Part shown: positions 1 through 58,296 of the stretch, in pieces
Layout of the letters: each line of letters opens with the position of its first letter
How positions within the stretch are numbered: position 1 is the stretch's first letter
Source of the DNA: a virus
Reading direction: 5' to 3' (one strand)
DNA length: 58,296 nt
IMG/VR virus record: IMGVR_UViG_3300029240_000011
Notes under the pieces: generated by a model
Databases searched by the model: none
What the model was told of the DNA's origin: nothing
The model's input: the letters and a program-made list of their open reading frames with translations, nothing else
Position numbers and translations under genes: made by a program

Positions 1-99
1 CGCATCAATTTGTTCCCAAGTTAGACCTAACTGATCCTGTTCCTCCCAATTTCGCGGTCGCAAACTCGGGCCACCTGGTAAAATTTCGCTTCCGGACCA
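1..99. repeat. 99-bp terminal overlap identical to 58198..58296 (circular closure or terminal redundancy)
   Basis: Read directly: both strings are identical. One ORF reads continuously across the junction. Confidence 0.95.
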
Positions 100-138
100 T
101 GCTGAAAACTGACCGGAACGGATCTGTTTTTCTGCCAT
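1..138 (-). CDS. 5' part of junction-spanning tail-region gene (ATG at 138; bases 100-138 are unique; continues as 58060..58296; ~91 aa in total)
   Basis: Translating minus from 138 gives MAEKQIRSGQFSAWSGSEILPGGPSLRPRNWEEQDQ..., which joins the 58060..58260 track ORF in frame. Confidence 0.75.
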   Translation of the reverse strand, partial: MAEKQIRSGQFSAWSGSEILPGGPSLRPRNWEEQDQLGLTWEQIDA

Positions 139-139
139 A

Positions 140-418
140 TCAAATCACCCGAATCCGAATTGCTTTTTTCACAATTTCCGATCCAACCTGAAAGGTAAAG
201 GTAAGGTTGTATACCGTGCGCCGTTTAGGCTGTATTTCGCAGCGCAAGTTCCAATAAGATCCGTCCTGCTCTGGGAGAATCGTCCCCTGGGCCTCTTTGG
301 AATCCGTATAGCTCAAATCCCATTCGCAATTCTGCGGTGTAAATGCTGCATTGTCTTTCAGCCAGATTTTAAGCGTGATCGCTCTGCGCTCTCCAAGCTG
401 TAAAACTTTCTCTTCCAT
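140..418 (-). CDS. hypothetical tail-fibre-region protein (92 aa)
   Basis: Track ORF 140..424. GGAGG lies 6 nt upstream of ATG 418. Tightly packed in the tail block. Confidence 0.6.
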   Translation of the reverse strand: MEEKVLQLGERRAITLKIWLKDNAAFTPQNCEWDLSYTDSKEAQGTILPEQDGSYWNLRCEIQPKRRTVYNLTFTFQVGSEIVKKAIRIRVI

Positions 419-420
419 TT

Positions 421-789
421 TCACCCTCCAACCACTTCATATTGTGTGAGTTCTGCTCTATACTCATTTATCCAAAAGGAACTGCAATAATCTCTTATGC
501 ACGCCTTACTTTTGAAGCGTGACGCACCAAACAGTTCCAAAACCTCTTCCATTGTGAATCCCGCGCCAACTTCCAACACGGAAAAACGAAATTGAAGCAA
601 ATCAAGATCCACTGTGACCTTGACAGCTGCAAAATAGGTTCGGTTCCCTGCTTCATCCTCTGCCCACAATTCAAAAATATAAGTATTATCTTCCGATGCC
701 GGGACGGTGGTTTCCCACCGCCCCGTATACTCATTCAGGGTAAACACAATCTCAACGTTATCGCATTTCCCATATACCCGTTTGACCAT
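421..789 (-). CDS. hypothetical tail-fibre-region protein (122 aa)
   Basis: Track ORF. ATG sits 1 nt after the upstream stop, suggesting operon packing. Confidence 0.6.
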   Translation of the reverse strand: MVKRVYGKCDNVEIVFTLNEYTGRWETTVPASEDNTYIFELWAEDEAGNRTYFAAVKVTVDLDLLQFRFSVLEVGAGFTMEEVLELFGASRFKSKACIRDYCSSFWINEYRAELTQYEVVGG

Positions 790-790
790 G

Positions 791-1696
791 TCAGGAATCT
801 GTCACAGTAACAGATACGATATACGTTGCGCCGGCATCTACAGGATTAGGTGTCAACGTAATAGCCGTAATCACCGGAGCACCCGTATCGAGTACAACCG
901 ACCGCTCTACCGTGGTGCTCTTGCCAGCACTGTCAGTTGCAACAACCCGGATGGTATTGCTGCCCTCTGCCAGCGTAACATTAATCGAGAACGCTCCATC
1001 CGGTGCGACCTCTGCCGACTGTGCGATTCCTCCATTCACCTGTACCTTAACGGTGACCGGCGAAGAGGTTGCGTCGTTGGTGTTTCCGGAAACCAGAATG
1101 CTGCTCTGATTGGTGACCAGACCATCAGCCGGAGACGTAATAACCAGCGTGGGCGGAATCGTATCCACAGTAAATGTGACGCTGGCCTGTGTTGCAGTGT
1201 TCCCGTCGTGATCGCTTACATTGAAATATACGGTATGTGAACCCTCTCCAAGCGCTTCCGAAGGCGTATATGTACAGGCATATCCATTGGAAATGGAAGA
1301 CGTTTCAATCCCGCTTGTTACAGCAGTATTCCCATCGATCTTGATTGAAATGCTGCTTGTATCAATCCCGCTTCCGGTATCCGTCACATTCCACTTGAAC
1401 ACTGGGGCTGCACTGGTGATATAAGCGCCTGCGGTCGGATATGTTACCGCAATGAAAGGTTTCTCCTTTTCAAGGACACGTAGCTTTAATTCCTCAAACT
1501 CATCCTTTGTCGCTGTGACCCGGTTCCCTGCATTATCTTCTGCGGTAACTGTCCCATAAAACTTGTGTTCTTCATTTTCGTTGTAGCTGGTCGTGGACGG
1601 AGCAGTAATAGTAGCTTTGTACTGCTGGCTTCCCGCATCATAGGTCAGATCATAGGTCTGCCCATTGATAGAAAACTGAACTTTTTTGACTGACAT
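791..1696 (-). CDS. tail protein with tandem Ig-like (Big-type) domains
   Basis: 301 aa rich in T/S/V beta-repeat segments (VTDTGSGID, VTVKVQVNG, VVATDSAGKS). AAGGAGG SD. C-terminal LTPNPVDAGATYIVSVTV module is shared with the junction gene. Confidence 0.6.
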   Translation of the reverse strand: MSVKKVQFSINGQTYDLTYDAGSQQYKATITAPSTTSYNENEEHKFYGTVTAEDNAGNRVTATKDEFEELKLRVLEKEKPFIAVTYPTAGAYITSAAPVFKWNVTDTGSGIDTSSISIKIDGNTAVTSGIETSSISNGYACTYTPSEALGEGSHTVYFNVSDHDGNTATQASVTFTVDTIPPTLVITSPADGLVTNQSSILVSGNTNDATSSPVTVKVQVNGGIAQSAEVAPDGAFSINVTLAEGSNTIRVVATDSAGKSTTVERSVVLDTGAPVITAITLTPNPVDAGATYIVSVTVTDS

Positions 1697-1707
1697 AAGT
1701 TCCTCCT

Positions 1708-3252
1708 TTATGCTTCCGCCCGGCCTTCATAAGTCCCGCGGAATGCTCCATTATAGGTGTATTTAATGGATGTAACCAGAACCGTGCTCTGTGCGAACTG
1801 ATTTTCATTGCTCACCCTATCCAAAGCGTCCAATCTCGGATCTGCCCGGAATTCCCCGCTCAGAATGCGTCGGTTCTTCAAGTAGTTTCCGATCCATGTA
1901 GCAACCGTTTCAGCCCGTTCAGCCGATACCAGAGGATTGTTCACATCCTGCGTTTCTCCTGCGCTCCCAAAAGAAACCACCGCGGCTCCATCATTGATCG
2001 AAACGGCTTTCAATTGCTTGCTGAGGCTGATTTCAGAATTTTCATAGCTTCGGAACTGGTTTATTTCATAATCGGTAACTCCACTGGGCAGCGGTTCAAT
2101 ATGGTAAATACCTCCCCTGTCCTGATAGAACACACAACAGGCCGCGTTCGCTACATACTGCAGCACCTCGGCAATTGTATTTCCGTCCAGGCTTGCCCCC
2201 TCAGGAGCATGGATTGTTTCAAGTGACACATCAACGATCCACCGGTTGCTCCCGTCTTTCTGCTTTGGCAATGCAGCCTGTTCAAATGCAGCTGTCGCAA
2301 TCTCAAGAAGCGTTCCCTCAACCGGTCCGGAATAGGTATCCGTCATAAGTTCCTGCATATCGCGCGCCTTAAAGCTGGCTGTAATACCGTTTTGCGGCGT
2401 GTCCCATTCGCTCATGTAAAATGTTCCAGCCGGGATCCATTCAATAGCGCCGTCGATGAGATACCCATAACGTGCCGTTATCTCCTGCCGCTCCATTAAA
2501 TATTTCTCAGCGCCTTGCGGATTATCCGGGTTATACTGCCCGTTCAGATTGGAGATCGAAAACTCGATTTCAATGGTTGGAAGCGCAGCAGAAACGGGAT
2601 CAACCTCTATGGTGTGGCTGTAGTTCATCAGTTCGGTTTTGGAATATGTCTGTTTAATGCCAACCAGAATATTGGAAATCCTCGCTCTATGGTGGGGAAG
2701 GCACCATCTTGTAATCTGTATGACGATCTTGTCGTATTCCTCTATATCCAGATTTACAACAGAAGAAACGTTCCGGTTCCCCGTGACAGTGGCCGAAGCA
2801 GATACAGCTTCCCCACTGTATGCCGTCACAATAAAACTGTCTGCATACTCTCCATATGCCGTTCCCCAATCAATGGTTATGCCTGGAATTACACTGGTGA
2901 ACAACTTTGAAAACGAAATCGTAATGGTGGGAATACTCGAAAAGGAGCCATCGTCACCGCTGAGAACGTCCCCGATGTATCCGGTATCCCCATATGGCGG
3001 CGCATCCGGAAGAATGATCCGGTTGCTGCTCAGGAGCCAGCTGTTAAGCTCCAACGAAGCATATGGAAGCACGTTTTTATCTGTACCGTCCACAATCTGC
3101 GGCGTATTGGAAATTTCATCTGATCCGTTGTCACTGACCGATGCATCCTCCTGTGATTCCGGATCGCCTACATTCAAGATAACCTCAACATAGCTTTCCC
3201 CCACAAGATATTGCTCTTGGTTGTCTTTCCACTTCTGCGATACATTCTGCAT
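1708..3252 (-). CDS. tail-associated (Tal-like / minor structural) protein
   Basis: 514 aa, second gene after the tape measure gene. Call is based on position and size only. Confidence 0.55.
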   Translation of the reverse strand: MQNVSQKWKDNQEQYLVGESYVEVILNVGDPESQEDASVSDNGSDEISNTPQIVDGTDKNVLPYASLELNSWLLSSNRIILPDAPPYGDTGYIGDVLSGDDGSFSSIPTITISFSKLFTSVIPGITIDWGTAYGEYADSFIVTAYSGEAVSASATVTGNRNVSSVVNLDIEEYDKIVIQITRWCLPHHRARISNILVGIKQTYSKTELMNYSHTIEVDPVSAALPTIEIEFSISNLNGQYNPDNPQGAEKYLMERQEITARYGYLIDGAIEWIPAGTFYMSEWDTPQNGITASFKARDMQELMTDTYSGPVEGTLLEIATAAFEQAALPKQKDGSNRWIVDVSLETIHAPEGASLDGNTIAEVLQYVANAACCVFYQDRGGIYHIEPLPSGVTDYEINQFRSYENSEISLSKQLKAVSINDGAAVVSFGSAGETQDVNNPLVSAERAETVATWIGNYLKNRRILSGEFRADPRLDALDRVSNENQFAQSTVLVTSIKYTYNGAFRGTYEGRAEA

Positions 3253-3255
3253 AGC

Positions 3256-3621
3256 TTATACCTCGATCAGTGAAAGCTTCGCCCCTGTGTACCCTTTGAT
3301 ACTCCCATCCGGATTGCGAAGAAATACGCTGGCGGTTCTATCTCCAACATACATCGTCCGTGTTTCCCACTTGTTGGAATCTTGGCAAAAGAACGTTACA
3401 CTGTTGAAAAAACTTTTGTTAAATAGAGACATCACATTCGCCCAATCCTGAGCAGATATAAAATTCCAGCTCAGTTCCACCTTTGCAATTCCACTGCGGA
3501 TGACACTTGCAATGACATAGCCTTTCACGTTTCTTCCGCTGTCCACCACTGTGCTTGTTGTAGCACTGTATGTCGACGGTTCGGGGAGTGCCGTCCCTGC
3601 TACCGTTACCATTGAGCGCAT
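3256..3621 (-). CDS. small distal-tail-type protein
   Basis: 121 aa. ATG overlaps the tape measure stop (TAATG). Positional call. Confidence 0.5.
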   Translation of the reverse strand: MRSMVTVAGTALPEPSTYSATTSTVVDSGRNVKGYVIASVIRSGIAKVELSWNFISAQDWANVMSLFNKSFFNSVTFFCQDSNKWETRTMYVGDRTASVFLRNPDGSIKGYTGAKLSLIEV

Positions 3622-6600
3622 TACACGACACCCCCGATCAAAATATTCGCTCCGCTGCTGCGGCTGGCCTTGTCTACAGATTTCTTGAGCTGCTTCCCGT
3701 CCAAGTACACCCCAGACTTATTTAGGATGGCGCGCAGCAGCTCATTCTGCTCCTGCAAAAGAGCGTTTTGCTCTGCATTTGCATCGGCCACACCGTAGCG
3801 GATGCCTTCCACGATCTGCGCGTTGTTGGCAACCGCAGTTCGCTTCCCGATTTGTCCCACCAACTCAGGGCCAGCTTCCCGCGCCAAAAACAGTTCCCCT
3901 GTATCTGGGAATCCGCCGGAAGCATATCCCTTTGTGCTCCCAGATCCGCCCGAAACGTTTCGGGTCACAATCGTATGTACGGTTGTAATGTTGCGAGGAA
4001 TTGCATTAAGAGCACTGATAATGGACTGAATTTGCGCGTTGCTCTGTTTCGCCATTGTGCGGAAGTTATTTGTTGTCTGTGTGATAAAAGTCTTCAGTGC
4101 TGTGTCTACCGTCTCGATGGAGGCAAGGACATCCGTTTTAATGCTTTCCGTAGAAGTCTTTGTCTGGATGACAAATTCGGAATAATCGGTATTCATTGCA
4201 TCTGTCTGCACGCTGAACTGATCTGCCACCTGCTGGAACTGATCCGTGACACCAGTGAAATCAAAGGTCTTTTCCCAGTTGAGTCCTTCGCCATCGATTT
4301 TCGCATTGCGGATGGTTTCCAGCCGCGCAGCCTCTTCAAAGTCTCCGGATTCTTTCGCCGCGTTAATCAGTGCCATGTAGTTTGTACCGGGGTCATAGGA
4401 AATTCCATTGAACACCTTTTGCACGCTGTCCGCGATCCCCTGCGCCGCCGCTGTGATGGCGGGTGTGCTCTGAGAAATACCCTTTGCAATATCAGAACCC
4501 AAACTAACTCCAATGCCTTTAGCATCTCCAAAACCAATAATGTATCCTTGACGGGAATCAAGTCCTGATTCTTCAAATGCTTTAGAAGGCGAATGCGAAT
4601 CAATTCCTTCTTTGCTCCTAAATCCGGCAAGTAACAGTTGCGCAAAATCTTTACCTGTATCCCATAAAGAACCGAGTCCCTTTACAAGGCCATCAATAGC
4701 ATCTTGACCAAGCTGCTTCCACGTTTCGAGAGAAAAAAGAGGTTTCACTTTTTCATTGTACCAGTTCGAAATATTGGTTGTGATTTCGTTAAACTTCTTT
4801 GCAGCAAATTGGGGCAGCCAATCGCAAAATTCTTCCCAAGCATTCCCAATAAAATCCATTGCATTGTTAAAATTGGTTCGTACACTCTCAAGCCCTTCGC
4901 TTGTTAAAGTCTTTACATTCTCCCAAATAGGCGCCCAATCTTCTACAACTCCTTCGCAAAACAGATCCCAATGGGATTTCATCTCTCCGGTTTCCAAATC
5001 AATATATTTGGACATCTCACCAAGTTCAGTTTGCGCAGTAATTTTAGTCGCTTCAAATGTTTCTTCTGCTTTTGACTTCGCTGCTTCCAGATTACTTTCT
5101 GCCGCTCTCCTCATATCACCATATGCTGCATCTGTAATCAACCCGGCATCTTTTAGCTTTTGCAACTGAAAAATTGTGTCATTATATAGGGATTCAGCTG
5201 CAGCAACAGATTCATCTCTTGCAGAAGCAGCATTCTTTATAATCTCAGCTGCTTGCAACGCTGTTAGATCAGCAGCATTATCTTTCATGTTCTGCAAAAT
5301 AACATTTGCTTCTGTTTGGGTATCAGATAAATATTGAATTCCCGTATCCTTCATAGACGCTTGAATACTGGAAATTTGCGCTGCTTCTTCTGCAGTTAAA
5401 GCCCTATTCTCAGCAGCTGCCGCAGCAATAATTTTGTTAATTTCTGCTTCGCCATCTGTAACTGCCTTGATTTGCTCATCATATCCCCTGGCAACATTTG
5501 CACTGTATTCAGCGAATTTATCAGCCCCCAAAGCATTCCTCAACGGCTCCAAGTTTTTAAGCGCTTCGTTTTTATCAGCACTTAGAGAATTTACAATCGT
5601 GTCCGTGATACTGCTAAGCTGTGATTGAATATTAGAAACATCTGAGTCTGTGATAACTATATTTCCCCATTCAAGCGTTTTAATGGAGGAATCAAGTGTA
5701 TCCATTGCATCGATAAATGGTTCAACGTTATCTCTTGTCGCCGCGCTTATACTGTCTCCAAATAAGTCTACTGGCTGGATAATGTCCTCTGTCGCTTTTC
5801 CTATGGCTTTGATTCCGAGGACAATCCCCTCAATTGCCAGTCCAGCAGGGCCAAACAGAAGAAGCCCTCCCAGCGTAATAGCCAGATCGCTTACTCGAAT
5901 AAATCCACCTGTTGCATTCTCTAACGCTTCATTGATCCCTTTCCAGCCAAATTCAAAATCTGGGAAAACAGACGACACCAGATTTACAATTGGTTTCGTA
6001 AAATCACCTATAATTTCAATAATCCCCGCAATACCATGCTGAAACAGTTTACTTTTCGTTACCGTATCCAGAAGTCCAGCACCTAAAAGTGCAATTCCAG
6101 AAACTGTAGCAGCTATCGCTGCAATGCACGATGCAAGGCTTGCTCCGCCAGCCCCCATAATAGCTGCGCCGAGTCCGTTCTTGAAAACACCAGAAGTAAG
6201 AAGTTTAGCCAATTTCTCAATAGGTGCATAAACCGCCGGTACGAAGCCAACTAATGCAGGAAGTTTACTGCTCTTGTTTGCTCCTATCAATGCATTTTTT
6301 AACATCAATGCATTGACATATGCCTTTTTCAGTCCAGATGCTAATAGGCCCAAATTACCCAAAAGGGATGGCCCCAGTTTCCACGCAAGAAACCCAGCAG
6401 ATACCAGACCTATAATAGGGAGAATATCTTTGACCTTCTCTTTCAGCTCGTCCACTTGTCTGGTAATGTTTTTCAGCACAGATTCATCCCAAACACTATC
6501 CAGATCCCAGTCTTTTTCCCATCCAGCGCCGCCCACTGCACCACTGCCGCCGGAAGCGCCTGCCCCTGTATCGGGCTTAATAATATTTAATTCGTCAATC

Positions 6601-7997
6601 CCAAGCGTATAATCTTTCAGCTTCTTTGCCGCCGCTGCCGCATCGGACATGCCGTCTGCCATGTCATCTGCCGCCCCAGCGCCAAAATCAATCGCATTGC
6701 CCATGCCTTCCCAATCAGAGTAAGACCAGTCTGTCATCTTGAAGCCGAACAGCTTTGCCAGCGCCTGTGCGAATTCAGTCAAAACTTCTACGACCGCCTG
6801 CACAACTGGAATGATCTTCACCAAAGCAGGAATAAAAATACTTCCGATGGCGCGGGACAGCGACTTAAATTCCATATGTAGAATACGAAGTGCATTTGCT
6901 GGGGACTCCAGTGTTTTTGCCATATCTCCAATGACGCCCATGCGGGCAGACTGCTCCACAATCGCTGTATAGCGAATGATGGCTTTCTGCGCCTGTGTCA
7001 TCGTGCGGATCGACTGGTTTACACCGTGGTCATATGCTACCTGCTGAAGTGTTGCTTCATCCAGCGCATATCCGAGCCTGCGAAGCGGTTCCAATTCACC
7101 TGAAATACCGGACTGGACTTTCGCAAACGCGCCGTCACCAACCGCATCCAAACTGATATTGAAGAACGAAGAAATATCGTAGGAAAGTTCAGTCAGCCCT
7201 TTGGACAGGTTATAGGCCTGATCGTTTGCAAGGCCAAAGCCCTTTGCCATTGACATAAAAATGCCCTGGTTTCTCGTCCATTCAGAAATATCAATGCCGA
7301 GTTTGCTTTGCACCAGCTCTGCATATTCCATCGCTTCGCTGTAATATTCACCCATAGAAACGGAAAACAGATTCATATTTTCCACATAGGCGTTGATATT
7401 TGTAATAAACCCGCTTAGTACATCGGCAACAGCATTAATCCCAAATCCAAACAAAGTAAGGTTGGCAATGCTTTTCAAGCTGAATTTTCCGACGCTGTTA
7501 AAACTGTCTGCCGCCTTTTTATTGGATGCCGTCAAGCCGGAATTGCTTTGAATGATCTTCTGAATGCGGATTGGAAATGCTGCAAATCCCTTCGACACTT
7601 TTTCCATTTCCGCAGCCAACGGAGAAAGTGCAGCCGTTGCTTTCTTGATGGACTGAGCAAATTTATCCATATCCATTTGAGAAAGCTGACTCGAAATATC
7701 CGGAAGTTTTTTCAGTGCATTAATCGTAGAACTAAGGCCGCTCGACTTTTGCACCTCAGAAAGAGCTTTGAGTCCCCTTGCAATTTCAGATAGCTTTGTT
7801 CCGGAATTATCCGATCCAGACAAGGTGGTTTTCAGCCCGTCCAGCTGTTTCTTGATCGTGTTTAACCCGCGGACGCCACCGCTGGTGCTCGTTTTCAGTT
7901 CCTTCAGTGCCTCGGACAGCTTTTTGATATTTTCAGCCGCAGCATCGGACGATGCGCTGATCTCAATTTTGATGCTGTCAATTGTAGCCTCTGCCAT
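3621..7997 (-). CDS. tail tape measure protein (~1458 aa)
   Basis: Giant ORF. Alpha-helical A/E/K/L-rich N and C parts, glycine-rich TM-like middle. GGGGGA SD before ATG 7997. The track ORF extends to 8072 through the 48-bp repeat. Confidence 0.9.
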   Translation of the reverse strand: MAEATIDSIKIEISASSDAAAENIKKLSEALKELKTSTSGGVRGLNTIKKQLDGLKTTLSGSDNSGTKLSEIARGLKALSEVQKSSGLSSTINALKKLPDISSQLSQMDMDKFAQSIKKATAALSPLAAEMEKVSKGFAAFPIRIQKIIQSNSGLTASNKKAADSFNSVGKFSLKSIANLTLFGFGINAVADVLSGFITNINAYVENMNLFSVSMGEYYSEAMEYAELVQSKLGIDISEWTRNQGIFMSMAKGFGLANDQAYNLSKGLTELSYDISSFFNISLDAVGDGAFAKVQSGISGELEPLRRLGYALDEATLQQVAYDHGVNQSIRTMTQAQKAIIRYTAIVEQSARMGVIGDMAKTLESPANALRILHMEFKSLSRAIGSIFIPALVKIIPVVQAVVEVLTEFAQALAKLFGFKMTDWSYSDWEGMGNAIDFGAGAADDMADGMSDAAAAAKKLKDYTLGIDELNIIKPDTGAGASGGSGAVGGAGWEKDWDLDSVWDESVLKNITRQVDELKEKVKDILPIIGLVSAGFLAWKLGPSLLGNLGLLASGLKKAYVNALMLKNALIGANKSSKLPALVGFVPAVYAPIEKLAKLLTSGVFKNGLGAAIMGAGGASLASCIAAIAATVSGIALLGAGLLDTVTKSKLFQHGIAGIIEIIGDFTKPIVNLVSSVFPDFEFGWKGINEALENATGGFIRVSDLAITLGGLLLFGPAGLAIEGIVLGIKAIGKATEDIIQPVDLFGDSISAATRDNVEPFIDAMDTLDSSIKTLEWGNIVITDSDVSNIQSQLSSITDTIVNSLSADKNEALKNLEPLRNALGADKFAEYSANVARGYDEQIKAVTDGEAEINKIIAAAAAENRALTAEEAAQISSIQASMKDTGIQYLSDTQTEANVILQNMKDNAADLTALQAAEIIKNAASARDESVAAAESLYNDTIFQLQKLKDAGLITDAAYGDMRRAAESNLEAAKSKAEETFEATKITAQTELGEMSKYIDLETGEMKSHWDLFCEGVVEDWAPIWENVKTLTSEGLESVRTNFNNAMDFIGNAWEEFCDWLPQFAAKKFNEITTNISNWYNEKVKPLFSLETWKQLGQDAIDGLVKGLGSLWDTGKDFAQLLLAGFRSKEGIDSHSPSKAFEESGLDSRQGYIIGFGDAKGIGVSLGSDIAKGISQSTPAITAAAQGIADSVQKVFNGISYDPGTNYMALINAAKESGDFEEAARLETIRNAKIDGEGLNWEKTFDFTGVTDQFQQVADQFSVQTDAMNTDYSEFVIQTKTSTESIKTDVLASIETVDTALKTFITQTTNNFRTMAKQSNAQIQSIISALNAIPRNITTVHTIVTRNVSGGSGSTKGYASGGFPDTGELFLAREAGPELVGQIGKRTAVANNAQIVEGIRYGVADANAEQNALLQEQNELLRAILNKSGVYLDGKQLKKSVDKASRSSGANILIGGVV

Positions 7998-8026
7998 GTG
8001 CCAATTCCCCCTTTCGGTAAAATAAA

Positions 8027-8074
8027 TGGCACTTGGCACTGTTAGCTCCATCAGGGGAGAGGCACTTGGCACTG
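8027..8074. repeat. 48-bp element, perfect copy of 22031..22078 (two CAGTGCCAAGTGCC units on the minus strand)
   Basis: Read directly. Lies 30 nt upstream of the tape measure ATG. Confidence 0.9.
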
Positions 8075-8138
8075 TAGTAAAATTATGTTAGACTCAGATG
8101 TGTACTATATCAATCAAAAAGGGCTTTCTGTGTTATCG

Positions 8139-8432
8139 TCAATCGAAAATGCAGACAAAGAACGCGCCGAAACAGAAAAACAAAGACGCTATGAGAACAA
8201 AATATCGGCAGCTGGTATATTTGCTAATATTGCAGTCTTTTTTCTTGGGCTTCTCGTCGAACATTTTACCGGGATCTTCCAGGCTGCCCTTTCTGCATTT
8301 GGATAACTTTTCCTGATAGAGCGACCAAAACACATTAAATGTTTCGATTTGATGATGCGTATTATCAAAGAGACCGGATTCTATTGCAGCCAGAAGTGCC
8401 GCTCCTTTTTCTGTTATATAAAATTTCAACAA
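8139..8432 (-). CDS. hypothetical protein with wHTH-like N-terminus (FYITEKGAALLAAIESG) and hydrophobic C-terminus
   Basis: Track ORF. AGGGAGG SD before TTG start. Overlaps an antisense plus-strand ORF, 8085..8306. Confidence 0.45.
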   Translation of the reverse strand: MLKFYITEKGAALLAAIESGLFDNTHHQIETFNVFWSLYQEKLSKCRKGSLEDPGKMFDEKPKKKDCNISKYTSCRYFVLIASLFFCFGAFFVCIFD

Positions 8433-8466
8433 ATCCCTCCCTTATAATGTTTATTGCGTTAAATGT

Positions 8467-8811
8467 TTAAAGGTGTTGTGTTGAGAAATACCACTCTGCC
8501 CATTCTTTATCTGTCCTTCCGAGAGTAAATTTCCACCAACATCTGCTGACTTCTGCTTCACCTATTGCTTTCTCAATTGCCCGTACTGCCGGCGTGATAT
8601 AATATGATTTGGAATGTTGGCCTTTTAAGAATCTTATAATCGGGTTTTTGCTCGAATACGCGCATTTATCAAAATCTTTTGGCTTCTCTCCAATAAAGTC
8701 ATCCCATTCCCAGCAATTAAGCCTGCAATACGCCAAGCCAAGCCTTTCCGTTTGCGTTAATTCTTTTTCCTTACCAGCCCAATATTCAGACCAATCTTCC
8801 CTCACATCCAT
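8467..8811 (-). CDS. hypothetical protein (114 aa, W/C-rich)
   Basis: Track ORF in the moron island. Confidence 0.5.
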   Translation of the reverse strand: MDVREDWSEYWAGKEKELTQTERLGLAYCRLNCWEWDDFIGEKPKDFDKCAYSSKNPIIRFLKGQHSKSYYITPAVRAIEKAIGEAEVSRCWWKFTLGRTDKEWAEWYFSTQHL

Positions 8812-8885
8812 GCGCCTTCTTTCTAAAACTATAAAATCCCCGCCATCCGAATATATGGATAGCGGGGATCTCGATTATTAAATTG

Positions 8886-9434
8886 TTATTCCGCTAAAAG
8901 AGGCGGCTGCTGAAATGCTGTTAAGCAGATCTGTCCGGGGCACTGCATTTCAAGAGACGCAGGAATCGGAACGTTCCAAGTGGAAAACATATCCTTAACC
9001 ATATAGCCTACTTGCTGCGGTGTGCTTCCCATATCCAGCATTACCCTTCTTGTGATGCGAACCAGATTGGCAAGGCCGTTTGGAGAAACCTCTTGAGAGA
9101 TGCGGGTGTGTGGTTTCAACTGCTCGTTCATCTTCTCAAAAGCAGTGACATAGGCCGCTGTAAACAATACGCCTTTCTTTCCGGGCATCTTATTTGCAAT
9201 CATATCACAACCCTTTTTAGTAATTAAAAAACACGGGCGTTCCTGATTGTTGTTATCGATGTAGCTGTTTCCGATGAAGAATGCGCCGTGGGGGAAATTC
9301 CCCTCGGCTAAATACTGTTGGTAAGTGCGGATACTCTTAAGAAGTTCGTTATGGCTTCGCCCTACCATCTGCGCTACGTCCCTGCTGTCTACTACGTCCA
9401 CATCGCGGAAATTAAAAACTTTAAGTTCGTTCAT
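8886..9434 (-). CDS. Rha-family phage regulatory protein (antirepressor-like)
   Basis: From MNELKVFNFRDVDVVDSRDVAQMVGRSHNELLKSIR...ITKKGCDMIANKM, the Rha N-terminal pattern. ATG 9434 directly follows the upstream stop. Confidence 0.7.
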   Translation of the reverse strand: MNELKVFNFRDVDVVDSRDVAQMVGRSHNELLKSIRTYQQYLAEGNFPHGAFFIGNSYIDNNNQERPCFLITKKGCDMIANKMPGKKGVLFTAAYVTAFEKMNEQLKPHTRISQEVSPNGLANLVRITRRVMLDMGSTPQQVGYMVKDMFSTWNVPIPASLEMQCPGQICLTAFQQPPLLAE

Positions 9435-9435
9435 G

Positions 9436-9720
9436 TCAGGCCTCCATTTCACAGAGGAATGCATAGTTTGCAACCTCGTCTCGCAGATCGCTGATGTTCT
9501 CATGCAGCATTTGCAAGGCTTCCCGCCATGTTGGATAACTGGCGCACAGAGCTGCAGCTTTTTCAAGTTCTTCCCTTGTTCCTTCTTTCAATTCAATCGT
9601 GTCAAAGCTGAAAATGTTTTCCAAAATAATTTGGAACATTGCATTGATCTGGGTGAGTTTATTTTCCGTCGCCTCATATCTTGCGACGTTCTCCATGCGA
9701 GAAATGTTTCCACTCTTCAT
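9436..9720 (-). CDS. hypothetical protein (94 aa)
   Basis: AGGAGG SD before ATG 9720 (the track ORF starts further upstream). Confidence 0.5.
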   Translation of the reverse strand: MKSGNISRMENVARYEATENKLTQINAMFQIILENIFSFDTIELKEGTREELEKAAALCASYPTWREALQMLHENISDLRDEVANYAFLCEMEA

Positions 9721-9861
9721 GTGGTTACCTCCTAATAAGTCAATCTTCATCACATGCTTGACCTTAAACTGAGGGTGCTCCGATGTCGCCAAACATCTTT
9801 GTGGAGCACCTCTCTTTTTAATCGTCAGCTGCAGAATTGCGCAGCGAAATGATTTCTTCCC

Positions 9862-10002
9862 TTAATCTTCGCTGCCCTCCTTCACCGTGATAACCACTTG
9901 ATCCGGCCTCACACCCAAATAGGCGGCGGCAATGCGCTTGACCCAATGTTCGCTGTTCGCCAACTGATTGAGCAATTCTTGAATACTGTTTCTTTCGTTC
10001 AT
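9862..10002 (-). CDS. small hypothetical protein (46 aa; not in the ORF track)
   Basis: Own translation: MNERNSIQELLNQLANSEHWVKRIAAAYLGVRPDQVVITVKEGSED. AGGAGG SD. Confidence 0.5.
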   Translation of the reverse strand: MNERNSIQELLNQLANSEHWVKRIAAAYLGVRPDQVVITVKEGSED

Positions 10003-10114
10003 GGGAAACCTCCTATTGATTAAAGGTTCCCGCTGTGATAGAATAGATTTATCCAGTGGGAGACCTCTGGTGCATAAGACAATCGGGGTTACTTGTCACG
10101 GTTTCCCGGTTGTC

Positions 10115-10291
10115 TTATTTTTCTGCCTCGGCTTTAACCTTTTGAATTCCAATGCGAATAATATCACTTTTGGTCTTGTTCAGTTTTTCACAGCAGAAAT
10201 TTAAATCAGCAACGGTTTCTTTGTCTGCCAAAAACTTCACTTGAATATTCTTCGGGTTTTCCGCCTTGGGTCTGCCTGTACGGGGCGACAT
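10115..10291 (-). CDS. ribbon-helix-helix (CopG/Arc-like) regulator, 58 aa (not in the ORF track)
   Basis: Own translation: MSPRTGRPKAENPKNIQVKFLADKETVADLNFCCEKLNKTKSDIIRIGIQKVKAEAEK. This shows the typical RHH beta-alpha-alpha pattern. Confidence 0.6.
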   Translation of the reverse strand: MSPRTGRPKAENPKNIQVKFLADKETVADLNFCCEKLNKTKSDIIRIGIQKVKAEAEK

Positions 10292-10309
10292 TTCATCACC
10301 TACTTTCTA

Positions 10310-10349
10310 TGTACATGGTTATTGTATTATTATGTACACAAAAAGTCAA
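10310..10349 (-). promoter_or_regulatory. sigma-70-type promoter (TTGACT-17-TACAAT) bracketed by inverted repeat TGTACAT-n15-ATGTACA (putative operator)
   Basis: Read directly on the minus strand upstream of the RHH gene. Confidence 0.6.
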
Positions 10350-10358
10350 GAGGTTTTC

Positions 10359-10395
10359 CAAAAAAATACCCTCCGTTCCAAAAGGAGCGGAGGGC
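10359..10395 (-). terminator. rho-independent terminator after the 10401..11270 gene
   Basis: CCCTCCG...CGGAGGG stem followed by TATTTTTTT on the minus strand. Confidence 0.7.
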
Positions 10396-10400
10396 TTTGT

Positions 10401-11270
10401 TTAAGGGCATCTCTCTATACTAATAGAAACTTTGCTTGGTTCTTCATAGATATCTTTCCAAAAATTTATTTCAACAACTTTACAACCCGACTTATCAAGG
10501 CGATCTGGCCATGTATTTTGGACTGCAAAAATACGGTCTTTACTATCATATAGTGAAACAACAATTCTTCGATTTGTTATACCTTTTACCGATGCGTCAT
10601 AGTGGACTTCACAACGAATATCGACTTCATATCGTACGTCATTATAATCTGTTTGCTTATAAATACACGACTGATGTCTTACCTCCAAAGAATACTCATT
10701 TGGCAAAACATCAAATGGAATTTCCAACACTTTTGGAGGATCGAGTTTAATTCTATCAGAAATAACAGTGGGCTCTATTTCCGCCATGTTTTGTTCCTCT
10801 TTCACAGGTTGTATAACTACTTCATCATTCTTCTTGTGCGCTACCCTACTTTCTTTCATATTTTGTTGTCTCATATATGACATCAATTTGAAATATTGCG
10901 TTGTACCTTCCTTAACCGATATATTTTGGGGTTCCTTATCTGAATATGTTACGTAAAATGTAGCCTGTATACCTTGCAGCCTCTTTCTCTTCCCGAAATA
11001 AGCGCGTCCGTGCCCGCTCGTCCCTATTGAAAATCCTGTATGCTCAAAGCCTTCTTTGTAAATCTTAGTTCTTTCAATAAATTCTACATGAATTATATTT
11101 TCAAGTTGCTTTTCTTGACTCTTTGAATCCATTCGCGCCGTCATTAATGCTATAACCAATATTATAATACCAATAATCAATATCGGAGTCATAAAGTTAA
11201 TAAGAAAATATAGTGGGATCCCAACGATAATACATATAAATAGTATATTACTACATTCTTTCCTGCTCAT
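10401..11270 (-). CDS. membrane protein (two N-terminal TM helices), unknown function
   Basis: 289 aa. Visibly AT-rich. AAGGAG SD. Own TGnTAAAAT-type -10 box and own terminator. Confidence 0.6.
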   Translation of the reverse strand: MSRKECSNILFICIIVGIPLYFLINFMTPILIIGIIILVIALMTARMDSKSQEKQLENIIHVEFIERTKIYKEGFEHTGFSIGTSGHGRAYFGKRKRLQGIQATFYVTYSDKEPQNISVKEGTTQYFKLMSYMRQQNMKESRVAHKKNDEVVIQPVKEEQNMAEIEPTVISDRIKLDPPKVLEIPFDVLPNEYSLEVRHQSCIYKQTDYNDVRYEVDIRCEVHYDASVKGITNRRIVVSLYDSKDRIFAVQNTWPDRLDKSGCKVVEINFWKDIYEEPSKVSISIERCP

Positions 11271-11328
11271 CACTTTCCACTCCTTTTCTTCTAAATTTTA
11301 CCACATTTAACAATAAGAAGACAAGTGC

Positions 11329-11370
11329 GGAAAAGTATACCCTCCGCGCAGGAATTGGCGGAGGGTATTT
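11329..11370 (-). terminator. rho-independent terminator after the lipoprotein gene
   Basis: TACCCTCCG...CGGAGGGTA stem followed by a T-run on the minus strand. Confidence 0.65.
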
Positions 11371-11372
11371 CA

Positions 11373-12182
11373 TTAAGACACAGATATATTATAGGTAAAG
11401 GATTCGAAATCTTCTGACCAATTGTCAGAACTTCCTTCCAAAATAATTTGGAAGTCTGCATTCTCAATCGCCGGGAAAGTAAATATTCCTTCTGTGGAAA
11501 CTCCAACAGACAAATCGGTTTGGACATCAGGGTAATCCGCTTCATAGTTCGTTTCTTCTTCATATTGCTTGCCATTTTGAATAATTAGCGAATTAAATGA
11601 ATACAGATTAAACTTTCCTGCTCCGTTATTTTCAACTTTAATATACACACGCGTTTCTTGTTCTGCTAATTCAACTTTTTCCACCGTCACAGAATATCCA
11701 TTTTGTGTCAATGTAGATTCATTCGGAATATATGTATATAATGTAGGAGCAACAGCATCTTGGTACGTTAAAACTTCAGCAGAATCAGCTGTAATAACTG
11801 GCGCCGTAATTTTTGCTCCAAGCATATTTTCCCCTTCAAATTCTCCGCTGACCTTGCCAATTACTTTAACATAATCGCCATCACTCAATTCTGCATCAGG
11901 ATTCCCATATGCAACAACCGTATTCATCTCATAATTAGCCGGATCTGCATACATCTGAAAATATACTCCATCAGAATCATAATCTATAGAACCAAATATT
12001 TTCCCCGTAAGTTCAATAGTTCGTCCTTTGAACTCATTCACATCTGCATACATCTGTTTGATTTCATCGTTGCTCATTGGAATTTGCTCTTCACTGGAAC
12101 CTTGCCCAGACGAATTGTTCCCACATGCAACCAGAGAAATAACCATCGCCACAGCAGCTAAAATAGATAAGACTTTCTTCAT
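11373..12182 (-). CDS. secreted lipoprotein (DUF4352-like C-terminal beta domain)
   Basis: MKKVLSILAAVAMVISLVAC lipobox. The track ORF starts upstream; ATG 12182 has a GAGGAAGAG SD. Confidence 0.7.
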   Translation of the reverse strand: MKKVLSILAAVAMVISLVACGNNSSGQGSSEEQIPMSNDEIKQMYADVNEFKGRTIELTGKIFGSIDYDSDGVYFQMYADPANYEMNTVVAYGNPDAELSDGDYVKVIGKVSGEFEGENMLGAKITAPVITADSAEVLTYQDAVAPTLYTYIPNESTLTQNGYSVTVEKVELAEQETRVYIKVENNGAGKFNLYSFNSLIIQNGKQYEEETNYEADYPDVQTDLSVGVSTEGIFTFPAIENADFQIILEGSSDNWSEDFESFTYNISVS

Positions 12183-12266
12183 AACGTTCTCTTCCTCTCT
12201 TTCCAATTTAGGGAAAATCCCTGAATCGACTATAGCACAAGAGGAATACAGAATCAATCAAAACAT

Positions 12267-12905
12267 TTATAGTTCCATCAGCGGATAAACCTTCTCCCAA
12301 ACGTTCATGTGGTAAACGTTAATGGTCCCATAGTTAGCGTCGAAAATCTTTTTTACCCCATAGCCCTGGCGTTGGCTTTCAATCTTGAGCTTCCTCCAAT
12401 CGAATGCCTTGTGAGATACGCCGTTCATATGTGCTACTCGTTTGATGGAATACCATTCTTTGCTGCGATCCAACTCGGCTTCCAAAGACTTCCGTTTGTC
12501 CTGCTCGTCTTTTAGTGCAGTAAGCAGCTTGATGCCAAACTCCGGAGAATTTATCATTTTGTCGATAGTGTCTGAGGTCATGTAAGTTCCGTGTTTACGG
12601 ATAGATGGTAATACCTCGCTTGTTACCCATCGGCGGAACTTCTTCGCTCCGGGGAGTTTGCTGGACAATACCAGAGAATAGAGACCGGATTCGTTGATAA
12701 TGGTCATTTCCTGCTCGCCGCCAGGGGTGTAACATTTCGTTACCCCCTTGTCCTCATCGTCCACGTGGTCAGCCAGGGCTTTGCGTGGGTTGGTGTGCCC
12801 CAATGCTTGAGCCACGTCCTTACCAACCAGCCACGGCTCCCCGCCTACTTCCACGGTTCTAATCTGCCCAAACTCGGGATTGTTGAAAATCATTATATCG
12901 TTCAT
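12267..12905 (-). CDS. Bro-N / KilA-C-type antirepressor-like protein
   Basis: N-terminus FNNPEFGQIRTVEVGGEPWLVGKDVAQALGHTNPRKALADHVDDEDKG matches the Bro-N domain pattern. Confidence 0.7.
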   Translation of the reverse strand: MNDIMIFNNPEFGQIRTVEVGGEPWLVGKDVAQALGHTNPRKALADHVDDEDKGVTKCYTPGGEQEMTIINESGLYSLVLSSKLPGAKKFRRWVTSEVLPSIRKHGTYMTSDTIDKMINSPEFGIKLLTALKDEQDKRKSLEAELDRSKEWYSIKRVAHMNGVSHKAFDWRKLKIESQRQGYGVKKIFDANYGTINVYHMNVWEKVYPLMEL

Positions 12906-13131
12906 GTATATACCGCCTTTCTAAAATGTTATTTTCACCTTATATGTTGACCCAGGGCAGGGGAGTAAGGTGGCACCTCCCTTTTCGGCCCGTCGGCCTA
13001 TCCCTGGCGTTCAACCAATGTTGTGAGAGACAGCGATATCCGTTTGCCTCTCAAATGGTAGATTCTAAATCAAAATCTCCGCTATCCATATATTCGGTTG
13101 TCAAGGTACAATTTATTGGAATGGATGGAAA

Positions 13132-13527
13132 TTATCCGATCTTCCGGTTTGCTCTGGCCCAGTTCTCAAAGAAAAGGCTCGCCTTCAAGCGCTCATTTTC
13201 AATCTGCGTCTCGTCCGGCTCTTTTCCTTTTCGGAACGAATAAGGCTTATCGCTGTATGGATTCGGCTTCGTCCCTTTTTTGGCAAATGCATGAAGCACC
13301 GGCGCTGCATCCAGAACCGCTTCATAAATGTACATGCCCTGCAGCCATGCATCCTGATTGATACGTTCCTGCCTTATGCGTTCCGCCGCAAGGTATTGTT
13401 CAATGATCCAGACATCGCCGTTCCAGTATTGATCCCAAGTCATTCCAATGGAAAGATAATAGGGACATTCCCGTTCAAACAGTTCCGACAGCGAAATTAC
13501 ATTTCCACTGTCACATTGGAGTTTTTT
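13132..13527 (-). CDS. -1 frame extension of the tail assembly chaperone (gpT-like part of the GT fusion)
   Basis: The frame is open from the slippery site to 13132 with no start of its own near its 5' end. Track ORF 13132..13443 lies in this frame. Confidence 0.7.
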   Translation of the reverse strand, partial: KKLQCDSGNVISLSELFERECPYYLSIGMTWDQYWNGDVWIIEQYLAAERIRQERINQDAWLQGMYIYEAVLDAAPVLHAFAKKGTKPNPYSDKPYSFRKGKEPDETQIENERLKASLFFENWARANRKIG

Positions 13528-13853
13528 GCCAATTCCTCGTCTGTGATAACGCGATGGGCATATGCAGTCTGGTTATAGAGCTGCATCAGGCGTTCCATCA
13601 TGGCAACAGTCATGCCGCCGATGGACTCCAGAAGCTTGTCGCTTTGTGTCCGGGCAATGAATTTGTGATTCTTGCGCAGCGCATAGAAAAACAGCTCCGG
13701 AACTTTTGTGTTCGGGAATGCGATTACATCTTCCGCCTTAAAGCCGCGCTGCTCTGCAAAGGCAACACTTTCCCTGGAAAAGTCCAGCTCATAAACAGTC
13801 CCGTCCACGGTGATCCGGATCGGGTTTACGCGTTCTTCATTCATTTTGCTCAT
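13497..13853 (-). CDS. tail assembly chaperone (gpG-like)
   Basis: 118 aa located between the major tail gene and the frameshifted extension. Confidence 0.75.
   Translation of the reverse strand: MSKMNEERVNPIRITVDGTVYELDFSRESVAFAEQRGFKAEDVIAFPNTKVPELFFYALRKNHKFIARTQSDKLLESIGGMTVAMMERLMQLYNQTAYAHRVITDEELAKNSNVTVEM
13521..13527 (-). promoter_or_regulatory. A_AAA_AAC -1 programmed ribosomal frameshift heptamer (G/GT chaperone)
   Basis: Minus-strand GCA AAA AAC lies 8 codons before the G stop. The -1 frame continues for 130 codons. Confidence 0.75.
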
Positions 13854-13879
13854 GGCTCAAAACTCCTTTTCACGATGTA

Positions 13880-14350
13880 TTAGACCTCTGAAAGCTTTGC
13901 GTCCCAAACAGGGGCATTGGTCGGCGTAATATAGGCCGTCGCTTCCAGCACATTGTTGACCTCCATACCGGGAAGTCCAAGCGGCGTAGGCTGGCCTGTA
14001 AAGAACAGATCCTTCGCAAGACCGGGCACATCAATACAGAACCACATTGCCTTCCCCTCTCCGGCCGCTTCGTCATACGCCTCAACCATAGTGCTCCATG
14101 CGGCCAGACTGTCTTTTGTCAAGTTGATTGTGAAGCCCAGCGCGCCGCCAAGATCTTTTAGGCCAGCAATGTAGGTTTTGTATTCCGTTTCTTTCAGGTT
14201 GGTTGTTTCCAGCGTATCCGGTTCAGGGTTCATTTCTGGGATTGCTTTCAGTTCCGGGACCTCAGTATAGCCTGTCGTAGGACGGGTGCCAGAGGTCGCT
14301 TCCACGGCGTACTTCATAGTTACGCCGGCAGTGCTCAGTTGAATGCTCAT
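13880..14350 (-). CDS. major tail protein (siphovirus type)
   Basis: MSIQLSTAGVTMKYAVEATSGTRPTTGYTEVPELKAIP... AAAGGAGG SD before ATG 14350. Position fits. Confidence 0.75.
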   Translation of the reverse strand: MSIQLSTAGVTMKYAVEATSGTRPTTGYTEVPELKAIPEMNPEPDTLETTNLKETEYKTYIAGLKDLGGALGFTINLTKDSLAAWSTMVEAYDEAAGEGKAMWFCIDVPGLAKDLFFTGQPTPLGLPGMEVNNVLEATAYITPTNAPVWDAKLSEV

Positions 14351-14378
14351 TTTAATTTCCTCCTTTAGATGGTTGGGA

Positions 14379-14408
14379 GGCACTTGGCACTATGGCACTT
14401 GGCACTGT
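14379..14408. repeat. third copy of the tandem AGTGCCAAGTGCC pair (units 2 nt apart)
   Basis: Read directly. About 30 nt upstream of the major tail ATG. Confidence 0.85.
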
Positions 14409-14416
14409 CAGCCCAC

Positions 14417-14821
14417 TCAATTTGTATAGATTCTATACTCTTTATCGACAACGGCTTGATACCGTGCGACAATACGGTAAATGGTGGCATCATTCAAATT
14501 TGCCACCGGGTTCATCAAAATACGTGTAAAGTTCAGTTTGGAAAACTCTTCATCCACAGTTTGCAGCAGCTCTTTCGCTTCCATTTTTCCATACCCGACT
14601 TTGTTGCTGTAAATATTTACTTCATACAGAACCGTTGCTGCATTCTCGATGTTTCTGGTACGCATTTTCTGCAGCACAGTATTGGAAGCCTCTGCAATGG
14701 TCACAGATGGGAACTTCGCCGGTGAGTCCGTATACTCTCCTGTGACATACGCACCGTAGCGCTCTCGAAGGACCGTGGCGATTCTTGAAAAGATAAAGCT
14801 CTCAATATCAATCGTCGTCAA
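14417..14821 (-). CDS. tail completion / terminator-like protein
   Basis: 134 aa. Positional call. Confidence 0.5.
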   Translation of the reverse strand: MTTIDIESFIFSRIATVLRERYGAYVTGEYTDSPAKFPSVTIAEASNTVLQKMRTRNIENAATVLYEVNIYSNKVGYGKMEAKELLQTVDEEFSKLNFTRILMNPVANLNDATIYRIVARYQAVVDKEYRIYTN

Positions 14822-15296
14822 TCACCTCTTTTGCAACATACGGTATGCTCTCCCGTAGAATTTGCGCAGTGTCATACATATACGGGCGGCTTGGCATGCC
14901 CTTTGTCCAATGCCATTCTCCGTCATCCCCAAGATACCACCAACCGGATTCCCCGTGGTTGTTGACATCGTACTTCCACCCAGCAAGGCCGGGATTCGGA
15001 TGCTGGCTTCCCTTTCCCATGACTCCAGTTCCAAATTCTACGAAAGCGCTGTGCGGAGCCGTAGCGGCAATTTCGCCGGTCTTTCCAAATGTTCTCCCTA
15101 CAATCCCATTGACCAGCGCACCGGAATCATAGGCATTCATGTACATAGCAAATTCCTTCGCCTGCTCTGTACCGGATTCTGTCAGAGTTTGCACAATCGT
15201 TTCATCCGCATCGGAAACCTTTTTCCGATATCCCTCTAACCGGTCAAGAGCTTTGGACAGGGAATCCGCGCTTAGATCGATCTTGATTTGCAACAA
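14808..15296 (-). CDS. HK97 gp10-family head-tail protein
   Basis: 162 aa with ...HSAFVEFGTG... motif. TTG start. Confidence 0.6.
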   Translation of the reverse strand: MLQIKIDLSADSLSKALDRLEGYRKKVSDADETIVQTLTESGTEQAKEFAMYMNAYDSGALVNGIVGRTFGKTGEIAATAPHSAFVEFGTGVMGKGSQHPNPGLAGWKYDVNNHGESGWWYLGDDGEWHWTKGMPSRPYMYDTAQILRESIPYVAKEVIDDD

Positions 15297-15696
15297 AACT
15301 CACCGCTTTCATTGCCTGCTGCTGCTCTTTTTCATAGGTGCTGACGTCAACTTCCTGTATGGCAAATTGAAGGGAGTTTTTCCACGCAGCTCGTTTCTTG
15401 ACGCGGTAGTTATACGCACCTTCCGGATCTGCTCCGTCTATCCACAAGACCGAGTTTTCATTGATCTCGCACCCTGTGTCCGCAGTAGTCATCGTTCGGT
15501 CATAATCTGTTTGCGTGCCAAACTGGTTTACTTCGGAACTCCCTTTATTGGGAGAAACACAAAGGTAAGCTTTCTTTTGTGAAGTATAAAGCGGGACAAA
15601 ATTTCCTGTTACATTCCCGTACTGATCCTCAATCTCTACCTGCCCAATATAGTTCTTGTAATAGACAGGGCTCAAATTCGCGCGTAGATTTCTCAT
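15244..15696 (-). CDS. head-tail joining protein (hypothetical)
   Basis: 150 aa. Positional call. Confidence 0.45.
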   Translation of the reverse strand: MRNLRANLSPVYYKNYIGQVEIEDQYGNVTGNFVPLYTSQKKAYLCVSPNKGSSEVNQFGTQTDYDRTMTTADTGCEINENSVLWIDGADPEGAYNYRVKKRAAWKNSLQFAIQEVDVSTYEKEQQQAMKAVSFVANQDRSKRGFPVQSS

Positions 15697-15697
15697 A

Positions 15698-16003
15698 TCA
15701 CCGCACCATTCCTACAACAGGAGTAACCTCCTGCAGCAATTCCTCTGGTATTCCTTCCGACGCCCATCCACGGTCTACACCATTTTCTTTGTGGCTTGTC
15801 TGATAATCCGCCCCAAGCTTGTTATAGGCCGCCAGTGCAATCCGTACCTGCAGGTCGCTGTAGCGAGGCTCCAATGTTTCCGGGTATTCTCCATAAGGGA
15901 ACCGACGTGCCAAAATCGCATGTTTAGCGCTCTCCAAAAGCTCTTGAAGCAGCTCTTCATCGGATTCATTGGTGCGCAGTTTCAGCCTTTCCAGATTCTC
16001 CAT
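15698..16003 (-). CDS. gp6-like head-tail connector protein
   Basis: MENLERLKLRTNESDEELLQELLESAKHAILARR..., the typical connector N-terminus. Confidence 0.65.
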   Translation of the reverse strand: MENLERLKLRTNESDEELLQELLESAKHAILARRFPYGEYPETLEPRYSDLQVRIALAAYNKLGADYQTSHKENGVDRGWASEGIPEELLQEVTPVVGMVR

Positions 16004-16181
16004 GATTCACCTTCCTCGGTCTTCCTGCTTTTCTTGGGGCAGCAGGAGGCGGCGAAGGTTCATGGAGTACTGTCCCATGCTTTTGCATTGTATCCGCGTC
16101 TTCGTCCCTGATCTGGAACGGAAAACCAGCCTCATAAAACCGGCCGTTATAGCACACGCGGTAATTTGGAATAAACTTCAT
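15966..16181 (-). CDS. hypothetical protein (71 aa)
   Basis: Track ORF with an ATG start. Confidence 0.45.
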   Translation of the reverse strand: MKFIPNYRVCYNGRFYEAGFPFQIRDEDADTMQKHGTVLHEPSPPPAAPRKAGRPRKVNHGESGKAETAHQ

Positions 16182-16195
16182 GCCGCCTCCTGTTT

Positions 16196-16516
16196 TTACT
16201 CAAACGAAGCTCCGTCAAAACGGAAGATCACAACGCTCTTCCCATCTACCAGAACTTCAAAAGTATCCGTTTTCGTCACACGGAAAATAATGTCAGGATC
16301 AAAGGTAATGTCCTGCTTTGTAGGAGAGCCGTTCTTTTTGAATGTCATCTTGCTTCCAGTCTTTGTCAGGTGGAACGGGAAGTAATAGCCATCCTGTTCA
16401 TCCGGTTCCGAACTGAACTCTGTGTATCCTGTCACATGATGGAATGTACCAGAGACTGAACCGTCTGCCTTGACCATCAGATCATTGCCTACCAGGTCGG
16501 ACACCTGCTTCCCCAA
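16196..16516 (-). CDS. hypothetical head-region protein (start uncertain)
   Basis: Track ORF. TTG at 16516 has no SD; ATG 16477 is an alternative start. Confidence 0.45.
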   Translation of the reverse strand: MGKQVSDLVGNDLMVKADGSVSGTFHHVTGYTEFSSEPDEQDGYYFPFHLTKTGSKMTFKKNGSPTKQDITFDPDIIFRVTKTDTFEVLVDGKSVVIFRFDGASFE

Positions 16517-16518
16517 TA

Positions 16519-16558
16519 GGGTCTGACTGCCGGGGAACAGCGTCAGAATGTCAGACCC
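16519..16558 (-). promoter_or_regulatory. 9-bp perfect stem-loop (GGGTCTGAC...GTCAGACCC) immediately after the capsid gene
   Basis: Read directly. No U-tract, so it may be an attenuator or an RNA-stability hairpin. Confidence 0.5.
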
Positions 16559-16560
16559 GA

Positions 16561-17631
16561 TTATTCCCCCAGGACGTTAAGTACTGCCACTTCGTCCATG
16601 CGCTCAAAGGAAGGCAAGACAATTTCGGATGCAAAGGTATTGATGTTTACGGGGTGCTCCTGCAGAACGCGGGTAATGGCAACTCCGGTATTTACAATGG
16701 AAACCTCTGCACTGGACGCTCCGCGCAGATCCGCCTCTTCCGGCGTAGTGCCATACCATGTTCCGCCAAGCGTTCCGTCAGGGATCAGGCAGACATAGCC
16801 GTTTGGCACAAACGCATGAGCAACCTTGCTCTCGTCCCGATACTGCTTATCGTAAATTGCAATCCGCAAACCAGAAGTAGACTCCACAACCGCCTTTACT
16901 TCATTTTCAGTCAGATATCCAAGAGACATGCCGTTGGTAGTCATATAACGGTTCTTTACAGCATCCGCTTTGGACAACAGATTGAAGGTATAGGAGTTCA
17001 TGATGGCTACAGTCAGCTCAGTGCCGGTTTTTGCACGGATTGCATCCTTAACCGCTTTGAACGCCGCAAAGGGATCTGCTGTTGCCGGCTTGTCCCAAGT
17101 TGCAGTACTGGTCAGAGCAGTGTAGTTGGTTGTTTTCCAGGAACCATCCGTATCGTATTTGTAGGTGTAATCCATCCCGTTTGCCTTGATCGCAATGCCA
17201 ACATCGCCGCCCTCCGGGAAAAGCAGCTGCATAATCATCCGCTCAGGGACAACATTCGCGCCATCAATCAAATCACGAGTATCGTCAAACACACGGGCGA
17301 TCACCTCAGCAGCATACGGGTCGGTAGACTCCTGCACTCGAAGCATCTCCTGCCGATCCTTCTCTTTGATCTTGTAACCCTCGCGGAAGAAGGGCATTTC
17401 CGTCTCCAGTTTCTCAAAGCCAATCCGATCCCGGAAGGTAGCCTTAGCATCAAAAGCGGAAGGCATCAGAGACACAGGCAGGCCACGGGAACCTTTGAGC
17501 CAGGACAGATCAAGGCCAGCCTTCTTGCGGGCAGGAAACAGGGTAGCGCCCAGATAGGGAATCTGGTTGGAAGCAACCTCCGTCCAGTTCGCCGCAATCG
17601 CAGCAGGTGTAAAAACTTCTCTCAAATCCAT
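16561..17631 (-). CDS. major capsid protein (lambda gpE-like family)
   Basis: 356 aa. Preceded by a gpD-like decoration gene and a scaffold gene. N-terminal pattern ...IPYLGATLFPARKK... Confidence 0.8.
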   Translation of the reverse strand: MDLREVFTPAAIAANWTEVASNQIPYLGATLFPARKKAGLDLSWLKGSRGLPVSLMPSAFDAKATFRDRIGFEKLETEMPFFREGYKIKEKDRQEMLRVQESTDPYAAEVIARVFDDTRDLIDGANVVPERMIMQLLFPEGGDVGIAIKANGMDYTYKYDTDGSWKTTNYTALTSTATWDKPATADPFAAFKAVKDAIRAKTGTELTVAIMNSYTFNLLSKADAVKNRYMTTNGMSLGYLTENEVKAVVESTSGLRIAIYDKQYRDESKVAHAFVPNGYVCLIPDGTLGGTWYGTTPEEADLRGASSAEVSIVNTGVAITRVLQEHPVNINTFASEIVLPSFERMDEVAVLNVLGE

Positions 17632-17644
17632 TATGTTCGCCTCC

Positions 17645-17977
17645 TTACTCGTTCACGCCGATGTTGTCCCGCAGGATAATCCCGGGCACTGCAAATGTCG
17701 TATCCAATGTTACACCAGAATGCTCCTGAGCTTTTGCCTTGTCTACAACGCCCTGAACCAGCAGCGCTCCGTTCGGATTCTCTGTCGGATCTACATCGTA
17801 CAGGAGCATACCTGCAGCAGTAGCATAAGACGTGGATGCAATCTTTTTCCCAGCAGAAGTCATCGGCGTTCCAGCCTTAACAGTCGATGTTTCATCCACT
17901 TTAATAGGAATTGCCACAAAATCGTCAGCAGCCAAAATTTCTACAGTGCCGCCAACAGAAGTCTTGGAAAACTTCAT
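17645..17977 (-). CDS. head decoration protein (gpD-like)
   Basis: 110 aa lying directly upstream of the capsid gene. Confidence 0.6.
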   Translation of the reverse strand: MKFSKTSVGGTVEILAADDFVAIPIKVDETSTVKAGTPMTSAGKKIASTSYATAAGMLLYDVDPTENPNGALLVQGVVDKAKAQEHSGVTLDTTFAVPGIILRDNIGVNE

Positions 17978-17995
17978 CTGTTTCTCTCCTTTTCA

Positions 17996-18568
17996 TCAAA
18001 AATAGTGTTTCAAACCTTCGTTTGCATTTTTGAGGGCATCGGCCCGCTGCTTGCCCAGCTTCTTGGCAAACTCTACGGCCTCATTCTTGCCGACCTCTCC
18101 ACCACCAGCACCGTCAGGCTTAGGGTCCTGCTTCACCAGATCAGCCCGCAGCTTCTTCTCATATGCGGCGTTGGCCTTCTGCTGGTTGGCAAAGACCCGC
18201 TCCATATCGCCGTCAAACAACGCCTCTGCTGTCTCGCGGGCCAGCTTCTCGTCATAGCCCGGCATGGCGATATAGCGGGCGGTGTGCTCGGCAATGGTGG
18301 ACTTCCGCAGCAGTTCGGTGTACTTGCCCTCCAGCTCCTTGCGGTCTGCATCGGCTTGGGCCTTTGCGGCCTCGTCATCGGTCATTTTGGATTTGAGCTG
18401 CTTTTTCAGTTCAGCGGCCTCTGTCGCATATTTGTCCGCAGTATCTTTCGACACATACAAAGACAAATCCACCTTCTCAGGAATTTCAGCTTTCAGAAGT
18501 GCATCTACCTTCTGTTCAGCAGTCATCCCATCAAAGCCCTCAATCGTGCTGATATCAATGGTGGCCAT
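17996..18568 (-). CDS. capsid scaffolding protein
   Basis: 190 aa, coiled-coil, A/E/K-rich. Position fits. Confidence 0.7.
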   Translation of the reverse strand: MATIDISTIEGFDGMTAEQKVDALLKAEIPEKVDLSLYVSKDTADKYATEAAELKKQLKSKMTDDEAAKAQADADRKELEGKYTELLRKSTIAEHTARYIAMPGYDEKLARETAEALFDGDMERVFANQQKANAAYEKKLRADLVKQDPKPDGAGGGEVGKNEAVEFAKKLGKQRADALKNANEGLKHYF

Positions 18569-18689
18569 AAAAACTCTCCTTTGCGCTTATAGTCATCTCC
18601 GACTTATTCTTGCGTTTGATTACCCTCACTTCTCTGTGAGCCTGCGATACTTATACCGCCCCTTCTCTGGGGCCATATTCAAACGGAGT

Positions 18690-18878
18690 TTATTCCTTCA
18701 CGATTTCAAAATCAGATGGAAGAACACCGCGAATTTCAATAATTTCTCCTGTCTCCTGCACAAATTTTAGGTCATAGGAAGAAACTGCCGTCCGCGGTTC
18801 TTGACAAAGGTAGTATTCTTCTATGTTCGCCGCCAACAAAAGGATTTCCCCTTCAAAGTTTCTGCACTTAATTTTCAC
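18690..18878 (-). CDS. hypothetical protein (62 aa)
   Basis: Track ORF. GTG start with an AGGAGGAAG SD. Confidence 0.5.
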   Translation of the reverse strand: MKIKCRNFEGEILLLAANIEEYYLCQEPRTAVSSYDLKFVQETGEIIEIRGVLPSDFEIVKE

Positions 18879-18929
18879 GGCTTCCTCCTATTTCTCTGTG
18901 GACATATTCAAACGGCTGGGCCGCTTAAA

Positions 18930-19157
18930 TTACTTTGTTGCATTGTGTTGCCACTCAAGTTCTTGCTCATCCAAATACTTGTGCCGCACCATATATCTCT
19001 CAATTTCATTTTCTGGGTAATTCGCAATAGCGTTGTAACTTCTCACATAGATATCGTGCGATTCTGGCAAGCCCTGTAATGACCTTTCCCAAGATTTCAC
19101 AATCACGCCAATCTGATTGCCATCTACTACGACAATGTCTCCAAAACAAAATTTCAT
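18930..19157 (-). CDS. hypothetical protein (75 aa)
   Basis: ATG 19157 forms an ATGA overlap with the upstream stop. Confidence 0.5.
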   Translation of the reverse strand: MKFCFGDIVVVDGNQIGVIVKSWERSLQGLPESHDIYVRSYNAIANYPENEIERYMVRHKYLDEQELEWQHNATK

Positions 19158-19759
19158 TTCACGGCCTCCAGCCAACACCTACATCGTCTATGGGGCTTCG
19201 GTGGTATCGCGTTAATGGAGTACACCTTCCCATTTCGCTCCCGGCAAGTTTCGCATACCTTTTCGTCACCAGCAGTAATCCACTTGACCTTTTTTACCCC
19301 GGCATCTCGATAGGCTTTTAGAGTTGATTCATCGGTCACGATATCCCCGTATGTAGCGGTCAGGTCAGCCCAGTAATGCAGCCCCCGTCGAAACTCAGTC
19401 ACCTTGGCCGTGCTGGAATTGATGCCCTCAGCGGTGTACTGCCTCTTTCGTTCGGCGTCGTTGTCATAGATAACCTTCGTGACGGCGTTATAAGCCGCCA
19501 GCAATGCCAGTAGCCACGCTAAATCAGGCGGTTCCTCTCCATGCGGTTCGGCCTCCTGATACCGCTCTTGCGCCAGCTCTAAAAAGGCAGACTGGTTATC
19601 GAATTGAAGGTCTCGGTATAAGCTCCGTGTGATTTCAAGCACATTAAGTTCATCAAAATTCAACCTTGCGGCTTGGTCTTTTGCGCTCTCAAACCTTCTA
19701 ATCGCTTTTTTATTAAGCAATTCAATCGTTTTGTCACTAAGCTCCCAGTACCTGCTCAT
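19154..19759 (-). CDS. head morphogenesis protein (SPP1 gp7 / Mu F-like)
   Basis: C-terminal ...WITAGDEKVCETCRERNGKVYSINAIPPKPHRRCRCWLEAV motif. Confidence 0.8.
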   Translation of the reverse strand: MSRYWELSDKTIELLNKKAIRRFESAKDQAARLNFDELNVLEITRSLYRDLQFDNQSAFLELAQERYQEAEPHGEEPPDLAWLLALLAAYNAVTKVIYDNDAERKRQYTAEGINSSTAKVTEFRRGLHYWADLTATYGDIVTDESTLKAYRDAGVKKVKWITAGDEKVCETCRERNGKVYSINAIPPKPHRRCRCWLEAVK

Positions 19760-20498
19760 TTAATTTCCCACCTTGTATAGGCTTTGTTAGAGCTTCTTCT
19801 AAACTCCATCCAGCCTTAATCCGGTATCGCAAAGTGCTTGAACTAACTCCATATTCTTTCGCAAGTTGCGCCAGTGTTTTTTGCTCACCCCTAAACAAAA
19901 TCTTTTTTGTATCTCTTCGGTTGTTTTGCTGTGTGTCCCAATCTACCCAGCGACAATTATCTGGCGAATAATCCTTGTTGGCATCTATTCTGTCTAAACT
20001 GCATTCCACAAATTTAAGAGCAGGGTCATATCCGCTTTGCTCGGCCCATTGCATGAAAGACTGAAAATTGTGCCATTCATCACAAACTTTTATTCCTCTT
20101 CCGCCGTAATTTTCATAACCCGTACTTGTGGGCCTACTGCACCTTCCTATCATATTGGCCCAAATCGAATACAGCCTACTATCGCATTGCCCATGTTTTT
20201 TCTTTGTTGTACTTGCTCTTTCTTTTTGGAGACATCCACAACTTTTAGATGCACCTTTTTTCAATGACTCTGTTGGAAACTCTTTGATTGTTCCACAATC
20301 ACACTGGCAAACCCAAAATGCTTGCCTATACTTTCGTGTTTTAGATGGAGATAAAACGACAAGCCTTCCGAATCTTCGCCCGGTCAAATCTACATGCTTT
20401 CCCAATATTGCTACCGCCTTTCGTAGTGCCTTATATTGTGAACTTGGAGGAAAACGGTAAGGCTTCCGTCTTGTCGCGTTGCAATCGCTATCCTCCAA
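19737..20498 (-). CDS. homing-endonuclease-like protein (Zn-ribbon DNA-binding module + degenerate HNH-like LDRID..NCRW module + C-terminal HTH)
   Basis: LTGRRFGRLVV, WVCQCDCG...SCGC, YGGRGIKVCDEW, SLDRIDANKDYSPDNCRW. Paralogous to 25794..26939. Start is uncertain. Confidence 0.55.
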   Translation of the reverse strand: MEDSDCNATRRKPYRFPPSSQYKALRKAVAILGKHVDLTGRRFGRLVVLSPSKTRKYRQAFWVCQCDCGTIKEFPTESLKKGASKSCGCLQKERASTTKKKHGQCDSRLYSIWANMIGRCSRPTSTGYENYGGRGIKVCDEWHNFQSFMQWAEQSGYDPALKFVECSLDRIDANKDYSPDNCRWVDWDTQQNNRRDTKKILFRGEQKTLAQLAKEYGVSSSTLRYRIKAGWSLEEALTKPIQGGKLNEQVLGA

Positions 20499-20506
20499 GG
20501 GGTCAC

Positions 20507-21964
20507 CTACTCACTTTGGGCTTCTTCAACATTCGATTGGACATGCTCTCCACGGGAAATTTCATCTCGCAAAGACCTTTGAAGTACAGCCTGCTGCTCT
20601 TCGTAGTAAGATTGAGAAATCCTGTACGCAGATTCTGGGTCGCTGAACAACCCACTGTACTGGAACGCCAGCTTCGGATGGATCTTGCTGTTGTTCAGCA
20701 TCTCCGCCAGAACCTGAGCCTTAGACTGAATGTTAGACAGGTTTTTCCGAGTGAACTCCGGCTTGATGTCGGACAGCTGCAAGCCCAAATCTCCAGTCTC
20801 CCGGCAGATATACAACACCAGCCGTAGAAACTCTCTCTCTGACCGCTCCCATGTCTTTTCCGTGTCCTTAGCCCGGCTCTCAGCAGCAGACCAGCCGTCC
20901 CGGTAAATGACCGCCTGACCGGTGTCGCTTGTAGAGGAACCGCCGTTCCGGTTCGGCATCCCGCAGATGGTTAGATAGGCGTCTTCCAAATCGTCCACAA
21001 CAGTCTGCGTGTTGGCCTGATTCAGCTCAGAGGCAATGCGGTAGACTTTGGCTTCCATACCAGGAACACCCTTAATTTCAATCGCCATGCCTCCAGAAGC
21101 AAGGGATCTGTATGCGTTCTTGTCAATTTCGCAATTCTGGAACACATCAAAAGCGTTCACGAAATCCTGGATACTGTCCAGCCGGTTAGACTCAATCATA
21201 TTGATGGCGTTCAGGATAGGGATGACCGGCTCAAAGGCCCCCATTCGTGCATCGTTGTTCACATACTCCACAATGGGGATGTATGGTATGGTGCGGGTCT
21301 CTTGCTTCGTGATCTTACCGTTCTGTACCTCGAAGTACCACTCCGGGGTATATACACAAAAATAAGGCTGACACTCTTCGTCTACTTGTTCTATCACACC
21401 CGCGACCTTTTTCTGCCCGATTCCGCTGTGATAGATGCAGAACGCAGCCCTCGGATCAAGGGTGTAAATGGATACGGGGGAACCATCTTCTTCTCCTGCT
21501 TCATCAGGGAGAACCATACGTACCGCCACACCGCAAATGTGCATCCAGTCTGCCAGTTCCTTATCGAGAGTGTCCTTGCTCTCGGCCCGCATATACTCAT
21601 TAAGTGTGTTTACACTGGCGGAAATATCATCCTCTCCGCCGTTGGATACATAGCGGATCGGGCCATCCAGCAGATAGGCCGTCTTGAAGGTCACGATCTC
21701 GTTCGCACGGTTAATCATCACCTTGTTGTTAATCTCCGGGCGGACGATTTTATTTTTCAGGCGGATGTCCTGTTTCCCTCTGTAATAATCATACAGGTAG
21801 GCTGTTTCTACCCTGTTGATACGATGCACTGCCAGCGCTTTTCCCAGAACATCCACCACATTTTCCGGGGTGACTCGCTTTTTCGAGGTGTAGATTTTAC
21901 GCCGACCCGTCAAACCATTGACCGGCCACTCAGATAAAGCTCGAACAGTATCGTTTTCAGTCAC
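20507..21964 (-). CDS. portal protein (SPP1 gp6-like)
   Basis: ~485 aa lying between TerL and MuF. GGAGG lies 7 nt before GTG 21964. The track ORF runs upstream into the 48-bp repeat. Confidence 0.8.
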   Translation of the reverse strand: MTENDTVRALSEWPVNGLTGRRKIYTSKKRVTPENVVDVLGKALAVHRINRVETAYLYDYYRGKQDIRLKNKIVRPEINNKVMINRANEIVTFKTAYLLDGPIRYVSNGGEDDISASVNTLNEYMRAESKDTLDKELADWMHICGVAVRMVLPDEAGEEDGSPVSIYTLDPRAAFCIYHSGIGQKKVAGVIEQVDEECQPYFCVYTPEWYFEVQNGKITKQETRTIPYIPIVEYVNNDARMGAFEPVIPILNAINMIESNRLDSIQDFVNAFDVFQNCEIDKNAYRSLASGGMAIEIKGVPGMEAKVYRIASELNQANTQTVVDDLEDAYLTICGMPNRNGGSSTSDTGQAVIYRDGWSAAESRAKDTEKTWERSEREFLRLVLYICRETGDLGLQLSDIKPEFTRKNLSNIQSKAQVLAEMLNNSKIHPKLAFQYSGLFSDPESAYRISQSYYEEQQAVLQRSLRDEISRGEHVQSNVEEAQSE

Positions 21965-22030
21965 CTTGCCACCTCCAAACAAACAAAAAAGCGCCAACAA
22001 GAATCCGGGAAATGAATCTCGGAAACTCAT

Positions 22031-22078
22031 TGGCACTTGGCACTGTTAGCTCCATCAGGGGAGAGGCACTTGGCACTG
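22031..22078. repeat. 48-bp element, perfect copy of 8027..8074
   Basis: Read directly. Sits in the leader of the portal gene. Confidence 0.9.
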
Positions 22079-22237
22079 GTTTATTTCAGTTTTCCTCAAA
22101 GGAAGAACTATTTTTATGTTTTTATGACATCCTTTGCAATATGGATAAACAGTTCCATTTGCATCGTCTTCTACTTCCATAAGCTTTCTTCGGATACCGG
22201 CGGCGGCACATATTGGGCAAAAAACATTTACCTTCAA
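22055..22237 (-). CDS. small zinc-ribbon protein (Mu Com-like pattern CPxC...CxxC)
   Basis: 60 aa, VFCPICAAAG...YPYCKGCHKNIKIV. TTG start. The 3' end runs into the repeat. Confidence 0.45.
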   Translation of the reverse strand: MKVNVFCPICAAAGIRRKLMEVEDDANGTVYPYCKGCHKNIKIVLPLRKTEINQCQVPLP

Positions 22238-22263
22238 TCAACCGCCCACCTTTCCTGAAAATT

Positions 22264-22337
22264 TGGAGCAGCGCACGGGTCTTGAACCCGTACCATCAGC
22301 TTTGAAAGCTGGTATGCGCCAATTACACCAGCGCTGC
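22264..22337 (-). tRNA. tRNA with anticodon UCA (opal suppressor type), CCA encoded
   Basis: Hand-folded cloverleaf: 7/7 acceptor pairs, 5/5 T stem with loop TTCAAGA, 4-bp D stem with GG in the loop, anticodon loop TT-TCA-AA, 4-nt variable loop, discriminator T. Confidence 0.8.
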
Positions 22338-22501
22338 AAATAGCCCTCGTAACAGGGCTATGTTGTGTGATTATCAGGATTTGCACACCGTCCTATACAT
22401 GCGCCATTTGTTTTCTCCCACTATACAGCGCAAGATACAATGGGAAAAGTGTCTCTTCCACAGCCAGCAAACCAGATTGGTTTATTTCCGCTTTTGCGGA
22501 T

Positions 22502-22578
22502 TGGTGGCACGGGGTGGGCTTGAACCGCCTTGTGCTCCCATCTGAGAGCCTATGCCCATCCATTCGGACATCCGTACC
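22502..22578 (-). ncRNA. tRNA-like element / tRNA pseudogene (acceptor, D and T arms present; non-canonical anticodon arm)
   Basis: GGTACGG/CCGTGCC acceptor stem + A + CCA. D stem GTCC/GGGC. T stem has one C-A mismatch. The anticodon region folds as GCTCTC-agat-GGGAGC, or with an 8-nt loop. Confidence 0.55.
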
Positions 22579-22654
22579 GTATTTGGGCCTCCGGCGATGT
22601 ACCGTCGGCCCGCTTACTCTCTCCCGAAATACTATATATTGTATTTCTTTTTTA

Positions 22655-22683
22655 ATTATACCACAATATAATGTGTTTGTAAA
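22655..22683 (-). promoter_or_regulatory. strong sigma-70-type promoter TTTACA-17-TATAAT (TG-extended) driving the tRNA locus
   Basis: Read directly. It is a near-duplicate of 31466..31494. Confidence 0.7.
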
Positions 22684-22714
22684 CCAATTTATGAGAAAAA
22701 ACACAAGATACTTT

Positions 22715-24337
22715 TTAAAACGGGCGTCGGAATACCTCCACCTTGTTCCCTTCTAGTTGCTGGACATACTCAGCAAACATTGCCAAAGCATCAGGAACAT
22801 CGTCATGTTTATTTTTACCTGCCATCGTATACCCGCAAAGGAAGTTGAGCATCCTTCGATATTCCTTGCCCTTCTTTATGACAGAGTTGTCTTTGAACAG
22901 CACATGGTCTTTCACCCACGGCGAGTTCACTATGATTTTTGTTTCCTTTTGCTGTGTCGTATATTTTGTGGTGATTTTCGCTATACCGCCAGCTTCTTTA
23001 ACTTCTTTCTGAACTTTTTCTGCTACTTTCCCACCAGCGCTGTTGCTTTCAAACTGGCCCATTTGAGCCTTATGCTGAAGGAGCTTTGACACCAGCCGCG
23101 CCTCTACAACCTCTGGATTGCTGTTGTCACATACCACGTCTTCGCAATAGAAGTCATTTCCGTACTGATAGCAAATTGGCATGACGCAGTAGTCAGTTCC
23201 CTTGTCTTTCGTGTCGCAAACGAACAGAATAGCGTCTGGCTTACCATCAGGAAGCTCAAAGTAGCGCCGTAGCTCATCTTCGTTGTAGAGCTGCCCTTCA
23301 CGCTCGATGGGTTGCGTCATGTAAAGTGCTCTCCATGATGCATCATCCATGACATCTCTCTGATTGTGATAGAATGCCGTGGTAAACCCAAGCCCATACG
23401 GATAATCAAAATTACTCTCATCGTTTTCATCCAGAGCAGGTAGGTGGATAAACTCTGCCAGTGGGTCTTCTGCATGGGCTAGTTCAAGTCGGTCAATGGG
23501 GTCATGCAGCGTCCATGGAGTTTGGACAAGGAGCTGGACGCAATCGCCAATCATTCTTTGCATCAGATCGGTATAATACTGTTGCCAGAGTTTATCCATC
23601 CGTTCTTTGCTCATTGCAGATTCAATATCAGGTACAAGGTCATCTGCTACCAGAAGATTAGAGGCACGAACTTTGCCCGCGTTACCAGATCCAATGGACG
23701 AAAACTCAAAGGTCTCAAACCGCTTTCGTTTTCCAAGATCAATTCGCATGTCCTGGGCGTTTGTTTTGCAAACTTGAGCAGATGGAAAAATATCTTTCCA
23801 CAAATACTCCCCTTTGGGGTCTAACATCCGCCCAACTTCTTCATAAGCCCCACGTAGGAATGAGTTTGAGTGCGAACCCATCAGAATGCTTAAATCTGGA
23901 TTCTTTAACCCCTCCATCACCATGAACATCAATTCAATGGTGGTCTTCCCGACGCCTGGGGGAGCCATAACACCCAAAATGCGTATCTTCCGTTCAGATA
24001 GCCGCTGCATGGCCTTGACAACAGGAAGTAGCTGCTTTCTGCGTGGCATATAAAACTTCTTTTTCGGCTCTCTATCCCACTCAGCATATCTTATCGCCGC
24101 ATCAAAATCATACGGTGCATCAAACAGCAGACTTCGCTTATTCAGATCAAACATCTTGAAGCTGTTCTGCTCTTTGGCATATTTGGCCGATAGGCGGCGG
24201 ACTTCCTTATTAACGCTGTGGGCTTCTTCAAAATTTTCGGATTCATACAATCTACATACATCAAACAAATCTTGCAACGCAGAGGCATCAGATAGATCTC
24301 TCTCTCTTGCTTTCTTAATCAGTTCATCAAGCTTCAC
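22715..24337 (-). CDS. terL: terminase large subunit
   Basis: 540 aa. Walker A MAPPGVGKTT. LLVADDLV Walker B-like motif. GTG start with a GGAGG SD. Confidence 0.85.
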   Translation of the reverse strand: MKLDELIKKARERDLSDASALQDLFDVCRLYESENFEEAHSVNKEVRRLSAKYAKEQNSFKMFDLNKRSLLFDAPYDFDAAIRYAEWDREPKKKFYMPRRKQLLPVVKAMQRLSERKIRILGVMAPPGVGKTTIELMFMVMEGLKNPDLSILMGSHSNSFLRGAYEEVGRMLDPKGEYLWKDIFPSAQVCKTNAQDMRIDLGKRKRFETFEFSSIGSGNAGKVRASNLLVADDLVPDIESAMSKERMDKLWQQYYTDLMQRMIGDCVQLLVQTPWTLHDPIDRLELAHAEDPLAEFIHLPALDENDESNFDYPYGLGFTTAFYHNQRDVMDDASWRALYMTQPIEREGQLYNEDELRRYFELPDGKPDAILFVCDTKDKGTDYCVMPICYQYGNDFYCEDVVCDNSNPEVVEARLVSKLLQHKAQMGQFESNSAGGKVAEKVQKEVKEAGGIAKITTKYTTQQKETKIIVNSPWVKDHVLFKDNSVIKKGKEYRRMLNFLCGYTMAGKNKHDDVPDALAMFAEYVQQLEGNKVEVFRRPF

Positions 24338-24493
24338 TATCTATCAATCCTCCAAAATATTCTTTCTCTGCGTTTAGTCTTGCATTTTTTGCTTCTTCTA
24401 AATTATCGAAGTATCCGAACAATATCACTTTTTTATCTCTTGAAATTTCTCTCTATCAAAGTGGTCGTGCCCGTAATGTACATATCTGCGCAT
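24327..24493 (-). pseudogene. split small ORF: SD-ATG 22-codon ORF ending A_AAA_AAG-TGA, then a -1 frame encoding an AP2-like remnant (ILFGYFDNLEEAKNARLNAEKEYFGG)
   Basis: Own translation of both frames. GGAGG SD before ATG 24493. Heptamer at 24428..24434. Confidence 0.45.
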
Positions 24494-24495
24494 AT

Positions 24496-24726
24496 TCAAT
24501 CCTCCGCCGGTTCTGGAATAGGCATCCAGTGAGTAACTATCATCCCTTTAAATACGGAATTTATTGGAGTACATTCCTCAAACATTTTATCTTGAAACTG
24601 CCAGGCTTCATATTCTTTTAAATATCTGTAATTAGACAAAATCTTTTTCTTACCCGCCCATCTTACCGTCACCATCACTGGCTCCATATCTGGTGGCATC
24701 CTATCAGTGCATTTGATCCAGTCCAT
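24496..24726 (-). CDS. DUF551-like protein
   Basis: MDWIKCTDRMPP...VTHWMPIPEP pattern. Confidence 0.6.
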   Translation of the reverse strand: MDWIKCTDRMPPDMEPVMVTVRWAGKKKILSNYRYLKEYEAWQFQDKMFEECTPINSVFKGMIVTHWMPIPEPAED

Positions 24727-24934
24727 TCAATATTGCCCCATCATAGTATCTGCAATTCTTATCAATCGGAAGCGAAAACTCCTCCGGCATATTCCCCAAA
24801 AAGAAACGGCTCATTTTTGTTCTTTTGCACCTTAGTGACCATCCAGCAGGAGACTCCATCCCATCAGGCCACTCAATCCTGTCGTGCCACTCTATTTCAT
24901 TGTATTCACAATTCACACAATTTCTCATAATCAC
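24704..24934 (-). CDS. hypothetical Cys-containing protein (76 aa)
   Basis: Track ORF. Confidence 0.45.
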   Translation of the reverse strand: MIMRNCVNCEYNEIEWHDRIEWPDGMESPAGWSLRCKRTKMSRFFLGNMPEEFSLPIDKNCRYYDGAILNGLDQMH

Positions 24935-24957
24935 CCATCATGCAACACAGCATCGCT

Positions 24958-25623
24958 TCAGGCATTATTTTGATCCAGTCCATACTTTTCTAACAACTCC
25001 CTCTTTTTCGAATCATACGCGGACTTTGCACTTTCAATAGACAGAAAACCCGTTTTTACCCAGCGTTCTCCAGAAACCTGAACGGCTACTCTGTATGTCT
25101 TGCCATTCTTTTCCAACATAACGCCACGCACACCGGTTTTGCTTCTTATCATCGCCTTATCTGACTTCACCGCCGCAATATCCGCACGTTTTGTTCCGCC
25201 CGTTTCTACGAACTTGGCCTTAACAGCAAGATCAGAGTATTTCTTCATTTCCTCGCTTTTGTATTGCTGGCAGCCGCATCCTTTTGGCTTATTCCTTATC
25301 GTCTGCGCGGGGAACTCTTTTTCAGATCCGCACATGGAACACTTGCACAGATACAGCGCGTTCCTGTGCTTGTCAATTCCGGTTCGCTTTAATACAGTCA
25401 GCGCACCATAGATTTTTCCGGTAAGATCTGCTGTTTTCTCACGCTTCTTGCATCCACAGTCTTTCTTTGGCGATTTTTTATCGGTTAACCGTTGGCCCTC
25501 CACGACGCACTCATTTCCGCATCTGCGACATATGCACCGCCAAAGCATGGCGCCTTTGGGCGAGCGCCCAGCGGGTTCTATTACTGTCAGTTCCCCAAAC
25601 CTTTGGCCGATGAGGTCTTTCAT
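24958..25623 (-). CDS. homing-endonuclease-like DNA-binding protein (two Zn-ribbon modules + C-terminal AP2 domain)
   Basis: LIGQRFGELTV, WRCICRRCG...DCGC, CKCSMCG...GCGC, then TGVRGVMLEKNGKTYRVAVQVSGERWVKTGFLSIESAKSAYD. Confidence 0.6.
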   Translation of the reverse strand: MKDLIGQRFGELTVIEPAGRSPKGAMLWRCICRRCGNECVVEGQRLTDKKSPKKDCGCKKREKTADLTGKIYGALTVLKRTGIDKHRNALYLCKCSMCGSEKEFPAQTIRNKPKGCGCQQYKSEEMKKYSDLAVKAKFVETGGTKRADIAAVKSDKAMIRSKTGVRGVMLEKNGKTYRVAVQVSGERWVKTGFLSIESAKSAYDSKKRELLEKYGLDQNNA

Positions 25624-25793
25624 CTTACTCACCAAAACCACCCTCTTTTTGTTTTGTGCGGCGATTTTTCAATGCGCCTTTTTTTCACGGGATTTTAGAA
25701 AGCTCTCCTTTCCAGCACATACCACTGGATCTTACTAATCCCAATCTGCTTACAGGCGGCCTCCACTGTGATGGAGCCGTCTTTTTTTATTTT

Positions 25794-26939
25794 TTAGGAT
25801 ATTGTCGTTTTTGGCCTACCAGCGGTAACTTTCGGCGTGGTTAATGCCTCGTATGGTGTCATGCCCATTTTCTTAATGCGGTAAGATACAAAAGAAAAGC
25901 TCAATCCGTATTGCTCGCACCAATCAATGGCCGACTTCGTTTCTCCATTAATCTCCCATTCCAGTTTCCGTTTCCTGCTCCGCTTTTTGGTTGGTCTTGC
26001 GGTAAATGTATATTTCGGATGTTGATTGTTTGCTTGCGCCTTTGCATCAGCCCACCTACAATTATCTGGTGAGTACCCTTTGTCGTTATCAATTCGGTCT
26101 ATTGATAAATTATCGGCATACCCATGCGACAGAGCCCAATCCCTAAACGCAAACACATCCTCTCTCCATTCATCACAAATGTCTATTCCTCGCCCACCGT
26201 ATGTTTTCCACGCATGGTTTTTGTGGTTATAACACCGCTCTTTCATTCCGCTCCAAATTCTGTATATCCTATCTTTTGATAATCCATGTGTACTAATAAG
26301 GGACTTATGATGAATACAATCTGCTTTTCCACAACTCTTTATTGTCCCATTTTCAAAAAGCACCGGATTTACTTCAACTGATCTACCGCAATCACATCTG
26401 CACACAAACATCTTTTTGCGTTTTCCAACAACGGTTAGATGGTATTTTCGAACACCTCTCCATTTTTCTATATCAAACTTTCCTCGGTTTGTTTGGCAAA
26501 TACAAACCATAGGATTTTCTCTCAACAAAAACTTTGGAGCGTGGTAATTCTCTGCACCACAAAAGGTACATCTCGTTTTCCAGCCGAATCCCGTTTTATA
26601 TCCAATTATCTCCCAGCATCCAATTTTCTGCCCAATCCACTTTGGGTTGCTTGGCAAATTTTCTCTTTTAATCCTTGCGGTTTCCTTTTCCGCTGCTATT
26701 CTTTTTCTTGTTTCACACCCACAAATCCCTTGATTCTTCCCTTTCGCATAATCTTTCCCGTTATGCGTGACTTTCTTCCTTCCGCACTTCTGACAGGTTA
26801 GCTCCCACATCTGTTTATGTGTTTCCCAATCATACCAAACACGGGTAACTTCAAAATCGCCGTACACTTTCCCGATTCTGTCAGAATAAAACTGATCCTG
26901 CATTTCAAGAACCTGTTTCTTGTTTGCCTCGTTAAACAT
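25794..26939 (-). CDS. homing-endonuclease-like protein (three Zn-ribbon modules + IDRIDNDKGYSPDNCRW module + HTH)
   Basis: 381 aa. Paralogous to 19737..20498. ATG overlaps the recombinase stop. Confidence 0.55.
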   Translation of the reverse strand: MFNEANKKQVLEMQDQFYSDRIGKVYGDFEVTRVWYDWETHKQMWELTCQKCGRKKVTHNGKDYAKGKNQGICGCETRKRIAAEKETARIKRENLPSNPKWIGQKIGCWEIIGYKTGFGWKTRCTFCGAENYHAPKFLLRENPMVCICQTNRGKFDIEKWRGVRKYHLTVVGKRKKMFVCRCDCGRSVEVNPVLFENGTIKSCGKADCIHHKSLISTHGLSKDRIYRIWSGMKERCYNHKNHAWKTYGGRGIDICDEWREDVFAFRDWALSHGYADNLSIDRIDNDKGYSPDNCRWADAKAQANNQHPKYTFTARPTKKRSRKRKLEWEINGETKSAIDWCEQYGLSFSFVSYRIKKMGMTPYEALTTPKVTAGRPKTTIS

Positions 26940-27597
26940 CCCCCTTTTTTACCCCCTTTTTGTTTCGGCTCTCCAGCGGAGGCAACCCGTGTTCCGCCCG
27001 ATACTTCGCAACTGCCTTATAGTAGGTGTTTGGACGCAACCCCAACTTTTCCATCGCCCACTTGTTCGTCCTCCCATCAGACAGAACTTCTTTGTAGGCT
27101 GCATCGAAAGCCACCTCATCTATTTCAATCGGCTTTCTTCCTTTATATGCGCCTCTGTCCTTAGCAAGAGCAATCCCTTGGGCCTGCCGCTCATGCGTGT
27201 TGATTCTTTCCTTCTCAGCCACATACGAAAGAACTTTCAATACAATATCAGCAATCAGCGTTCCTGTGAGATCGTTCGTTTTCCTGGTATCCAAAATGGG
27301 CATATCCAGCACAACAATATATGCTCCGATCTCCTTCGTGATATGTTCCCACTGTTTTCCAGTCTCAGTGTAATTTCTTCCGAGCCGGTCAAGGCTGCAC
27401 ACAAAAACCGTATCACCCTTTCGGATTACAGTCATCATCGCGTTCCATTTGTCCCGGTTGTAGTCCCGCCCGCTCTCTTTATCAATGAAGATGTACCGCT
27501 CCGGCACTCCGGCCTCTTTCAGCATTTTAGTCTGCCGCTCCTCATTTTGGTCTTTCGAGGACACCCGCGCATATCCAACACAAATGCTCTCAGCCAT
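26932..27597 (-). CDS. small serine recombinase (resolvase/invertase family)
   Basis: MAESICVGYARVSSKDQNEERQ...VFVCSLDRLGRN catalytic-domain motifs plus a C-terminal HTH. AAGGAGG SD before ATG 27597. Confidence 0.85.
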   Translation of the reverse strand: MAESICVGYARVSSKDQNEERQTKMLKEAGVPERYIFIDKESGRDYNRDKWNAMMTVIRKGDTVFVCSLDRLGRNYTETGKQWEHITKEIGAYIVVLDMPILDTRKTNDLTGTLIADIVLKVLSYVAEKERINTHERQAQGIALAKDRGAYKGRKPIEIDEVAFDAAYKEVLSDGRTNKWAMEKLGLRPNTYYKAVAKYRAEHGLPPLESRNKKGVKKGDV

Positions 27598-27627
27598 CCC
27601 ATCTCGCCTCCTTTTGTTTGCAAATTC

Positions 27628-27657
27628 ATTATAACAAATAATTTTGTTGTTTGTCAA
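27628..27657 (-). promoter_or_regulatory. consensus promoter TTGACA-18-TATAAT for the recombinase operon
   Basis: Read directly. Confidence 0.65.
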
Positions 27658-27874
27658 CATGTTTTTTGCTTTTTTTAATTTTTCTGTGGTAGGGGGGCTC
27701 AGGTGGTGGGTGGCCGCCCTGTCCTATCCCCCTGGGGTGCCCGGCGGCCCGTTATCCTTGTAATACCTTGATTATCTGGGGTATACCCATACCAAACAGC
27801 CCACATATATATAATAATAATTTGGCACAAATCGCAACTACTCAAAAAATAAATAAAAATATTTGTAAATTCTG

Positions 27875-27903
27875 TTGACTACATCAAGCAAATATGTTAT
27901 CAT
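27875..27903 (+). promoter_or_regulatory. promoter TTGACT-17-TATCAT (plus strand)
   Basis: Read directly. Precedes the 43-aa ORF. Confidence 0.55.
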
Positions 27904-27956
27904 ATAATCACAGCAAGGGAAACCGCGCTGAATCTACCGGGCAGGAGGTACACGAA

Positions 27957-28088
27957 ATGGAGACTGATAGCATGACCCAGACCGAGTTAGCATCTTACCT
28001 TGAAACCCTGGCGAAACTGGTAGAGGCCACAGCCAAAGACCCGCAGGATGCGGCCCGCATTATCCGGGAAGCCATTCCAAAGCAGTAA
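27957..28088 (+). CDS. small hypothetical protein (43 aa)
   Basis: GCAGGAGG SD. METDSMTQTELASYLETLAKLVEATAKDPQDAARIIREAIPKQ. Confidence 0.5.
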   Translation: METDSMTQTELASYLETLAKLVEATAKDPQDAARIIREAIPKQ

Positions 28089-28301
28089 AAAAGATAGCCG
28101 CCCTACCCTTAACAAGTAAGCGGCTATCTAACAAAGAACACGGGGCGGCATGGCCTGCCACATGTCGCCCTCAGTGTAACACAACCGGCAGGGAAAGGCA
28201 AGAGCCGCAAGGAGACCGAAGAATGGAGGTGACCCCCGCTTGATTGTCCTGTTTGTCTTGCTCCTCCCGCTTATGGTGATCTGGGAGACGGCGAAAAAAT
28301 C

Positions 28302-28330
28302 TTGACTGCCCTAAGCGGGCGCGATACAAT
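28302..28330 (+). promoter_or_regulatory. promoter TTGACT-17-TACAAT (plus strand)
   Basis: Read directly. Precedes 28376..28675. Confidence 0.55.
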
Positions 28331-28375
28331 CAACACAACGGAGCCCGGCAAAGCCTGGGGAAAGGACGGCATAAT

Positions 28376-28675
28376 ATGACTACTACGTTATATATCACCC
28401 GCACCGGCGATATGATCCAGACGGGCAAGCCCGCAGAGGTAACACTTGAGGAGTACCCGGAAATTAGCCGGACATGGATCCGGCGCGTTACTGTGGAGCT
28501 GCCCGCAGGGTTTGAGGCGGCAGAGGCCGGAGACGGAAGGAAGCGCATTTTTCGCGGCCCTGATTGCTACGAGCTGACCGCTAACGTGGACGACGTGCCC
28601 TGCATCATCGACCACACCCAGAGAGGTGGTCCGTTTATCCCGCTCCGCGTCCTGTCTGAGGGATGGGACATCTAA
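28376..28675 (+). CDS. hypothetical protein (99 aa)
   Basis: Track ORF on the opposite strand to the phage backbone. Followed by a terminator. Confidence 0.55.
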   Translation: MTTTLYITRTGDMIQTGKPAEVTLEEYPEISRTWIRRVTVELPAGFEAAEAGDGRKRIFRGPDCYELTANVDDVPCIIDHTQRGGPFIPLRVLSEGWDI

Positions 28676-28689
28676 CAATATCTTCACTG

Positions 28690-28724
28690 CCCACCCTGGG
28701 CTTTCCCGGGGCGGGTTTTCTTTT
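28690..28724 (+). terminator. rho-independent terminator
   Basis: CCCaCCCTGGG-cttt-CCCGGGGcGGG followed by TTTTCTTTT. Confidence 0.7.
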
Positions 28725-28996
28725 GTCTATGCCCTTGTATTCCCCTCATGCTCCACGCCGCTTGTATGGCCTCCTATGGCCCACAGGCGGCATTATTGCG
28801 CCCATGTCCGGCAAAGCGGAGCCGACCGCAAAAAGCAACGCCGCAAAGGCCATTTACAGACCTTACACGGCGTTTTATCGCTATGCAGTGTCTCTGTATA
28901 TCCCATAGCACCAAACGGCATATATCGGCTCTCAGAGCGCCCCACAGCGCACAAAGCAACCCCGACCCGCTCCGCATGGAGTAGGACGGGGTATTG

Positions 28997-29224
28997 TCAT
29001 TTGTTGCGGGCCAGGTATAGGACGGCGCAGCGGGGGCCGTCGCACTCCCCGCCGATATACTCCACGCGGGGCGGCTCTCCATCGGCCTGACACTTAATCA
29101 CGCCAACTTTCAGCGCTGCGGCCAGATCCGGCTCCGGGTCATATTTGTTATAGTTGCACAAATCGCCAAAGTGTTTTCCCGAGAATTTGCGATACCCGCT
29201 TGTGCAATTTACTGGTGATAGTCG
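28997..29224 (-). other. start-less 75-codon ORF in frame with TerS, directly after its TGA stop
   Basis: Codon-by-codon reading: TGA then RLSPVNCTSGYRKFSGKHFGDLCNYNKYDPEPDLAAALKVGVIKCQADGEPPRVEYIGGECDGPRCAVLYLARNK then TGA. No ATG/GTG/TTG lies near its 5' end in this frame. Confidence 0.4.
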
Positions 29225-29752
29225 TCACTCCTCCACCACCACAGACCCGGCGATCCGCTCTTCAAGCTGTTTCTGGTCTGGAGAGTCGCCGAGGGGCTGA
29301 TTCGGGGTGAGAACCAGGTCTTGAACATCTTTCATGCCATAGAAGTTCTTAGACCTAAAAATATACGTAGTCTCCGGGATTTTGCGTCCAAGCACCAATT
29401 CTGCGTCGATATTTGATAAAATTTGTTTCGCTTTTTTTATCATGTTCGACCTCGCGGAACTGCATCCATTCCCATTTTCCCATTCCCAAACAGTAGACCG
29501 AACAGCGCCCAATGCAAGGCACATCTTCTCAACGGTAGGGATTTCCCCGGTTCTTCCACACTCTGCAAAGAACTCATTCAGTCTGTCTGCACACTCATCA
29601 TCAGACTTAACAATCTGCTTATTAAACCACTTGTAAGAGTTCCTGACGATTTGAGCGATTTCTTCTTTCTTTGCTGTGGTAGTCGCTTCAATGGAGGCTG
29701 ACTTCGACCCTCTTTTCCTGACGGGCTGTGTCATAGTCACATCCTGCTCCAT
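29225..29752 (-). CDS. terS: terminase small subunit
   Basis: ...FFAECGRTGEIPTVEKMCLALGAVRSTVWEWENG...TYIFRSKNFYGMKD, the TerS HTH + oligomerisation pattern. Start at MEQDV (the track ORF is longer). Confidence 0.7.
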   Translation of the reverse strand: MEQDVTMTQPVRKRGSKSASIEATTTAKKEEIAQIVRNSYKWFNKQIVKSDDECADRLNEFFAECGRTGEIPTVEKMCLALGAVRSTVWEWENGNGCSSARSNMIKKAKQILSNIDAELVLGRKIPETTYIFRSKNFYGMKDVQDLVLTPNQPLGDSPDQKQLEERIAGSVVVEE

Positions 29753-29759
29753 AGTCGCA

Positions 29760-29978
29760 TCATTCTTGCTCAGAGTTGTCACCTCCGTTATCTTTTCTCC
29801 AAATCCATTTTGCTTTTCTGCGAACAGAAACGACCTCACCGTTTTGACAATAAATTACATCATCATCAGACTTATATCTCTTTCCGTATGCCCAATTTTC
29901 AATCTGGACTCCAAATGTATGCGGTACTCCGATATGTGAAAGTTGTTTCCTTATGTCTTTGGGCAAGATAAATCCCAT
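29760..29978 (-). CDS. hypothetical protein (72 aa)
   Basis: Track ORF. Confidence 0.5.
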   Translation of the reverse strand: MGFILPKDIRKQLSHIGVPHTFGVQIENWAYGKRYKSDDDVIYCQNGEVVSVRRKAKWIWRKDNGGDNSEQE

Positions 29979-29981
29979 AAA

Positions 29982-30182
29982 TTATTCCTCCCTCGCAAAC
30001 CCAAACCCCTCTCTCTTTGCCATGTTTTCGCGCTGTTCGTCCGATAGTTCCTTTGGCGCACGGGCTTTAATCCACTTCTTGGGGAAAGTATATTCCCTCA
30101 TTCCTTCGCTAGTTCTAAGTAAAGTAATTTCTTTGTGTTTTTCGGCAAGTACATCTAAGCGGCGGATCAGGGCACGGTCCAT
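29982..30182 (-). CDS. hypothetical protein (66 aa)
   Basis: Track ORF. Confidence 0.5.
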   Translation of the reverse strand: MDRALIRRLDVLAEKHKEITLLRTSEGMREYTFPKKWIKARAPKELSDEQRENMAKREGFGFAREE

Positions 30183-30281
30183 TGTTCAAAGATTTAGGTA
30201 CGCCCCCGGCTCCTGCAACTGCGGGGCGGCATATTTGAGCGGGTGAGGATTTGCACCTCACATGTCAGCATTATGTGGCTT

Positions 30282-30607
30282 TTACCTATGCGCTTTCTCC
30301 TCAGTGCGCTTCGGGGCTGAACATACCTTTATGCGTCTACTATTGCTGGAAATCACACCAGCTTTACCACAATTAGTGTCTATTCCGCCACCGCTCAATG
30401 GTTCCAGACCGGCCAGCATCTTTTCGCCAGCCACATGGCACATCCGGCTTAAATGGCCGTTGATGTGTGCACAGCTCCATGCGCTTAGCTTCTCGCGCTT
30501 CAATATTGATTACAATTATTTCTGTTCTTGCAAAACCAGCATCCATCCTGTCCCCACCAGTACCAGTCCGGCATGGACGGTTTTGGTTTACGCTTTGCCT
30601 TACCCAT
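30282..30607 (-). pseudogene. Cys/Trp-rich small gene split into two overlapping frames (35-aa SD-ATG ORF ending TGA at 30500; 73-aa ORF in the -1 frame from 30503)
   Basis: Own translation: MGKAKRKPKPSMPDWYWWGQDGCWFCKNRNNCNQY*, then (I)LKREKLSAWSCAHINGHLSRMCHV... The second ORF has no SD. Confidence 0.4.
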
Positions 30608-30774
30608 TATGCACTCCAATTTTTTGTGCGCTTCCCGCTTAGATTGCCACACCATCAATCAGTCAGCTACATGCCATTTGGCGGTTCACTGTCCTACGGT
30701 AGTTTTCAGCGAGCATTTTCATTCTCTCTGAGGTGTTGCGCTACGCTCAGATCATCCGGGAGCGACCCGGCCAC

Positions 30775-30850
30775 TGGAGCCACCGGGAGGACTTGAACCT
30801 CCAACTTACCGATTACAAGACGGTTGCTCTACCAGTTGAGCCACGATGGC
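30775..30850 (-). tRNA. tRNA-Thr (anticodon UGU), CCA encoded
   Basis: GCCATCG-TG-GCTC-AACTGGTA-GAGC-A-ACCGT-CTTGTAA-TCGGT-AAGTT-GGAGG-TTCAAGT-CCTCC-CGGTGGC-T-CCA. One U-U mismatch at 31-39. Confidence 0.85.
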
Positions 30851-31033
30851 TTATAATAGCGGCATACTTTCTCAGGCTCTCGAAGTCCCGTTGCGGTATG
30901 CCAGCGCGCCGCGCTCCTGATCGGCTTGCCTGTGTTGCTCTCCACAGCTTCGCAGTTGCTATCGGTCTGTGTTCCGTCCGGCTTCCACGGATGGGAATGA
31001 CCCAGCAGTTCGGTGGAAGTCATGGCACCTCCA

Positions 31034-31109
31034 CGGAACCTGCAAGATTTGAACTTGCGATCTCTACCCCTTTCGGTTAAGCGACGGATTCCGCCCCGTC
31101 CCAGGCTCC
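31034..31109 (-). ncRNA. tRNA-like module inside the structured RNA (76 nt; acceptor, D and T arms good; anticodon arm replaced by a GAAA-capped irregular hairpin)
   Basis: GGAGCCT/AGGTTCC acceptor, GACG/CGTC D stem, GCAAG-TTCAAAT-CTTGC T arm. No CCA. Confidence 0.5.
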
Positions 31110-31277
31110 ACATGTCCCCGTCTTTCCGGGGTGTCATTCTCCACTGGTGGCCAGTTATTCCCCCAGTTGGGCCACTCCGCGCGACGCCATCAGGCGTTTC
31201 GGTGCGTTACTACCTCATCAGGCGCTTTTTTCTGGGGCTAGATGTTGCCTGCACATGGAGAAGTTGGCAACCCACGC

Positions 31278-31339
31278 TGGTGCCGCATGGAGGGTGCGAC
31301 CCTCCGACCCGGATAAGTGGGCTGATGCGCTCACGCGGC
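31278..31339 (-). ncRNA. truncated tRNA-like module (62 nt; acceptor GCCGCGT/ATGCGGC + A + CCA, GGAGG-GTCGCAC-CCTCC arm; no D arm)
   Basis: Hand-folded. Confidence 0.4.
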
Positions 31340-31465
31340 ATATTTCGCCGTTATTGCCGCCACGGACGCGGGCGGGTAAGGAGGGGAAAAAGAAGTATGG
31401 AATACGCCTTTATCCTCGGAAGAATGTGCACGTGTCTGCAGCACATATTCTCTGCTTCCTTCTTT

Positions 31466-31494
31466 ATTATACCACAATATCTTGTGTTTGTAAA
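31466..31494 (-). promoter_or_regulatory. strong sigma-70-type promoter TTTACA-17-TATAAT (TG-extended) driving the structured RNA + tRNA-Thr
   Basis: Read directly. ~36-nt near-identity with 22650..22690. Confidence 0.7.
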
Positions 31495-31530
31495 TCAAAT
31501 TACAGATTTTTGTATCAATATCTTGTGCTT

Positions 31531-31740
31531 TCAGGAGTTGTCAAACGCCCTCCGCACCATATCTTGTATCTGATCGCTTGTATAAAGGTTTTCTTCTGTT
31601 CCTCCCTTTTTGCACCAAAAGTCTGCATCCGTCATGCATCCAGTGACCTTGCACCGCCCCCATGTTCGGCCGTCTTCTCCTATCACAGGCTCGTTCGACC
31701 ACCACTTACACGCGGCGCAGGGTATCGCTTCCACTGTCAT
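31531..31740 (-). CDS. hypothetical Cys-rich protein (69 aa)
   Basis: Track ORF. Confidence 0.5.
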   Translation of the reverse strand: MTVEAIPCAACKWWSNEPVIGEDGRTWGRCKVTGCMTDADFWCKKGGTEENLYTSDQIQDMVRRAFDNS

Positions 31741-32800
31741 CTATTTCCCTCCTGTCCATTTCCATCACTGCCAGAATGGCATAGTTTGCAAGATCCAGCA
31801 GCGTGTCCCGGAGCGATTCGTCCTTCACCTGCTGGCTATCCCCTCGCGTCAGTGCCTTGACACGGTTCAACTTGTCCGAAAGCCGAATACGCACCATTGG
31901 CCAGCCTTCTTCTGCGAAGGTCTGGTGGAAACTGTCTCCATAGTCATGGTTTTTGCGTTCAAACAGTGCGGTCAGCTCGTTGCAAATCTTCTTGTGCAGC
32001 TGCAGAGGGGCCTGCACTGTATATGGCACCCAGCAAGTGCCGCCCTCTTTTCTGTTCTGGCAATCCACGTTTTCGCCCCAGTCGCAAAAGGGGCCTCCGT
32101 GAGCACAGTCGCAGCACATACCCTCCACAGTGTTGGCCGTGTTGGCCTCCTCCTTAACCGGTGTCGCAACAAACGACCATTCAAAGACATCTGTTGGATC
32201 GTTCAATTCCATAAAACATTGTTTCCCGTTGTAATATTCTCCGGGTTTATGATTGCAACTCCCGGTACTATCTCCGCAAATGGAACAGGTTCTTGTTGCT
32301 ACTGAGCATCCAATGCTGACTTCTTTCTTTTTTCCGCTCTTGATTTCCTCGATGACCTTGAAATTTTCCGGGATATTCTTGATGGACGCATTGGCCTTGA
32401 TAAACCACTCGCCGTCTTTCCCTTTAAGGACTACTGTGGAAAGAATTTTTGCAATACTGTCTTGGCCTACAAAACCGTTTTTACCGACAAACATTTCAGA
32501 CAGTTTACGCAAACACGGAAGTGTAAACCTCTCAAAATCTCTATCGATCTTGGTATCACAAAGACGGATTTCAAACTTATAGTATTCCGGCTCATCCTCC
32601 ACCGCCTCATAGCCCATCAGGCGGGCGGCTTCGTAAGGGTTGGCTCTTACGTATTCATGACACGGCTTCTTTGTCCCTGCGTATTGCTGCACGGGTTCCC
32701 GAAGCTCGCAATAGTCGCAATCTTTTTTGCTATCGCAAAACTGCTCTAATGCCTGGTCAATGGTAAGTGCGATTTCACCCGTCTTACTCCGAAACTTCAT
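31706..32800 (-). CDS. fusion-type protein with C-terminal DUF1599-like (MazG-like all-alpha) domain
   Basis: ...LFERKNHDYGDSFHQTF...RLSDKLNRVKAL...ESLRDTLLDLANYAILAVME. AAGGAGG SD before ATG 32800. Confidence 0.55.
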   Translation of the reverse strand: MKFRSKTGEIALTIDQALEQFCDSKKDCDYCELREPVQQYAGTKKPCHEYVRANPYEAARLMGYEAVEDEPEYYKFEIRLCDTKIDRDFERFTLPCLRKLSEMFVGKNGFVGQDSIAKILSTVVLKGKDGEWFIKANASIKNIPENFKVIEEIKSGKKKEVSIGCSVATRTCSICGDSTGSCNHKPGEYYNGKQCFMELNDPTDVFEWSFVATPVKEEANTANTVEGMCCDCAHGGPFCDWGENVDCQNRKEGGTCWVPYTVQAPLQLHKKICNELTALFERKNHDYGDSFHQTFAEEGWPMVRIRLSDKLNRVKALTRGDSQQVKDESLRDTLLDLANYAILAVMEMDRREIDDSGSDTLRRV

Positions 32801-33101
32801 GCTCGTCCTCCTTCTTGCCGCGCCATTCAAACGCCCCACACTGATCTACACGTTCTGCCGCATCACTCCCTGCATCGATGCAGTCGGCTTTGCATCCCTC
32901 ACAAGGGTTGGTGCTGTACCGGATGGCACTTTCCAGAAACTCCACCGCCGCATCCCTTTCCCGCTTCACCTGCTCTAGCTCGGCCTCTTGCTCTTGTAAT
33001 AGCAAGTGCCTCCTATCAAGTTCTTTCGCCTGTTGAAATACTAAGTCCACCTTACTTTTTAGCTCGGTTCGCAGCCGCTCAATCAGCTTCTCAATGTCCA
33101 T
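32784..33101 (-). CDS. hypothetical coiled-coil protein (105 aa)
   Basis: GGAGGAGG SD. ATG 33101 overlaps the upstream stop. Confidence 0.5.
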   Translation of the reverse strand: MDIEKLIERLRTELKSKVDLVFQQAKELDRRHLLLQEQEAELEQVKRERDAAVEFLESAIRYSTNPCEGCKADCIDAGSDAAERVDQCGAFEWRGKKEDEHEVSE

Positions 33102-33379
33102 CAGGTGTCCTCCTCCGCTGGCTGCTGGAGCCAGTTCAGCCGACATTGACGGCACGACACTCCGTCGCATTGGCAATCCTCAAAATCTCTTATGCAAATC
33201 CCGGCTATCATAAGCCATTTTGCAAGCTCCTCGTCGTTCATGGCCCGGATGCGGTCAGAGTTGGATAGGCTCTGATCCGGGCAAGGGCCTTGCACACAAT
33301 ACGATGTTATGCCGTCTGTGCTGTACTTTTCACACAGACCACCAGGCTTATAGTAGACACAGGGGTATTCTAGGCTCAT
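33101..33379 (-). CDS. hypothetical Cys-rich protein (92 aa)
   Basis: GGGAGG SD. ATGA overlap. Confidence 0.5.
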   Translation of the reverse strand: MSLEYPCVYYKPGGLCEKYSTDGITSYCVQGPCPDQSLSNSDRIRAMNDEELAKWLMIAGICIRDFEDCQCDGVSCRQCRLNWLQQPAEEDT

Positions 33380-33795
33380 GCAGTTTCCTCCCTCTCCGGC
33401 GGCCCATCCCAGGCCGTCCAGTATTTGCCGTACAGCTCCATTGCAAACGGCTTGATGTGCTTGCAGTACAGGTATCCATCCCTGCACCCTTCTGCAATCT
33501 CCAGGCCGCCCCATTGGAGCTGGGCTATCCCTGCCCCCTCGATGTAGATTGCGGTCTCCTGGGTGATGGATTCCAGCTCTGCGCGGGTATATTGGTGTCT
33601 CATGGCGACACCTCCGGCGGGGGTGAGGGTGGGCGCAGTGCCTGTTCCGTTTCTTGCTCCGCACCGGCGGCAGAAAATAAAATTTTCGCTGAACGTTTGC
33701 TCCCCGAAGTCCTCTCGGAACTCATGATAATCGTGGCAATTTGGGCAGATATATTGAGTTGTACCCTTTTCGGTTTCTCTACGTATCCATCCCAT
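33376..33795 (-). CDS. hypothetical zinc-ribbon protein (139 aa)
   Basis: CPNC...CRRC motif. Track ORF. Confidence 0.5.
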   Translation of the reverse strand: MGWIRRETEKGTTQYICPNCHDYHEFREDFGEQTFSENFIFCRRCGARNGTGTAPTLTPAGGVAMRHQYTRAELESITQETAIYIEGAGIAQLQWGGLEIAEGCRDGYLYCKHIKPFAMELYGKYWTAWDGPPEREETA

Positions 33796-33997
33796 CCGTT
33801 TTCTCCTTCCCGCAGGGCAACCACCTACTGTCCCACTCCCTTATCGCCCCACGTTTTGTGAACTTCCAGGCCGAACCAGGTATAGTTGATTTATCGCAGC
33901 GGGAGCAAAAAACGGAGAATCGCAGTCTCCACCGTCCAACCCGTCTGACTTTGGCCTCTCCTCCACAATACGGGCAAGGTTTAATCGCCCTTACCAT
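33779..33997 (-). CDS. Lar-family restriction-alleviation-like protein
   Basis: CPYCGGEAKV...CSRC...AIREWDSR pattern. Confidence 0.55.
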   Translation of the reverse strand: MVRAIKPCPYCGGEAKVRRVGRWRLRFSVFCSRCDKSTIPGSAWKFTKRGAIREWDSRWLPCGKEKTDGMDT

Positions 33998-34376
33998 CGT
34001 TCAGCGCCTCCCATCTCTCCATCACCATGTCCACTGCCGCGGTCGTAAATGCCTCGCCGCAGTAACCACAAAAATTCAGGAAATTGTCAGGGCTTTGCCT
34101 CCCACACTTGGGGCAATATAGATCGTCGTACTCGCACCTTTCGTCAATCGTGACCTCGTGCTGTTCGCCCATGTCGTCAATACCCTTGACGCGGCGAAAA
34201 CCACCACGGTGTTTGTGGCGCTTAACCCACTCGCCCCTCCACACCTTCTCCACCTGCTCCCGGCTGACGGGGCGGAGGGCGTCAATTGCCATCTTAGCGG
34301 CTTCAACCTCAGTCGGCTTATATGTCCAGTATTCGATTATGTTTTGCAATGACTTGATTGCTTCTTCCCGCGTCAT
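33981..34376 (-). CDS. hypothetical protein with C-terminal zinc ribbon (131 aa)
   Basis: Track ORF. CPKCG...CGYCG. Confidence 0.5.
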   Translation of the reverse strand: MTREEAIKSLQNIIEYWTYKPTEVEAAKMAIDALRPVSREQVEKVWRGEWVKRHKHRGGFRRVKGIDDMGEQHEVTIDERCEYDDLYCPKCGRQSPDNFLNFCGYCGEAFTTAAVDMVMERWEALNDGKGD

Positions 34377-34945
34377 GGCTGGGCCTCCTCTTTCAGGCGA
34401 ACCGGCATAACCATCTTAATGTCCTCCTTGTTGGTGCGGAGAAGAATAGGCTCTACATTACTGCGAAACTCCAAAATAACGGGCTGTCTGAAGCTCTCTC
34501 CAGCAGATACTTTTGCTGCCTGCAAAGCTGCCAGAAGGTAATTTCCATTGAAGCCAATCCGGTATTTTACCTCACTTGTCGGAATCGCCTTTTCCCACTC
34601 AAATCCGCTGTCTTGTGGCTGGGTATATCCGAACGAGAATCCACAGCATCGAATTACAGCCTCTTTTCCGTCCTCGGTCAGAGAGATGGTTGCATACTGT
34701 TTGCTCGGAAGTTTGGTATTGCTCTTGATGAACGCCACAAAATCCTCGTCGCAATCGCTGATAATGGAATGTTCCACAGACATCCGATATCCGTCAACAG
34801 CCATAGCCACAACTTGACTGTCTGCCGCATGAAACTCCAGCTTTATGTATTGGTTGCAAGGGCGGTGGTCACTATTACCCACAAAAGACTTGGTGGCCGC
34901 AATCAGGCGGTTCAAGTCGTTAGTGTAAATCTTTGCCGACTTCAT
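34373..34945 (-). CDS. DNA polymerase III beta-clamp-like protein (short form)
   Basis: IGFNGNYLLAALQAAK and C-terminal VMPVRL resemble DnaN domain III. Confidence 0.55.
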   Translation of the reverse strand: MKSAKIYTNDLNRLIAATKSFVGNSDHRPCNQYIKLEFHAADSQVVAMAVDGYRMSVEHSIISDCDEDFVAFIKSNTKLPSKQYATISLTEDGKEAVIRCCGFSFGYTQPQDSGFEWEKAIPTSEVKYRIGFNGNYLLAALQAAKVSAGESFRQPVILEFRSNVEPILLRTNKEDIKMVMPVRLKEEAQP

Positions 34946-35252
34946 GTGTTTTCCTCCATTTTTTAATCTCTTCCGCGCTCAGAATCAGCGCACGGGTGTT
35001 CCATTCCTCAATAGCTGCTCTGTCTACATCTTGCCACCGTTCCATTGGAAGCTGCCTATGCGTAACAGTCCGGACTCCACATTTTTTGCATTGCACTACC
35101 GCTTGTCGGCAATGCGCGATCTGACGGCTTGGAAACCCCTTCTTGAACTTAGCTTCGCTGCCACAGCACGGACACGGCACCAGCACCCCCGCCTTCGTCA
35201 GCCGCTTCGCCGCCTCGTGGTCACCCAGAAGGGCGCGCTTTATGTCATCCAT
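34920..35252 (-). CDS. Lar-family restriction-alleviation-like protein
   Basis: CPCCGSEAKF...CKKCG...AIEEWNTR. GGGGAGG SD before ATG 35252. Confidence 0.6.
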   Translation of the reverse strand: MDDIKRALLGDHEAAKRLTKAGVLVPCPCCGSEAKFKKGFPSRQIAHCRQAVVQCKKCGVRTVTHRQLPMERWQDVDRAAIEEWNTRALILSAEEIKKWRKTHEVGKDLH

Positions 35253-35844
35253 TGCAAATTCCTCCCCATTGTTCTGCCATCGCCTGCGCCAATCCATGGA
35301 ATGTCTTAGCCCTATTTTTCTGCCGGTCTTTTCCGCCCTTCATGAACCATGTCCCGGCCTCATGGCATCCGCATTTCGGGTCTACTATGTTTGTCGGTTC
35401 CAGTGGTGGCAGTCCTCTAAGCCACAGGCGAGTCTTTTTCTGGACCGGGTGTCCGAACATCCACGGCTGTACCTCCTGGGTGTGTGGCGGCATTTCGTAA
35501 ATTCTGCTGGATACTGGGTTCTCCACGCATATGTGCGGACAGTCCGCATTAAGGAATTTCAAGAAAAACTCCTTTGCTTCCAGACCCATATGGTATCGTT
35601 CCTGGTTGAGAACGCCCCCCCTGAACAGGTGCTTTGCTCCGGCGTTTGACAGGTATGTACAGGGCGGAAACGCCAGAATCATATCCCACCGCAGCTTCAG
35701 CATTTCCAGCGCATCACATTGGAGATGCCATTCCGGATGCCCGCCGCTACACGGCTCAATGTCACAACTGTACGCCTCATGGCCCAACGCGCGGAATGCT
35801 TTGCAGACCTCCTGCGATTCTTCGCAGGCAACTAAAACTCTCAT
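35245..35844 (-). CDS. short DNA cytosine-methyltransferase-like protein
   Basis: VLVACEESQEVCKAFRALGHEAYSCDI...ILAFPPCTYLSNAG pattern. Confidence 0.55.
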   Translation of the reverse strand: MRVLVACEESQEVCKAFRALGHEAYSCDIEPCSGGHPEWHLQCDALEMLKLRWDMILAFPPCTYLSNAGAKHLFRGGVLNQERYHMGLEAKEFFLKFLNADCPHICVENPVSSRIYEMPPHTQEVQPWMFGHPVQKKTRLWLRGLPPLEPTNIVDPKCGCHEAGTWFMKGGKDRQKNRAKTFHGLAQAMAEQWGGICNG

Positions 35845-35854
35845 GTTTCTCCCC

Positions 35855-36082
35855 TCACCAATACCGCGTCTTGCTCTTGAGGCCGTTCACATACTTCGCT
35901 TTTTTCCTGACTTTGTTGAAATGGTCCGCATAGTACCGATCATGGCGGGCAAGGGACGCTTGGATCTGCAGTTCATTCCTTTTCGTCAACGCATCCCGCT
36001 CCAACCGGTATTCCGGGCATGCGCTATGACATCCCACCGAACGTTTTTCACAGCCTTTGCAGCAGTTGATTTTTATCCATAC
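35855..36082 (-). other. start-less 75-codon Cys-rich ORF in frame with the methylase gene, directly after its TGA stop
   Basis: TGA then VWIKINCCKGCEKRSVGCHSACPEYRLERDAL...TRYW. The nearest ATG (36080) is in the adjacent frame and is separated from the long frame by an A5 run. Confidence 0.45.
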
Positions 36083-36856
36083 TCATAATTCGATCTCCAT
36101 CTGCATTTTCTCTTCAAACAGCGGAGCAAGCATCTGTTTCTTTGCCGAATCGTAAAATTTTTTATCCACTTCAAACCCATAAGAATTTCGCCCCAATTCA
36201 TAAGCAGCCCGAAGTGTAGAGCCGCTCCCAGCGCATGGGTCAATCACTATATCTCCCAAATCTGTAAAAACTTCGATTAACCGCTTCAGCAATCCAACAG
36301 GCTTTTGGGTCGGATGGATTTTTGGGTAATCCCCGGAACTGTCCCTGCGCCATTCAAACCAATTGAATACCATATGTCCGTTATTACGGAATTTCGGAAG
36401 TTTGTTTCGATACAACACTACGGCAAACTCTGTGGCGCCAACGATCTTCATATTGGCTTTCAACACCTGCGAGGAGTAATTCTTGACAAAGAACAGAGGG
36501 TAGTTATGTAAAAAGCCATATCGCTTCCCGTAGTCAATCACCGTCTGCATCTGTTCAAATGCACAGAATACAATCATGGCCGGGGCTTGACCTTTTTCTT
36601 GTGGTTCTTTTTTCAAAAGTCGGTTACAGAAATGCATATATTCCGCAATTTTGAAATTTCCATCCGTGTGGAAGAAACTCTGCTTTGCCAGTTTGCTTTC
36701 CCCGTTTTTGTTATCTCCACCCTTATACCACATAGGGTTACTGGCATAGGCATTCGATCCGATGTTATACGGAATATCTGCAATCACCAGCTGCGCTTTG
36801 GGGATCCCATATCGCTTAAAATTCTGAAAATTATCATGATATAACTCACATTTCAC
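36083..36856 (-). CDS. DNA N6-adenine/N4-cytosine methyltransferase (beta class)
   Basis: VIADIPYNIG (DPPY-type) and IDPCAGSGSTLRAA (AdoMet motif). AAGGAG lies 9 nt before GTG 36856. Confidence 0.8.
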   Translation of the reverse strand: MKCELYHDNFQNFKRYGIPKAQLVIADIPYNIGSNAYASNPMWYKGGDNKNGESKLAKQSFFHTDGNFKIAEYMHFCNRLLKKEPQEKGQAPAMIVFCAFEQMQTVIDYGKRYGFLHNYPLFFVKNYSSQVLKANMKIVGATEFAVVLYRNKLPKFRNNGHMVFNWFEWRRDSSGDYPKIHPTQKPVGLLKRLIEVFTDLGDIVIDPCAGSGSTLRAAYELGRNSYGFEVDKKFYDSAKKQMLAPLFEEKMQMEIEL

Positions 36857-37106
36857 AAAGCTTATCTCCTTTTCTACACATTCTCCTTTTTGTATCGATG
36901 CAATTTGTGCATTCATCCTTTTTACACTGCAAGCACATGCGGATCTGCTTCGGCGTATCGTACAAAACCGCCTTTTCTTTTAGCCAAATGCCGTCAGCTT
37001 TCAAGATACGACGCACCGTCTCGGCAGAACACCCCAAAACAGCGCCAATCTCCGCGGTGCTTTCATGTCGAAGGTAACGCTTCGCGATCTCACTTCTCTC
37101 CGACAT
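36846..37106 (-). CDS. small HTH (sigma region-4-like) protein with Cys-rich tail
   Basis: SEIAKRYLRHESTAEIGAVLGCSAETVRRILK. Confidence 0.5.
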   Translation of the reverse strand: MSERSEIAKRYLRHESTAEIGAVLGCSAETVRRILKADGIWLKEKAVLYDTPKQIRMCLQCKKDECTNCIDTKRRMCRKGDKLCEM

Positions 37107-37440
37107 CGTCAGTTCCTGCCTTTTCATTGCACTCAAACTCCCTGTACAAGCGGAACCAATCCTCTGCACGCATTGTGACAAGCCAATCGTGGTGGTTCCT
37201 ACGATGTGCTACGATTGGAATTTCTCCTGCGCAGTCATGCACTGCCTGACATACTGCGTCTTCAAGGTTCAGACGCTCTACACGTTTCACTTCCTGATGG
37301 ATTCCCGGAAGGCCAACCACATCTGAAGCTTCCCCGGTATTGCCGCAGTATTGGGCCGTTCTGCGGCACACATATCCATGTTCTCTGCAAAACCTCGCCC
37401 ATTCCAGCTCGCCGCGCTTTCCTTTTTGCCTGCTGTTCAA
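37090..37440 (-). CDS. PD-(D/E)xK Holliday-junction-resolvase-like nuclease (Hjc-like)
   Basis: KGKRGELEW...ASDVVG...HQEVK motifs. The in-frame start is TTG 37440 with a distant SD. A well-spaced SD-ATG at 37447 is one base out of frame. Confidence 0.6.
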   Translation of the reverse strand: MNSRQKGKRGELEWARFCREHGYVCRRTAQYCGNTGEASDVVGLPGIHQEVKRVERLNLEDAVCQAVHDCAGEIPIVAHRRNHHDWLVTMRAEDWFRLYREFECNEKAGTDDVGEK

Positions 37441-37480
37441 ATGGCATCTTCACCTCCTGCAAGATAGGCGTCCATCCCTG

Positions 37481-38743
37481 TCATGTCATCATCTCCCACG
37501 AATATTGTTTTGCCGGGCTTTTGCCCGCCTGATAGAGCCGCTTTGACGGCTCGTTATATTCCAGCCCAATCCGAGCCCTTGCGCCGAATTCACGGTTTTT
37601 CAAGATCGTCAGCAGGGAGGAATAGCCCGCCTCCCCTACTTTGTCCTCTGGGACGCGCTCGACCTTGAACACGTTGTCTGCGCGGTTCGTAATATCGCTG
37701 GATCCGCCAATATCGTCTGCCTCCAGCGGCTTATCCCCGGTCTTGCGGGGGTGCGCCACCAGATGCACATGCACGTCAAGGCGTTTTGCAAAGGCCACCA
37801 GCCGCCCGGTAAAGGACGATTGCGCCCGCCAGAACCCAAGCTGCGCCTCGTCTTTCAGCTCTGCGGTCATGATGTTGTCCACAAGGAACACATCGCATCC
37901 GTACCGGCGATAAGCGTACTCGAAGATCTTCATGATATTTGCCTCGTCGTGCGCATCTTTGCGCTGGATATCGGTCAGAAATAATCTCCCGTCCCACCAT
38001 GCGTTGATCGCAGGGAGCACGGATGGAGCAATGTCATAAAACACTCTTCCGCTCACAGCGTCTTCCCGGCGCTTCACATGCAGATATCCGGCCGCCTGCT
38101 GCAGCAGGCCCATTTTGAAATCCTCCTTCGGGAGTTCTCCGGAATAGGCACATACCTTCCGCCCCTGATTCACCGCATCCAGCAGGATCTGGCCCAGCAA
38201 TGTGCTTTTCCCTTCGCCCCGTTTCCCCGTCCAGACCGACAGAGCGCCCCCGCTGAATCCCCCGATGGCTTTGTCCAGCTCCGGGATCCCGGACACCACG
38301 CGCCTGGCGTTTTTCCGTTTCGTTGTATCCACATCGGCAAGGTTCAACAGACCCTGCACCGGCAGCTCTTCGGCTTCCATCAGCAGCTTGTCCATCGCCT
38401 TGAAACGCCCATTGTCCCACAGCTCTTTCAGCGTGGCGCAGCCCCGGAACGCCTTCGGCTTCGGGACCATAACCGGAGTAAAAAACCGGTTCTGCAGCTC
38501 CTCCGCAATCTCCTCCTGCTTCGGCCCAGGAGGGACGGCCAGCAGTATGTACGGGAACTGTTCCACCCATTCCTTCCACGGCTCCAGATCCGACCATTTT
38601 GCCAGAAGGGACAGGCACACCGCGTTCGTCCCAACCGCCTGCGCATCCTCCGCGGTGGCACACCACCACAGGCCGGTGGATGCAGAAGGATCCATCATCT
38701 CCGGGCGGAATACCAGAGCGCCGTCAGAGTTTCCAGTAATCAT
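37481..38743 (-). CDS. DnaB/gp4-like replicative helicase with Toprim-like N-terminal region
   Basis: Walker A GKRGEGKST. VFLVDNIM. HVHLVAHPRK. GSSDITNRADNVF. Confidence 0.75.
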   Translation of the reverse strand: MITGNSDGALVFRPEMMDPSASTGLWWCATAEDAQAVGTNAVCLSLLAKWSDLEPWKEWVEQFPYILLAVPPGPKQEEIAEELQNRFFTPVMVPKPKAFRGCATLKELWDNGRFKAMDKLLMEAEELPVQGLLNLADVDTTKRKNARRVVSGIPELDKAIGGFSGGALSVWTGKRGEGKSTLLGQILLDAVNQGRKVCAYSGELPKEDFKMGLLQQAAGYLHVKRREDAVSGRVFYDIAPSVLPAINAWWDGRLFLTDIQRKDAHDEANIMKIFEYAYRRYGCDVFLVDNIMTAELKDEAQLGFWRAQSSFTGRLVAFAKRLDVHVHLVAHPRKTGDKPLEADDIGGSSDITNRADNVFKVERVPEDKVGEAGYSSLLTILKNREFGARARIGLEYNEPSKRLYQAGKSPAKQYSWEMMT

Positions 38744-39440
38744 CGTTGCTCACGCCTTTCATTTCTCCCTTGATTCGGTCAAAGAACAGTCCCTGATAGT
38801 TGCTGGCGATGCAGTCCAGAATGCAGTTCGCTGCTGCCTTATCTCCGTAAGAAGACGCCGCTTTCCGGATTTTGTTCTGCAGCGCTGCCAGCCCGCGGGG
38901 CTTGTATTCTTGCTTCCGTTCGTGTTTATAAGCCAGCCATTCCTCAAACGCCGACTGAAGCACGGCGCTGAATCCGGTTTCTTCCTGCGTCGGGATAGGG
39001 GGCGTCTTTCTTTTTACCCCCGTAGGGGGTTTTTCTTTCTGGGGGGTTGTCTTAGTCTTAGTCTTATTATGGGGTACCATTTGCGACCCGTTTTCGACCC
39101 CACATTCGACCCCACATTCGGCCCCACATTCGACCCCAAAAACGGACCAGAAACACTGATCTAATTGTATGAGTTTGAACTGTGACGGGGTGCCTTTTTT
39201 CCCTTTGCGGTACTCGATGAAGCCGCCGGACACAAGCGCGTCCCTTGCCCGCCATAATGTATCTTTCTTTGCGACCTGTACCATGCCCATAAGCCGGAAG
39301 TTATCTACTGAGACCCACTCAGGCCACCCGCACACGTTGAATACATCAAGGAGTTTGAAGTACAGCAACTGTGCGGTGGGGGATAAGTGACCATGTTCGA
39401 CACGCCGGTTGAACGCGTTCAGGTAGTCAATATAAGTCAA
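38724..39440 (-). CDS. replication initiator / replisome-organizer-like protein
   Basis: N-terminal wHTH-like region. Internal iterons. Lies upstream of the helicase. TTG start. Confidence 0.6.
   Translation of the reverse strand: MTYIDYLNAFNRRVEHGHLSPTAQLLYFKLLDVFNVCGWPEWVSVDNFRLMGMVQVAKKDTLWRARDALVSGGFIEYRKGKKGTPSQFKLIQLDQCFWSVFGVECGAECGVECGVENGSQMVPHNKTKTKTTPQKEKPPTGVKRKTPPIPTQEETGFSAVLQSAFEEWLAYKHERKQEYKPRGLAALQNKIRKAASSYGDKAAANCILDCIASNYQGLFFDRIKGEMKGVSNDDYWKL
39093..39140. repeat. 4 x 12-bp direct repeats (TTCGACCCCACA), plus a degenerate fifth copy at 39081; putative origin iterons
   Basis: Read directly. Located inside the initiator gene. Confidence 0.7.
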
Positions 39441-39463
39441 TTTCGCTCACTCACTTCCCGTTT

Positions 39464-39904
39464 TTAGAACGGAAGTTCTCCGTCTCCTGAATCATCCATA
39501 GGGATGATTCCGCTGCCTGTTTCACTGCCAGATACACTGTCGGAAACACTGCTGTTATGCAATCCGTTTTGGCCGGATTCTTCTCCGCGGTCGCCAAAAT
39601 AAACGCTGCTTGCAATGACCTCTGCGGACACTCGTTTGTTTCCTTCCTTGTCCGTCCACTCGCGCATCTGCAGGCGGCCGTCCACAACTGCCATACGGCC
39701 CTTTGCAAAATATCGGCTGACGAACTCTGCCGTCGCGCGCCAGGCCACTACATCGACCCAGTCAATACTCCTCTGGCCTGTCTGCGTGTCCTTGAAATCC
39801 CGCTCCACTGCCAGCCGAAACGACGCCACCGGAACGCCGGCCTGTGTTCTGCGCAGCTCCGGGTCTTTCGCCAATCGGCCCATGATCGTAATATGATTCA
39901 GCAT
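39464..39904 (-). CDS. ssb: single-stranded DNA-binding protein
   Basis: MLNHITIMGRLAKDPELRRTQAGVPVASFRLAV... OB-fold pattern and acidic DDSGDGELPF tail. Confidence 0.9.
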   Translation of the reverse strand: MLNHITIMGRLAKDPELRRTQAGVPVASFRLAVERDFKDTQTGQRSIDWVDVVAWRATAEFVSRYFAKGRMAVVDGRLQMREWTDKEGNKRVSAEVIASSVYFGDRGEESGQNGLHNSSVSDSVSGSETGSGIIPMDDSGDGELPF

Positions 39905-40231
39905 TCAAAGATAACTCCTTCCAAAAATCCGGATAAATTCATCGATATCCCATTTATATTTCTTCATAGCAGCCATCTGCGCCTCCCGTTGGAGCGGGAC
40001 ACGAAGGCTTGCCCCTTTATGTACTCCGTTCAGGTGACAGCGGTCATGGCATAGCAGAACCCATAACCCATAGCGCTTGCTTTTCGCCCTGTCAGGGCCG
40101 CCGAATACCTCGTGGCGGTCTAACTTATCCATCGATCCGTTGCGACCGCACAGGTGACAGCAGGAGCCTTCCTGAAGGATAGACTTGGCATAGCCATTGC
40201 CGTCCAGCTTCATGTTGTATTCATTGCGCAT
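39905..40231 (-). CDS. HNH-like nuclease (Ref / RecA-dependent-nuclease-like pattern)
   Basis: CHLCG...LDRHEVFGG...LLCHDRCH. Confidence 0.4.
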   Translation of the reverse strand: MRNEYNMKLDGNGYAKSILQEGSCCHLCGRNGSMDKLDRHEVFGGPDRAKSKRYGLWVLLCHDRCHLNGVHKGASLRVPLQREAQMAAMKKYKWDIDEFIRIFGRSYL

Positions 40232-40232
40232 T

Positions 40233-40769
40233 TCACTTCCCCCATTCTTCTTTCAGCAGCGCGATCTTATCCGGCGGCATGGTTTCCACACCAACAGCCC
40301 TGCAGTCCTGGATGCAATTGTCGATCAGATGCGACATCTGCTGCTTGTCAAAATCGCTGCTTCCATAATAGGCCAACACTGTAACACAACCGGGGAGTTT
40401 GGATGCCCTCGTCTCCACCATGCGCCCAAGATGCCTGCTGCACCAGCGTTCCTTGAAGGATTCAAGCGCTCCTTTCTGCATACACAGCGTTTCGTAGTTT
40501 CCGATATCTTTGATATGGCTTCGGTAAATCGCTTCTGGTTTCTCATGAACAGCCTTTGACAGCTCCCCTACCAGACTCCAGTAAAGGCCGTTAGCATCCA
40601 GACTCCGTTTGTCTTTATGCGCCTTGATCTCCACATCGTAGACGATGCCGGGCTTGTCCTGCGCCATACAGAACCGCCGGGCTGCAGCGGGGTCTGTCAC
40701 TTTCAGGCACAGCCATACCGCGCCGTCCTCGCTGCTGATTTTTTCGTCGGTGACGGTTAGAATCATCAT
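40233..40769 (-). CDS. NinB/Orf-like recombination mediator
   Basis: KDKRSLDANGLYWSLVGELS resembles lambda Orf RSLDQNRKLWACLGDVS. ATGA overlap with ERF. Confidence 0.55.
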   Translation of the reverse strand: MMILTVTDEKISSEDGAVWLCLKVTDPAAARRFCMAQDKPGIVYDVEIKAHKDKRSLDANGLYWSLVGELSKAVHEKPEAIYRSHIKDIGNYETLCMQKGALESFKERWCSRHLGRMVETRASKLPGCVTVLAYYGSSDFDKQQMSHLIDNCIQDCRAVGVETMPPDKIALLKEEWGK

Positions 40770-41353
40770 TGCACGCTCTCCGCTGCAAAAGCTTTCCGCT
40801 GGCAATCTGGGCAAAGAGCACGCCCGAAACGCCGCGCAGAGTATGCAGCAATGTCTTTTGCTGCCCACAGACTTCCGTCTTTCTTTGCCGCGTTCCGGAT
40901 CTCCACACCACAATCTTTACAGAGTGTGGGGGATGTCCTTTGCGGTTTCTGTGTAGCAGCGCCGGTGTTCGTTGCATCGCTGTCCTTCGTGTCATCAATG
41001 GCAAACAAGCCGTTGAGGGCATATTTCCGGGCGTAAGAGCTGGCTGCTCCGGACACCTGCGCAGCGTCCATTCCCTTTTTGCTGTCCTCTTCCCGTGCCT
41101 GAGAAGTCACGCTGATCTTCTCCCCGGTTTCCGCATCCATCAGCGTAGCGGTAGCAATGATGTAGTACCGCTCACCAACCAGCTCCACTCGGTCTGTAAT
41201 CGTCAGAACAGCCTTAACCTTTCCTGCCAGCGGCTTCACCGCCTCTACGATGTCCTCGCAGCTGCGGTAGCTGTACTTGCCAAACGCATTGTACTGCCCT
41301 TTCGGCGCTTTTAGTTCCTGCTGAATGGACATCAGTTTTTCATAGACCGCCAT
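40766..41353 (-). CDS. ERF-family single-strand annealing protein
   Basis: IQQELKAPKGQYNAFGKYSYRSCEDIVEAVKP...ASSYARKYALNGLF. Confidence 0.75.
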   Translation of the reverse strand: MAVYEKLMSIQQELKAPKGQYNAFGKYSYRSCEDIVEAVKPLAGKVKAVLTITDRVELVGERYYIIATATLMDAETGEKISVTSQAREEDSKKGMDAAQVSGAASSYARKYALNGLFAIDDTKDSDATNTGAATQKPQRTSPTLCKDCGVEIRNAAKKDGSLWAAKDIAAYSARRFGRALCPDCQRKAFAAESVQ

Positions 41354-41576
41354 TGTTTTCTTCCTCTCCGATAAAATTCAGCGGGCAATGCTGGCCCACA
41401 TAGTGTTCCGGGTACGCCACCAGCGCGCCATTGAGCGCACAGACACGGCTTTGCCTGCGTAGATACGGGCATTGGGTGCAGCATATAGCTGCGTTCCCCT
41501 TATAATCTACCGGGAAAGATACGATGACCGTTGCCGAAGCTTTAATATAGCTGCGCACACCGCTTTCAAATTCCAT
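41340..41576 (-). CDS. hypothetical Cys-containing protein (78 aa)
   Basis: Track ORF. Confidence 0.5.
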   Translation of the reverse strand: MEFESGVRSYIKASATVIVSFPVDYKGNAAICCTQCPYLRRQSRVCALNGALVAYPEHYVGQHCPLNFIGEEENNGGL

Positions 41577-41578
41577 TG

Positions 41579-41734
41579 TTACACCTCATCAAAATACAGG
41601 ATTTCCTCAAAGTCCGTATCCCCGCAGCGCGGGCATACCGCCCAGCGCTCACCCGGAGCCGATGCATCGCCGTGGTATTCTATGTAATATTCCGGGGCGT
41701 CAAATTCTTCCCCACACTCATTGCAGCGGAACAT
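41579..41734 (-). CDS. zinc-ribbon protein (51 aa)
   Basis: MFRCNECGEEF...CPRCG. Confidence 0.5.
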   Translation of the reverse strand: MFRCNECGEEFDAPEYYIEYHGDASAPGERWAVCPRCGDTDFEEILYFDEV

Positions 41735-41885
41735 TCTGCTCTTCCCGTTCCCTGGACTCGCTGTACTCTGCCAGGTGCCGATCACTTAACAGAACCTCCA
41801 GAATTTCCAGTTTGTCATACGCCGTCAGATGGCCTGCATTGATCACAGAAACTGCCGCTTCCCGATAGATTTTACTTTTTCGCAT
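41718..41885 (-). CDS. small hypothetical protein (55 aa; not in the ORF track)
   Basis: Own translation: MRKSKIYREAAVSVINAGHLTAYDKLEILEVLLSDRHLAEYSE... Confidence 0.45.
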   Translation of the reverse strand: MRKSKIYREAAVSVINAGHLTAYDKLEILEVLLSDRHLAEYSESREREEQNVPLQ

Positions 41886-41918
41886 GGTTCTCTTCCCCTT
41901 TCTTTAAAATGACTGGAA

Positions 41919-43148
41919 TTACTTCTTTGTGAGTTCTTTCCATACGGCTTCACTAAATTCAGGGAGTTCTTTGATATAGTCAAGCATATTTTGGGGCATT
42001 TTACTCCAAGCTATATCATTATCAACATATTGCAGTTGAGGGAAGCAAAACGCCCACCATTCTTGATTCCCTTTGATTCCATACCAGTTTGAAAATTCTG
42101 GTATCCAATTAAACTCTCTGATTTTACACAAAACTTCTTTTACACGAGATTTATTTGACTTCTTATTAAAAATATAGTGAGAAATTCCATCTTTATTTGA
42201 ACAAAACAAAGAATGAAAAACCCCTCTGCAATTTCGAATTCCATAGCTGCCGTTGACTGCGGCGCTGCCGCTGACTGCGGCGCTGCCGCTGACTGCGGTG
42301 CTGTCGCTGACTGCGGTGCTGTCGCTGACTGCGGTGCTGTCGCTGACTGCGGCGCTGTAGCTGACTGCGTCGCTGCAGTTGACTGCGTTGCTGTTTCTGA
42401 CTGCGTCGCTGAAGTCGACTGCGTTGCTGCCGTTGACTGCGTTGCTGTTTCTGACTGCGTTGCTGTTTCTGACTGCGTCGCTGCAGTTGACTGCGTTGCT
42501 GTAGCTGACTGCGTTGCTGTTTCTGACTGCGTCGCTGCAGTTGACTGCGTTGCTGCCGTTGACTGCGTCGCTGAAGTCGACTGCGTTGCTGCCGTTGACT
42601 GCGTTGCTGTTTCTGACTGCGTTGCTGTTTCTGACTGCGTCGCTGCCGTTGACTGCGTTGCTGTAGCTGACTGCGTTGCTGCCGTTGACTGTGGTGCTGC
42701 AGTTGACTGCGTTGCTGTAGATGACTGCGGTGCTGTAGCTGACTGCGGTGCTGTAGCTGACTGCGGTGCTGGAACGATCAAACTGTTTTATCAGATTTAT
42801 AAATTGCATGAGGTCGTATTCTTCAACAAACTCGATGCATTGTGCAACCGTTTTTAATCCATCCGGCGTATCGACAATATTTTCATATGCTGCAACCTTA
42901 AAATAGCGATTATAGCCTAACGGTTCATAAAAGTTAAAAACGTTAGCAGGATCTTTCGAAAAATGAAGGCCCCAACTGCAAGCATTTATATCTCCATCTA
43001 CACGGAATATTTTACCTTCAAGTTTTTCCCCTGTTTCTCCATATCGAAACCTCTGATTCGTTCCGCTGTCCCATTTGACTGCTTTATATCCGTAACACAG
43101 CGGTTTTGCGCCGTTCAGTTCCTTGCGCTGAATCTCAATTGTTTCCAT
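41919..43148 (-). CDS. hexapeptide-repeat protein (about 30 x [ND]-A-V-x-x-S) with globular N- and C-terminal domains
   Basis: 409-aa ORF. The repeat register was read directly. Confidence 0.7.
   Translation of the reverse strand: METIEIQRKELNGAKPLCYGYKAVKWDSGTNQRFRYGETGEKLEGKIFRVDGDINACSWGLHFSKDPANVFNFYEPLGYNRYFKVAAYENIVDTPDGLKTVAQCIEFVEEYDLMQFINLIKQFDRSSTAVSYSTAVSYSTAVIYSNAVNCSTTVNGSNAVSYSNAVNGSDAVRNSNAVRNSNAVNGSNAVDFSDAVNGSNAVNCSDAVRNSNAVSYSNAVNCSDAVRNSNAVRNSNAVNGSNAVDFSDAVRNSNAVNCSDAVSYSAAVSDSTAVSDSTAVSDSTAVSGSAAVSGSAAVNGSYGIRNCRGVFHSLFCSNKDGISHYIFNKKSNKSRVKEVLCKIREFNWIPEFSNWYGIKGNQEWWAFCFPQLQYVDNDIAWSKMPQNMLDYIKELPEFSEAVWKELTKK
42255..42768. repeat. about 28 tandem 18-bp repeats (GACTGCGTTGCTGTTTCT-like) with higher-order structure
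   Basis: Read directly. All frames are open because of the periodicity. Confidence 0.9.
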
Positions 43149-43362
43149 CTTCCCACTCCTTATAAAGATCTGCCAAAGCCGCGCGCTGCGCGTTTTCCGC
43201 TCCGATCTCCTGCAAATATTCCTCCGCCGTAGGCTGGGAACTTTCCGCTGCAGCCTGAACCATCGTAGAGGCTGCAGCCGCTGTTACGATCAGGCAGGCC
43301 GCCAGCATGATCCAGAAACGCAGCCTTCCCGCGCGCCGGCGTTTTCGTTCTTCCCGTGTCAT
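43135..43362 (-). CDS. small membrane protein (75 aa)
   Basis: MTREERKRRRAGRLRFWIMLAACLIVTAAAA... ATGA overlap. Confidence 0.5.
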   Translation of the reverse strand: MTREERKRRRAGRLRFWIMLAACLIVTAAAASTMVQAAAESSQPTAEEYLQEIGAENAQRAALADLYKEWEDGNN

Positions 43363-43568
43363 GTGAAAGCCGCCTCCTTTTCTGCAATCCATCGATCCAG
43401 CTGATTCCGATAGATGTAACACCACTTGACTTTCCCGCCAGACATAACACAATCCCCAAAAGGGAATACTCCCTGCTGGATCCCGTCCCGGACAGTTTCC
43501 GGGGAAATTCGTAGCCCAACATTTCGGAGAATTTCTGTCGCCTCAACTGCATTCAGTGTTTCGATCAT
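43359..43568 (-). CDS. excisionase-type / MerR-like small DNA-binding protein
   Basis: MIETLNAVEATEILRNVGLRISPETVRDGIQQG... Confidence 0.5.
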   Translation of the reverse strand: MIETLNAVEATEILRNVGLRISPETVRDGIQQGVFPFGDCVMSGGKVKWCYIYRNQLDRWIAEKEAAFT

Positions 43569-43725
43569 TGTTCCCGCCATCCTTTCCAAGAGTTTTTACA
43601 AGCTCGTCCCATGTCATGCCGTAGTAGGCCCGGCAAAGGTCGTCCATGACGCGCCGGGCGTTGTTGAAGCGGTTCTCAATCTCCCGCTTCGTGCTGCTCT
43701 CGTTGAGCTGCCCATCTTTGGTCAT
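43543..43725 (-). CDS. hypothetical protein (60 aa)
   Basis: AAGGAGG SD. Confidence 0.5.
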   Translation of the reverse strand: MTKDGQLNESSTKREIENRFNNARRVMDDLCRAYYGMTWDELVKTLGKDGGNNDRNTECS

Positions 43726-43901
43726 AAAAAATCCTCCTTTTCTTGCCAGAGGCCGGAGGATGTGATATACTGTCTCCGATACCTCGTAGCGCGTTTACGT
43801 GGTGTCATGGGCCGTTCTCTGCTGCTATCAGAGGCGGCCCAATTTTTGTTGTGCGCCCCCTCCCGTCGTGGTATACTGGGCGAAAAAAGGAGGCGTTAGA
43901 A

Positions 43902-44282
43902 ATGAAACTAAATCCTGATTGTATTCGAGATATTCTTTTGGCCGTAGAAGCCATATGCGATACTGGGCACTACTTTGATTCCAGAATAGATTTAGAGAAA
44001 ATACCCGGAAATCACGATACCGAGGAACTTGCGTACCACGCCCGCCAATGTGATATGGCTGGTATGTTTTACAAATTCAAACGTGGTATTGATGGCGGCT
44101 GGGAAGTTGTAGACTTAACCCCAAAAGGCCATGAATTCCTTTCCAACATTCGGGAAGATACCATTTGGAACAATGTAAAAACCGTATCATCTAAGGTTGG
44201 TTCAAAATCACTGAGCGCCATTTCTCAAATAGCGTCAGCCATTGTCACGGAAATCATAAAAGCTCAACTTGGACTTCGTTAG
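43902..44282 (+). CDS. DUF2513 (YjcQ-like) protein, opposite strand to the early operon
   Basis: MKLNPDCIRDILLAVEA...DLTPKGHEFL pattern. AAGGAGG SD. TGgTATACT -10 box. Confidence 0.6.
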   Translation: MKLNPDCIRDILLAVEAICDTGHYFDSRIDLEKIPGNHDTEELAYHARQCDMAGMFYKFKRGIDGGWEVVDLTPKGHEFLSNIREDTIWNNVKTVSSKVGSKSLSAISQIASAIVTEIIKAQLGLR

Positions 44283-44421
44283 TCACCTTCCCGGAGAACT
44301 CTAGCGTTATGGGGCCATCCTGCGTTTTTTCAATTTTTACGCTGTATAAATTCTGTATTTCCACGCCGTCAATTTCCAGCTTTGTGTTATGCCCATCGTT
44401 TCTTAAAACCACTCTTTTCAT
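44254..44421 (-). CDS. small hypothetical protein (55 aa; not in the ORF track)
   Basis: Own translation: MKRVVLRNDGHNTKLEIDGVEIQNLYSVKIEKTQDGPITLEFSGKVTNEVQVELL. GGGAGGGAAGGGGG SD. Confidence 0.45.
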   Translation of the reverse strand: MKRVVLRNDGHNTKLEIDGVEIQNLYSVKIEKTQDGPITLEFSGKVTNEVQVELL

Positions 44422-44438
44422 CGCTTTCCCCCTTCCCT

Positions 44439-44470
44439 CCCGCCACGTCAGGGGCGGGTTTCTTTTTCTT
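44439..44470 (+). terminator. rho-independent terminator (plus strand)
   Basis: CCCGCC-n8-GGCGGG followed by TTTCTTTTTCTT. Confidence 0.6.
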
Positions 44471-44725
44471 CGTTTTTTGTGCCTTTTTGTATCAGCCAGC
44501 CGGAAAAGCCGCCGAGCAAACGCTGTTGGCGATCAGCATTTGTATAGAGGCTTTTGAATTGAGTGTGATGAAGAGTGGAGATATGTTATGTGTTCTCGGC
44601 GGCTCTTCTAGCTGGCTGATGTTTTCTATGAATTTTTATTCTGTAGCATCTCTTCCAATGGTCGCCTCCTCTGTTTTTTTCCAAAATCTGATATGCTATA
44701 CTGGCTGGGAAGGGAGGTGAACATT

Positions 44726-45106
44726 GTGGTAGATAAAAAGACTTACAAAGTTCTAAAGTTGCTTTACAAGAAAAAACGCTGTACGTTCAAGGACATCCAA
44801 GAAATCACATCTCTAAACGAATCAAAAAGCCCAAGCAAATATATTTCAGAGCTTTACAAGAACCGCTTTATAGAGTATTGGATAAGCGACGAACTTATTG
44901 AAATAAATGGTATAAAAGACAATAAACAACTTGGTTATTCTATTTCTCTGGCCGGAGAAGCTTATGTAGAGCAAAGAAGACGTGAATCCAGAAACTTTTG
45001 GGTTCCTTATGTGATTACGACATTCATCGCGGCATTAAGCCTGATTGCATCGCTTGCTGATAACTGGGGCACGATTCTATCTTGGTTTGGCTATACACCG
45101 GGGTAA
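44726..45106 (+). CDS. membrane-anchored wHTH-like protein (C-terminal TM helix), opposite strand
   Basis: GGGAGGTG SD before GTG 44726. TGcTATACT -10 box like that of the DUF2513 gene. Confidence 0.55.
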   Translation: MVDKKTYKVLKLLYKKKRCTFKDIQEITSLNESKSPSKYISELYKNRFIEYWISDELIEINGIKDNKQLGYSISLAGEAYVEQRRRESRNFWVPYVITTFIAALSLIASLADNWGTILSWFGYTPG

Positions 45107-45344
45107 AGTCCTTGCATTCAGCGTCTTTGCCACAGCCGAGAAGAGTGTAAATATCTCCGTAGTAACCAGTTGGCTTTAATACCGAATAAGCGCATTGGAA
45201 GCAGTACAATCCTTTGCATTTGGGAAGAGATGCTTTGCTTATCAATGCACTCTCTCTGGTTTTGCTTCGCTCAACCTTCAATTCGGCTTCCAATTCTGAA
45301 ATTCTTCGCCTTAATGCTCTATTGCTTTGAAGCAACCATTTCAC
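45024..45344 (-). CDS. hypothetical coiled-coil/Cys protein (106 aa)
   Basis: Track ORF. Its 3' end overlaps the convergent plus-strand gene. Confidence 0.45.
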   Translation of the reverse strand: MKWLLQSNRALRRRISELEAELKVERSKTRESALISKASLPKCKGLYCFQCAYSVLKPTGYYGDIYTLLGCGKDAECKDFTPVYSQTKIESCPSYQQAMQSGLMPR

Positions 45345-45433
45345 CTCTCATTCTAGCTCCCGCCCCCTCAAGGGCGGTCTTCTTTGTCTCATCCAGTGAA
45401 GTCCGCAGAGGTCAAAATCCAAGAAAGAAAATT

Positions 45434-45649
45434 TTAATCTTTTGACCCGTTTGGGAAACATGCACCTGCTTCAAGGGCCATCTCCGCTGCGGCGAGGATG
45501 GCTTTTGAATATGCCACGCTCCGTTGGTTCCCGATTTGAAGGATAGCGATGATGGCGTTTGCCTTGTCGGCTCCTTCATCGCCAAGACGCTCTCTTACTT
45601 CTTTTTCGTAAGAAGGAAATGCATCAAATCTTTCTTTTGCTGTGCTCAT
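45434..45649 (-). CDS. hypothetical protein (71 aa)
   Basis: AGGAGGTG SD. Confidence 0.5.
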   Translation of the reverse strand: MSTAKERFDAFPSYEKEVRERLGDEGADKANAIIAILQIGNQRSVAYSKAILAAAEMALEAGACFPNGSKD

Positions 45650-45667
45650 GTTGTATCACCTCCTACC

Positions 45668-45865
45668 TCACTCGCCCTTCTCCGAAAGAAGCTCGTCTAC
45701 CGTCACACCGTAAAGTTTCGCAATTTCAGGAAGCATATTTGCCCTTGGAAGCGACCCGCCCTGTTCTCGTTCCCATAAACAAACAGCGGAATCAGAAATA
45801 CCAAGTCTATTTCCAACCTCTCGCTGAGAAAGACCAGCTTTCTCCCGAAACTCCTTAAATTTCAA
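45668..45865 (-). CDS. Cro-like XRE-family HTH regulator
   Basis: FREKAGLSQREVGNRLGISDSAVCLWE. TTG start after GGGGGTGA. Confidence 0.75.
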   Translation of the reverse strand: MKFKEFREKAGLSQREVGNRLGISDSAVCLWEREQGGSLPRANMLPEIAKLYGVTVDELLSEKGE

Positions 45866-45893
45866 AAATTCACCCCCAAACGCTTAATATTAC

Positions 45894-45922
45894 TTGACAT
45901 TTTAGGCTGCACCGCTTAATAT
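45894..45922 (+). promoter_or_regulatory. promoter TTGACA-17-TAATAT facing the CI-like gene
   Basis: Read directly. Overlaps CTTAAT-type operator half-sites. Confidence 0.5.
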
Positions 45923-46005
45923 TGAGTTGTCGGAACAATAGTAAACGATGCAGCCCAGTATTAAGTGGGCCTGATTTTTTGCGGCCTTTCCACTTAACAA
46001 TGTTA

Positions 46006-46034
46006 AGTATAAGGTATATCCAGCTTAATGTCAA
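46006..46034 (-). promoter_or_regulatory. promoter TTGACA-17-TATACT facing the Cro-like gene
   Basis: Read directly. Overlaps the palindrome CTTAACaatGTTAAG. Confidence 0.55.
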
Positions 46035-46078
46035 GGCCCTTTTCTTAATTTTATTAAGTTCGTTTTTGGAGGAGCCAC

Positions 46079-46420
46079 ATGGATATATTTTTCATGCTTT
46101 CCCAAATTGATAAACTATGCAGAGAACATCACATGACAAAAGCAGAATTTTATGAAAAGGTCGGCATAACAGCATCCGCGGTGTCTCAATGGAGAAATGG
46201 GAAAACAGAACCAGCTGAAACTACAATTTATAGAATCGCAGATTTGTTCAATGTTGACGCGAATTTTCTGACCAGAGAGCAAAATAATCCCGACCCCCAA
46301 ACGGGAGCCGGGATGGACGATTTGACAAAAGATATTTTGAGTGAACTTGAAGGGATGAGCCACGCAGAAATGCTTCTTGTAAAAGAAAGAATTCAAAAAA
46401 TCAAGGAGTCCAGAGAATGA
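46079..46420 (+). CDS. CI-like XRE-family repressor
   Basis: MTKAEFYEKVGITASAVSQWRNGKTEP HTH. GGAGGAG SD. Divergent from the Cro-like gene. Confidence 0.75.
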   Translation: MDIFFMLSQIDKLCREHHMTKAEFYEKVGITASAVSQWRNGKTEPAETTIYRIADLFNVDANFLTREQNNPDPQTGAGMDDLTKDILSELEGMSHAEMLLVKERIQKIKESRE

Positions 46421-46599
46421 GAACTGAACGAGTAGTTACAAAAAATCGAGACGAGGAATCGACCTCCAAAATCATCCAGAGTTTTATTAATCTTGGTTGG
46501 GCTTATACCGGGATTTCGGAGCTTGGTAATGGCTATATCCTCAGATTTGATTGGGATAAAGAGACTCCGGCAGTTTATCCAAAAAGTCATTGGGATTGA
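46417..46599 (+). CDS. hypothetical protein co-transcribed with the repressor (60 aa)
   Basis: ATGA overlap with the repressor stop. Confidence 0.45.
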   Translation: MRTERVVTKNRDEESTSKIIQSFINLGWAYTGISELGNGYILRFDWDKETPAVYPKSHWD

Positions 46600-46843
46600 A
46601 TGGCTCACTGTTGAACGCTTTTCGACCAGACTGCTCAATCCCTGACAGCCACTTTTCTGCTTCTTCTCGTGTTCTCTTTTTTGGCTTATCTGGGTAGAAA
46701 AGTCCATAGCACCCAGACTCATAACCGAACATTTGCGGACAGAGAATACAATTCCATTCTCCGGTCTGAATGCGATCAATCACTTCCTCTCGGTTGTTCG
46801 TGAAAATCATATCCGGTTCAATGTATTGGTAGCTGATATTCAT
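46541..46843 (-). CDS. hypothetical protein (100 aa) between the repressor and the integrase
   Basis: Track ORF. ATGA overlap with the upstream 53-aa ORF. Confidence 0.5.
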   Translation of the reverse strand: MNISYQYIEPDMIFTNNREEVIDRIQTGEWNCILCPQMFGYESGCYGLFYPDKPKKRTREEAEKWLSGIEQSGRKAFNSEPFNPNDFLDKLPESLYPNQI

Positions 46844-47001
46844 TGAGCTATCTCCTTACTTGATTTCATTTCTTTAATCCAGTACAAAAGAGTTTCTTTT
46901 TCTTCCTTTGTAAGATCTATTATAGAAGATTTGATAATGATTTTCAATTCTTCTTCAGTTTCATTGAGCAATTCACCGCACGTTACATCTTGTTTATCCA
47001 T
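46840..47001 (-). CDS. small acidic hypothetical protein (53 aa; not in the ORF track)
   Basis: Own translation: MDKQDVTCGELLNETEEELKIIIKSSIIDLTKEEKETLLYWIKEMKSSKEIAQ. GAAGGAG SD. Confidence 0.45.
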   Translation of the reverse strand: MDKQDVTCGELLNETEEELKIIIKSSIIDLTKEEKETLLYWIKEMKSSKEIAQ

Positions 47002-47277
47002 CTTCCAGTTGCTCCTTCTACAAAAATATAGAACATAAGTTCCCTTTTGAAATTATTATAGCAGGGCACTTTAGAAATTTCTATTCGCATTTTATCAAGT
47101 TTTTGATGTCTCGTTTTGGTGCCAGTCTATATGTTGTATTGTAAGCAGATAGAATATCCACATACTGGAAAATTTATTTTTGTATTTTGTCCAATAAGAA
47201 TATAAAAAACGCCCGGTGCTGGAACACCGAACGGGGTAAAGGGGCGGCAAAATTTGGCGACTCACTATGGAGGGTAA

Positions 47278-48351
47278 ATGTCAATGGAATGTGCAAAATG
47301 TAAAGCAACTTTGCCAAATGGTGCATTGTATTGTCCTATGTGTGGGAAAAAGCAGATCTCAGAAAAGAGAAAAGCTTTGAAGCGCGCCAACAGGACGGGC
47401 ACCGTCTATAAGCTGCAGGGGCGAAGAAAACGCCCCTGGGTGGCCGCGAAGAATAAAGTGATCATTGGATACTACGAGCGAAAAACGGACGCTTTGGAGG
47501 CTCTTGAGCACCTATCTGGGAAAGATCTGAGCGAGCGTTATAATATGACATTTTCAGAAGTTTTTCAGGGATGGCGTGAGGAACATTATAAAACTATTAC
47601 GAAGAGCGGTATAGCATCCTATAACATCGCCTTCAAGGTATTTGCACCGCTACACAATAGAAAATTTAGAGACTTACGTACTGCAGATTTCCAAGCAGAA
47701 ATAGACAAACACATTGGAAAATCTTACTCTACTTTGTCAAAACACAAACAACTCATTACTCAAATGTATCAATGGGCCATCCGGGAAGAAATATGCACAA
47801 CAAATTTCGCAAAGTTTGTCCAACTTCCAGAGAACAAGAAGAAAGAAAAAGAAATTTTTTCAGACGAAGAAATCAAAAAGCTTGAAGAAGACGGAAGCGA
47901 AGCAGCAAGGATCGTCCTCATGCTCTTGGCAACTGGTATGCGCATTGGGGAGCTATTTTCGCTTCCGCTAAAAGACTACCACGGAACATATGTCGTTGGA
48001 GGCTCTAAAACCGAAGCCGGCAGAAACCGGATCATACCAATTCGTCCAGAAGGTAGAGCACATTTCGAGTATTTTTCCCGGCAAGCAGATGGACCACTGC
48101 TACTTTCTGGATACACAGGCCAAAAGGTATATACTAATTATCGAAAGCGGGATTATTACCCACTGTTAGATAAGCTTGGAATTAAGCGCAAAACGCCTCA
48201 TGCAACCAGGCACACATACACATCCAGAGCAGTTAAAGAAGGTATGCCCCCAGAGATCCTTCAAAAAATTCTTGGCCATGCAGACTACTCTACCACGGCA
48301 AATGTTTATACCCACATCGATATTGAAACATTGGTGAAGTCTGTTGAATAA
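47278..48351 (+). CDS. int: tyrosine integrase with N-terminal zinc ribbon
   Basis: CAKCKA...CPMCG N-terminus. C-terminal ...HATRHTYTSRAV...LGHADYSTTANVYTH catalytic motifs. Confidence 0.9.
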   Translation: MSMECAKCKATLPNGALYCPMCGKKQISEKRKALKRANRTGTVYKLQGRRKRPWVAAKNKVIIGYYERKTDALEALEHLSGKDLSERYNMTFSEVFQGWREEHYKTITKSGIASYNIAFKVFAPLHNRKFRDLRTADFQAEIDKHIGKSYSTLSKHKQLITQMYQWAIREEICTTNFAKFVQLPENKKKEKEIFSDEEIKKLEEDGSEAARIVLMLLATGMRIGELFSLPLKDYHGTYVVGGSKTEAGRNRIIPIRPEGRAHFEYFSRQADGPLLLSGYTGQKVYTNYRKRDYYPLLDKLGIKRKTPHATRHTYTSRAVKEGMPPEILQKILGHADYSTTANVYTHIDIETLVKSVE

Positions 48352-48358
48352 ATCACGG

Positions 48359-48380
48359 TTACTAACGCGTTACTAACAAA
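48359..48380 (+). repeat. two TTACTAAC(G/A) units (putative integrase arm-type sites, int-proximal arm)
   Basis: Read directly. Confidence 0.5.
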
Positions 48381-48403
48381 TCATTTTCAGAAGAAAAGAA
48401 GAA

Positions 48404-48436
48404 AACCCAGAAACCATTGCGGTTTCCGGGTTTTTC
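48404..48436. terminator. stem-loop AACCCaGAAACC/GGTTTCcGGGTT with flanking T/A runs (terminator for int, and for the tRNA on the other strand)
   Basis: Read directly. Confidence 0.65.
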
Positions 48437-48478
48437 TGGTGGAGAATACAGGACTCGAACCTGTGACCCCCTGCACGT
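48437..48478 (-). other. attP core: 3' fragment of a tRNA gene (variable loop GGGTC, T arm ACAGG-TTCGAGT-CCTGT, acceptor ATTCTCC, A73, CCA)
   Basis: The cloverleaf is absent 5' of the anticodon-stem position. Adjacent to int. Flanked by arm repeats. Confidence 0.75.
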
Positions 48479-48585
48479 CAAATATATTCAGCTTATATAC
48501 AAGGTTGTTCGAAAATGATTTTCCTTGATTTATCAATGGTTTTTTGCAATTCAAATCATTATAAATCATCTAAAAACACTTTGGG

Positions 48586-48607
48586 TTACTAACAAATTAC
48601 TAACAAA
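48586..48607 (+). repeat. tandem TTACTAACAAA x2 (putative integrase arm-type sites, distal arm)
   Basis: Read directly. Confidence 0.5.
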
Positions 48608-48628
48608 TCGAACTCAGAGATGAGCTTT

Positions 48629-49327
48629 TTACTCTACAATATTTTCGTAGTATTCTGCCAGTTTGTCCGGTACAGCATCTTTATCTTTCAGCCAAAAAGC
48701 AATTGCAGAGTCTACATAGAAATCGATCGTATTGACTCCATGCTTTTTATTGACAGCGCACCGATCACTGTACTCCGCATTCATCGCAACCCAGAGTTTC
48801 AAGGGATCGCAGTCCAGCCCCTTTTGAGAGATCAGCTGCTTTACCTGGTCAAGAGACCAATGACCTCCGGTGCTTCCATCTTCGTTCTGCATCTCTGATA
48901 CCCACTCTTCTGCCATTTTCTTATTAAACGATACAGGCGCACCGGACGCATAACCAGAAGTCATTTTCCCGTAACGGCCATAATCCATTTCCGGGAAATC
49001 TTTGTGGTTAGCATCACTTCGATAGTTCTTTTCAATTTCAGGCCGACTGTAGTTCTCTCCTGCAGAAAAGCCGATCTTATTCATTGGGCGATACCTCCCG
49101 TCATTCTCGTGATGCTCTCTATAAACGGGCGGCATATATTCATTTCTCATAGGCGCATAACGCCCATTGTCGTAATGCTCACGTCCTCTGTCATCCCGAA
49201 ACCGGCCTTCGATCCAGGCGCCCCAATCGTCACGAGGGTAATACTCGTGGGAAAATGAATCATAGTCATATCCACGTTCGTTTCTTTTCTCACGGTTCAT
49301 CATGAGCATTTTCGTTAAACCCTTCAT
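48629..49327 (-). CDS. cargo protein: R/Y/D/E/N-rich low-complexity N-half + globular C-terminal domain
   Basis: 232-aa track ORF. ATGA overlap with the upstream gene. Confidence 0.55.
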   Translation of the reverse strand: MKGLTKMLMMNREKRNERGYDYDSFSHEYYPRDDWGAWIEGRFRDDRGREHYDNGRYAPMRNEYMPPVYREHHENDGRYRPMNKIGFSAGENYSRPEIEKNYRSDANHKDFPEMDYGRYGKMTSGYASGAPVSFNKKMAEEWVSEMQNEDGSTGGHWSLDQVKQLISQKGLDCDPLKLWVAMNAEYSDRCAVNKKHGVNTIDFYVDSAIAFWLKDKDAVPDKLAEYYENIVE

Positions 49328-49740
49328 TTAGAAACCTCCCTTACAGCAGCTGTAGGAACAACTGTACTTCCACCATCGATGGAAGTCAGGTTATTATTGG
49401 GAGCGCAGCAAGGACTTCCAAGCATGCGGAAAGATCCTCCTGTTGGCGTTGTCACAACACATACGGAATACCGCGTGCGGGTACGAATGCCGCAGGCGGT
49501 AACCTGTGCACAATTTCGCTTTGTCAGTGGGTAAAGAGTGGTTCCTGTACCGATAGTAATATACACCGGGGCATTAATAGTTGCAGCATCAGGGATGCTC
49601 TGTGCAACAACGATACAGTATTTCTCTCCATTGTTGTAGGAACCGGCGGGCAGATTAATCTCCAAGTTTCCGCCAGTAAAAGCGACAGCCTGAGACAACA
49701 CCAGGTGATTGCAAAGTTTGCATACAGGTTTGCAAGACAT
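49324..49740 (-). CDS. cargo protein: Cys-rich, 138 aa
   Basis: GGAGG SD before ATG 49740 (MSCKPVCKLCNH...). Confidence 0.55.
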   Translation of the reverse strand: MSCKPVCKLCNHLVLSQAVAFTGGNLEINLPAGSYNNGEKYCIVVAQSIPDAATINAPVYITIGTGTTLYPLTKRNCAQVTACGIRTRTRYSVCVVTTPTGGSFRMLGSPCCAPNNNLTSIDGGSTVVPTAAVREVSK

Positions 49741-49843
49741 ATATTTTACCTCCAAAAATCAGGGACGGCGAACATCAGCTCACCGCCCCGAAATCGTCAC
49801 GGCAAAGCCGGAATTACCATATTGGTAAAGTCAAAAAAATTGT

Positions 49844-50602
49844 TCAGCAGCCACAGCCGCAGCCGTTGTTATAGGCCCCGCAATAGGGGTAGGGTGCAGG
49901 AACCTGATAGGCAGGTACAGGCATGGGGTTGATCCGGCGAATCAGCTCAGAGGTCTGCGCGTCCAAAGTCGCCGTCAAATAGCTGTTCTGGTTAGCCTGA
50001 GAAGCAGCCAGCTTGAGAGACTGATTCTCCGCCTGCAAGCTGGAGATCTTATCCTGAGTCAGGAAATCCAGAATCGCACGGGTGTTGGCATTCTGCCCGT
50101 CGATGATATCCCGTGTAGTGGACTGGATCAGATTACGGGTATCGCAGGCCTGCGTAGCCATATCATACCGAACGCCCTGAATAGCCGTCTGCGTATCGCA
50201 GCAGCACTGTGCCATCTGTGCACCGAGCGAATTGAAGCCCATCTGCGTCTGATACCCCAGGTTGCACACCGCAGTGTCCACACTGTGGAAACCATTGTTA
50301 ATGCTGTTGTTCAGTGCAAAGGTGCTGTCACAAATGCCCTGCTGAATACCCCGGACGCCATTCTGCAGGTCATTGAAATTGAACTCACTGCACAGATCCG
50401 CACGCGTCAATGCACCCTGACCAGCCGGGCTGTTGATGCCGCCGTTACCGCCGAATCCGCCCCAGCCGCCGTTTCCCCAGCCGAAGATCATAGCAAAGAG
50501 GATAATGGCCCACCAGCCATCTCCGCCCCACATACCATTTCCGTTCCCATTGTTGCTGTCTTGACCAAGCGCATAGCCCAAAGCCATAGAATCATCAGCC
50601 AT
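49844..50602 (-). CDS. cargo protein: Gly/Trp-rich N-terminus + TM helix + Q/N-rich helical region + CGCGC tail
   Basis: 252-aa track ORF. AAGGAG SD. Confidence 0.55.
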   Translation of the reverse strand: MADDSMALGYALGQDSNNGNGNGMWGGDGWWAIILFAMIFGWGNGGWGGFGGNGGINSPAGQGALTRADLCSEFNFNDLQNGVRGIQQGICDSTFALNNSINNGFHSVDTAVCNLGYQTQMGFNSLGAQMAQCCCDTQTAIQGVRYDMATQACDTRNLIQSTTRDIIDGQNANTRAILDFLTQDKISSLQAENQSLKLAASQANQNSYLTATLDAQTSELIRRINPMPVPAYQVPAPYPYCGAYNNGCGCGC

Positions 50603-50716
50603 AATTTTATCTCCTTTTCCGTTATATCACATCGGCCTGCGCACTGCCGAATGTGTCAAAATCACACTCGGTTTTTATCAAGGCCGAAAACTGAAAAGTG
50701 AGAATGCTTAAGTCTG

Positions 50717-50968
50717 TTATCTCTTCCCTCCTCTTGGGAATGTGTTCTGCATCTGCTTTATAAACTGGTCAAGATCAATCCCGCGTTCTTTGGCAATGTT
50801 TTCTGCCATACTGCGAAGTTGATTTGAATTTTTTCCACGGATCATCTGATTAAATTGCTGCACTTGCGGATTGTTTCTTCCCATTTGATCAAAAAATGAC
50901 ATTGGGTTGCCACCGCCCTGCATCATCTGCATAAGCATTTGCATGGGATTATTCGACATCGGCATCAT
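50717..50968 (-). CDS. cargo protein: Met/Gln-rich, 83 aa
   Basis: Track ORF. Confidence 0.5.
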   Translation of the reverse strand: MMPMSNNPMQMLMQMMQGGGNPMSFFDQMGRNNPQVQQFNQMIRGKNSNQLRSMAENIAKERGIDLDQFIKQMQNTFPRGGKR

Positions 50969-51386
50969 TGCCCTTTACCACCTTTCCACGCTTTTTCAAT
51001 TTTTCAATTTCCGATTGGAGTCCAGAAATCTTTTCTTGCAATTCCTGGATATCCTTAGACGAAGCGTAATCAGGGGCAGCCTGTTCCTGTTCAGCGCGGA
51101 ACGTAAAAATATCTGAAGCACCCGTTTGATTGTTAAAACGCTTCAAATAAATTTCACCTTTGGCCAGATTCGGCATTAACGTGCCCTGATTAAAAAAATC
51201 GATTTGGCTTGCAATCGCTTCTTCACGACTTGTGACAGGTCTGACACTGAAGGTAGGTAAATTCACCTGCGGTTGAGCAGATGGCTGCTGCTGAGCCTGC
51301 TGCGTCATCTGCGGTGCATATTGAGGCTGAATCGAGGGAGGAATTTGAGCGTAATTTGGATATCCTCCATAATTATAAAAATTCAT
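50949..51386 (-). CDS. cargo protein: Q/P/Y-rich N-terminus + small domain + coiled-coil tail (145 aa)
   Basis: Track ORF. ATGA overlap with the upstream 54-aa ORF. Confidence 0.5.
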   Translation of the reverse strand: MNFYNYGGYPNYAQIPPSIQPQYAPQMTQQAQQQPSAQPQVNLPTFSVRPVTSREEAIASQIDFFNQGTLMPNLAKGEIYLKRFNNQTGASDIFTFRAEQEQAAPDYASSKDIQELQEKISGLQSEIEKLKKRGKVVKGNDADVE

Positions 51387-51547
51387 AACTCCACTCCTGC
51401 GTCATGATAAGTTTCTGCAGATTGAATAAATGATTCCAGCGCAGCCCAATCTTCAACTGAGGCATATTTCTGACAAATATCCGTCGCATTTGATTCTGTA
51501 AAACCACATCGCACTAAACGGCTAATTAATTCTCTTCCATTTTCCAT
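51383..51547 (-). CDS. small hypothetical protein (54 aa; not in the ORF track)
   Basis: Own translation: MENGRELISRLVRCGFTESNATDICQKYASVEDWAALESFIQSAETYHDAGVEL. Confidence 0.45.
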   Translation of the reverse strand: MENGRELISRLVRCGFTESNATDICQKYASVEDWAALESFIQSAETYHDAGVEL

Positions 51548-51693
51548 TTGAACACGTCCTTATGTAAAAAATAAGGAGGATCGTGAGGAGGGTGGCGACG
51601 TGTACCAACCCTAAATCCCCACGTCCTCCATGCCTATATTGTCGCAGAAAAATACCCCGGCTGGGGTTGATCCCAGTCGGGGTTATGTATGAT

Positions 51694-51945
51694 TTATGTT
51701 TGATTTGTGTAGAGACTTTTGGCTACGTCAGCAACTCTTTGGAATACATATTTTTCGTGGGTACTCACAGCGCCACGATACCAGCCCAGCTCCGCTGCTA
51801 CATCAATCTGATCCCATTTATCAATAATTCTTCGCTTGGCAATCAGTTCGTCATCCTTGTGCAAAGCCGATTCGTAGATTGCCTTTTCGAGCTGAGAGCG
51901 CAAAAGCTTTCCCAGCGGTTCCGGTAATTTTACTCTTGCGCTCAT
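51694..51945 (-). CDS. small sigma-70 region-4-like HTH protein (83 aa)
   Basis: DELIAKRRIIDKWDQIDVAAELGWYRGAVSTHEKYVFQRV. Confidence 0.5.
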   Translation of the reverse strand: MSARVKLPEPLGKLLRSQLEKAIYESALHKDDELIAKRRIIDKWDQIDVAAELGWYRGAVSTHEKYVFQRVADVAKSLYTNQT

Positions 51946-51960
51946 AATCCACGTCCTTTC

Positions 51961-52650
51961 TTATCTCATCGCCTTTGCCAACTTTACCATCAGATCTTCC
52001 CCGTACTTGTAAGCACCGAGGAACTGAATCGTATACGCATCCAGCCCCGCCTTGTCCATAATAATTTTCTTTGCCTCGTCCGTAGTCATGGTTTGCACCT
52101 CCCCTTTATATGCAATGCCCAGCGTTTTCAAAATACCTTTGGAATATGCCGCAGCGAACGTTCTGCGCTTTTCCTCCGTATTGATCTTCTGCGCGTCCGC
52201 ACTGTCAATGAACGCGCATTCCAGAATCACCGCAGGGCACTTTGTCTGACGGATAAAGCCGAAATAATCTTTGCCCGCGCTATTCGCTCTGGTTTTCAAT
52301 CCCCGGCTTTTCTGCCCGATCTTGATGACTTCTGCTTCGATGTTCTGCGCCAGCACTTTCCCCTTGCCGCCGCTCAGGGTGTGATAGGCCTCAAAGCCTT
52401 CCCCGCCGCCGGCGTTGGTGTGGATGTCCACCGCATACTCCGGCGCGAATGCGTTGCACTCTTTCACCTCTTCGCTGGTGGGATCGTCCTCATCCACTGT
52501 TCGACTGATTCCAACTGTCACACCGTGGCGCTGCAATTCTTCCCGCAAATGCAGCGCAATGGAGAGATTGACCTCTTTTTCTTTCAGGCCGTTGCCCACA
52601 GCGCCGGCATCGCTTCCGCCATGCCCCACGCCAATAAATACCTTGCTCAC
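51961..52650 (-). CDS. endolysin: N-acetylmuramoyl-L-alanine amidase (Amidase_3 type)
   Basis: VFIGVGHGGSDAGAVGNGLKEKEVNL...DIHTNAGGG. GGAAAGGAG SD before GTG 52650. Confidence 0.85.
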   Translation of the reverse strand: MSKVFIGVGHGGSDAGAVGNGLKEKEVNLSIALHLREELQRHGVTVGISRTVDEDDPTSEEVKECNAFAPEYAVDIHTNAGGGEGFEAYHTLSGGKGKVLAQNIEAEVIKIGQKSRGLKTRANSAGKDYFGFIRQTKCPAVILECAFIDSADAQKINTEEKRRTFAAAYSKGILKTLGIAYKGEVQTMTTDEAKKIIMDKAGLDAYTIQFLGAYKYGEDLMVKLAKAMR

Positions 52651-52816
52651 GTATCGCTCCTTTCCGGGCAGCAAAAAACCGCCCTGTCAAATGAGTTGAC
52701 AAAAGCGGCTCTCTGCGATAGAATAAAGCCAGTAAGAATGGCTGCCATTGCAGTGGCGGTCGTCCCTGTGCAAGTTTGTAGCTTGAAGGAAACGCCGCTC
52801 ACCGCCTGGTGGGCGG

Positions 52817-52906
52817 TTATTTCTTGCGCATTGTGATCGTAACGATCAGAGTGGCAAGCGCGATCAACACAAGCGTGTATGTAAACATATCAGCAAATGT
52901 TACCAT
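52817..52906 (-). CDS. 29-aa hydrophobic peptide of holin-like-toxin (Hol-Tox) type
   Basis: Own translation: MVTFADMFTYTLVLIALATLIVTITMRKK. CAGGAGGTG SD. Not in the ORF track. Confidence 0.55.
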   Translation of the reverse strand: MVTFADMFTYTLVLIALATLIVTITMRKK

Positions 52907-53020
52907 CGCCGCACCTCCTGTTGAGGAAGTGGACAACCTCGCCGCTCTTACTGGCTTTGCCTATCTTATCATATGTTTCCGCTTTTTGTCAATTTTCGCC
53001 GCCCTCATGGGGCGGCTTTT

Positions 53021-53287
53021 TCAATCGCTCTTTTTGGGGCAGGTATAGCGCAGCGCCTGCGCGCTGTCGCTGACTCCTGCGGTGGTCGGATCGATAAAGA
53101 CCGCCAGTACCGCCAGCACCACCGTCACAAGCTGAACGGGATTGCGCAGCACGTCCACAATGTACCCGCCCAGGCTTTCCCAGCTCACAAACTGCTGTGG
53201 ATCCACGCCGAGCGCCGTAATGATAATGGACACTACGCCTACCCAGAACCACGGGTTTTTCAGGCGAACCGGAATATTAACCTTCAT
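53021..53287 (-). CDS. holin (phi LC3 / Phage_holin_1 family)
   Basis: MKVNIPVRLKNPWFWVGVVSIIITALG...FIDPTTAGVSDSAQALRY signature. Confidence 0.8.
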   Translation of the reverse strand: MKVNIPVRLKNPWFWVGVVSIIITALGVDPQQFVSWESLGGYIVDVLRNPVQLVTVVLAVLAVFIDPTTAGVSDSAQALRYTCPKKSD

Positions 53288-53633
53288 TGTGTACCTCGAT
53301 ATGATCCCCCACCACAGCAAAGGTATAGCCTGCGATGTACAGCGTGGCCTTCGGCGCATTACCTTTCACATCAAAGCCCGTATCATAGTCCAGCTTGCCC
53401 GCTGTGACGTGCATCTTCTCCGGAGTGCCAATTCCATGATCCATGAAGCCGTATCCGCTCGTGCCCGCCGGCGTGCCGTCCGAGTGCGTCTGCGCCATCT
53501 CCGCGCCGGTGATCGCGTTCTTCATCGGATCTAGCCGCAGACCCACCGTGCACTCCGCCAGTCTCTTGTTGGCCTCTTCCACCGTGATCTCACCTTTGCT
53601 GTAGCTCAAAATAATTTCAGTTGCTTTTCCCAT
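53277..53633 (-). CDS. hypothetical protein in the lysis cassette (118 aa)
   Basis: AAAGGAG SD. Confidence 0.5.
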   Translation of the reverse strand: MGKATEIILSYSKGEITVEEANKRLAECTVGLRLDPMKNAITGAEMAQTHSDGTPAGTSGYGFMDHGIGTPEKMHVTAGKLDYDTGFDVKGNAPKATLYIAGYTFAVVGDHIEVHNEG

Positions 53634-53685
53634 TGTTTCGTTCTCCTTTGTAATATATTTTACAGGCAGTGCCCGTAATAAACTT

Positions 53686-53961
53686 TTAATGACGCCTCTC
53701 CAGATTGCGGATGCGTCCTTCGTGTTCTGTCAGTTTCTTTTCATGCTCATTGATTTGCTTGTCCTGTTCGTCGTTATGGCTCCAAATCCGTTTGTGGCTC
53801 TCCCGGCTGTGCTCTTCCTGTTCCTTGACATCCGCCCGGAGCTGCTCCACTACCGCCGTCAGCGTTGTAATCGTGCTGGTCAATGTAATGATCGGGCGGA
53901 CAACCGCAATACCAAAGGTGCCGAGCGTAATCAGCACCACTACTACACCCCATTCCGTCAA
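53686..53961 (-). CDS. BhlA/UviB-like holin-like protein (N-terminal TM + coiled coil)
   Basis: 91 aa. TTG start after AAGGGGGGA. Confidence 0.55.
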   Translation of the reverse strand: MTEWGVVVVLITLGTFGIAVVRPIITLTSTITTLTAVVEQLRADVKEQEEHSRESHKRIWSHNDEQDKQINEHEKKLTEHEGRIRNLERRH

Positions 53962-53973
53962 GTGCGTCCCCCC

Positions 53974-54441
53974 TTATCTGGTAACTTCACCCAGATCTTC
54001 CCAGCCGCTGGGATACTCGTTCGGGTTCCATGTGTTGTTGTCCATTTTCGAGCGCCACACATGGCCGCCTTCCGTGCAGCAATCGCCGGTAGCATATGGG
54101 CTGGTGGCCAGCGCGATAAACCGCAGCGCCTTTTCCGGATCCGTTGACCAGACAAAGCCCCACTGCGCAGGCAGTTCCTCCGGCTCCTGTGGATACACGG
54201 AACTGTCATAGGGCTGCAGCAGCCGCACTACACGCCCGGCGGAAGATTTGCAGACAAATCCAACCGCCCGTTCCAGCATGTTCTTCCGCTCCGATGCCGC
54301 TTTGAACTCCGGTATGTATCCATCTTCTGCATAAAGCTGTGTGCCAGTCATATCCTGCGCCGCCGTCTGGATCTGTTCCGCCGCCGATTTCCCTGCGCGC
54401 CGCAGGGTTTCCAGAACATACTTCTGATCAGTCAATTTCAT
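53974..54441 (-). CDS. hypothetical protein (155 aa)
   Basis: GGAAAGGAG SD. Confidence 0.5.
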   Translation of the reverse strand: MKLTDQKYVLETLRRAGKSAAEQIQTAAQDMTGTQLYAEDGYIPEFKAASERKNMLERAVGFVCKSSAGRVVRLLQPYDSSVYPQEPEELPAQWGFVWSTDPEKALRFIALATSPYATGDCCTEGGHVWRSKMDNNTWNPNEYPSGWEDLGEVTR

Positions 54442-54745
54442 TCACTCCTTTCCGGATCGCAGCAGCCATCGAAGCCCATGTCACAGGCTGTTCCAGTTCC
54501 GGTTCTTCCGGCTGTTCCGCCTGCGCCGCCCTCCACGCTTCCCATGCCTCCATGTTCGGCTCCACCAGCGTTCCGATCTCGCCCGTTTCCTCGTTCTCAA
54601 TCCGCTGGATGGTCACAAAGCCATTGTAAGCAAGAAAGGTTTTCGCTTGTTCTTCCGTAAGTTCGATGGCTCCGCGAAACGACGTGCTCTGAAAATTGGA
54701 ATACCCTCCATTTTCATTTTTTTGCGGGTTTAAGTAGTAATTCAA
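54428..54745 (-). CDS. hypothetical protein (105 aa; XkdW-like position)
   Basis: TTG start after GGGGGA. Confidence 0.45.
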   Translation of the reverse strand: MNYYLNPQKNENGGYSNFQSTSFRGAIELTEEQAKTFLAYNGFVTIQRIENEETGEIGTLVEPNMEAWEAWRAAQAEQPEEPELEQPVTWASMAAAIRKGVNEID

Positions 54746-54963
54746 TTGGATTCCCCCATTGCTATTTTTTATAAATGGTGGTATAGTACCGGTGGACAGT
54801 ATCGGTGTCTTGAAAGATTCCTTTCTCTTTTAACGATCTGATAGAGATACACCGAGAATAAGTCCTTTCTTATACCGCTCCCCAACAGGGGGGCGGTTTT
54901 TTCAATGACCCATCAAATACCGTTTACATTTTTCGAAGGCATCCGCTGGCTGGAAATTATCTG

Positions 54964-56493
54964 TCATCGATCTTTTGCTTTCACATAAGTATAATGTGTA
55001 GAGTCGCTTATAGTAGGTAATACAGGAGATTCCAGCTCACCTGTCGGATTTTGCACAATAACATTTTTACAGGACAGCAACCCACCCATTGACGGATCAG
55101 ACTTCCAGAATTGTATAATGTTAGTGTCGCCAGATATAGTCGCAATTGTCTGCGTAGTCACCGTTGTATCCGTCAAAGATGTTGCATAGACGAGTTGCAA
55201 ATTATTTTCAGACAATTGATATCTGTAATACAGGCCGCTTTCTTCATCATAATCAAAATCCAAGTTATTAAACGCTTTAACCATTGGGCAGTACTTATAT
55301 GTTCCGTTATAGGTATCGCAGTACCCATAAGCATGGCGCTGACTGTCGCTCCCATATTTGGAAAACATAAAGAAGTACTTTCCAATTTTTCTGAATGTAA
55401 CGCCATTGTTTACATTGACAGTGGTTCCAGTATCCCGCGTGTATTCAGCACTATCGAAGTAATGTGGTTTAAGAGCAGCGTCAATTAAGGTATGCGGGCA
55501 CCACGTGCTGTTATCGCTCCACACCATTTCTACAATTGCCTGACCATATTGTTCAGTTCTTTCATACCACTCGTTGGCATTTGGTAATGGGCTCCAACTA
55601 TTTGTAATTGTCGTCTTCGTAGCTTGGTATGTTGAAACATTGATAAATTCTTCGATAGTAGGAGCGTGAAAGATTCGCACTTCGTATCCGTTACTCCACC
55701 TATAGATCGCTTCTCCAACAAATTCACCATTGTATGCAATTAAGTAATCAAAGCTCCAATACTGGTAGTCCGAAGCCAGCCCATTGCCAAACGTCTCAGC
55801 TTTGAAATTGTAGCCGTCTGTGCTCCATAAAATCAGAGGTGCTTTGTTGTTATCAAGCGGATGCATTGAAGCAAATTGCCCATTGTTGTATGCTATAAAG
55901 GCATAGTCAAGGTAGAAACTATAGTCTTCACTCAAAATTTTTACTTCGTGACCCTCTGCGGCACCCGTTGCAGCATCAACAATAGTCAATCGGAAGTAGT
56001 TCCACTGATAATCTCCATCATATTTGTTGCTTGAGTATACGTACCACTTTCCTTTTTCTTTGACGTAAATGATTTGAAAAATGCGAGCATAGCCTGGATG
56101 AGTTTCTTCGACAATCTTACCGAGATCGTAGAGTGTCTGATACTTCGTCAGCTCTTTGTTGCACAACTTAGCCAGCTCTGGGTAATCGTCTGTGCGGAAC
56201 TGTTCGCCATTGCACAAAAGCCACGGATCTCCTATGTCTGCCCGTAAACTTTGTTTTAGATCTCCAATGTGCTCCGGGGAGTCACACAGAAGATTAAACA
56301 CATCATTCGGGACTGCCGTGTTATCCAAACCATATTTCTCTGCTGTAACATCCTGCAGCATATTCGCTTTATTGAAATAATCCCCCTCTTCTTCGACCTC
56401 GCCAGGAGCAGGTTCAATATCATAAATATCATCCGTTCCTGCTACTTTCGTGAATTTGTAGCGGTTCGGGAACTCAACGTTGCGGTCTTTGAT
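54964..56493 (-). CDS. tail fibre / receptor-binding protein (N-terminus upstream of the track start)
   Basis: The track ORF starts at ATG 56361, but the frame is open 44 codons further (PIKDRNVEFPNRYKFTKVAGTDDIYDIEPAPGEVEEEGDYFNKAN). AAAGGGGGA SD at 56501-56509. Confidence 0.6.
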   Translation of the reverse strand: MKDRNVEFPNRYKFTKVAGTDDIYDIEPAPGEVEEEGDYFNKANMLQDVTAEKYGLDNTAVPNDVFNLLCDSPEHIGDLKQSLRADIGDPWLLCNGEQFRTDDYPELAKLCNKELTKYQTLYDLGKIVEETHPGYARIFQIIYVKEKGKWYVYSSNKYDGDYQWNYFRLTIVDAATGAAEGHEVKILSEDYSFYLDYAFIAYNNGQFASMHPLDNNKAPLILWSTDGYNFKAETFGNGLASDYQYWSFDYLIAYNGEFVGEAIYRWSNGYEVRIFHAPTIEEFINVSTYQATKTTITNSWSPLPNANEWYERTEQYGQAIVEMVWSDNSTWCPHTLIDAALKPHYFDSAEYTRDTGTTVNVNNGVTFRKIGKYFFMFSKYGSDSQRHAYGYCDTYNGTYKYCPMVKAFNNLDFDYDEESGLYYRYQLSENNLQLVYATSLTDTTVTTQTIATISGDTNIIQFWKSDPSMGGLLSCKNVIVQNPTGELESPVLPTISDSTHYTYVKAKDR

Positions 56494-56507
56494 AGGTCAT
56501 TCCCCCT

Positions 56508-57431
56508 TTAGAAAATGGCGACATAGCGATAGGTTATTCCAGAAATATTAAATTGTCCTTGTGCATTGTTCATCAATTTTTGCGAGTACCATGACATGGT
56601 GTTTCCGGTAGTTCTAACAATATTAAGTGCACTGTCATTAGAAGATACAGAAGACATTATCGTGCACCCCCAAATATAAATTCCAGCCGTCATTGCGCCG
56701 TACTGTGTACTGTCCATATCAATAACCACAATTTTCGGCTTAGAGTCAAATGTCAGTGTATTGGGATGGCTCTCTCCATACGTCCCGGTGCCAATATAGC
56801 TGCCTGTGGCGATCCTCGGTGCCTCTCTCGCATTCTCAAACGGGATACCGAGGTATTGATATTCGTATCCGTTTTGCTCTCCGCTATCAGGATAAGCATT
56901 GCGGCTATCAGAGAATACATATTCCCAATCAGATATTTCTGTGCTAACAGATACTTTTTGTGCCTTTACAGAAACGCCGTCTACTTGCAAGGACACGTTA
57001 CTTGTTTGGTACGATATTGTTTGAAGCGGAGGATCAAATTCTTTTCCATAGGTTGTGCCGTTCGGAAGGTAATATATATTGCCAGTGTCACCAGTTAAAC
57101 CTCTCAGATAGCATGGAGCAAAAGATGCAAGCGTCTCTGCCGCTTCCTGCGCTCCGTCGGATGATATCCAAGTGGTTTTATATTCAATTGGGTCAACAAT
57201 CTCCGCAGATCCATCTGATTTAATTTTTAGATCTGTACCATACGAAATCGATACGCCTGCAGATTTGTCCCCAATGATAACAGGAGCAGTAATGTCACTT
57301 TTTATGATGGATCCATTTACACCTATCCGCTTCCACCAATACCGATACAGCTCATTCAGAACCGAAAACCGCGCATTAAATGCTGCACGATTCACAAGCC
57401 CTTTCGGATCCTGGAACGTTAAATCAGTCAT
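56508..57431 (-). CDS. tail fibre-associated protein (307 aa)
   Basis: ATG 57431 forms an ATGA overlap with the upstream stop. Confidence 0.55.
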   Translation of the reverse strand: MTDLTFQDPKGLVNRAAFNARFSVLNELYRYWWKRIGVNGSIIKSDITAPVIIGDKSAGVSISYGTDLKIKSDGSAEIVDPIEYKTTWISSDGAQEAAETLASFAPCYLRGLTGDTGNIYYLPNGTTYGKEFDPPLQTISYQTSNVSLQVDGVSVKAQKVSVSTEISDWEYVFSDSRNAYPDSGEQNGYEYQYLGIPFENAREAPRIATGSYIGTGTYGESHPNTLTFDSKPKIVVIDMDSTQYGAMTAGIYIWGCTIMSSVSSNDSALNIVRTTGNTMSWYSQKLMNNAQGQFNISGITYRYVAIF

Positions 57432-58063
57432 TTTGTCACCCCCAAATTTCCATAGGCCAAAAGATACCAGTCTGCGTTTTCCAAATCGTTCCACTCTCGT
57501 TCCATTTTGTCTAATTCCTCCCATGTACGACCGAAATCACTGTCTGCGCATGGAAGCCCCAACGTTCCGCTCCAAAACGCAAACTGACCGCTCCGACGAA
57601 ACCCGGAAATAACCCGGTTCATGATTTCTTCCACGATTACAAGGATCTGCTCTATATCGTTGGCTTCTTCATATGTCAACGCTTCCATATCTTCCGGAAC
57701 ATTCGGTGTATTTGAAGGTAATTCAAGCGTTCTCCGGATAGCCTTTACATTGGAAAGATACTGATCCATTTGCTCTTCCTTAGGTTTATCCGTTTCATAC
57801 CAGCGATATGGGTCTAATGATTCATCATGGAGAATTTTAACATCTTGATATCCTGTCTCATATCCATACCCAGAAAGCCGGTCGTTAATGTACTCCATTG
57901 CCTCTGTAACACGGTTTAGGTCAGTGTAGTTATACGCTCCGCGAAGCCCTGCCAAATAAGCAGCCCATTCTTCCGTAGTCATGTCCTGCCCTTTGGCGGC
58001 CAGTTCTGCAGCGTAAGAAGCATCTTCCTGTGTTCTGTTTGTGATAAGGTCATCTATAATCAT
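57428..58063 (-). CDS. tail-region protein (211 aa); its C-terminal 60 aa are paralogous to the N-terminus of the next gene
   Basis: Track ORF. The RSGQF-WSG...TWE...DWYL..YG module is shared. Confidence 0.55.
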   Translation of the reverse strand: MIIDDLITNRTQEDASYAAELAAKGQDMTTEEWAAYLAGLRGAYNYTDLNRVTEAMEYINDRLSGYGYETGYQDVKILHDESLDPYRWYETDKPKEEQMDQYLSNVKAIRRTLELPSNTPNVPEDMEALTYEEANDIEQILVIVEEIMNRVISGFRRSGQFAFWSGTLGLPCADSDFGRTWEELDKMEREWNDLENADWYLLAYGNLGVTK

Positions 58064-58296
58064 GTCAACACCATCTCCACTGTAACCGAAACTTGAAGCG
58101 TAGCCCCACAGTCCACCGGATTGGGCGATAGGCTAACCGCTGTAATCTCAAGATGCCCAGCAGACCCATAGCCCCACAAATACCAGTCCCAATCCAGCGC
58201 ATCAATTTGTTCCCAAGTTAGACCTAACTGATCCTGTTCCTCCCAATTTCGCGGTCGCAAACTCGGGCCACCTGGTAAAATTTCGCTTCCGGACCA
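58060..58296 (-). CDS. 3' part of the junction-spanning tail-region gene (see 1..138)
   Basis: The frame is open to the window end and continues at base 100 after removal of the overlap. Confidence 0.7.
   Translation of the reverse strand, partial: WSGSEILPGGPSLRPRNWEEQDQLGLTWEQIDALDWDWYLWGYGSAGHLEITAVSLSPNPVDCGATLQVSVTVEMVLT
58198..58296. repeat. 99-bp terminal overlap (copy of 1..99)
   Basis: Read directly. Confidence 0.95.

What the first reader, a model, noticed from the sequence alone, without database searches (positions are those of the whole stretch)
30851..31494. Promoter-driven ~600-nt ORF-free structured RNA ending in tRNA-Thr: candidate large ornate ncRNA in the packaging region
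A near-consensus promoter (TTTACA-17-TATAAT with TG extension, 31466-31494, minus strand) fires into ~610 nt with no credible coding frame. The track ORFs here are alternate-frame and R/P/C/G-rich, with no SD. The transcript runs straight into a canonical tRNA-Thr(UGU) at 30850-30775.

The segment is visibly more G+C-rich than its flanks (not computed). It is dense with helices I could pair by eye:
- GGAGGGT-cgc-ACCCTCC
- CCCCG-gaaaga-CGGGG
- GTTGCC/GGCAAC
- GTGGCC/GGCCAC
- a 13-bp helix GGTTCCGTGGAGG/CTTCCACCGAACT
- AGCGC-ggc-GCGCT
- a closing helix GGCATAC...GTATGCC just before the tRNA
- a direct GCCTGATG duplication.

Large ornate RNA classes such as GOLLD and ROOL are known to reside in Firmicutes prophages next to tRNA genes, so this is the obvious hypothesis. 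If it matches neither class, it is a new large phage RNA.
Basis: partly seen in the sequence, partly recalled or inferred. Interest (0 to 1): 0.85.

Follow-up and report, generated by a model that had tools for sequence, protein, structure and literature searches.

The report
Modular tRNA-bearing phage leader RNA
The flagged stretch is the variable middle of a longer (about 840-nt) promoter-driven, gene-free phage transcript that strings together a real tRNA, a decayed tRNA and a highly conserved 60-nt tRNA-shaped element absent from Rfam, just ahead of the DNA-packaging genes; it is a genuine structured RNA but not one of the known giant RNAs.

Summary
The promoter, the tRNA-Thr, the higher G+C and the absence of a coding frame are all real. 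No Rfam 15 family matches, even at E<=10 (GOLLD, ROOL, HEARO, raiA and hammerhead are families I recall being in Rfam). ARAGORN finds no tmRNA.

Related phage contigs show that the 610 nt are not one unit. Only two blocks are widely conserved and covary:
- a 60-nt four-way junction at 31340-31281 (>100 IMG/VR stretches). It is tRNA-shaped, and it sits in the same slot that holds a tRNA, or nothing, in sister phages.

The stretch between them is mosaic. It contains a decayed tRNA (31110-31033) and a hammerhead-like consensus match that has no independent homologues.

An almost identical promoter (27 of 29 bases) at 22683-22655 drives a second ORF-free tRNA locus.

Best reading: a late/packaging-operon leader of Oscillospiraceae phages that carries tRNA and tRNA-mimic cassettes, probably cut out by RNase P and RNase Z. 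This processing is inferred, not shown.

The family is not in Rfam, and its function is unknown. Interest is moderate.

The parts
31466..31494 (-). Sigma-70-type promoter with extended -10. The spacer holds an inverted repeat, CACAA-GATA-TTGTG, that looks like an operator.
   Evidence: 11/12 matches plus TG; a second copy (27/29 identical) at 22655-22683, 0 expected by chance. The promoter is conserved in L042, L010, L099 and L037.
31343..31459 (-). 5' leader. It has a 5' hairpin and a C/U-rich tract, CUUCUUUUUCCCCUCCUU (31395-31378), that resembles an anti-Shine-Dalgarno sequence, followed by a hairpin.
   Evidence: Sequence. Comparable C/U-rich tracts between hairpins occur in the leaders of other family members.
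31281..31340 (-). Conserved tRNA-like four-way junction ('core 4WJ'). Its parts are P1 (7 bp, acceptor-like), a mini-hairpin, P2 (GCCC/GGGY with a 7-8-nt loop AC..AUCM) and P3 (GGAGGG-UCGCA-CCCUCC, T-arm-like). ACCA follows at 31281-31278.
   Evidence: More than 100 IMG/VR stretches. In alignment A1, 96% of cells are paired and 6 pairs change on both sides, against about 40% paired in slid controls. The covariance model scores 79 bits here, and its weak hits include both true tRNAs of the window. The element occupies the slot of a tRNA in L005.
31244..31271 (-). Hairpin GUUGCC...GGCAAC, part of the variable segment.
   Evidence: Present in the sequence. Found only in near-identical relatives, so it is untested.
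31179..31225 (-). Hammerhead-like type I consensus match: GCGC-CUGAUGA-GGU..ACC-GAAA-CGCC UGAU GGCG-UC|GCGC. The predicted cut is between C31183 and G31182. Stem I could extend through CCCCAG (31237-31232) and CUGGGG (31166-31161).
   Evidence: The descriptor search matches only this locus and 4 near-identical copies, and gives 0 matches in 2.1 Mb of shuffled sequence. No Rfam model reports a match here at E<=10, including the hammerhead models I recall being in Rfam. There are no sequence differences from L037 across this part, so no covariation test is possible.
31110..31131 (-). Leader hairpin CCCCGG-AAAGA-CGGGG followed by ACAUGU. This is the same 'GC hairpin + ACAUA' punctuation that precedes tRNAs and the 4WJ in other loci.
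31033..31110 (-). Degenerate tRNA (pseudo-tRNA). It has a 7-bp acceptor stem (GGAGCCU/AGGUUCC), a D-arm and a canonical T-arm (GCAAG-UUCAAAU-CUUGC). The anticodon arm has collapsed to CC-GAAA-GG.
   Evidence: ARAGORN calls it only at a relaxed threshold (-ps95). It is not called by default or by the Rfam tRNA model.
30851..31032 (-). Variable spacer. It holds hairpins CUUCCAC/GUGGAAG, AGCGC-GGC-GCGCU and GGCAUAC...GUAUGCC, and complementary loops AUGAC/GUCAU.
   Evidence: with only two distinct sequences and therefore low power. It is 86% identical in the L037 group and absent from most other loci.
30775..30850 (-). tRNA-Thr(UGU) with an encoded CCA.
   Evidence: ARAGORN. Rfam tRNA model, 66.5 bits.
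30626..30774 (-). Conserved 3' domain. It runs: post-tRNA hairpin CCGGG-UCGCU-CCCGG (30770-30756); hairpin UCUGAG/CUCAGA (30751-30727); then the '3' element'. The 3' element is CUCGCU (30713-30708), GAAAAC (30707-30702), a variable hairpin (30700-30651), GUGUGGCAAUCUA, and AGCGGG (30639-30634).
   Evidence: Conserved right after the tRNA in 28-29 loci. In alignment A2, helix 2 is 97.6% paired, helix 3 is 84% paired with 3 covarying pairs, and slid controls give 24-56%.
30500..30607 (-). First downstream gene, a 35-aa basic Cys-rich protein (MGKAKRKPKPSMPDWYWWGQDGCWFCKNRNNCNQY). It marks the 3' limit of the non-coding unit.
   Evidence: Homologues follow the RNA in L037, L099 and L135. The differences from L037 are mostly synonymous.

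Best explanation
The finding lies inside a single transcription unit of about 840 nt. The unit runs from the promoter at 31466 to about 30626 and is the untranslated leader of the packaging (terS...) gene block of a temperate Oscillospiraceae siphophage.

The unit has a conserved frame. The frame consists of a promoter, a hairpin-rich leader with an exposed C/U-rich tract, and a conserved 3' element. Between these parts cassettes are inserted. Here the cassettes are a 60-nt tRNA-like four-way junction, a hammerhead-like segment, a decayed tRNA, spacers and a functional tRNA-Thr.

The four-way junction keeps the features that bacterial RNase P, RNase Z and the CCA-adding enzyme read: a 7-bp acceptor-like helix, a T-arm-like helix, U at -1, G at +1 and, in this window, ACCA. 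It has lost the features needed for decoding.

Most likely mechanism (inferred, not shown): the strong and probably operator-controlled promoter makes a long precursor. Host RNase P and RNase Z cut at the tRNA, the pseudo-tRNA and the tRNA-like junction. This releases tRNA-Thr and one or more small stable structured RNAs, and separates the leader from the downstream mRNA.

Shown here: the promoter, the lack of coding, the covarying structure of two modules, the tRNA likeness, the interchangeability of slot contents, and the genomic context. Inferred: transcription through the whole unit, processing, and any trans function.
For: Promoter: it is duplicated almost exactly in front of a second tRNA-bearing ORF-free locus. 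No terminator-like site lies on the minus strand between 32500 and 29500.

Mosaic structure: promoter plus 4WJ recur in L042, L010, L099 and L037; the tRNA plus the 3' domain recurs in 28-29 loci; the middle recurs in only 6-7 near-identical loci.

Four-way junction:
- It covaries.
- G.U pairs (GGGUGG/CCAUCC in L125; GCCC/GGGU in the window) fix the functional strand as the window's minus strand.
- Its covariance model picks out both true tRNAs of the window among its weak hits, aligning P1 to the acceptor stem and P3 to the T-arm.
- Its flanks, AUAU|GCC...GGC-A-CCA-G, mirror those of tRNA-Thr, UAUAA|GCC...GGC-U-CCA-G.
- With an identical leader, the slot holds the 4WJ in L035, an ARAGORN-called tRNA in L005, and nothing in L006 and L008.
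- About 33 of the 36 tRNAs found in 2.1 Mb of related loci lie within 500 nt of a 4WJ on the same strand. About two dozen of them, with four different anticodons, lie exactly 47 nt downstream.

Other parts: the pseudo-tRNA is supported. The 3' element covaries, and 40 of 44 copies have a 4WJ within 800 nt upstream.

Context: the RNA always shares the strand of the packaging genes. It lies directly upstream of terS (this window; L139) or about 350 nt downstream of terL (L158 group).

Precedent: bacterial RNase P processes phage-encoded non-tRNA RNAs, namely P4 CI RNA, P1/P7 C4 RNA and phi80 M3 RNA (PMC5499578).
Against: - No expression or end-mapping data exist, so transcription from the promoter and every cleavage are inferences.
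- The 4WJ is not recognised as a tRNA by ARAGORN, even in mitochondrial mode, or by the Rfam tRNA model.
- Only 7 of 36 distinct 4WJ variants are followed by CCA.
- The covariation comes from few independent events in a tight family: mean column identity is 82%, and no divergent members were found.
- The conservation of the loop sequences (AC..AUCM, UCGCR) and of the 3' element's unpaired GAAAAC and GUGACAAUCUA is not explained by a mere processing signal. It points to an additional partner or tertiary fold.
- 47 of 89 4WJ copies have no 3' element within 800 nt downstream, and some 3' elements have no 4WJ, so the 'frame' is loose.
Confidence: 0.5

Rival explanations
1. One large ornate RNA. 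The conserved 5' junction and 3' element belong to a single tertiary fold, possibly multimeric as in ROOL and GOLLD. The tRNA and other modules are tolerated insertions in a variable region. On this view the RNA acts as a whole particle during lytic growth.
For: - The architecture is conserved ends with a variable middle holding tRNAs. By my recollection of the GOLLD literature, this resembles GOLLD.
- 40 of 44 3' elements have a 4WJ upstream.
- Modules with complementary 7-nt hairpin loops (GUCAUAG/CUAUGAC) recur in relatives, and an AUGAC/GUCAU pair occurs in the window.
- The minimal frame RNA of L008 folds far better than shuffles (z = -5.3).
- The niche is the same: a prophage, next to tRNAs.
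Against: - Each conserved end occurs without the other: 47 of 89 4WJ copies lack the 3' element, and L006 and L008 have the 3' element without a 4WJ.
- The distance from the 4WJ start to the end of the 3' element ranges from 199 to 704 nt, with wholesale module swapping.
- The window's 610-nt fold has a z-score of only -1.86.
- I did not test for long-range covariation between the two ends, so there is no evidence for it.
- No Rfam large-RNA model gives even a weak hit.
Confidence: 0.2
2. A purely cis-acting regulatory leader of the late/packaging operon. It would work by processive antitermination in the manner of put or EAR RNA, or by masking downstream ribosome-binding sites with the exposed C/U-rich tract. 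The tRNAs would be passengers.
For: - It always shares the strand of terS/terL/portal and lies just upstream of them.
- The two near-identical promoters carry an operator-like inverted repeat and stand in front of the two halves of the structural block.
- The single-stranded CCUCC-type tract between two hairpins has an architecture like that of anti-SD small RNAs. The match to Yfr1 is only at chance level, E = 2.6.
- No terminator separates the RNA from the genes.
Against: - No terminator was found for an antiterminator to overcome.
- The 4WJ also occurs right after a tRNA array (L109) and in front of different tRNAs at a fixed 47-nt spacing. This fits a tRNA-type cassette better than an operon-specific regulator.
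- Nothing here tests RNA polymerase or ribosome binding.
Confidence: 0.15
3. A cluster of self-cleaving ribozymes that trims the tRNA precursor. It would comprise the hammerhead at 31225-31179, possibly with unknown ribozymes in the 4WJ or in the post-tRNA hairpin. The theta (HDV-like) ribozymes at tRNA 3' ends in gut phages would be the analogy.
For: - All conserved hammerhead core positions and three stems are present, with 0 matches in shuffled sequence.
- RAGATH-31, a motif class defined by association with twister and hammerhead gene neighbourhoods (my recollection), is in the same phage.
- Conserved structure starts immediately after the CCA of the tRNA. That is where theta ribozymes sit (PMC10879173).
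Against: - No Rfam ribozyme model (the hammerhead, HDV-like, twister, twister-sister, pistol and hatchet models that I recall being in Rfam) reports a hit even at E<=10.
- The hammerhead-like segment occurs only in one near-identical lineage, so it has no covariation support.
- Stems I and II are minimal (4 and 3 bp).
- By manual threading, the post-tRNA sequence cannot form the HDV-type P1/P1' pairing in this window.
- The 4WJ helices are perfect and lack the internal loops of the known four-way-junction ribozymes.
Confidence: 0.06
4. A DNA-level element (cos/pac site or regulatory DNA), or a decayed or unusual protein-coding region.
For: ORF-free regions upstream of terS often hold cos sites in HNH-associated phages (general knowledge), and HNH genes are nearby. 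Open frames of 100-240 codons exist on both strands.
Against: - Compensatory changes and strand-specific G.U pairs indicate selection on an RNA.
- Loop-length indels of 1-2 nt, loss of the ATG in three variants (ACG in L022, L099 and L282) and a 94-nt insertion break every frame.
- The mechanical ORFs have no Pfam hit.
- A cos site could still coexist; I could not test this.
Confidence: 0.04

Closest known systems
GOLLD and ROOL large ornate RNAs (Rfam families)
   Same: They are prophage-borne, promoter-driven, ORF-free RNAs several hundred nucleotides long and lie next to tRNAs. By my recollection, GOLLD has a conserved part plus a variable part that can hold a tRNA.
   Different: No sequence or structure match to either covariance model, even at E<=10. 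Here the conserved parts are small (60 nt and about 90 nt), are separable, and each occurs without the other. There is no evidence of one large fold.
Phage tRNA clusters with co-transcribed tRNA-like stable RNAs (for example the T4 tRNA-region species 1 and 2 RNAs; own knowledge)
   Same: tRNAs and non-decoding tRNA-like RNAs are made from one strongly transcribed, ORF-free unit and are presumably matured by host RNase P.
   Different: The host group differs (Oscillospiraceae phages) and there is no sequence relationship. Here the unit is fused to the leader of the packaging genes and has a conserved non-tRNA 3' element.
RNase P-processed phage regulatory RNAs: P4 CI RNA, P1/P7 C4 RNA, phi80 M3 RNA (PMC5499578)
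   Same: They are small structured RNAs cut out of a phage leader transcript thanks to an acceptor-stem-like helix. P4 CI comes from the leader of the operon it controls (own knowledge).
   Different: Those substrates are hairpin-like and lack a T-loop equivalent. The 4WJ has four helices, including a T-arm-like one. I found no complementary target sequence that covaries with it. Processing is untested.
Theta (minimal HDV-like) ribozymes at tRNA 3' ends of gut phages (PMC10879173)
   Same: They are conserved structured RNAs that directly abut phage tRNAs in gut Caudoviricetes and are proposed to act in tRNA maturation.
   Different: The theta hosts are about 90% Bacteroidota. The nested double-pseudoknot topology is not met here by manual threading, and no Rfam model hits. 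The 4WJ usually lies upstream of the tRNA, not at its 3' end.
Type I hammerhead ribozyme
   Same: The segment 31225-31179 has the CUGAUGA...GAAA core, closed stems II and III, an open stem I and a GUC cleavage triplet.
   Different: No Rfam hammerhead hit, very short stems, and no independent homologues. It is a candidate only.
Unnamed candidate structured RNAs predicted from IMG/VR (PMC10690425)
   Same: That survey was drawn from the same data source and lists tRNA-like candidates and candidates upstream of terminase genes.
   Different: I could not check whether these modules are among its 10,006 unnamed candidates. None is named or characterised there.

Membership tests
GOLLD RNA | Match to the Rfam covariance model (conserved 3' half with its pseudoknots) | tested here: not met
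   No hit at the gathering threshold in the window or in 13 related loci. No hit at E<=10 over 30300-31900. That a GOLLD model is in Rfam 15 is my recollection.
ROOL RNA | Match to the Rfam covariance model | tested here: not met
   no hit at any threshold. That a ROOL model is in Rfam 15 is my recollection.
HEARO / raiA / OLE / T-large and other large Rfam RNAs | Match to the respective Rfam model | tested here: not met
   only tRNA and chance-level hits. That these families are in Rfam 15 is my recollection.
tmRNA | tRNA-like domain plus a tag reading frame, as detected by ARAGORN or Rfam | tested here: not met
   ARAGORN reports tRNA and tmRNA genes and finds two tRNAs and no tmRNA in the window. 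Rfam reports no tmRNA hit.
Hammerhead ribozyme (type I), for 31225-31179 | Conserved core nucleotides C3-A9, G12-A14, the A15.1-U16.1 pair and H17 | tested here: met
   The descriptor match is GCGC-CUGAUGA-...-GAAA-...-UC|GCGC. It gives 0 matches in 2.1 Mb of shuffled sequence.
Hammerhead ribozyme (type I), for 31225-31179 | Score against the curated covariance models, and covariation of the three stems in homologues | tested here: inconclusive
   No Rfam hammerhead hit at E<=10 on a 201-nt search. The only homologues are identical over this part.
Hammerhead ribozyme (type I), for 31225-31179 | Self-cleavage after H17 | not testable with these tools
   This needs in vitro transcription and a cleavage assay, or mapping of 2',3'-cyclic-phosphate ends.
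Canonical tRNA, for the 4WJ at 31340-31281 | Cloverleaf with a 7-bp acceptor stem and a T-arm | tested here: met
   P1 is 7 bp and P3 is T-arm-like, with the loop reading G-UCG-CAC. Model R1 aligns these to the acceptor stem and T-arm of both true tRNAs.
Canonical tRNA, for the 4WJ at 31340-31281 | Standard D-arm, 5-bp anticodon stem, 7-nt loop with U33 and a purine at 37, and detection by tRNA finders | tested here: not met
   The 'D-arm' has 2-3 bp with a 3-5-nt loop. The 'anticodon' stem has 4 bp with a 7-8-nt loop AC..AUCM, giving C at position 33 and C at position 37. It is not called by ARAGORN in default, relaxed or mitochondrial mode, or by the Rfam tRNA model.
Canonical tRNA, for 31110-31033 | Detection by a tRNA finder and an intact anticodon arm | tested here: inconclusive
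   It is called only at the relaxed ARAGORN threshold. The T-arm is canonical (UUCAAAU) and the acceptor stem has 7 bp, but the anticodon arm has collapsed. It is therefore a pseudo-tRNA.
HDV-like / theta ribozyme, for the sequence after the tRNA-Thr CCA | Cleavage-site G1 directly at the tRNA 3' end, and a nested double pseudoknot (P1, P1.1, P2, P3, P4) with a catalytic C in J4/2 | tested here: not met
   A G does follow the CCA. However, no P1' complement of GUGGCC exists downstream in the window (manual threading), and no Rfam model hits here at E<=10.
RNase P non-tRNA substrates (P4 CI / P1 C4 type) | Acceptor-like helix with a 3' NCCA, U at -1 and G at +1 | tested here: met
   The window reads AUAU|GCCGCGU...AUGCGGC-A-CCA. 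CCA follows in only 7 of 36 variants.
RNase P non-tRNA substrates (P4 CI / P1 C4 type) | Actual cleavage by RNase P | not testable with these tools
   This needs an in vitro RNase P assay or in vivo 5'-end mapping.

The most novel reading that the evidence does not exclude
The frame (regulated promoter, leader and 3' element) plus its interchangeable inserts is a previously unrecognised RNA system of gut Clostridia phages. In this reading it is a cassette platform. tRNAs and a dedicated, non-decoding tRNA mimic (the 60-nt four-way junction) are swapped in and out, and the mimic has a trans function of its own. That function could be as a decoy or sponge for host tRNA-targeting defences or tRNA-processing enzymes, or as a subunit of a multimeric RNA that acts with the adjacent packaging machinery, as phi29 pRNA does.
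Probability: 0.2. Interest if true: 0.8.

Novelty: new variant of a known kind. Interest (0 to 1): 0.55.

Why it matters
Phage tRNA genes are usually read only as codon-usage or anti-defence accessories. Here they sit inside a conserved, covarying RNA scaffold that more than 100 gut-phage contigs share.

A 60-nt tRNA-shaped element takes the place of a tRNA while having lost the parts needed for decoding. If it is processed like a tRNA, it would be a compact natural RNase P/RNase Z substrate with its own unknown job. It would also be a new example of tRNA mimicry in phages of Oscillospiraceae, an abundant and poorly studied group of gut bacteria.

The 4WJ and the 3' element are well enough defined to become RNA family models. 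One carrier, the Muriventricola aceti H5_61 prophage, is in a named strain listed in GTDB, so experiments may be feasible.

The result also removes a false lead: this is not a GOLLD or ROOL relative.

Tried and rejected
- GOLLD, ROOL, HEARO, raiA and tmRNA: rejected by Rfam and ARAGORN.
- GenBank phage collection (blastn): only the tRNA part finds anything.
- HDV-like/theta ribozyme, for both the 4WJ and the post-tRNA hairpin: the helix order does not fit, because P1' would have to precede P4. No P1' exists after the tRNA in the window. I dropped this idea.
- Twister, twister-sister, pistol and hatchet for the 4WJ: no Rfam hit. The 4WJ helices have no internal loops.
- 4WJ as a decoding tRNA: rejected on loop size and on positions 33 and 37.
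- 4WJ region as a small ORF (43 aa, starting at the ATG in AUAUGCC): rejected. Some variants have ACG, and loop indels shift the frame.
- Translation with UGA or UAG read as sense, prompted by the phage's tRNA(UCA): no convincing frame appears, and the large phage genes are intact in the standard code.
- Conformational switch in the 'vA' subgroup, where GGGCCGAGAGG could pair with CCUCUC..GGCCC in the next hairpin: not seen in other subgroups, so not pursued.
- Genome ends (cos) inferred from where loci stop: invalid, because the ends of pattern-derived loci are storage blocks and not contig ends.
- Genome-contig scan: 63 of 65 hits were chance matches in high-G+C genomes. Only L266 and L282 are real.
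- Literature search by sequence strings: nothing found.
- Rfam on the minimal frame RNA of L008: only chance-level hits.
Full report
**1. Checking the observation**

- The promoter scan finds TTTACA-17-TATAAT with a TG extension at 31494-31466, matching 11 of 12 positions. It finds no terminator-like site on the minus strand between 32500 and 29500.
- ARAGORN and Rfam both call tRNA-Thr(UGU) at 30775-30850 on the minus strand.
- G+C is 0.56-0.59 across 30700-31449. It is 0.42-0.48 downstream and 0.46 just upstream.
- The mechanical ORFs in the interval have no Pfam match.
- The longest minus-strand frame (102 aa, 30829-31137) runs through a pseudo-tRNA into the tRNA. A 94-nt insertion interrupts it in the closest relatives.
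- The fold of the 610 nt is only marginally better than shuffles: z = -1.86, with 1 of 20 shuffles as good. The opposite strand gives z = -1.0.

So the features are real. 'Dense with helices' is not, on its own, more than chance.

**2. Known RNA families**

A scan of the whole window against Rfam 15 at gathering thresholds finds four things: the two tRNAs, a RAGATH-31 motif (51575-51629) and an int-alpA motif (12938-13008).
- Permissive scans at E<=10 of 30300-31900 and of 31160-31360 give nothing beyond the tRNA and chance-level hits.
- GOLLD, ROOL, HEARO, raiA and the self-cleaving ribozyme families, which I recall being in Rfam, are therefore not matched.
- ARAGORN finds no tmRNA.
- Thirteen related loci give only tRNAs, skipping-rope and int-alpA.
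- The GenBank phage collection matches only the tRNA part.

**3. What related phages show**

I fetched 105 IMG/VR loci through the two flanking proteins: the upstream DUF1599 protein and the downstream small terminase subunit. BLAST of the region against them shows a mosaic.
- Promoter plus the first ~185 nt recur in L042, L010, L099 and the L037 group.
- The part from about 31094 through the tRNA and beyond recurs in L042.
- L099 lacks nearly everything from 31277 to 30778, including the tRNA.
- The L037 group has a 94-nt insertion and lacks the tRNA.
- A ~65-nt core (31345-31278) recurs in otherwise unrelated contexts.

Re-blasting against all loci gave these counts:
- the core in 106 loci;
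- the sequence just downstream of the tRNA in 28-29 loci;
- the middle (31270-30860) in only 6-7 near-identical loci.

**4. The core is a covarying, tRNA-like four-way junction (31340-31281)**

Thirty-six distinct variants align with 82% mean column identity. The structure I tested has:
- P1, 7 bp;
- a 2-3-bp mini-hairpin;
- P2, GCCC/GGGY, with a 7-8-nt loop AC..AUCM;
- P3, six pairs, with loop UCGCR.

This structure is 96% paired, and 6 pairs change on both sides. Slid controls are 37-48% paired. P3 occurs as GGAGGG/CCCUCC, GAGAGG/CCUCUC, GGAUGG/CCAUCC, GGAAGG/CCUUCC and GGGUGG/CCAUCC. The G.U pairs fix the functional strand as the window's minus strand.

A caveat applies. The family is tight and the changes come from few events. 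A covariance model (R1) finds 16 copies in 100 protein-anchored loci, all above 79 bits, with nothing weaker.

With filters off, R1 scores the window copy at 79 bits. Among its weak hits are both genuine tRNAs of the window: tRNA-Thr at 11.8 bits and tRNA(UCA) at 10.3 bits. In both, P1 aligns to the acceptor stem and P3 to the T-arm. The flanks agree as well: AUAU|GCCGCGU...AUGCGGC-A-CCA-G for the junction, and UAUAA|GCCAUCG...CGGUGGC-U-CCA-G for tRNA-Thr.

The element is not a decoding tRNA. It has no normal D-arm, a 4-bp 'anticodon' stem, and C at the positions equivalent to 33 and 37. No tRNA finder calls it.

The strongest evidence that it is a tRNA equivalent is positional. With an identical ~80-nt leader, the slot after ...CCUCCUAU holds three different things:
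- the junction in L035;
- an ARAGORN-called tRNA with an odd anticodon loop in L005;
- nothing in L006 and L008.

L035 and L005 resume common sequence (AAUUUA...) right after the insert.

The junction is also tightly linked to tRNAs. About 33 of the 36 tRNAs that ARAGORN finds in about 2.1 Mb of related loci lie within 500 nt of a junction on the same strand. About two dozen of them (Gln, Thr, Trp or Gly) lie exactly 47 nt downstream. In L109 the junction follows a three-tRNA array by 2 nt.

**5. The RNA continues past the tRNA**

Conserved sequence starts immediately after the CCA:
- G(U/A)GGCCGGGU(C/A)GC(U/G)CCCGGA, a hairpin with a UCGCN-type loop like that of P3;
- a covarying hairpin;
- the '3' element': YC(Y)CGCU-GAAAAC-U-[variable hairpin]-GUGUGACAAU(C)UA-AGCGGG, often clamped by GCGC/GCGC and followed by ACAUA.

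In the window this runs to about 30626. That is just before the ribosome-binding site of a real 35-aa gene (ATG at 30607), whose differences from L037 are mostly synonymous.

On 28 distinct variants, the closing helix is 97.6% paired. The inner helix is 84% paired, with three pairs changing on both sides. Slid controls give 24-56%.

Forty of 44 3' elements have a junction within 800 nt upstream, while 42 of 89 junctions have a 3' element downstream. The distance from the junction start to the end of the 3' element ranges from 199 nt (L158 type) to 704 nt, the largest value seen, which occurs in this window.

The minimal form is leader plus 3' element only (L008, 171 nt). It folds into three hairpin domains with z = -5.3 and leaves a C/U-rich CCUCC-type tract single-stranded.

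**6. The variable middle of the window**

- Relaxed ARAGORN calls a degenerate tRNA at 31110-31033. It has a 7-bp acceptor stem and a canonical UUCAAAU T-loop, but a collapsed anticodon arm.
- It is preceded by CCCCGG-AAAGA-CGGGG-ACAUGU. This is the same 'GC hairpin + ACAUA' punctuation that precedes tRNAs and junctions elsewhere.
My descriptor finds it only here and in four near-identical loci, and gives 0 matches in 2.1 Mb of shuffled sequence.
- Against the hammerhead: no Rfam model reports it. The stems are minimal. The relatives are identical across it. It stays a candidate.
Its 5' half is the acceptor 3' strand of the pseudo-tRNA, and CUUCCAC pairs equally well with a downstream GUGGAAG.

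**7. Context**

The window is a temperate siphophage-type genome. In transcription order on the minus strand it carries:
- an endolysin;
- an integrase (on the plus strand);
- the replication genes, including SSB and the helicase;
- DNA methyltransferases and the DUF1599 protein;
- this RNA;
- TerS;
- a ~5-kb insertion;
- TerL, portal, capsid and tail genes.

A second, almost identical promoter at 22683-22655 follows the TerL stop codon. It drives another ORF-free stretch with a tRNA-like element and the tRNA(UCA), ahead of the portal gene.

The RNA shares the strand of the packaging genes in all loci. It lies directly upstream of terS here and in the abundant 'vA' subgroup, where L139 reads HTH regulator - promoter - leader - junction - 47 nt - tRNA - 3' element - TerS - TerL - portal. 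In the L158 subgroup it lies about 350 nt downstream of TerL.

Only two species-representative genomes carry the junction. Both are Clostridia: Muriventricola aceti (Oscillospiraceae) and Candidatus Ventrousia excrementavium.

**8. Interpretation**

The evidence fits a late/packaging-operon leader built as a conserved frame with cassette slots. The slots hold tRNAs, decayed tRNAs and a dedicated tRNA mimic.

The junction keeps what I understand bacterial RNase P, RNase Z and the CCA-adding enzyme to read, and has lost what decoding needs. I therefore infer that the precursor is cut at these elements, as bacterial RNase P does with P4 CI RNA, P1/P7 C4 RNA and phi80 M3 RNA (PMC5499578).

This inference is untested. 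It also does not explain the strict conservation of the loop sequences or of the unpaired parts of the 3' element, which suggest a further partner.

The rivals are a single large fold, a purely cis-regulatory leader, a ribozyme cluster, and a DNA-level element or coding region. I weigh them in the fields above.

**9. Novelty**

Neither module is in Rfam 15. A sequence-string search of the literature found nothing. A published IMG/VR survey lists thousands of unnamed candidates, including tRNA-like ones and ones upstream of terminase genes (PMC10690425). I could not check whether these modules overlap with it.

I rate this a new variant of a known kind: phage tRNA units with tRNA-like RNAs. There is a minority chance that it is a distinct RNA system.

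Noticed in passing
window 22230-22683 (-): A second, almost identical promoter (TTTACAAACACATTATATTGTGGTATAAT; 27/29 identical to the first) lies right after the TerL stop codon. It drives an ORF-free stretch that contains a tRNA-like element (GGUACGG...CCGUGCC-A-CCA, about 22575-22500), a GCUGUGGAAGAGACAC module, a T-arm-like GGUGUGCAAAUCCUG, and the tRNA that ARAGORN labels SeC(tca) at 22264-22337. That tRNA is probably a UGA-reading or suppressor tRNA. The large phage ORFs are intact in the standard code, so there is no sign of genome-wide recoding.
   Followed up: partly
window 30183-30500 (-): A third ORF-free stretch lies between the 35-aa gene and the 66-aa gene. It contains a ~165-nt tRNA-like element (acceptor UGAGCGG/CCGCUCA, T-arm GUGAGG-UGCAAAU-CCUCAC) and the hairpin AUAUGCCGCCCCGCAGUUGCAGGAGCCGGGGGCG. 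Both recur next to the four-way junction or the 3' element in other loci (L029, L211, L158, L014).
   Followed up: partly
window 30500-30607 (-); L099 about 4530-4640: This is a small basic Cys-rich gene (MGKAKRKPKPSMPDWYWWGQDGCWFCKNRNNCNQY) directly after the RNA. Its differences from L037 are mostly synonymous. The L099 homologue has an in-frame TAG where the others have CAG (Gln). That phage may read amber as Gln, or the gene there may be a pseudogene.
   Followed up: no
window 24958-29225 (-): TerS and TerL are separated by about 5 kb. The insert holds a 1.5-kb G+C-rich stretch (27678-29225) with no ORF of 120 aa or more and no Rfam hit at E<=1. It also holds a serine recombinase (26932-27660), whose end overlaps the start of a 381-aa HNH-endonuclease-like gene (25794-26939), in an IS607-like arrangement. 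A further 227-aa HNH gene lies at 24958-25641. The same insert is 100% identical at the protein level in L037, L065 and L081.
   Followed up: partly
window 51575-51629 (-) and 12938-13008 (-): A RAGATH-31 RNA (75 bits) and an int-alpA RNA (47.5 bits) score above the Rfam gathering thresholds.
   Followed up: no
window 31475-31488 and 22664-22677 (-); L008 about 4596-4612: An inverted repeat sits inside the spacer of the window's two promoters (CACAA-GATA-TTGTG and CACA-TTATA-TTGTG) and upstream of the -10 box in L008. Other subgroups carry different palindromes upstream of the -10 box (ATTCCC..GGGAAT, TTCACA..TGTGAA). This looks like an operator for a phage regulator, and an HTH gene often lies just upstream.
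   Followed up: no
L158, L221, L020, L152, L042 and others (module after the four-way junction); window 31025-30990: A recurrent module has two hairpins whose 7-nt loops are complementary (GUCAUAG / CUAUGAC, or GUCAUGG with a G.U pair). A weaker AUGAC/GUCAU pair occurs in the window's spacer.
   Followed up: no
L111-L222 'vA' subgroup (e.g. L139 6144-6505): Nearly identical flanks (junction plus a 47-nt hairpin upstream, 3' domain downstream) enclose different tRNAs in different contigs: Gln-UUG, Thr-CGU, Trp-CCA or Gly-CCC. Some contigs hold a non-tRNA acceptor-stem element ending in ACCA instead (L184, L126, L099). This is cassette-like exchange of the tRNA within a fixed scaffold.
   Followed up: partly

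Follow-up and report, generated by a model that had tools for sequence, protein, structure and literature searches.

A start-less cysteine-rich frame behind the stop codon of a phage DNA methylase gene is probably a frameshift allele of a small stand-alone gene

In a phage genome that carries a tRNA with the anticodon UCA, the TGA stop codon of a DNA methylase gene is followed in the same frame by an open, Cys-rich and apparently start-less stretch. Is this stretch translated by readthrough or another recoding event, from a non-AUG start, or is it a gene disrupted by an insertion or deletion? The window analyzed here is the whole 58,296-nt sequence of IMG/VR virus record IMGVR_UViG_3300029240_000011, a temperate siphovirus-like phage or prophage from the human gut. 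Its structural genes include an SPP1-type portal and an E-type major capsid protein, and two further genes serve as landmarks:

47278-48351 (+), integrase
22715-24337 (-), large terminase

Two RNA families were also matched in the window: RAGATH-31 over its full length at 51575-51629 (-), with 75.1 bits against a gathering score of 71.8, and int-alpA at 12938-13008 (-), with 47.5 bits against a gathering score of 35.8, the latter in the late-gene region and distant from the integrase.

The locus in question lies within 34920-36856 (-), where anti-restriction-type genes are packed, namely the N6/N4 methyltransferase gene, the small Zn-knuckle gene and two further genes. The features are as follows:

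36083-36856 (-), N6/N4 DNA methyltransferase (methylase) gene of 257 codons, with the GTG start 36856 behind AGGAGA and the TGA stop 36085-36083
36095-36098 (-), GGAG Shine-Dalgarno (SD) sequence, 8 nt 5′ of ATG 36086 and inside the methylase 3′ end
36048-36086 (-), mini-ORF from the conserved start, ATG AGT ATG GAT AAA AAT CAA CTG CTG CAA AGG CTG TGA, encoding MSMDKNQLLQRL before the stop
36070-36074 (-), run of five A residues (A5) in codons 5-6 of the small gene, one A above the run of four (A4) in relatives, a frameshifting insertion
35855-36073 (-), main part of the small Zn-knuckle gene, reading (K)INCCKGCEKRSVGCHSACPEY...KTRYW up to its stop; it has lost the frame of its own start and shares that of the methylase
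35245-35844 (-), phrog_757 'DNA methyltransferase', with no Pfam match
34920-35297 (-), Lar-like restriction-alleviation protein

The mechanical ORF list puts the methylase start at ATG 36916, whereas we prefer GTG 36856, which is most likely the start judging from the relatives L001 and L040, where the gene is called as 257 aa. Pfam profile PF01555 matched the methylase with E=5.8e-26 and 92.2 bits (cut-off 26.7); the match takes in positions 2-221 of the 221 in the profile and stops 17 residues short of the TGA. Matches to phrog_67 (E=2.4e-48) and PADLOC MTase_II were obtained as well. As the PF01555 profile is matched over its whole length, the methylase is complete at its own TGA and needs no extension.

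The earlier note had described the TGA at 36085-36083 as followed by open sequence of the same frame that runs into the ORF 35855..36037 with a CxxC motif, and this description holds: the methylase frame stays open for 75 codons, VWIKINCCKGCEKRSVGCHSACPEY...KTRYW, up to the stop TGA 35857-35855. The stretch VWIKINCCKGCEKRS runs in frame from the methylase stop into the GTG-started 60-codon ORF 36037..35855, and these last 60 codons, from GTG 36037, are all that the mechanical ORF list holds of the Cys-rich frame. ATG 36080 was also correctly reported to be off-frame and to read MDKNQLLQRL before a stop, but it had been taken for the only ATG, which is wrong. The stretch contains two ATGs in the same frame, 36086-36084 and 36080-36078, the former of which overlaps the methylase stop as ATGA. 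The GGAG in front of it is invariant in 33 of 33 related loci, in which the 45 nt preceding the ATG were examined, and ATG 36086 corresponds to the start in use among relatives. From this ATG, translation in the window ends at TGA 36050-36048, and the other contigs with A5 give the identical translation.

Alignment of the junction (A1) placed the window sequence GATAAAAATC against GATAAAATC or GTGAAAATC of the relatives; the flanks are identical, and the window has one extra A. The relatives encode MSMDKINCCKGCEKRSVGCHSACPEY... from the A4 run, in agreement with the suggestion of the earlier note that one A fewer would give an N-terminus of the MDKINCCKGC type. When the unambiguous part of the ORF was used as the query, the closest homologues P0001-P0004 were 75-76 aa long and started with MSMDKINCC, MSMVKINCC or MVSKINCC; homologue N-termini read MSMDKINCCKGC..., MSMVKINCC..., MSMGKINCC... 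or MVSKINCC.... The intact protein P0049 differs from the repaired ORF of the window by a single residue, A59V, and tblastn with P0049 residues 5-76 against the window gave 98.6% identity. No second copy of the small gene was found in the window by tblastn with P0049.

An exhaustive HMMER scan of 1.84 billion representative proteins yielded 41 relatives at E<=1e-3, in all of which the Cys motif is placed 1-10 residues from the N-terminus. The search of homologue starts, which the earlier note had itself set beforehand as the test against readthrough, went against that proposal: each of the 41 family representatives is a protein in its own right, 52-92 aa long, and the exact P0049 is on record, intact, in 934 blocks of the public collection. 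No fusion to a larger protein was found among the 41 relatives, although gene callers would not predict a fusion across TGA. The 90%-identity clusters of P0005 and P0001 include the unrelated P0048 (474 aa, helicase-like) and P0050 (132 aa); these were considered as Zn-knuckle fusions and rejected as clustering artefacts. In the family alignment (A2), C9, C12, C19, H20 and C23 are invariant and R15 and G18 nearly invariant, defining the motif CxxC-x6-CHxxC. The window ORF INCCKGCEKRSVGCHSAC has all five invariant residues as well as R15 and G18. Genes of the family comprise 52-92 codons, and each has a start of its own that precedes the motif by 1-10 codons; the window locus lacks such a start, ATG 36086 being out of frame through the extra A. 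These comparisons show that the open Cys-rich frame is a conserved protein-coding gene and not a chance feature, and that the window locus is a frameshifted allele of a member of this small-protein family.

The AlphaFold model built on the family alignment (mean pLDDT 86) predicts a short N-terminal knuckle followed by a single long helix over residues 24-74. No significant match to the small protein was found by sequence profile in Pfam, PHROG, PADLOC or PDB, the lone Pfam match being a sub-threshold PRKCSH-like one. Foldseek retrieved no solved fold and matched only uncharacterised small gut-phage proteins, with E of 0.02 or worse. Neither megablast of the locus nor tblastn of the protein gave a match in GenBank phages, and neither the exact junction pattern nor the degenerate motif pattern was matched in representative bacterial genomes. 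The neighbourhood of the gene contains two methyltransferase-like genes, the Lar-like restriction-alleviation gene, a resolvase, a DnaB-like helicase and an HTH protein, and our working guess, judged from gene position alone, is a small metal-binding early protein. Lar-like restriction-alleviation proteins (PF14354) offer a parallel, in that here too a small Cys-rich protein is encoded among DNA methyltransferase genes in the early region, near a Lar-like gene. The family nevertheless differs from Lar in its CxxC-x6-CHxxC motif and single long helix, and kinship with the Lar-like protein of the window was not detected by hhalign (probability 1.4%).

We then surveyed the alleles by a pattern scan of public collections that accepted either A4 or A5. 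All six viral contigs had A4, as did 17 of the 20 metagenome contigs, while the remaining three had A5. In total, A4 was found in 23 contigs (21 distinct) and A5 in three, which makes 24 distinct contigs once two duplicates were removed and an A5 frequency of about 12% (3/24). The A5 contigs come from different assemblies:

L016, OHAD01007095
L017, UEPV01008327
L028, ERZ772858

The window is 99.9% identical to L028 over 1212 nt and 100% identical to L017 over 435 nt, and these three sequences have in common a synonymous SNP that occurs in no A4 allele. L016 carries A5 on a clearly different downstream haplotype. None of the four A5 sequences, not even the divergent L016, shows a disruption of the ORF 3′ of the insertion; this carries no evidential weight, since a selection comparison over 75 codons with a handful of substitutions has no statistical power. 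The A5 of the window is supported indirectly, in that the same run recurs in three other independent assemblies, and it appears to be a real, inherited and recombining allele that circulates in gut phages, and not a one-off assembly error.

Assembly quality differs among the related loci. Unlike all other relatives, L019 (VOFB01001470.1) and L039 (a Logan ERR3201946 contig, the source of P0006) are rich in 1-nt indels and broken genes, and their frameshifts, for instance the +A that L019 has close to the small gene's 3′ end, were discounted as biology. The numerous 1-nt indels in the alignment across 31-43 kb all derive from this one poor assembly, L019. The window has no private 1-nt indel besides the extra A in that region, in which up to 18 relatives were aligned. 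A nonsense codon in the small gene (RY*KD) was seen in L025.

The small gene travels with a short leader as part of a mosaic:

35847-36139 (-), mosaic cassette common to relatives, comprising 53 nt of upstream sequence with the SD and the small gene

Similarity to most relatives begins at 36139 and ends at 35855 or 35847 (blastn boundaries q928-q1212/1220, 27 loci). P0049 is encoded by a separate 76-codon gene in eight of eight long contigs examined, and the phage backbones bearing it differ in terminases and portals. The upstream neighbour of the intact gene also varies among at least three different genes: the methylase with a 4-nt overlap (L040), in most relatives an unrelated DUF7576-like gene that is read in another frame and ends 27 nt before the ATG, or a 51-codon ORF (51 aa), behind which the cassette lies in L047. 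The 53-nt leader codes for the methylase C-terminus (...APLFEEKMQMEIEL and stop) and, in most relatives, in another frame for the DUF7576-like C-terminus (...TDACSAV and stop). A recombination boundary falls within the methylase 3′ end, at 36086-36139 (-) of the window and 449-505 of L017.

This arrangement accounts for the layout in the window. In the A4 relatives, the small gene is out of frame with the upstream gene; where the two overlap, their frames differ because the ATG overlaps the upstream stop as ATGA, and a +1 insertion after such an overlap therefore shifts the rest of the gene into the frame of the upstream gene. L017 carries A5 in the DUF7576-like context, where the gene before it is read in another frame and nothing but a 16-codon remnant precedes it in frame. 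As A5 occurs in L017 without an in-frame upstream gene, the in-frame fusion is incidental.

The tRNA that gave rise to the readthrough idea is indeed encoded, as the earlier note had stated:

22264-22337 (-), tRNA of 74 nt that has the anticodon UCA, a gene-encoded CCA end and a discriminator U (ARAGORN; Rfam tRNA model, 52.2 bits)

An exact 38-mer of tRNA(UCA) was found in five IMG/VR contigs, and in four of these (117894, 094095, 118325 and 097529) the small gene is of the intact A4 type, so that possession of the tRNA is associated with the ordinary gene in its separate frame. In the window, TGA ends 40 of 67 minus-strand ORFs (about 60%, from a crude gene list) and is the commonest stop. 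In-frame TGA is absent from the large genes, namely a tape-measure-size ORF of 1483 aa, the terminase, the portal and the capsid gene. Genome-wide TGA recoding was rejected on these two grounds. A stop followed by at least 50 open in-frame codons occurs by chance in dozens of cases in the window.

In gut phages with stop codon recoding, suppressor tRNAs of the phage let TGA be read as Trp or TAG as Gln; the recoded phages carry in-frame TGAs in late genes, their standard-code relatives are depleted of TGA stops, and a TGA suppressor tRNA has also been acquired by some phages that use the standard code (Borges et al., bioRxiv 10.1101/2021.08.26.457843). The window resembles these in being a human-gut phage that encodes a UGA-reading tRNA. 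In contrast to them, TGA is its commonest stop and its large late genes have no in-frame TGA, and the site lies in the early/replication region in an in-frame layout that is not conserved. We regard tRNA(UCA) as the context of the readthrough idea, its action on the methylase stop being putative.

The earlier note had counted the locus as the second TGA followed by a start-less frame. Its other case is probably 28999-29224 (-), which follows the small terminase gene 29225-29839. Among the fetched loci, the only homologue of this stretch was L011 6859-7278, a separate GTG-started Cys-rich gene of 139 codons in another frame, of which the window retains the C-terminal ~47 residues. The stretch seems to have been left by a deletion, or to be a shortened gene that starts at TTG, rather than to be a readthrough extension, and lends no support to recoding.

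How, if at all, could the Cys-rich frame be expressed in the window? In the readthrough model, the phage tRNA(UCA) decodes the methylase stop, and a methylase-Zn-knuckle fusion of ~333 aa is the functional product of A5. The methylase and Cys-rich frames do align in the window, L016 and L028 share the methylase-plus-A5 arrangement, and the tRNA is well formed and exactly conserved in related phages. However, the alignment of frames follows automatically from a +1 insertion after the ATGA overlap; it is missing in 21 of the 24 distinct related contigs, in all four tRNA(UCA) relatives of known allele and in L017 despite its A5. No fused homologue exists among the 1.84 billion representatives, the genome is not TGA-recoded, and the companion site looks like the remnant of a separate gene. 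We therefore consider readthrough very unlikely. Initiation at ATA or ATC (36076 or 36070) or at GTG 36037 is scarcely credible. The GTG heads the mechanical 60-codon ORF just 3′ of the mini-ORF stop 36050-36048, so that ribosomes might re-initiate 11 nt past this stop; it has no SD, however, its product would be devoid of C9 and C12, two of the five invariant residues, and the exact 60-aa product is not on record in the public collection. ATA and ATC, which the earlier note had proposed, lie ~18 and ~24 nt from the GGAG, too far for either to be served by it.

Two further explanations would leave an intact protein in place. A leaky or programmed +1 frameshift on A-AAA-A, in which tRNA-Lys re-pairs one base on and AUC becomes the next codon, would restore MSMDK-INCC.... 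The re-pairing would be perfect (GAU AAA AAU; AAA to AAA), the product is identical to the A4 protein, and A5 is maintained in several contexts together with an undamaged ORF behind it. Programmed frameshifting of the prfB type likewise involves a P-site codon that re-pairs at +1, here AAA-A, and the shifted product would be full-length. Unlike prfB, however, the window site has neither a slow or stop codon in the A site, AAU being neither a stop nor an evident rare codon, nor an SD-like stimulator at the right distance upstream or any other stimulatory element that we could see. Since A5 and A4 alleles do not differ in their flanks, no element has co-evolved with the shift; moreover, programmed shifts are conserved among homologues, whereas here the shifted state is found in a minority. 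On a run of 5 nt of A, slippage reaches at most the percent level. Frameshifting is thus unlikely, and an assembly or sequencing error, by which the real phage would have A4 and an ordinary intact gene, is improbable to the same degree. The difference is a single base in a homopolymer, and L019, full of 1-nt indels, demonstrates that error-prone assemblies exist in this phage group. But identical A5 runs were obtained in three assemblies from different data sets and are linked to a haplotype-specific SNP, the similarity to L028 and L017 is nearly or fully complete, and the window is free of other private 1-nt indels across 31-43 kb. Of the indel proposed in the earlier note, the extra A relative to the A4 relatives stands, while its origin in the assembly is unlikely.

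The locus is most probably a tolerated frameshift allele of a dispensable accessory gene, from which the Zn-knuckle protein has been lost or nearly so. The identity of the gene, the start used by its relatives, the one-base difference and the recurrence of A5 are shown by the comparisons above. The intact gene of 76 codons is translated from its own ATG, which overlaps the upstream stop (ATGA), with GGAG 8 nt before it. In the window, insertion of a single A into the A4 run at codons 5-6 has produced A5 at 36074-36070. Ribosomes that start at the conserved ATG would then make the 12-residue peptide MSMDKNQLLQRL and terminate, and the Zn-knuckle protein would be absent or present in traces only. 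The TGA followed by an in-frame start-less ORF is an arithmetical by-product, not a design. We infer that the Zn-knuckle protein is no longer expressed from A5 alleles and that the phage can do without the gene.

As in other frameshift or null alleles that arise from homopolymer indels, the extra base lies in an A4 run soon after the start, a stop is reached at 12 codons, the ORF is still recognisable, and A5 segregates beside the intact allele in related genomes. What differs is that A5 is fairly frequent (3 of 24 distinct contigs) and occurs in three sequence contexts, beyond a private mutation. A frequency of ~12% is fairly high for a null allele and speaks against this reading; the intact ORF downstream of the insertion would also suit continued expression, but the substitutions are too few to weigh. 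Unlike phase-variation tracts of the classical type, the A run here is too short. It is distinctly unlikely that A5 is rescued in tRNA(UCA) phages, be it that UGA suppression extends the methylase by the Zn-knuckle or that +1 slippage on A-AAA-A yields the native protein. If such a rescue were true, the A4/A5 polymorphism would act as a switch, with the protein free in one state and, in the other, tethered to the methylase or made at low dose.

The locus is an ordinary feature. It is nonetheless of use for annotation, in which it is best labelled a 76-aa gene in frameshifted form rather than a readthrough extension or a GTG-started gene of 60 aa, and it exemplifies a general trap, namely that an ATGA overlap combined with any +1 insertion creates a stop followed by an in-frame start-less ORF. 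This lineage keeps tRNA(UCA), though it uses the standard code with TGA as the commonest stop. The small CxxC-x6-CHxxC protein is uncharacterised and yet very widespread in human-gut temperate phages, being present on several backbones, and its A5 form is most likely a loss-of-function allele that is tolerated in gut phage populations.

Follow-up and report, generated by a model that had tools for sequence, protein, structure and literature searches.

Introduction

The slot after the endolysin gene is a general collecting place for accessory genes in Firmicutes prophages, and the morons found there, between lysin and attP, have an autonomous layout of promoter, genes and terminator. Lysis proteins such as the spanins (Rz/Rz1, LysB/LysC of P2) and the single-pass T4-type holin, as well as the proteins of the spore coat and exosporium, are the other described systems with which the locus studied here can be compared. 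It lies in a viral DNA of 58,296 nucleotides (IMG/VR record IMGVR_UViG_3300029240_000011), which in its entirety is referred to as the window. A preliminary description had taken its seven genes for lysogenic-conversion cargo of this phage, and had likened the products to coat or exosporium-type proteins. According to the present analysis, p1 to p7 are not private cargo but this phage's copy of an accessory module that is complete in itself and widespread among gut phages.

Organization of the Locus

An ORF check of the window confirmed seven co-oriented minus-strand ORFs at positions 48629-51945, flanked by an Amidase_3 endolysin gene on one side and by the attP core and a tyrosine integrase gene on the other, as had been described. 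The endolysin gene is immediately upstream of p1, with 15 nt between its stop and the p1 start, and the tRNA-derived attP core and int follow downstream, so that the locus does occupy the slot of lysogenic-conversion genes, at the late-operon end next to attP that is one mark of a moron.

53021..53359, minus strand: holin, Phage_holin_1 (Pfam E 1.3e-17), a gene separate from the module
51961..52674, minus strand: endolysin, Amidase_3 (Pfam E 1.3e-32; PHROG 435, endolysin)
51694..51945, minus strand: p1, 83 aa, small HTH protein, final gene ahead of the terminator
51383..51547, minus strand: p2, 54 aa, small helical protein, first gene after the leader
50949..51386, minus strand: p3, 145 aa, Q/P/Y-rich N-terminus, beta-type core, coiled-coil K-rich tail
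50717..50968, minus strand: p4, 83 aa, Met/Gln/Asn-rich, helical
49844..50602, minus strand: p5, 252 aa, the hallmark protein, PHROG 16490
49324..49740, minus strand: p6, 138 aa from ATG, Cys-rich, all-beta
48629..49327, minus strand: p7, 232 aa, disordered R/Y/D/E/G-rich N-half and DUF7841 five-helix domain (aa ~130-232)
48437..48481, minus strand: attP core, the 3' 45 nt of a tRNA-Val(GAC)-like gene
47278..48351, plus strand: tyrosine integrase, converging on the module

The attP core, which was assigned by comparison with the tRNA adjoining a related prophage in Anaerotruncus colihominis (L088), is flanked by TTACTAAC repeats at 48358-48382 and 48586-48610. The tight packing with ATGA overlaps that had been reported applies to p2/p3 and p6/p7, and p3/p4 overlap by 20 nt, but it does not extend to three gaps of about 100-146 nt (p1-p2, p4-p5 and p5-p6), all of which contain structured RNA. 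For p6, an alternative TTG start is present at 49755. The G+C content of the module is that of the remaining phage. Given thousands of homologues and conserved synteny, p1 to p7 are real genes and not chance ORFs.

Transcription Signals and Leader RNA

Downstream of p1, a terminator, a TGn -10-like motif and a RAGATH-31 RNA stand in that order, an arrangement that is new here. RAGATH denotes RNAs associated with genes associated with twister and hammerhead ribozymes. Two further hairpin structures are found toward the end of the module.

51654..51683, minus strand: intrinsic-terminator-like hairpin and U-run directly 3' of p1 (fold and terminator scan)
51638..51646, minus strand: TGCGACAAT, TGn-extended -10-like promoter motif just past the terminator U-run (consensus match only)
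51575..51629, minus strand: RAGATH-31 RNA (Rfam RF03101), a hairpin with the 5' arm GGAGGACGUG followed by a U-rich tract, 5' leader of p2-p7
49762..49789, minus strand: GC-rich hairpin and U-run in the p5-p6 gap, with overlap of the p6 ribosome-binding site
48402..48434, both strands: bidirectional terminator, a 15-pair stem on the minus strand and a matching plus-strand stem

Hairpins differing in sequence occur at the same position after p1 in 77 of 101 distinct loci, and in 38 of these 77 the TGn -10-like motif follows the terminator, compared with 6.3 expected from shuffles. The RAGATH-31 assignment exceeds the gathering score over the full model (cmscan 75.1 bits versus 71.8, E 8e-14, model positions 1-54 of 54), and the leader folds stably (z-score -3.96). 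It is situated between p1 and p2 or the optional pepC in 70 of 172 loci, on the module strand every time, and Rfam also matched it in the loci L017, L069 and L094. In related loci, the surroundings of the module contain RAGATH-31, RAGATH-21, a twister-P5 ribozyme and ribozymes of hammerhead type II. While RAGATH-31 is filed in Rfam as an sRNA gene, it has here the fixed place and orientation of a 5' leader; no paper naming the motif was found in the literature searched. The string GGAGGACGUG is common to RAGATH-31 and the ribosome-binding regions of p1 and p2. Taken with the fixed position as a leader and the U-rich tract, this makes RAGATH-31 look like a cis-regulatory element. The frequencies of terminator, -10-like motif and RAGATH-31 among the loci suggest that p2-p7 may be gated separately from p1.

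The hairpin between p5 and p6 (12-pair stem with 8 G-C pairs, fold z-score -3.85) is possibly an attenuator or stabiliser. The bidirectional terminator ends both the module and the convergent integrase gene. Regarding the promoter and terminator of its own by which a moron is recognized, the terminators are clear and the promoter is a TGn -10-like consensus match only.

The Module Proteins

Searches of Pfam, PHROG, NCBIfam, PDB and PADLOC returned no characterised family, solved structure or defence system for p1 to p7 (PADLOC models: no match at E<=0.1). The families matched, PHROG 16490, PHROG 21718 and Pfam DUF7841, are all of unknown function; no tail, lysis or structural family of characterised function was found among Pfam, PHROG and NCBIfam, and the earlier statement that nothing here resembles a standard phage function was thus borne out, as were the compositional descriptions of the proteins.

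A relative of p1 is located at the head of the module in 128 of 168 loci, and p1 is presumed to be its regulator. The preliminary description had called it sigma region-4-like; the matches of its HTH are weak and spread over KorA (E 0.012), KorB (E 0.12) and region 4 of SigG (E 0.11), all below curated cut-offs. The p2 family, which is without a match in Pfam, PHROG or NCBIfam, is present in 61 of 168 loci. Much more constant is p3 (154/168), assigned to PHROG 21718 (E 3e-9) with further weak matches to coiled-coil-type Pfam families; its core is conserved as V..V..E.A...IYLK..D..G in the alignment. p4 (M 14, Q 13, N 11%) or the alternative p4b is found in 138 of 168 loci, and p4 gave a weak match to the STI1-like region of Rad23 (E 0.0017). 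In P0110, p6 is fused to an N-terminus resembling that of p4, and in cr52_1 gp23 the N-terminus of p5 carries a fused p4-like motif. Many loci additionally contain pepC, a papain-like protein with an invariant D-C...H...D pattern that is absent from the window.

The hallmark protein p5 matches the PHROG 16490 HMM over its full length (aa 15-252, E 2.2e-84). Its relatives, found in at least 563 viral contigs, 196 species genomes and 1834 representative clusters, are every one annotated as "hypothetical". An acidic N-tail precedes a hydrophobic segment with G/W flanks; then come helical repeats of about 20 residues that bear Cys and have an invariant CCC, followed by a coiled coil, a Pro-rich stretch and a CGCGC tail. 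The protein ends in NNGCGCGC. Judged from the family statistics of the acidic tail, the short G/W-flanked membrane segment and the large Cys-rich helical domain, p5 is probably a single-pass membrane anchor with its bulk in the cytoplasm.

In p6, which contains 9 Cys, an N-terminal C-x3-C-x2-C motif is shared by 50 of 57 family members; none of its 4954 homologue clusters has a Pfam domain, and the AF2 model is weak (pLDDT 52) and all-beta. In other loci its slot is held by an unrelated beta protein, p6b (PHROG 20016), and neither the p6 nor the p6b profile found anything in the PDB at E<=10. The C-terminal part of p7 is DUF7841 (Pfam PF25223, aa 121-228, 114.5 bits versus a cut-off of 25.2, E 4e-33). 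AF2 predicts a confident globular domain for residues 130-232 (pLDDT >90) behind a disordered N-half; the domain fold had no match in the PDB, and in BFVD it matched only DUF7841 proteins of gut phages. The last gene also varies, with either p7 or p7a plus p7b, and p7/p7a are rich in R/G/D/E/Y. DUF7841 is also found fused to an R/Y-rich tail.

Distribution and Genomic Context

The co-occurrence search that had been proposed recovered the order p1 (HTH), p2, [papain-like], p3, p4, p5, beta protein, R/Y-rich/DUF7841 protein in ~166 loci fetched from viral and genome collections, the beta-protein and last-gene slots being filled by interchangeable, non-homologous proteins. Hundreds of phages of gut Clostridia carry the module together with many endolysin and integrase types, and the genomes containing it are overwhelmingly those of Clostridia. 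A reading as cargo specific to one lineage is thereby not supported, since hundreds of different phages, whose endolysins are of at least seven types, have the same syntenic module; the moron-like autonomy of the unit, with terminator, promoter-like motif, leader RNA and end terminator, stands. The constant gene order in these ~166 loci also does not fit the sporadic, variable content of a moron.

The module is shown to travel as a unit between unrelated phages and usually to sit right after the lysis genes. Among 102 non-redundant upstream neighbours, about two thirds are peptidoglycan hydrolases of seven or more families. In nine of the 102, the neighbour is Phage_min_cap2, and the module there lies inside the head-gene operon, with the genes for portal and minor capsid protein on one side and those for scaffold and major capsid protein on the other; in one such locus (L153), the first module gene and the stop of its upstream neighbour overlap, implying translational coupling. 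In the C. perfringens phage CPD1, the module is found between lysis and replication genes, 3.4 kb from the former and beside early-type genes. From the latter locus and the ~9% of loci in head operons it follows that the link to lysis is not obligatory.

Relatives of p5 (E 3e-11) and DUF7841 also adjoin holin and LysB-like genes in crAss-like Suoliviridae, phages that are not temperate and whose hosts are non-sporulating Bacteroidota. In all five such loci examined, a LysB/FtsL-like gene is upstream of the DUF7841 gene, adjacent in four, while in cr118_1 three genes and about 1.7 kb separate the two; three of the five have a holin annotated alongside, and p5-like genes come after in cr52_1 and cr10_1. 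Genes labelled "virion structural protein" surround these relatives. In cr52_1, the p5-like gene has in-frame stop codons. Recoding is reported in a preprint to be concentrated in late and lytic genes (bioRxiv 10.1101/2021.08.26.457843); the stops, if recoded, would fit late translation of this gene.

Proposed Role

Our best guess, advanced tentatively, is that the module encodes a tightly gated, lysis-linked complex built on p5. p1 would be made from the late lysis transcript and would likely serve as gatekeeper of p2-p7, a separately gated transcription unit whose expression would need the passage of two hairpin-plus-U-tract signals, resulting in an "after-late" timing. The products would form one complex around p5 on the cytoplasmic membrane. 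No obvious N-terminal signal sequence can be read in the partner proteins; p3 (beta core/coiled coil), p4 (Met/Gln-rich), p6 (C-x3-C-x2-C beta protein) and p7 (DUF7841) would bind p5. The cell envelope would be the target of the complex at about the time of lysis. The complex would help to time or complete the disruption of the membrane, or take part in release, and would not remodel the surface of the lysogen or the spore.

The shared gene order and the fusions of p4 with p6, of a p4-like motif with p5 and of DUF7841 with an R/Y-rich tail are consistent with one functional unit, and the neighbouring lysis genes, which recur in two phage groups unrelated to each other, point to lysis. Several points count against this role. 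p1 to p7 are without homology to holin, spanin, antiholin or other lysis proteins, and no holin family in Pfam, PHROG or NCBIfam matched p2-p7. Lysis proteins are not typically of low complexity or rich in Cys, Tyr and Gln; we know of no step after the endolysin in monoderm Clostridia, which are most of the hosts; and the slot itself attracts accessory genes of many kinds.

It is unlikely that the module is instead a large moron expressed from its own promoter in the prophage state that alters the host cell, for example by superinfection exclusion or, as the preliminary description had proposed, by a cross-linked layer of surface, coat or spore-associated type. Such cargo would be expected in the endolysin-attP slot and with the moron-like layout seen here; the mobility of the module between genome positions and the exchange of p6 for p6b and of p7 for p7a plus p7b, as in arms-race genes, fit it as well, as do the coat-like compositions of the sequences and a related prophage (L004) in a genome with spo0A, spoIVB and spoVA genes. 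However, content and order do not vary as in typical morons, some copies are translationally coupled within a head operon, and the soluble proteins are without signal peptides. No spore-coat, exosporium, Ena or defence-system family was matched (CotZ/ExsY, GerQ, BclA_C, DUF3992 and YjcZ models in Pfam and NCBIfam: no match at E<=1). A spore-coat or exosporium reading is not general either, because p5 and DUF7841 occur in the crAss-like phages.

Virion-internal or ejection proteins with their chaperones, delivered into the envelope of the next host at infection, are a distinctly unlikely alternative, in which p5 would be a packaged membrane-inserting protein kept soluble by the Met-rich p4, and the R/Y-rich part of p7 would bind DNA. 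The copies within head operons and the "virion structural" surroundings of the crAss-like relatives would suit this, and so would the PDB entry that the p5 profile matched best (influenza HA2, in the region of fusion peptide and helix A, profile positions 49-127, E 0.012, non-significant). Against it, the module is passed between siphophages and crAss-like podophages whose particles are unrelated, whereas co-evolution with capsid and portal is the rule for internal virion proteins; its commonest position is after the endolysin, it has its own regulator, terminators and leader, and virion proteomic evidence was looked for and none was found. A very improbable reading is that of a self-assembling, cross-linkable matrix, made at the end of infection, released at lysis and hardened by oxidation, which would in many loci include a papain/transglutaminase-like Cys-His-Asp protein and would protect or aggregate progeny outside the anoxic gut: Cys contents (~7% in p6, a mean of 10.5 residues in the p5 family), the R/G/D/E/Y-rich p7/p7a, the Q-rich p3/p4, the invariant pattern of pepC and the restriction to phages of obligate gut anaerobes of two phyla speak for it, but the argument is one of composition throughout, with no homology to matrix or coat proteins, the window has no pepC, p5 with its hydrophobic segment looks like a membrane anchor rather than part of a secreted matrix, and no such phage matrix is known to us.

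Taking the lysis-linked complex further, the module might be a previously unrecognised late-stage device common to Clostridia siphophages and crAss-like podophages, in which the fusion-peptide-like, Cys-rich p5 and its partners would perform a lysis or release step that model phages lack, or else would form a redox-triggered, cross-linked assembly, with RAGATH-31 as a dedicated cis-regulatory switch; jointly, these steps are improbable. If true, this would give the first biological context for part of the neighbourhood that defines the RAGATH/twister/hammerhead association.

Comparison with Known Systems

The resemblance to CotY/CotZ/ExsY, GerQ and Tgl, CotC/CotU/CotG, BclA, Ena and YjcZ is one of composition only: like spore coat and exosporium, the module has proteins rich in Cys, Q and Tyr/Arg, a hydrophobic N-region rich in G and, in some copies, a Cys-His-Asp protein, whereas profile matches in Pfam, NCBIfam and PDB are absent and relatives exist in phages of non-sporulating Bacteroidota. 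With HA2, a class I fusion protein, p5 has in common the Gly/Trp-rich hydrophobic segment, G-W-x-G...Q-G...A-D and a long helix, a likeness that probably explains the label "spike protein/glycoprotein" on crAss homologues. The match is not significant and may reflect composition; p5 differs in its N-terminal extension before the hydrophobic segment, its many Cys and its lack of a second membrane anchor.

With spanins and the T4-type holin, p5 shares the outline of a putative N-terminal membrane segment, a long helical/coiled-coil domain with conserved Cys and a Pro-rich stretch. The context is similar too, next to lysis genes and, in crAss-like phages, near a LysB-like gene with the DUF7841 gene between. 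Unlike spanins, p5 has no lipoprotein partner and no sequence similarity to them, most hosts are without an outer membrane, and the window already has a canonical holin. A two-component spanin with a lipobox partner was rejected, as neither a signal peptide nor a lipobox is present at the start of any module protein and the genomes with the module are overwhelmingly those of Clostridia.

Closest in slot and layout are the morons at the lysin-attP end of Firmicutes prophages, and the module too can sit elsewhere in late operons. It departs from them in having no toxin, enzyme or surface-protein homology, in components that recur in crAss-like phages, and in its seven to nine genes held in fixed order across hundreds of phages.

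A Widespread Gut-Phage Module

The seven minus-strand ORFs p1 to p7, situated after the endolysin and before attP, constitute one copy of a gut-phage module that is very widespread, previously undescribed, and equipped with a dedicated RAGATH-31 leader. Scanning of IMG/VR with p5, the 252-amino acid fifth protein, retrieved at least 563 contigs. At one genome per species, 196 genomes were obtained, nearly all of them from Clostridia (Oscillospiraceae, Lachnospiraceae, and related groups), and many abundant gut Clostridia carry prophages with the module. The p5 neighbourhoods, mapped by iterated HMM searches in about 166 loci, follow the near-invariant order p1 (HTH)-p2-(pepC)-p3-p4-p5-small beta protein-R/Y-rich protein. 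On both counts, these genes are not the private cargo of one phage.

Within this order, some variation is accommodated. PepC, found between p2 and p3, is an optional 125-amino acid protein with an invariant D-C...H...D pattern, and the R/Y-rich last protein includes or lacks a small helical domain, depending on the locus. Two slots have swappable occupants, namely either p6 or p6b, and either p7 or the pair p7a and p7b; the mutual homology of the occupants is undetectable, and none was found by hhalign of p6 against p6b or of p7 against p7a or p7b. The parts of the module are bound together by fusions. The p6 homologue P0110 (195 amino acids) has a p4-like Met/Gln-rich N-terminus joined to the p6 body, either as natural fusion or as gene-call merge; the p5 homologue of a crAss-like phage includes a p4-like Met-rich stretch; and the R/Y-rich tail is located on opposite sides of the domain DUF7841 in p7 and in its crAss-like relative.

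Layout of the Window

The window appears to be a circularly permuted genome of a temperate phage, nearly all of whose genes are on the minus strand. The features surrounding the array are as follows.

Features around the seven-gene array
53021-53359, minus strand: holin, Phage_holin_1 (Pfam)
51961-52674, minus strand: endolysin, Amidase_3 (Pfam, PHROGs)
51945 down to 48629, minus strand: seven ORFs, p1 to p7 (ORF map)
48437-48481, minus strand: attP core, 45 nt that match the 3' end of a tRNA-Val(GAC)-like gene
48402-48434, both strands: bidirectional terminator (hairpin scan)
48358-48382 and 48586-48610, either side of the tRNA-derived attP core: direct repeats containing TTACTAAC
47278-48351, convergent to the module: tyrosine integrase

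The ORF map bears out the seven ORFs of the preliminary description and also their location, with the Amidase_3 endolysin on one side and the tRNA-derived attP core and the integrase on the other. The tight packing with ATGA overlaps claimed for them applies to p2/p3 and p6/p7, but three gaps of about 100-146 nt interrupt the array. The repeats containing TTACTAAC look like arm-type integrase binding sites; beyond attP, a Cro/C1-type HTH gene is also present with the integrase.

Two phage-encoded tRNAs were observed elsewhere in the window. One (22264-22337, minus strand), with the anticodon TCA, was called "tRNA-SeC" by ARAGORN and was also scored as tRNA by Rfam; this UGA-reading tRNA could be a stop-codon suppressor instead of a selenocysteine tRNA. 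The other is a tRNA-Thr(TGT) (30775-30850, minus strand). An Rfam int-alpA RNA (RF02996; 47.5 bits versus a gathering score of 35.8) is found within the half of the phage genome that holds the structural genes (12938-13008, minus strand), and a match to this family is also present in the related locus L121, where it is located between p5 and the gene for the beta protein.

The RAGATH-31 Leader and Putative Module Regulation

The gap between p1 and p2 contains a compact series of putative regulatory elements.

Elements of the p1-p2 region, all on the minus strand
51654-51683: hairpin and T-run following p1
51638-51646: TGn-extended -10-like motif (consensus match)
51575-51629: full-length RAGATH-31 (Rfam), 75.1 bits versus a gathering score of 71.8
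51948-51957 (p1 ribosome-binding site), 51551-51560 (p2 ribosome-binding site), and 51620-51629 (RAGATH-31 5' arm): AGGACGUG string

A hairpin with T-run directly follows p1 in 77 of the 101 distinct loci, its position being constant and its sequence varying by locus. Within 40 nt after this hairpin, the TGn-extended -10-like motif occurs in 38 of the 77 loci, compared to 6.3 expected from shuffling; in the three intergenic gaps of the window, no sigma-70-type -35/-10 promoter stands out. On the 3' side of RAGATH-31 are a U-rich tract and, at a distance of 27 nt, the p2 start codon, and the entire leader folds much better than shuffled sequences (z = -3.96). Of 172 loci, 70 contain the element pattern, invariably on the module strand and between p1 and either p2 or pepC. 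In the 5' arm of the element, GGAGGACGUG, the AGGACGUG string of the p1 and p2 ribosome-binding regions recurs; the 3' arm of the hairpin (CCCUCC...CUCC) might in theory base-pair with one or the other AGGACGUG copy, in an SD-mimic arrangement. A second strong hairpin with U-run, between p5 and p6, spans the p6 ribosome-binding site. By inference, p2 to p7 would constitute a separately gated unit, and p1, which would be produced together with the lysis genes, would be its likely gatekeeper. For the assignment of p1 as a sigma-like HTH protein in the preliminary description, the HTH matches are sub-threshold.

Further structured RNAs accompany related loci. RAGATH-21 (RF03097) is located just after the module in L003 (7825-7901) and from a few hundred nt to approximately 2 kb past the last module gene in L107 (9309-9395) and L108 (8281-8367); it is followed in L107 by tRNAs and by the scaffold-gene leader GP20-b, and in L108 by GP20-b. 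A twister-P5 ribozyme is found downstream of the module in L123 (8673-8735), and two hammerhead type II ribozymes of equal score are encoded on the opposite strand near the module in L126 (9346-9414 and 10663-10731). Two Rfam motifs of unknown function also flank related loci, namely a FuFi-1 RNA (L069, 13332-13490, minus strand) and a Clostridiales-1 RNA (L145, 3773-3941, minus strand). RAGATH-31 was not mentioned in any paper searched; the module now supplies a fixed genetic context for it. Bacterial hammerheads are reported to cluster close to integrases in prophages (PMC3088659; PMC6765202), and according to a 2019 review, it "has not yet been determined" why twister and hammerhead ribozymes have gene associations in common (PMC6765202). 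For this question the module offers a concrete, culturable test site, for instance, in the prophage of Anaerotruncus colihominis DSM 17241 (L088), located near 1.67 Mb of NZ_CP102255 and with a p5 identity of 78%.

Genomic Position of the Module

In about two thirds of the 102 non-redundant loci, the nearest large upstream gene encodes a cell-wall hydrolase (CHAP, 18; Amidase_2, 15; Amidase_3, 14; NAGPA, 6; GH25, 5; NlpC/P60, 4). Nine of the 102 have the gene for minor capsid protein 2 of phages at this place; in these loci, the module is flanked on one side by the portal gene and the minor capsid gene, and on the other by scaffold and major capsid genes. In the C. perfringens phage CPD1, the module is found 3.4 kb after amidase and holin, with a KilA-N gene ahead of it and recombination and replication genes behind. 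From these three positions, it follows that the unit is mobile; the end of the lysis cassette is its preferred, non-obligatory site. An integrase is located within 1.5 kb after the module in 56 loci, while another 46 loci stop too early to judge.

Two further observations concern other genes of phages with the module. In CPD1 (L173), a gene annotated as "integrase" (894-2153) has the same strand as every other gene and is flanked by the head and tail genes on one side and, on the other, by a minor capsid gene at the record end, which is an unusual site for an integrase. In Dulem virus 35 (L003, 3964-4696), two small proteins precede the head-operon module, both containing a coiled coil and a single membrane segment; presumably, they resemble lysis proteins of the XhlA/BhlA type.

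Relatives in crAss-Like Phages

The matches of DUF7841, the domain forming the C-terminal half of p7, include crAss-like phages of the family Suoliviridae, with crAss-like phages being the most abundant human gut viruses. In all five crAss-like loci examined, the DUF7841 gene is downstream of a gene with a LysB/FtsL-like annotation, adjoining it in four and separated by approximately 1.7 kb and three genes in cr118_1; a holin is annotated next to it in three of the five. The gene after DUF7841 in cr52_1, labelled "spike protein/glycoprotein", encodes a clear homologue of p5 (pairwise test, E = 3e-11), sharing the G/W-flanked hydrophobic segment, a CCC motif, the coiled coil, a P-x-P-A-Y stretch, and a GCGCG tail, and is followed by a gene for a 144-amino acid beta-rich protein. 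Five further crAss-like records were found independently with the C. perfringens p5 as query. In cr52_1 (L168, 2710-6599), many in-frame stops of the standard code occur in gp20, gp21, the p5-like gp23, and gp25, and gp24 and the DUF7841 gene have none, a pattern that resembles stop-codon recoding.

Sequence Features of p5 and Other Module Proteins

Among 120 full-length representatives, p5 has an acidic N-terminal tail of about 31 amino acids (on average 3.2 D/E and 0.8 K/R), a hydrophobic core of 13 residues with Gly and Trp flanks, a mean of 10.5 Cys, and, in 102 of the 120, a CxC/CG tail at the C-terminus; conserved Cys of the helical part are spaced about every 20 residues. The distribution of charges gives a weak preference for an N-out, C-in orientation. 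Signal peptides are absent in p3, p4, p6, and p7, which would fit cytoplasmic assembly. In the p6 family, an N-terminal C-x3-C-x2-C motif, present in 50 of 57 members, suggests putative metal or cluster binding.

Possible Functions

Homology being uninformative, the functional argument rests on context. Tentatively, the module may play a late, envelope-directed, lysis-linked role, because it adjoins lysis genes in two unrelated phage groups, because lysis cassettes are known to be exchanged between phages as units, because the tight gating suggests a product that would be harmful when made early, and because p5 is putatively membrane-anchored. Against a lysis-linked role stand the lack of any similarity to lysis proteins in the searches, the fact that most hosts are monoderm, the location of the module in head operons and in CPD1, and protein compositions unlike those of known lysis factors. 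If p5 were membrane-active, a lysis or release step absent from model phages could emerge.

Cargo expressed during lysogeny, including exclusion functions or the surface or spore role of the preliminary description, is unlikely. The hosts of these crAss-like phages are Bacteroidota, non-sporulating bacteria with an outer membrane, and the phages are not known to be temperate in the classical sense; therefore, a spore-, Gram-positive-surface- or lysogeny-specific function is not the general one. The coat- or exosporium-type reading is supported in part only. Quite unlikely are virion-internal or ejection proteins, and a cross-linkable matrix released at lysis is highly doubtful. The remaining probability belongs to something not yet imagined. 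The finding itself is real, and module membership together with the RAGATH-31 leader is a more useful result than the reading as coat or exosporium cargo.

Comparison with Known Systems

The claim that nothing known is encoded here holds. In Pfam, PHROGs, NCBIfam, and PADLOC, all seven proteins matched only families of unknown function, as did the alternative module proteins. DUF7841 (PF25223) is the sole Pfam recognition among p1 to p7, and PHROGs assigned p5 to family 16490 and p3 to family 21718, neither with a known function; no significant match came from NCBIfam, PADLOC, or PDB. For PDB, this applies to p5 and p7 as sequence queries and to the profiles of p5, p6, p6b, and pepC. Clustering of the p5 family yields 1834 representatives at 50% identity, each 200-300 amino acids long and devoid of domain fusions, and at least 7988 clusters at 90%, and the p6 family comprises 4954 clusters; throughout, source names of p5, p6, and p7 homologues are "hypothetical protein" or missing. 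Literature searches covering DUF7841, prophage links of endospore appendages, lysis genes of crAss phages, and named C. perfringens phages did not return functional data.

In the AlphaFold2 model of p7, the R/Y/D/E-rich N-terminal half is disordered, while the five-helix DUF7841 domain has a pLDDT above 90. This domain had no fold match in PDB, and in BFVD its only matches were further proteins with DUF7841, encoded by siphophages, podophages, and crAss-like phages of the gut; retroviral matrix proteins (best E 2.1, probability below 0.1) were treated as noise. The p6 model, built with 30 close homologues, was too weak for a fold search (pLDDT 52). An Ena-like identity of p6 found no support, and a presumed likeness of p6b to the BclA C-terminal/C1q fold was dropped, as sequence searches gave no confirmation. 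The best PDB match of the p5 profile was the fusion-peptide flank and helix A of influenza HA2, which at E = 0.012 is non-significant and may be compositional. By the tests run, the module fits no known system, and its functional assignment would annotate thousands of "hypothetical" genes together.
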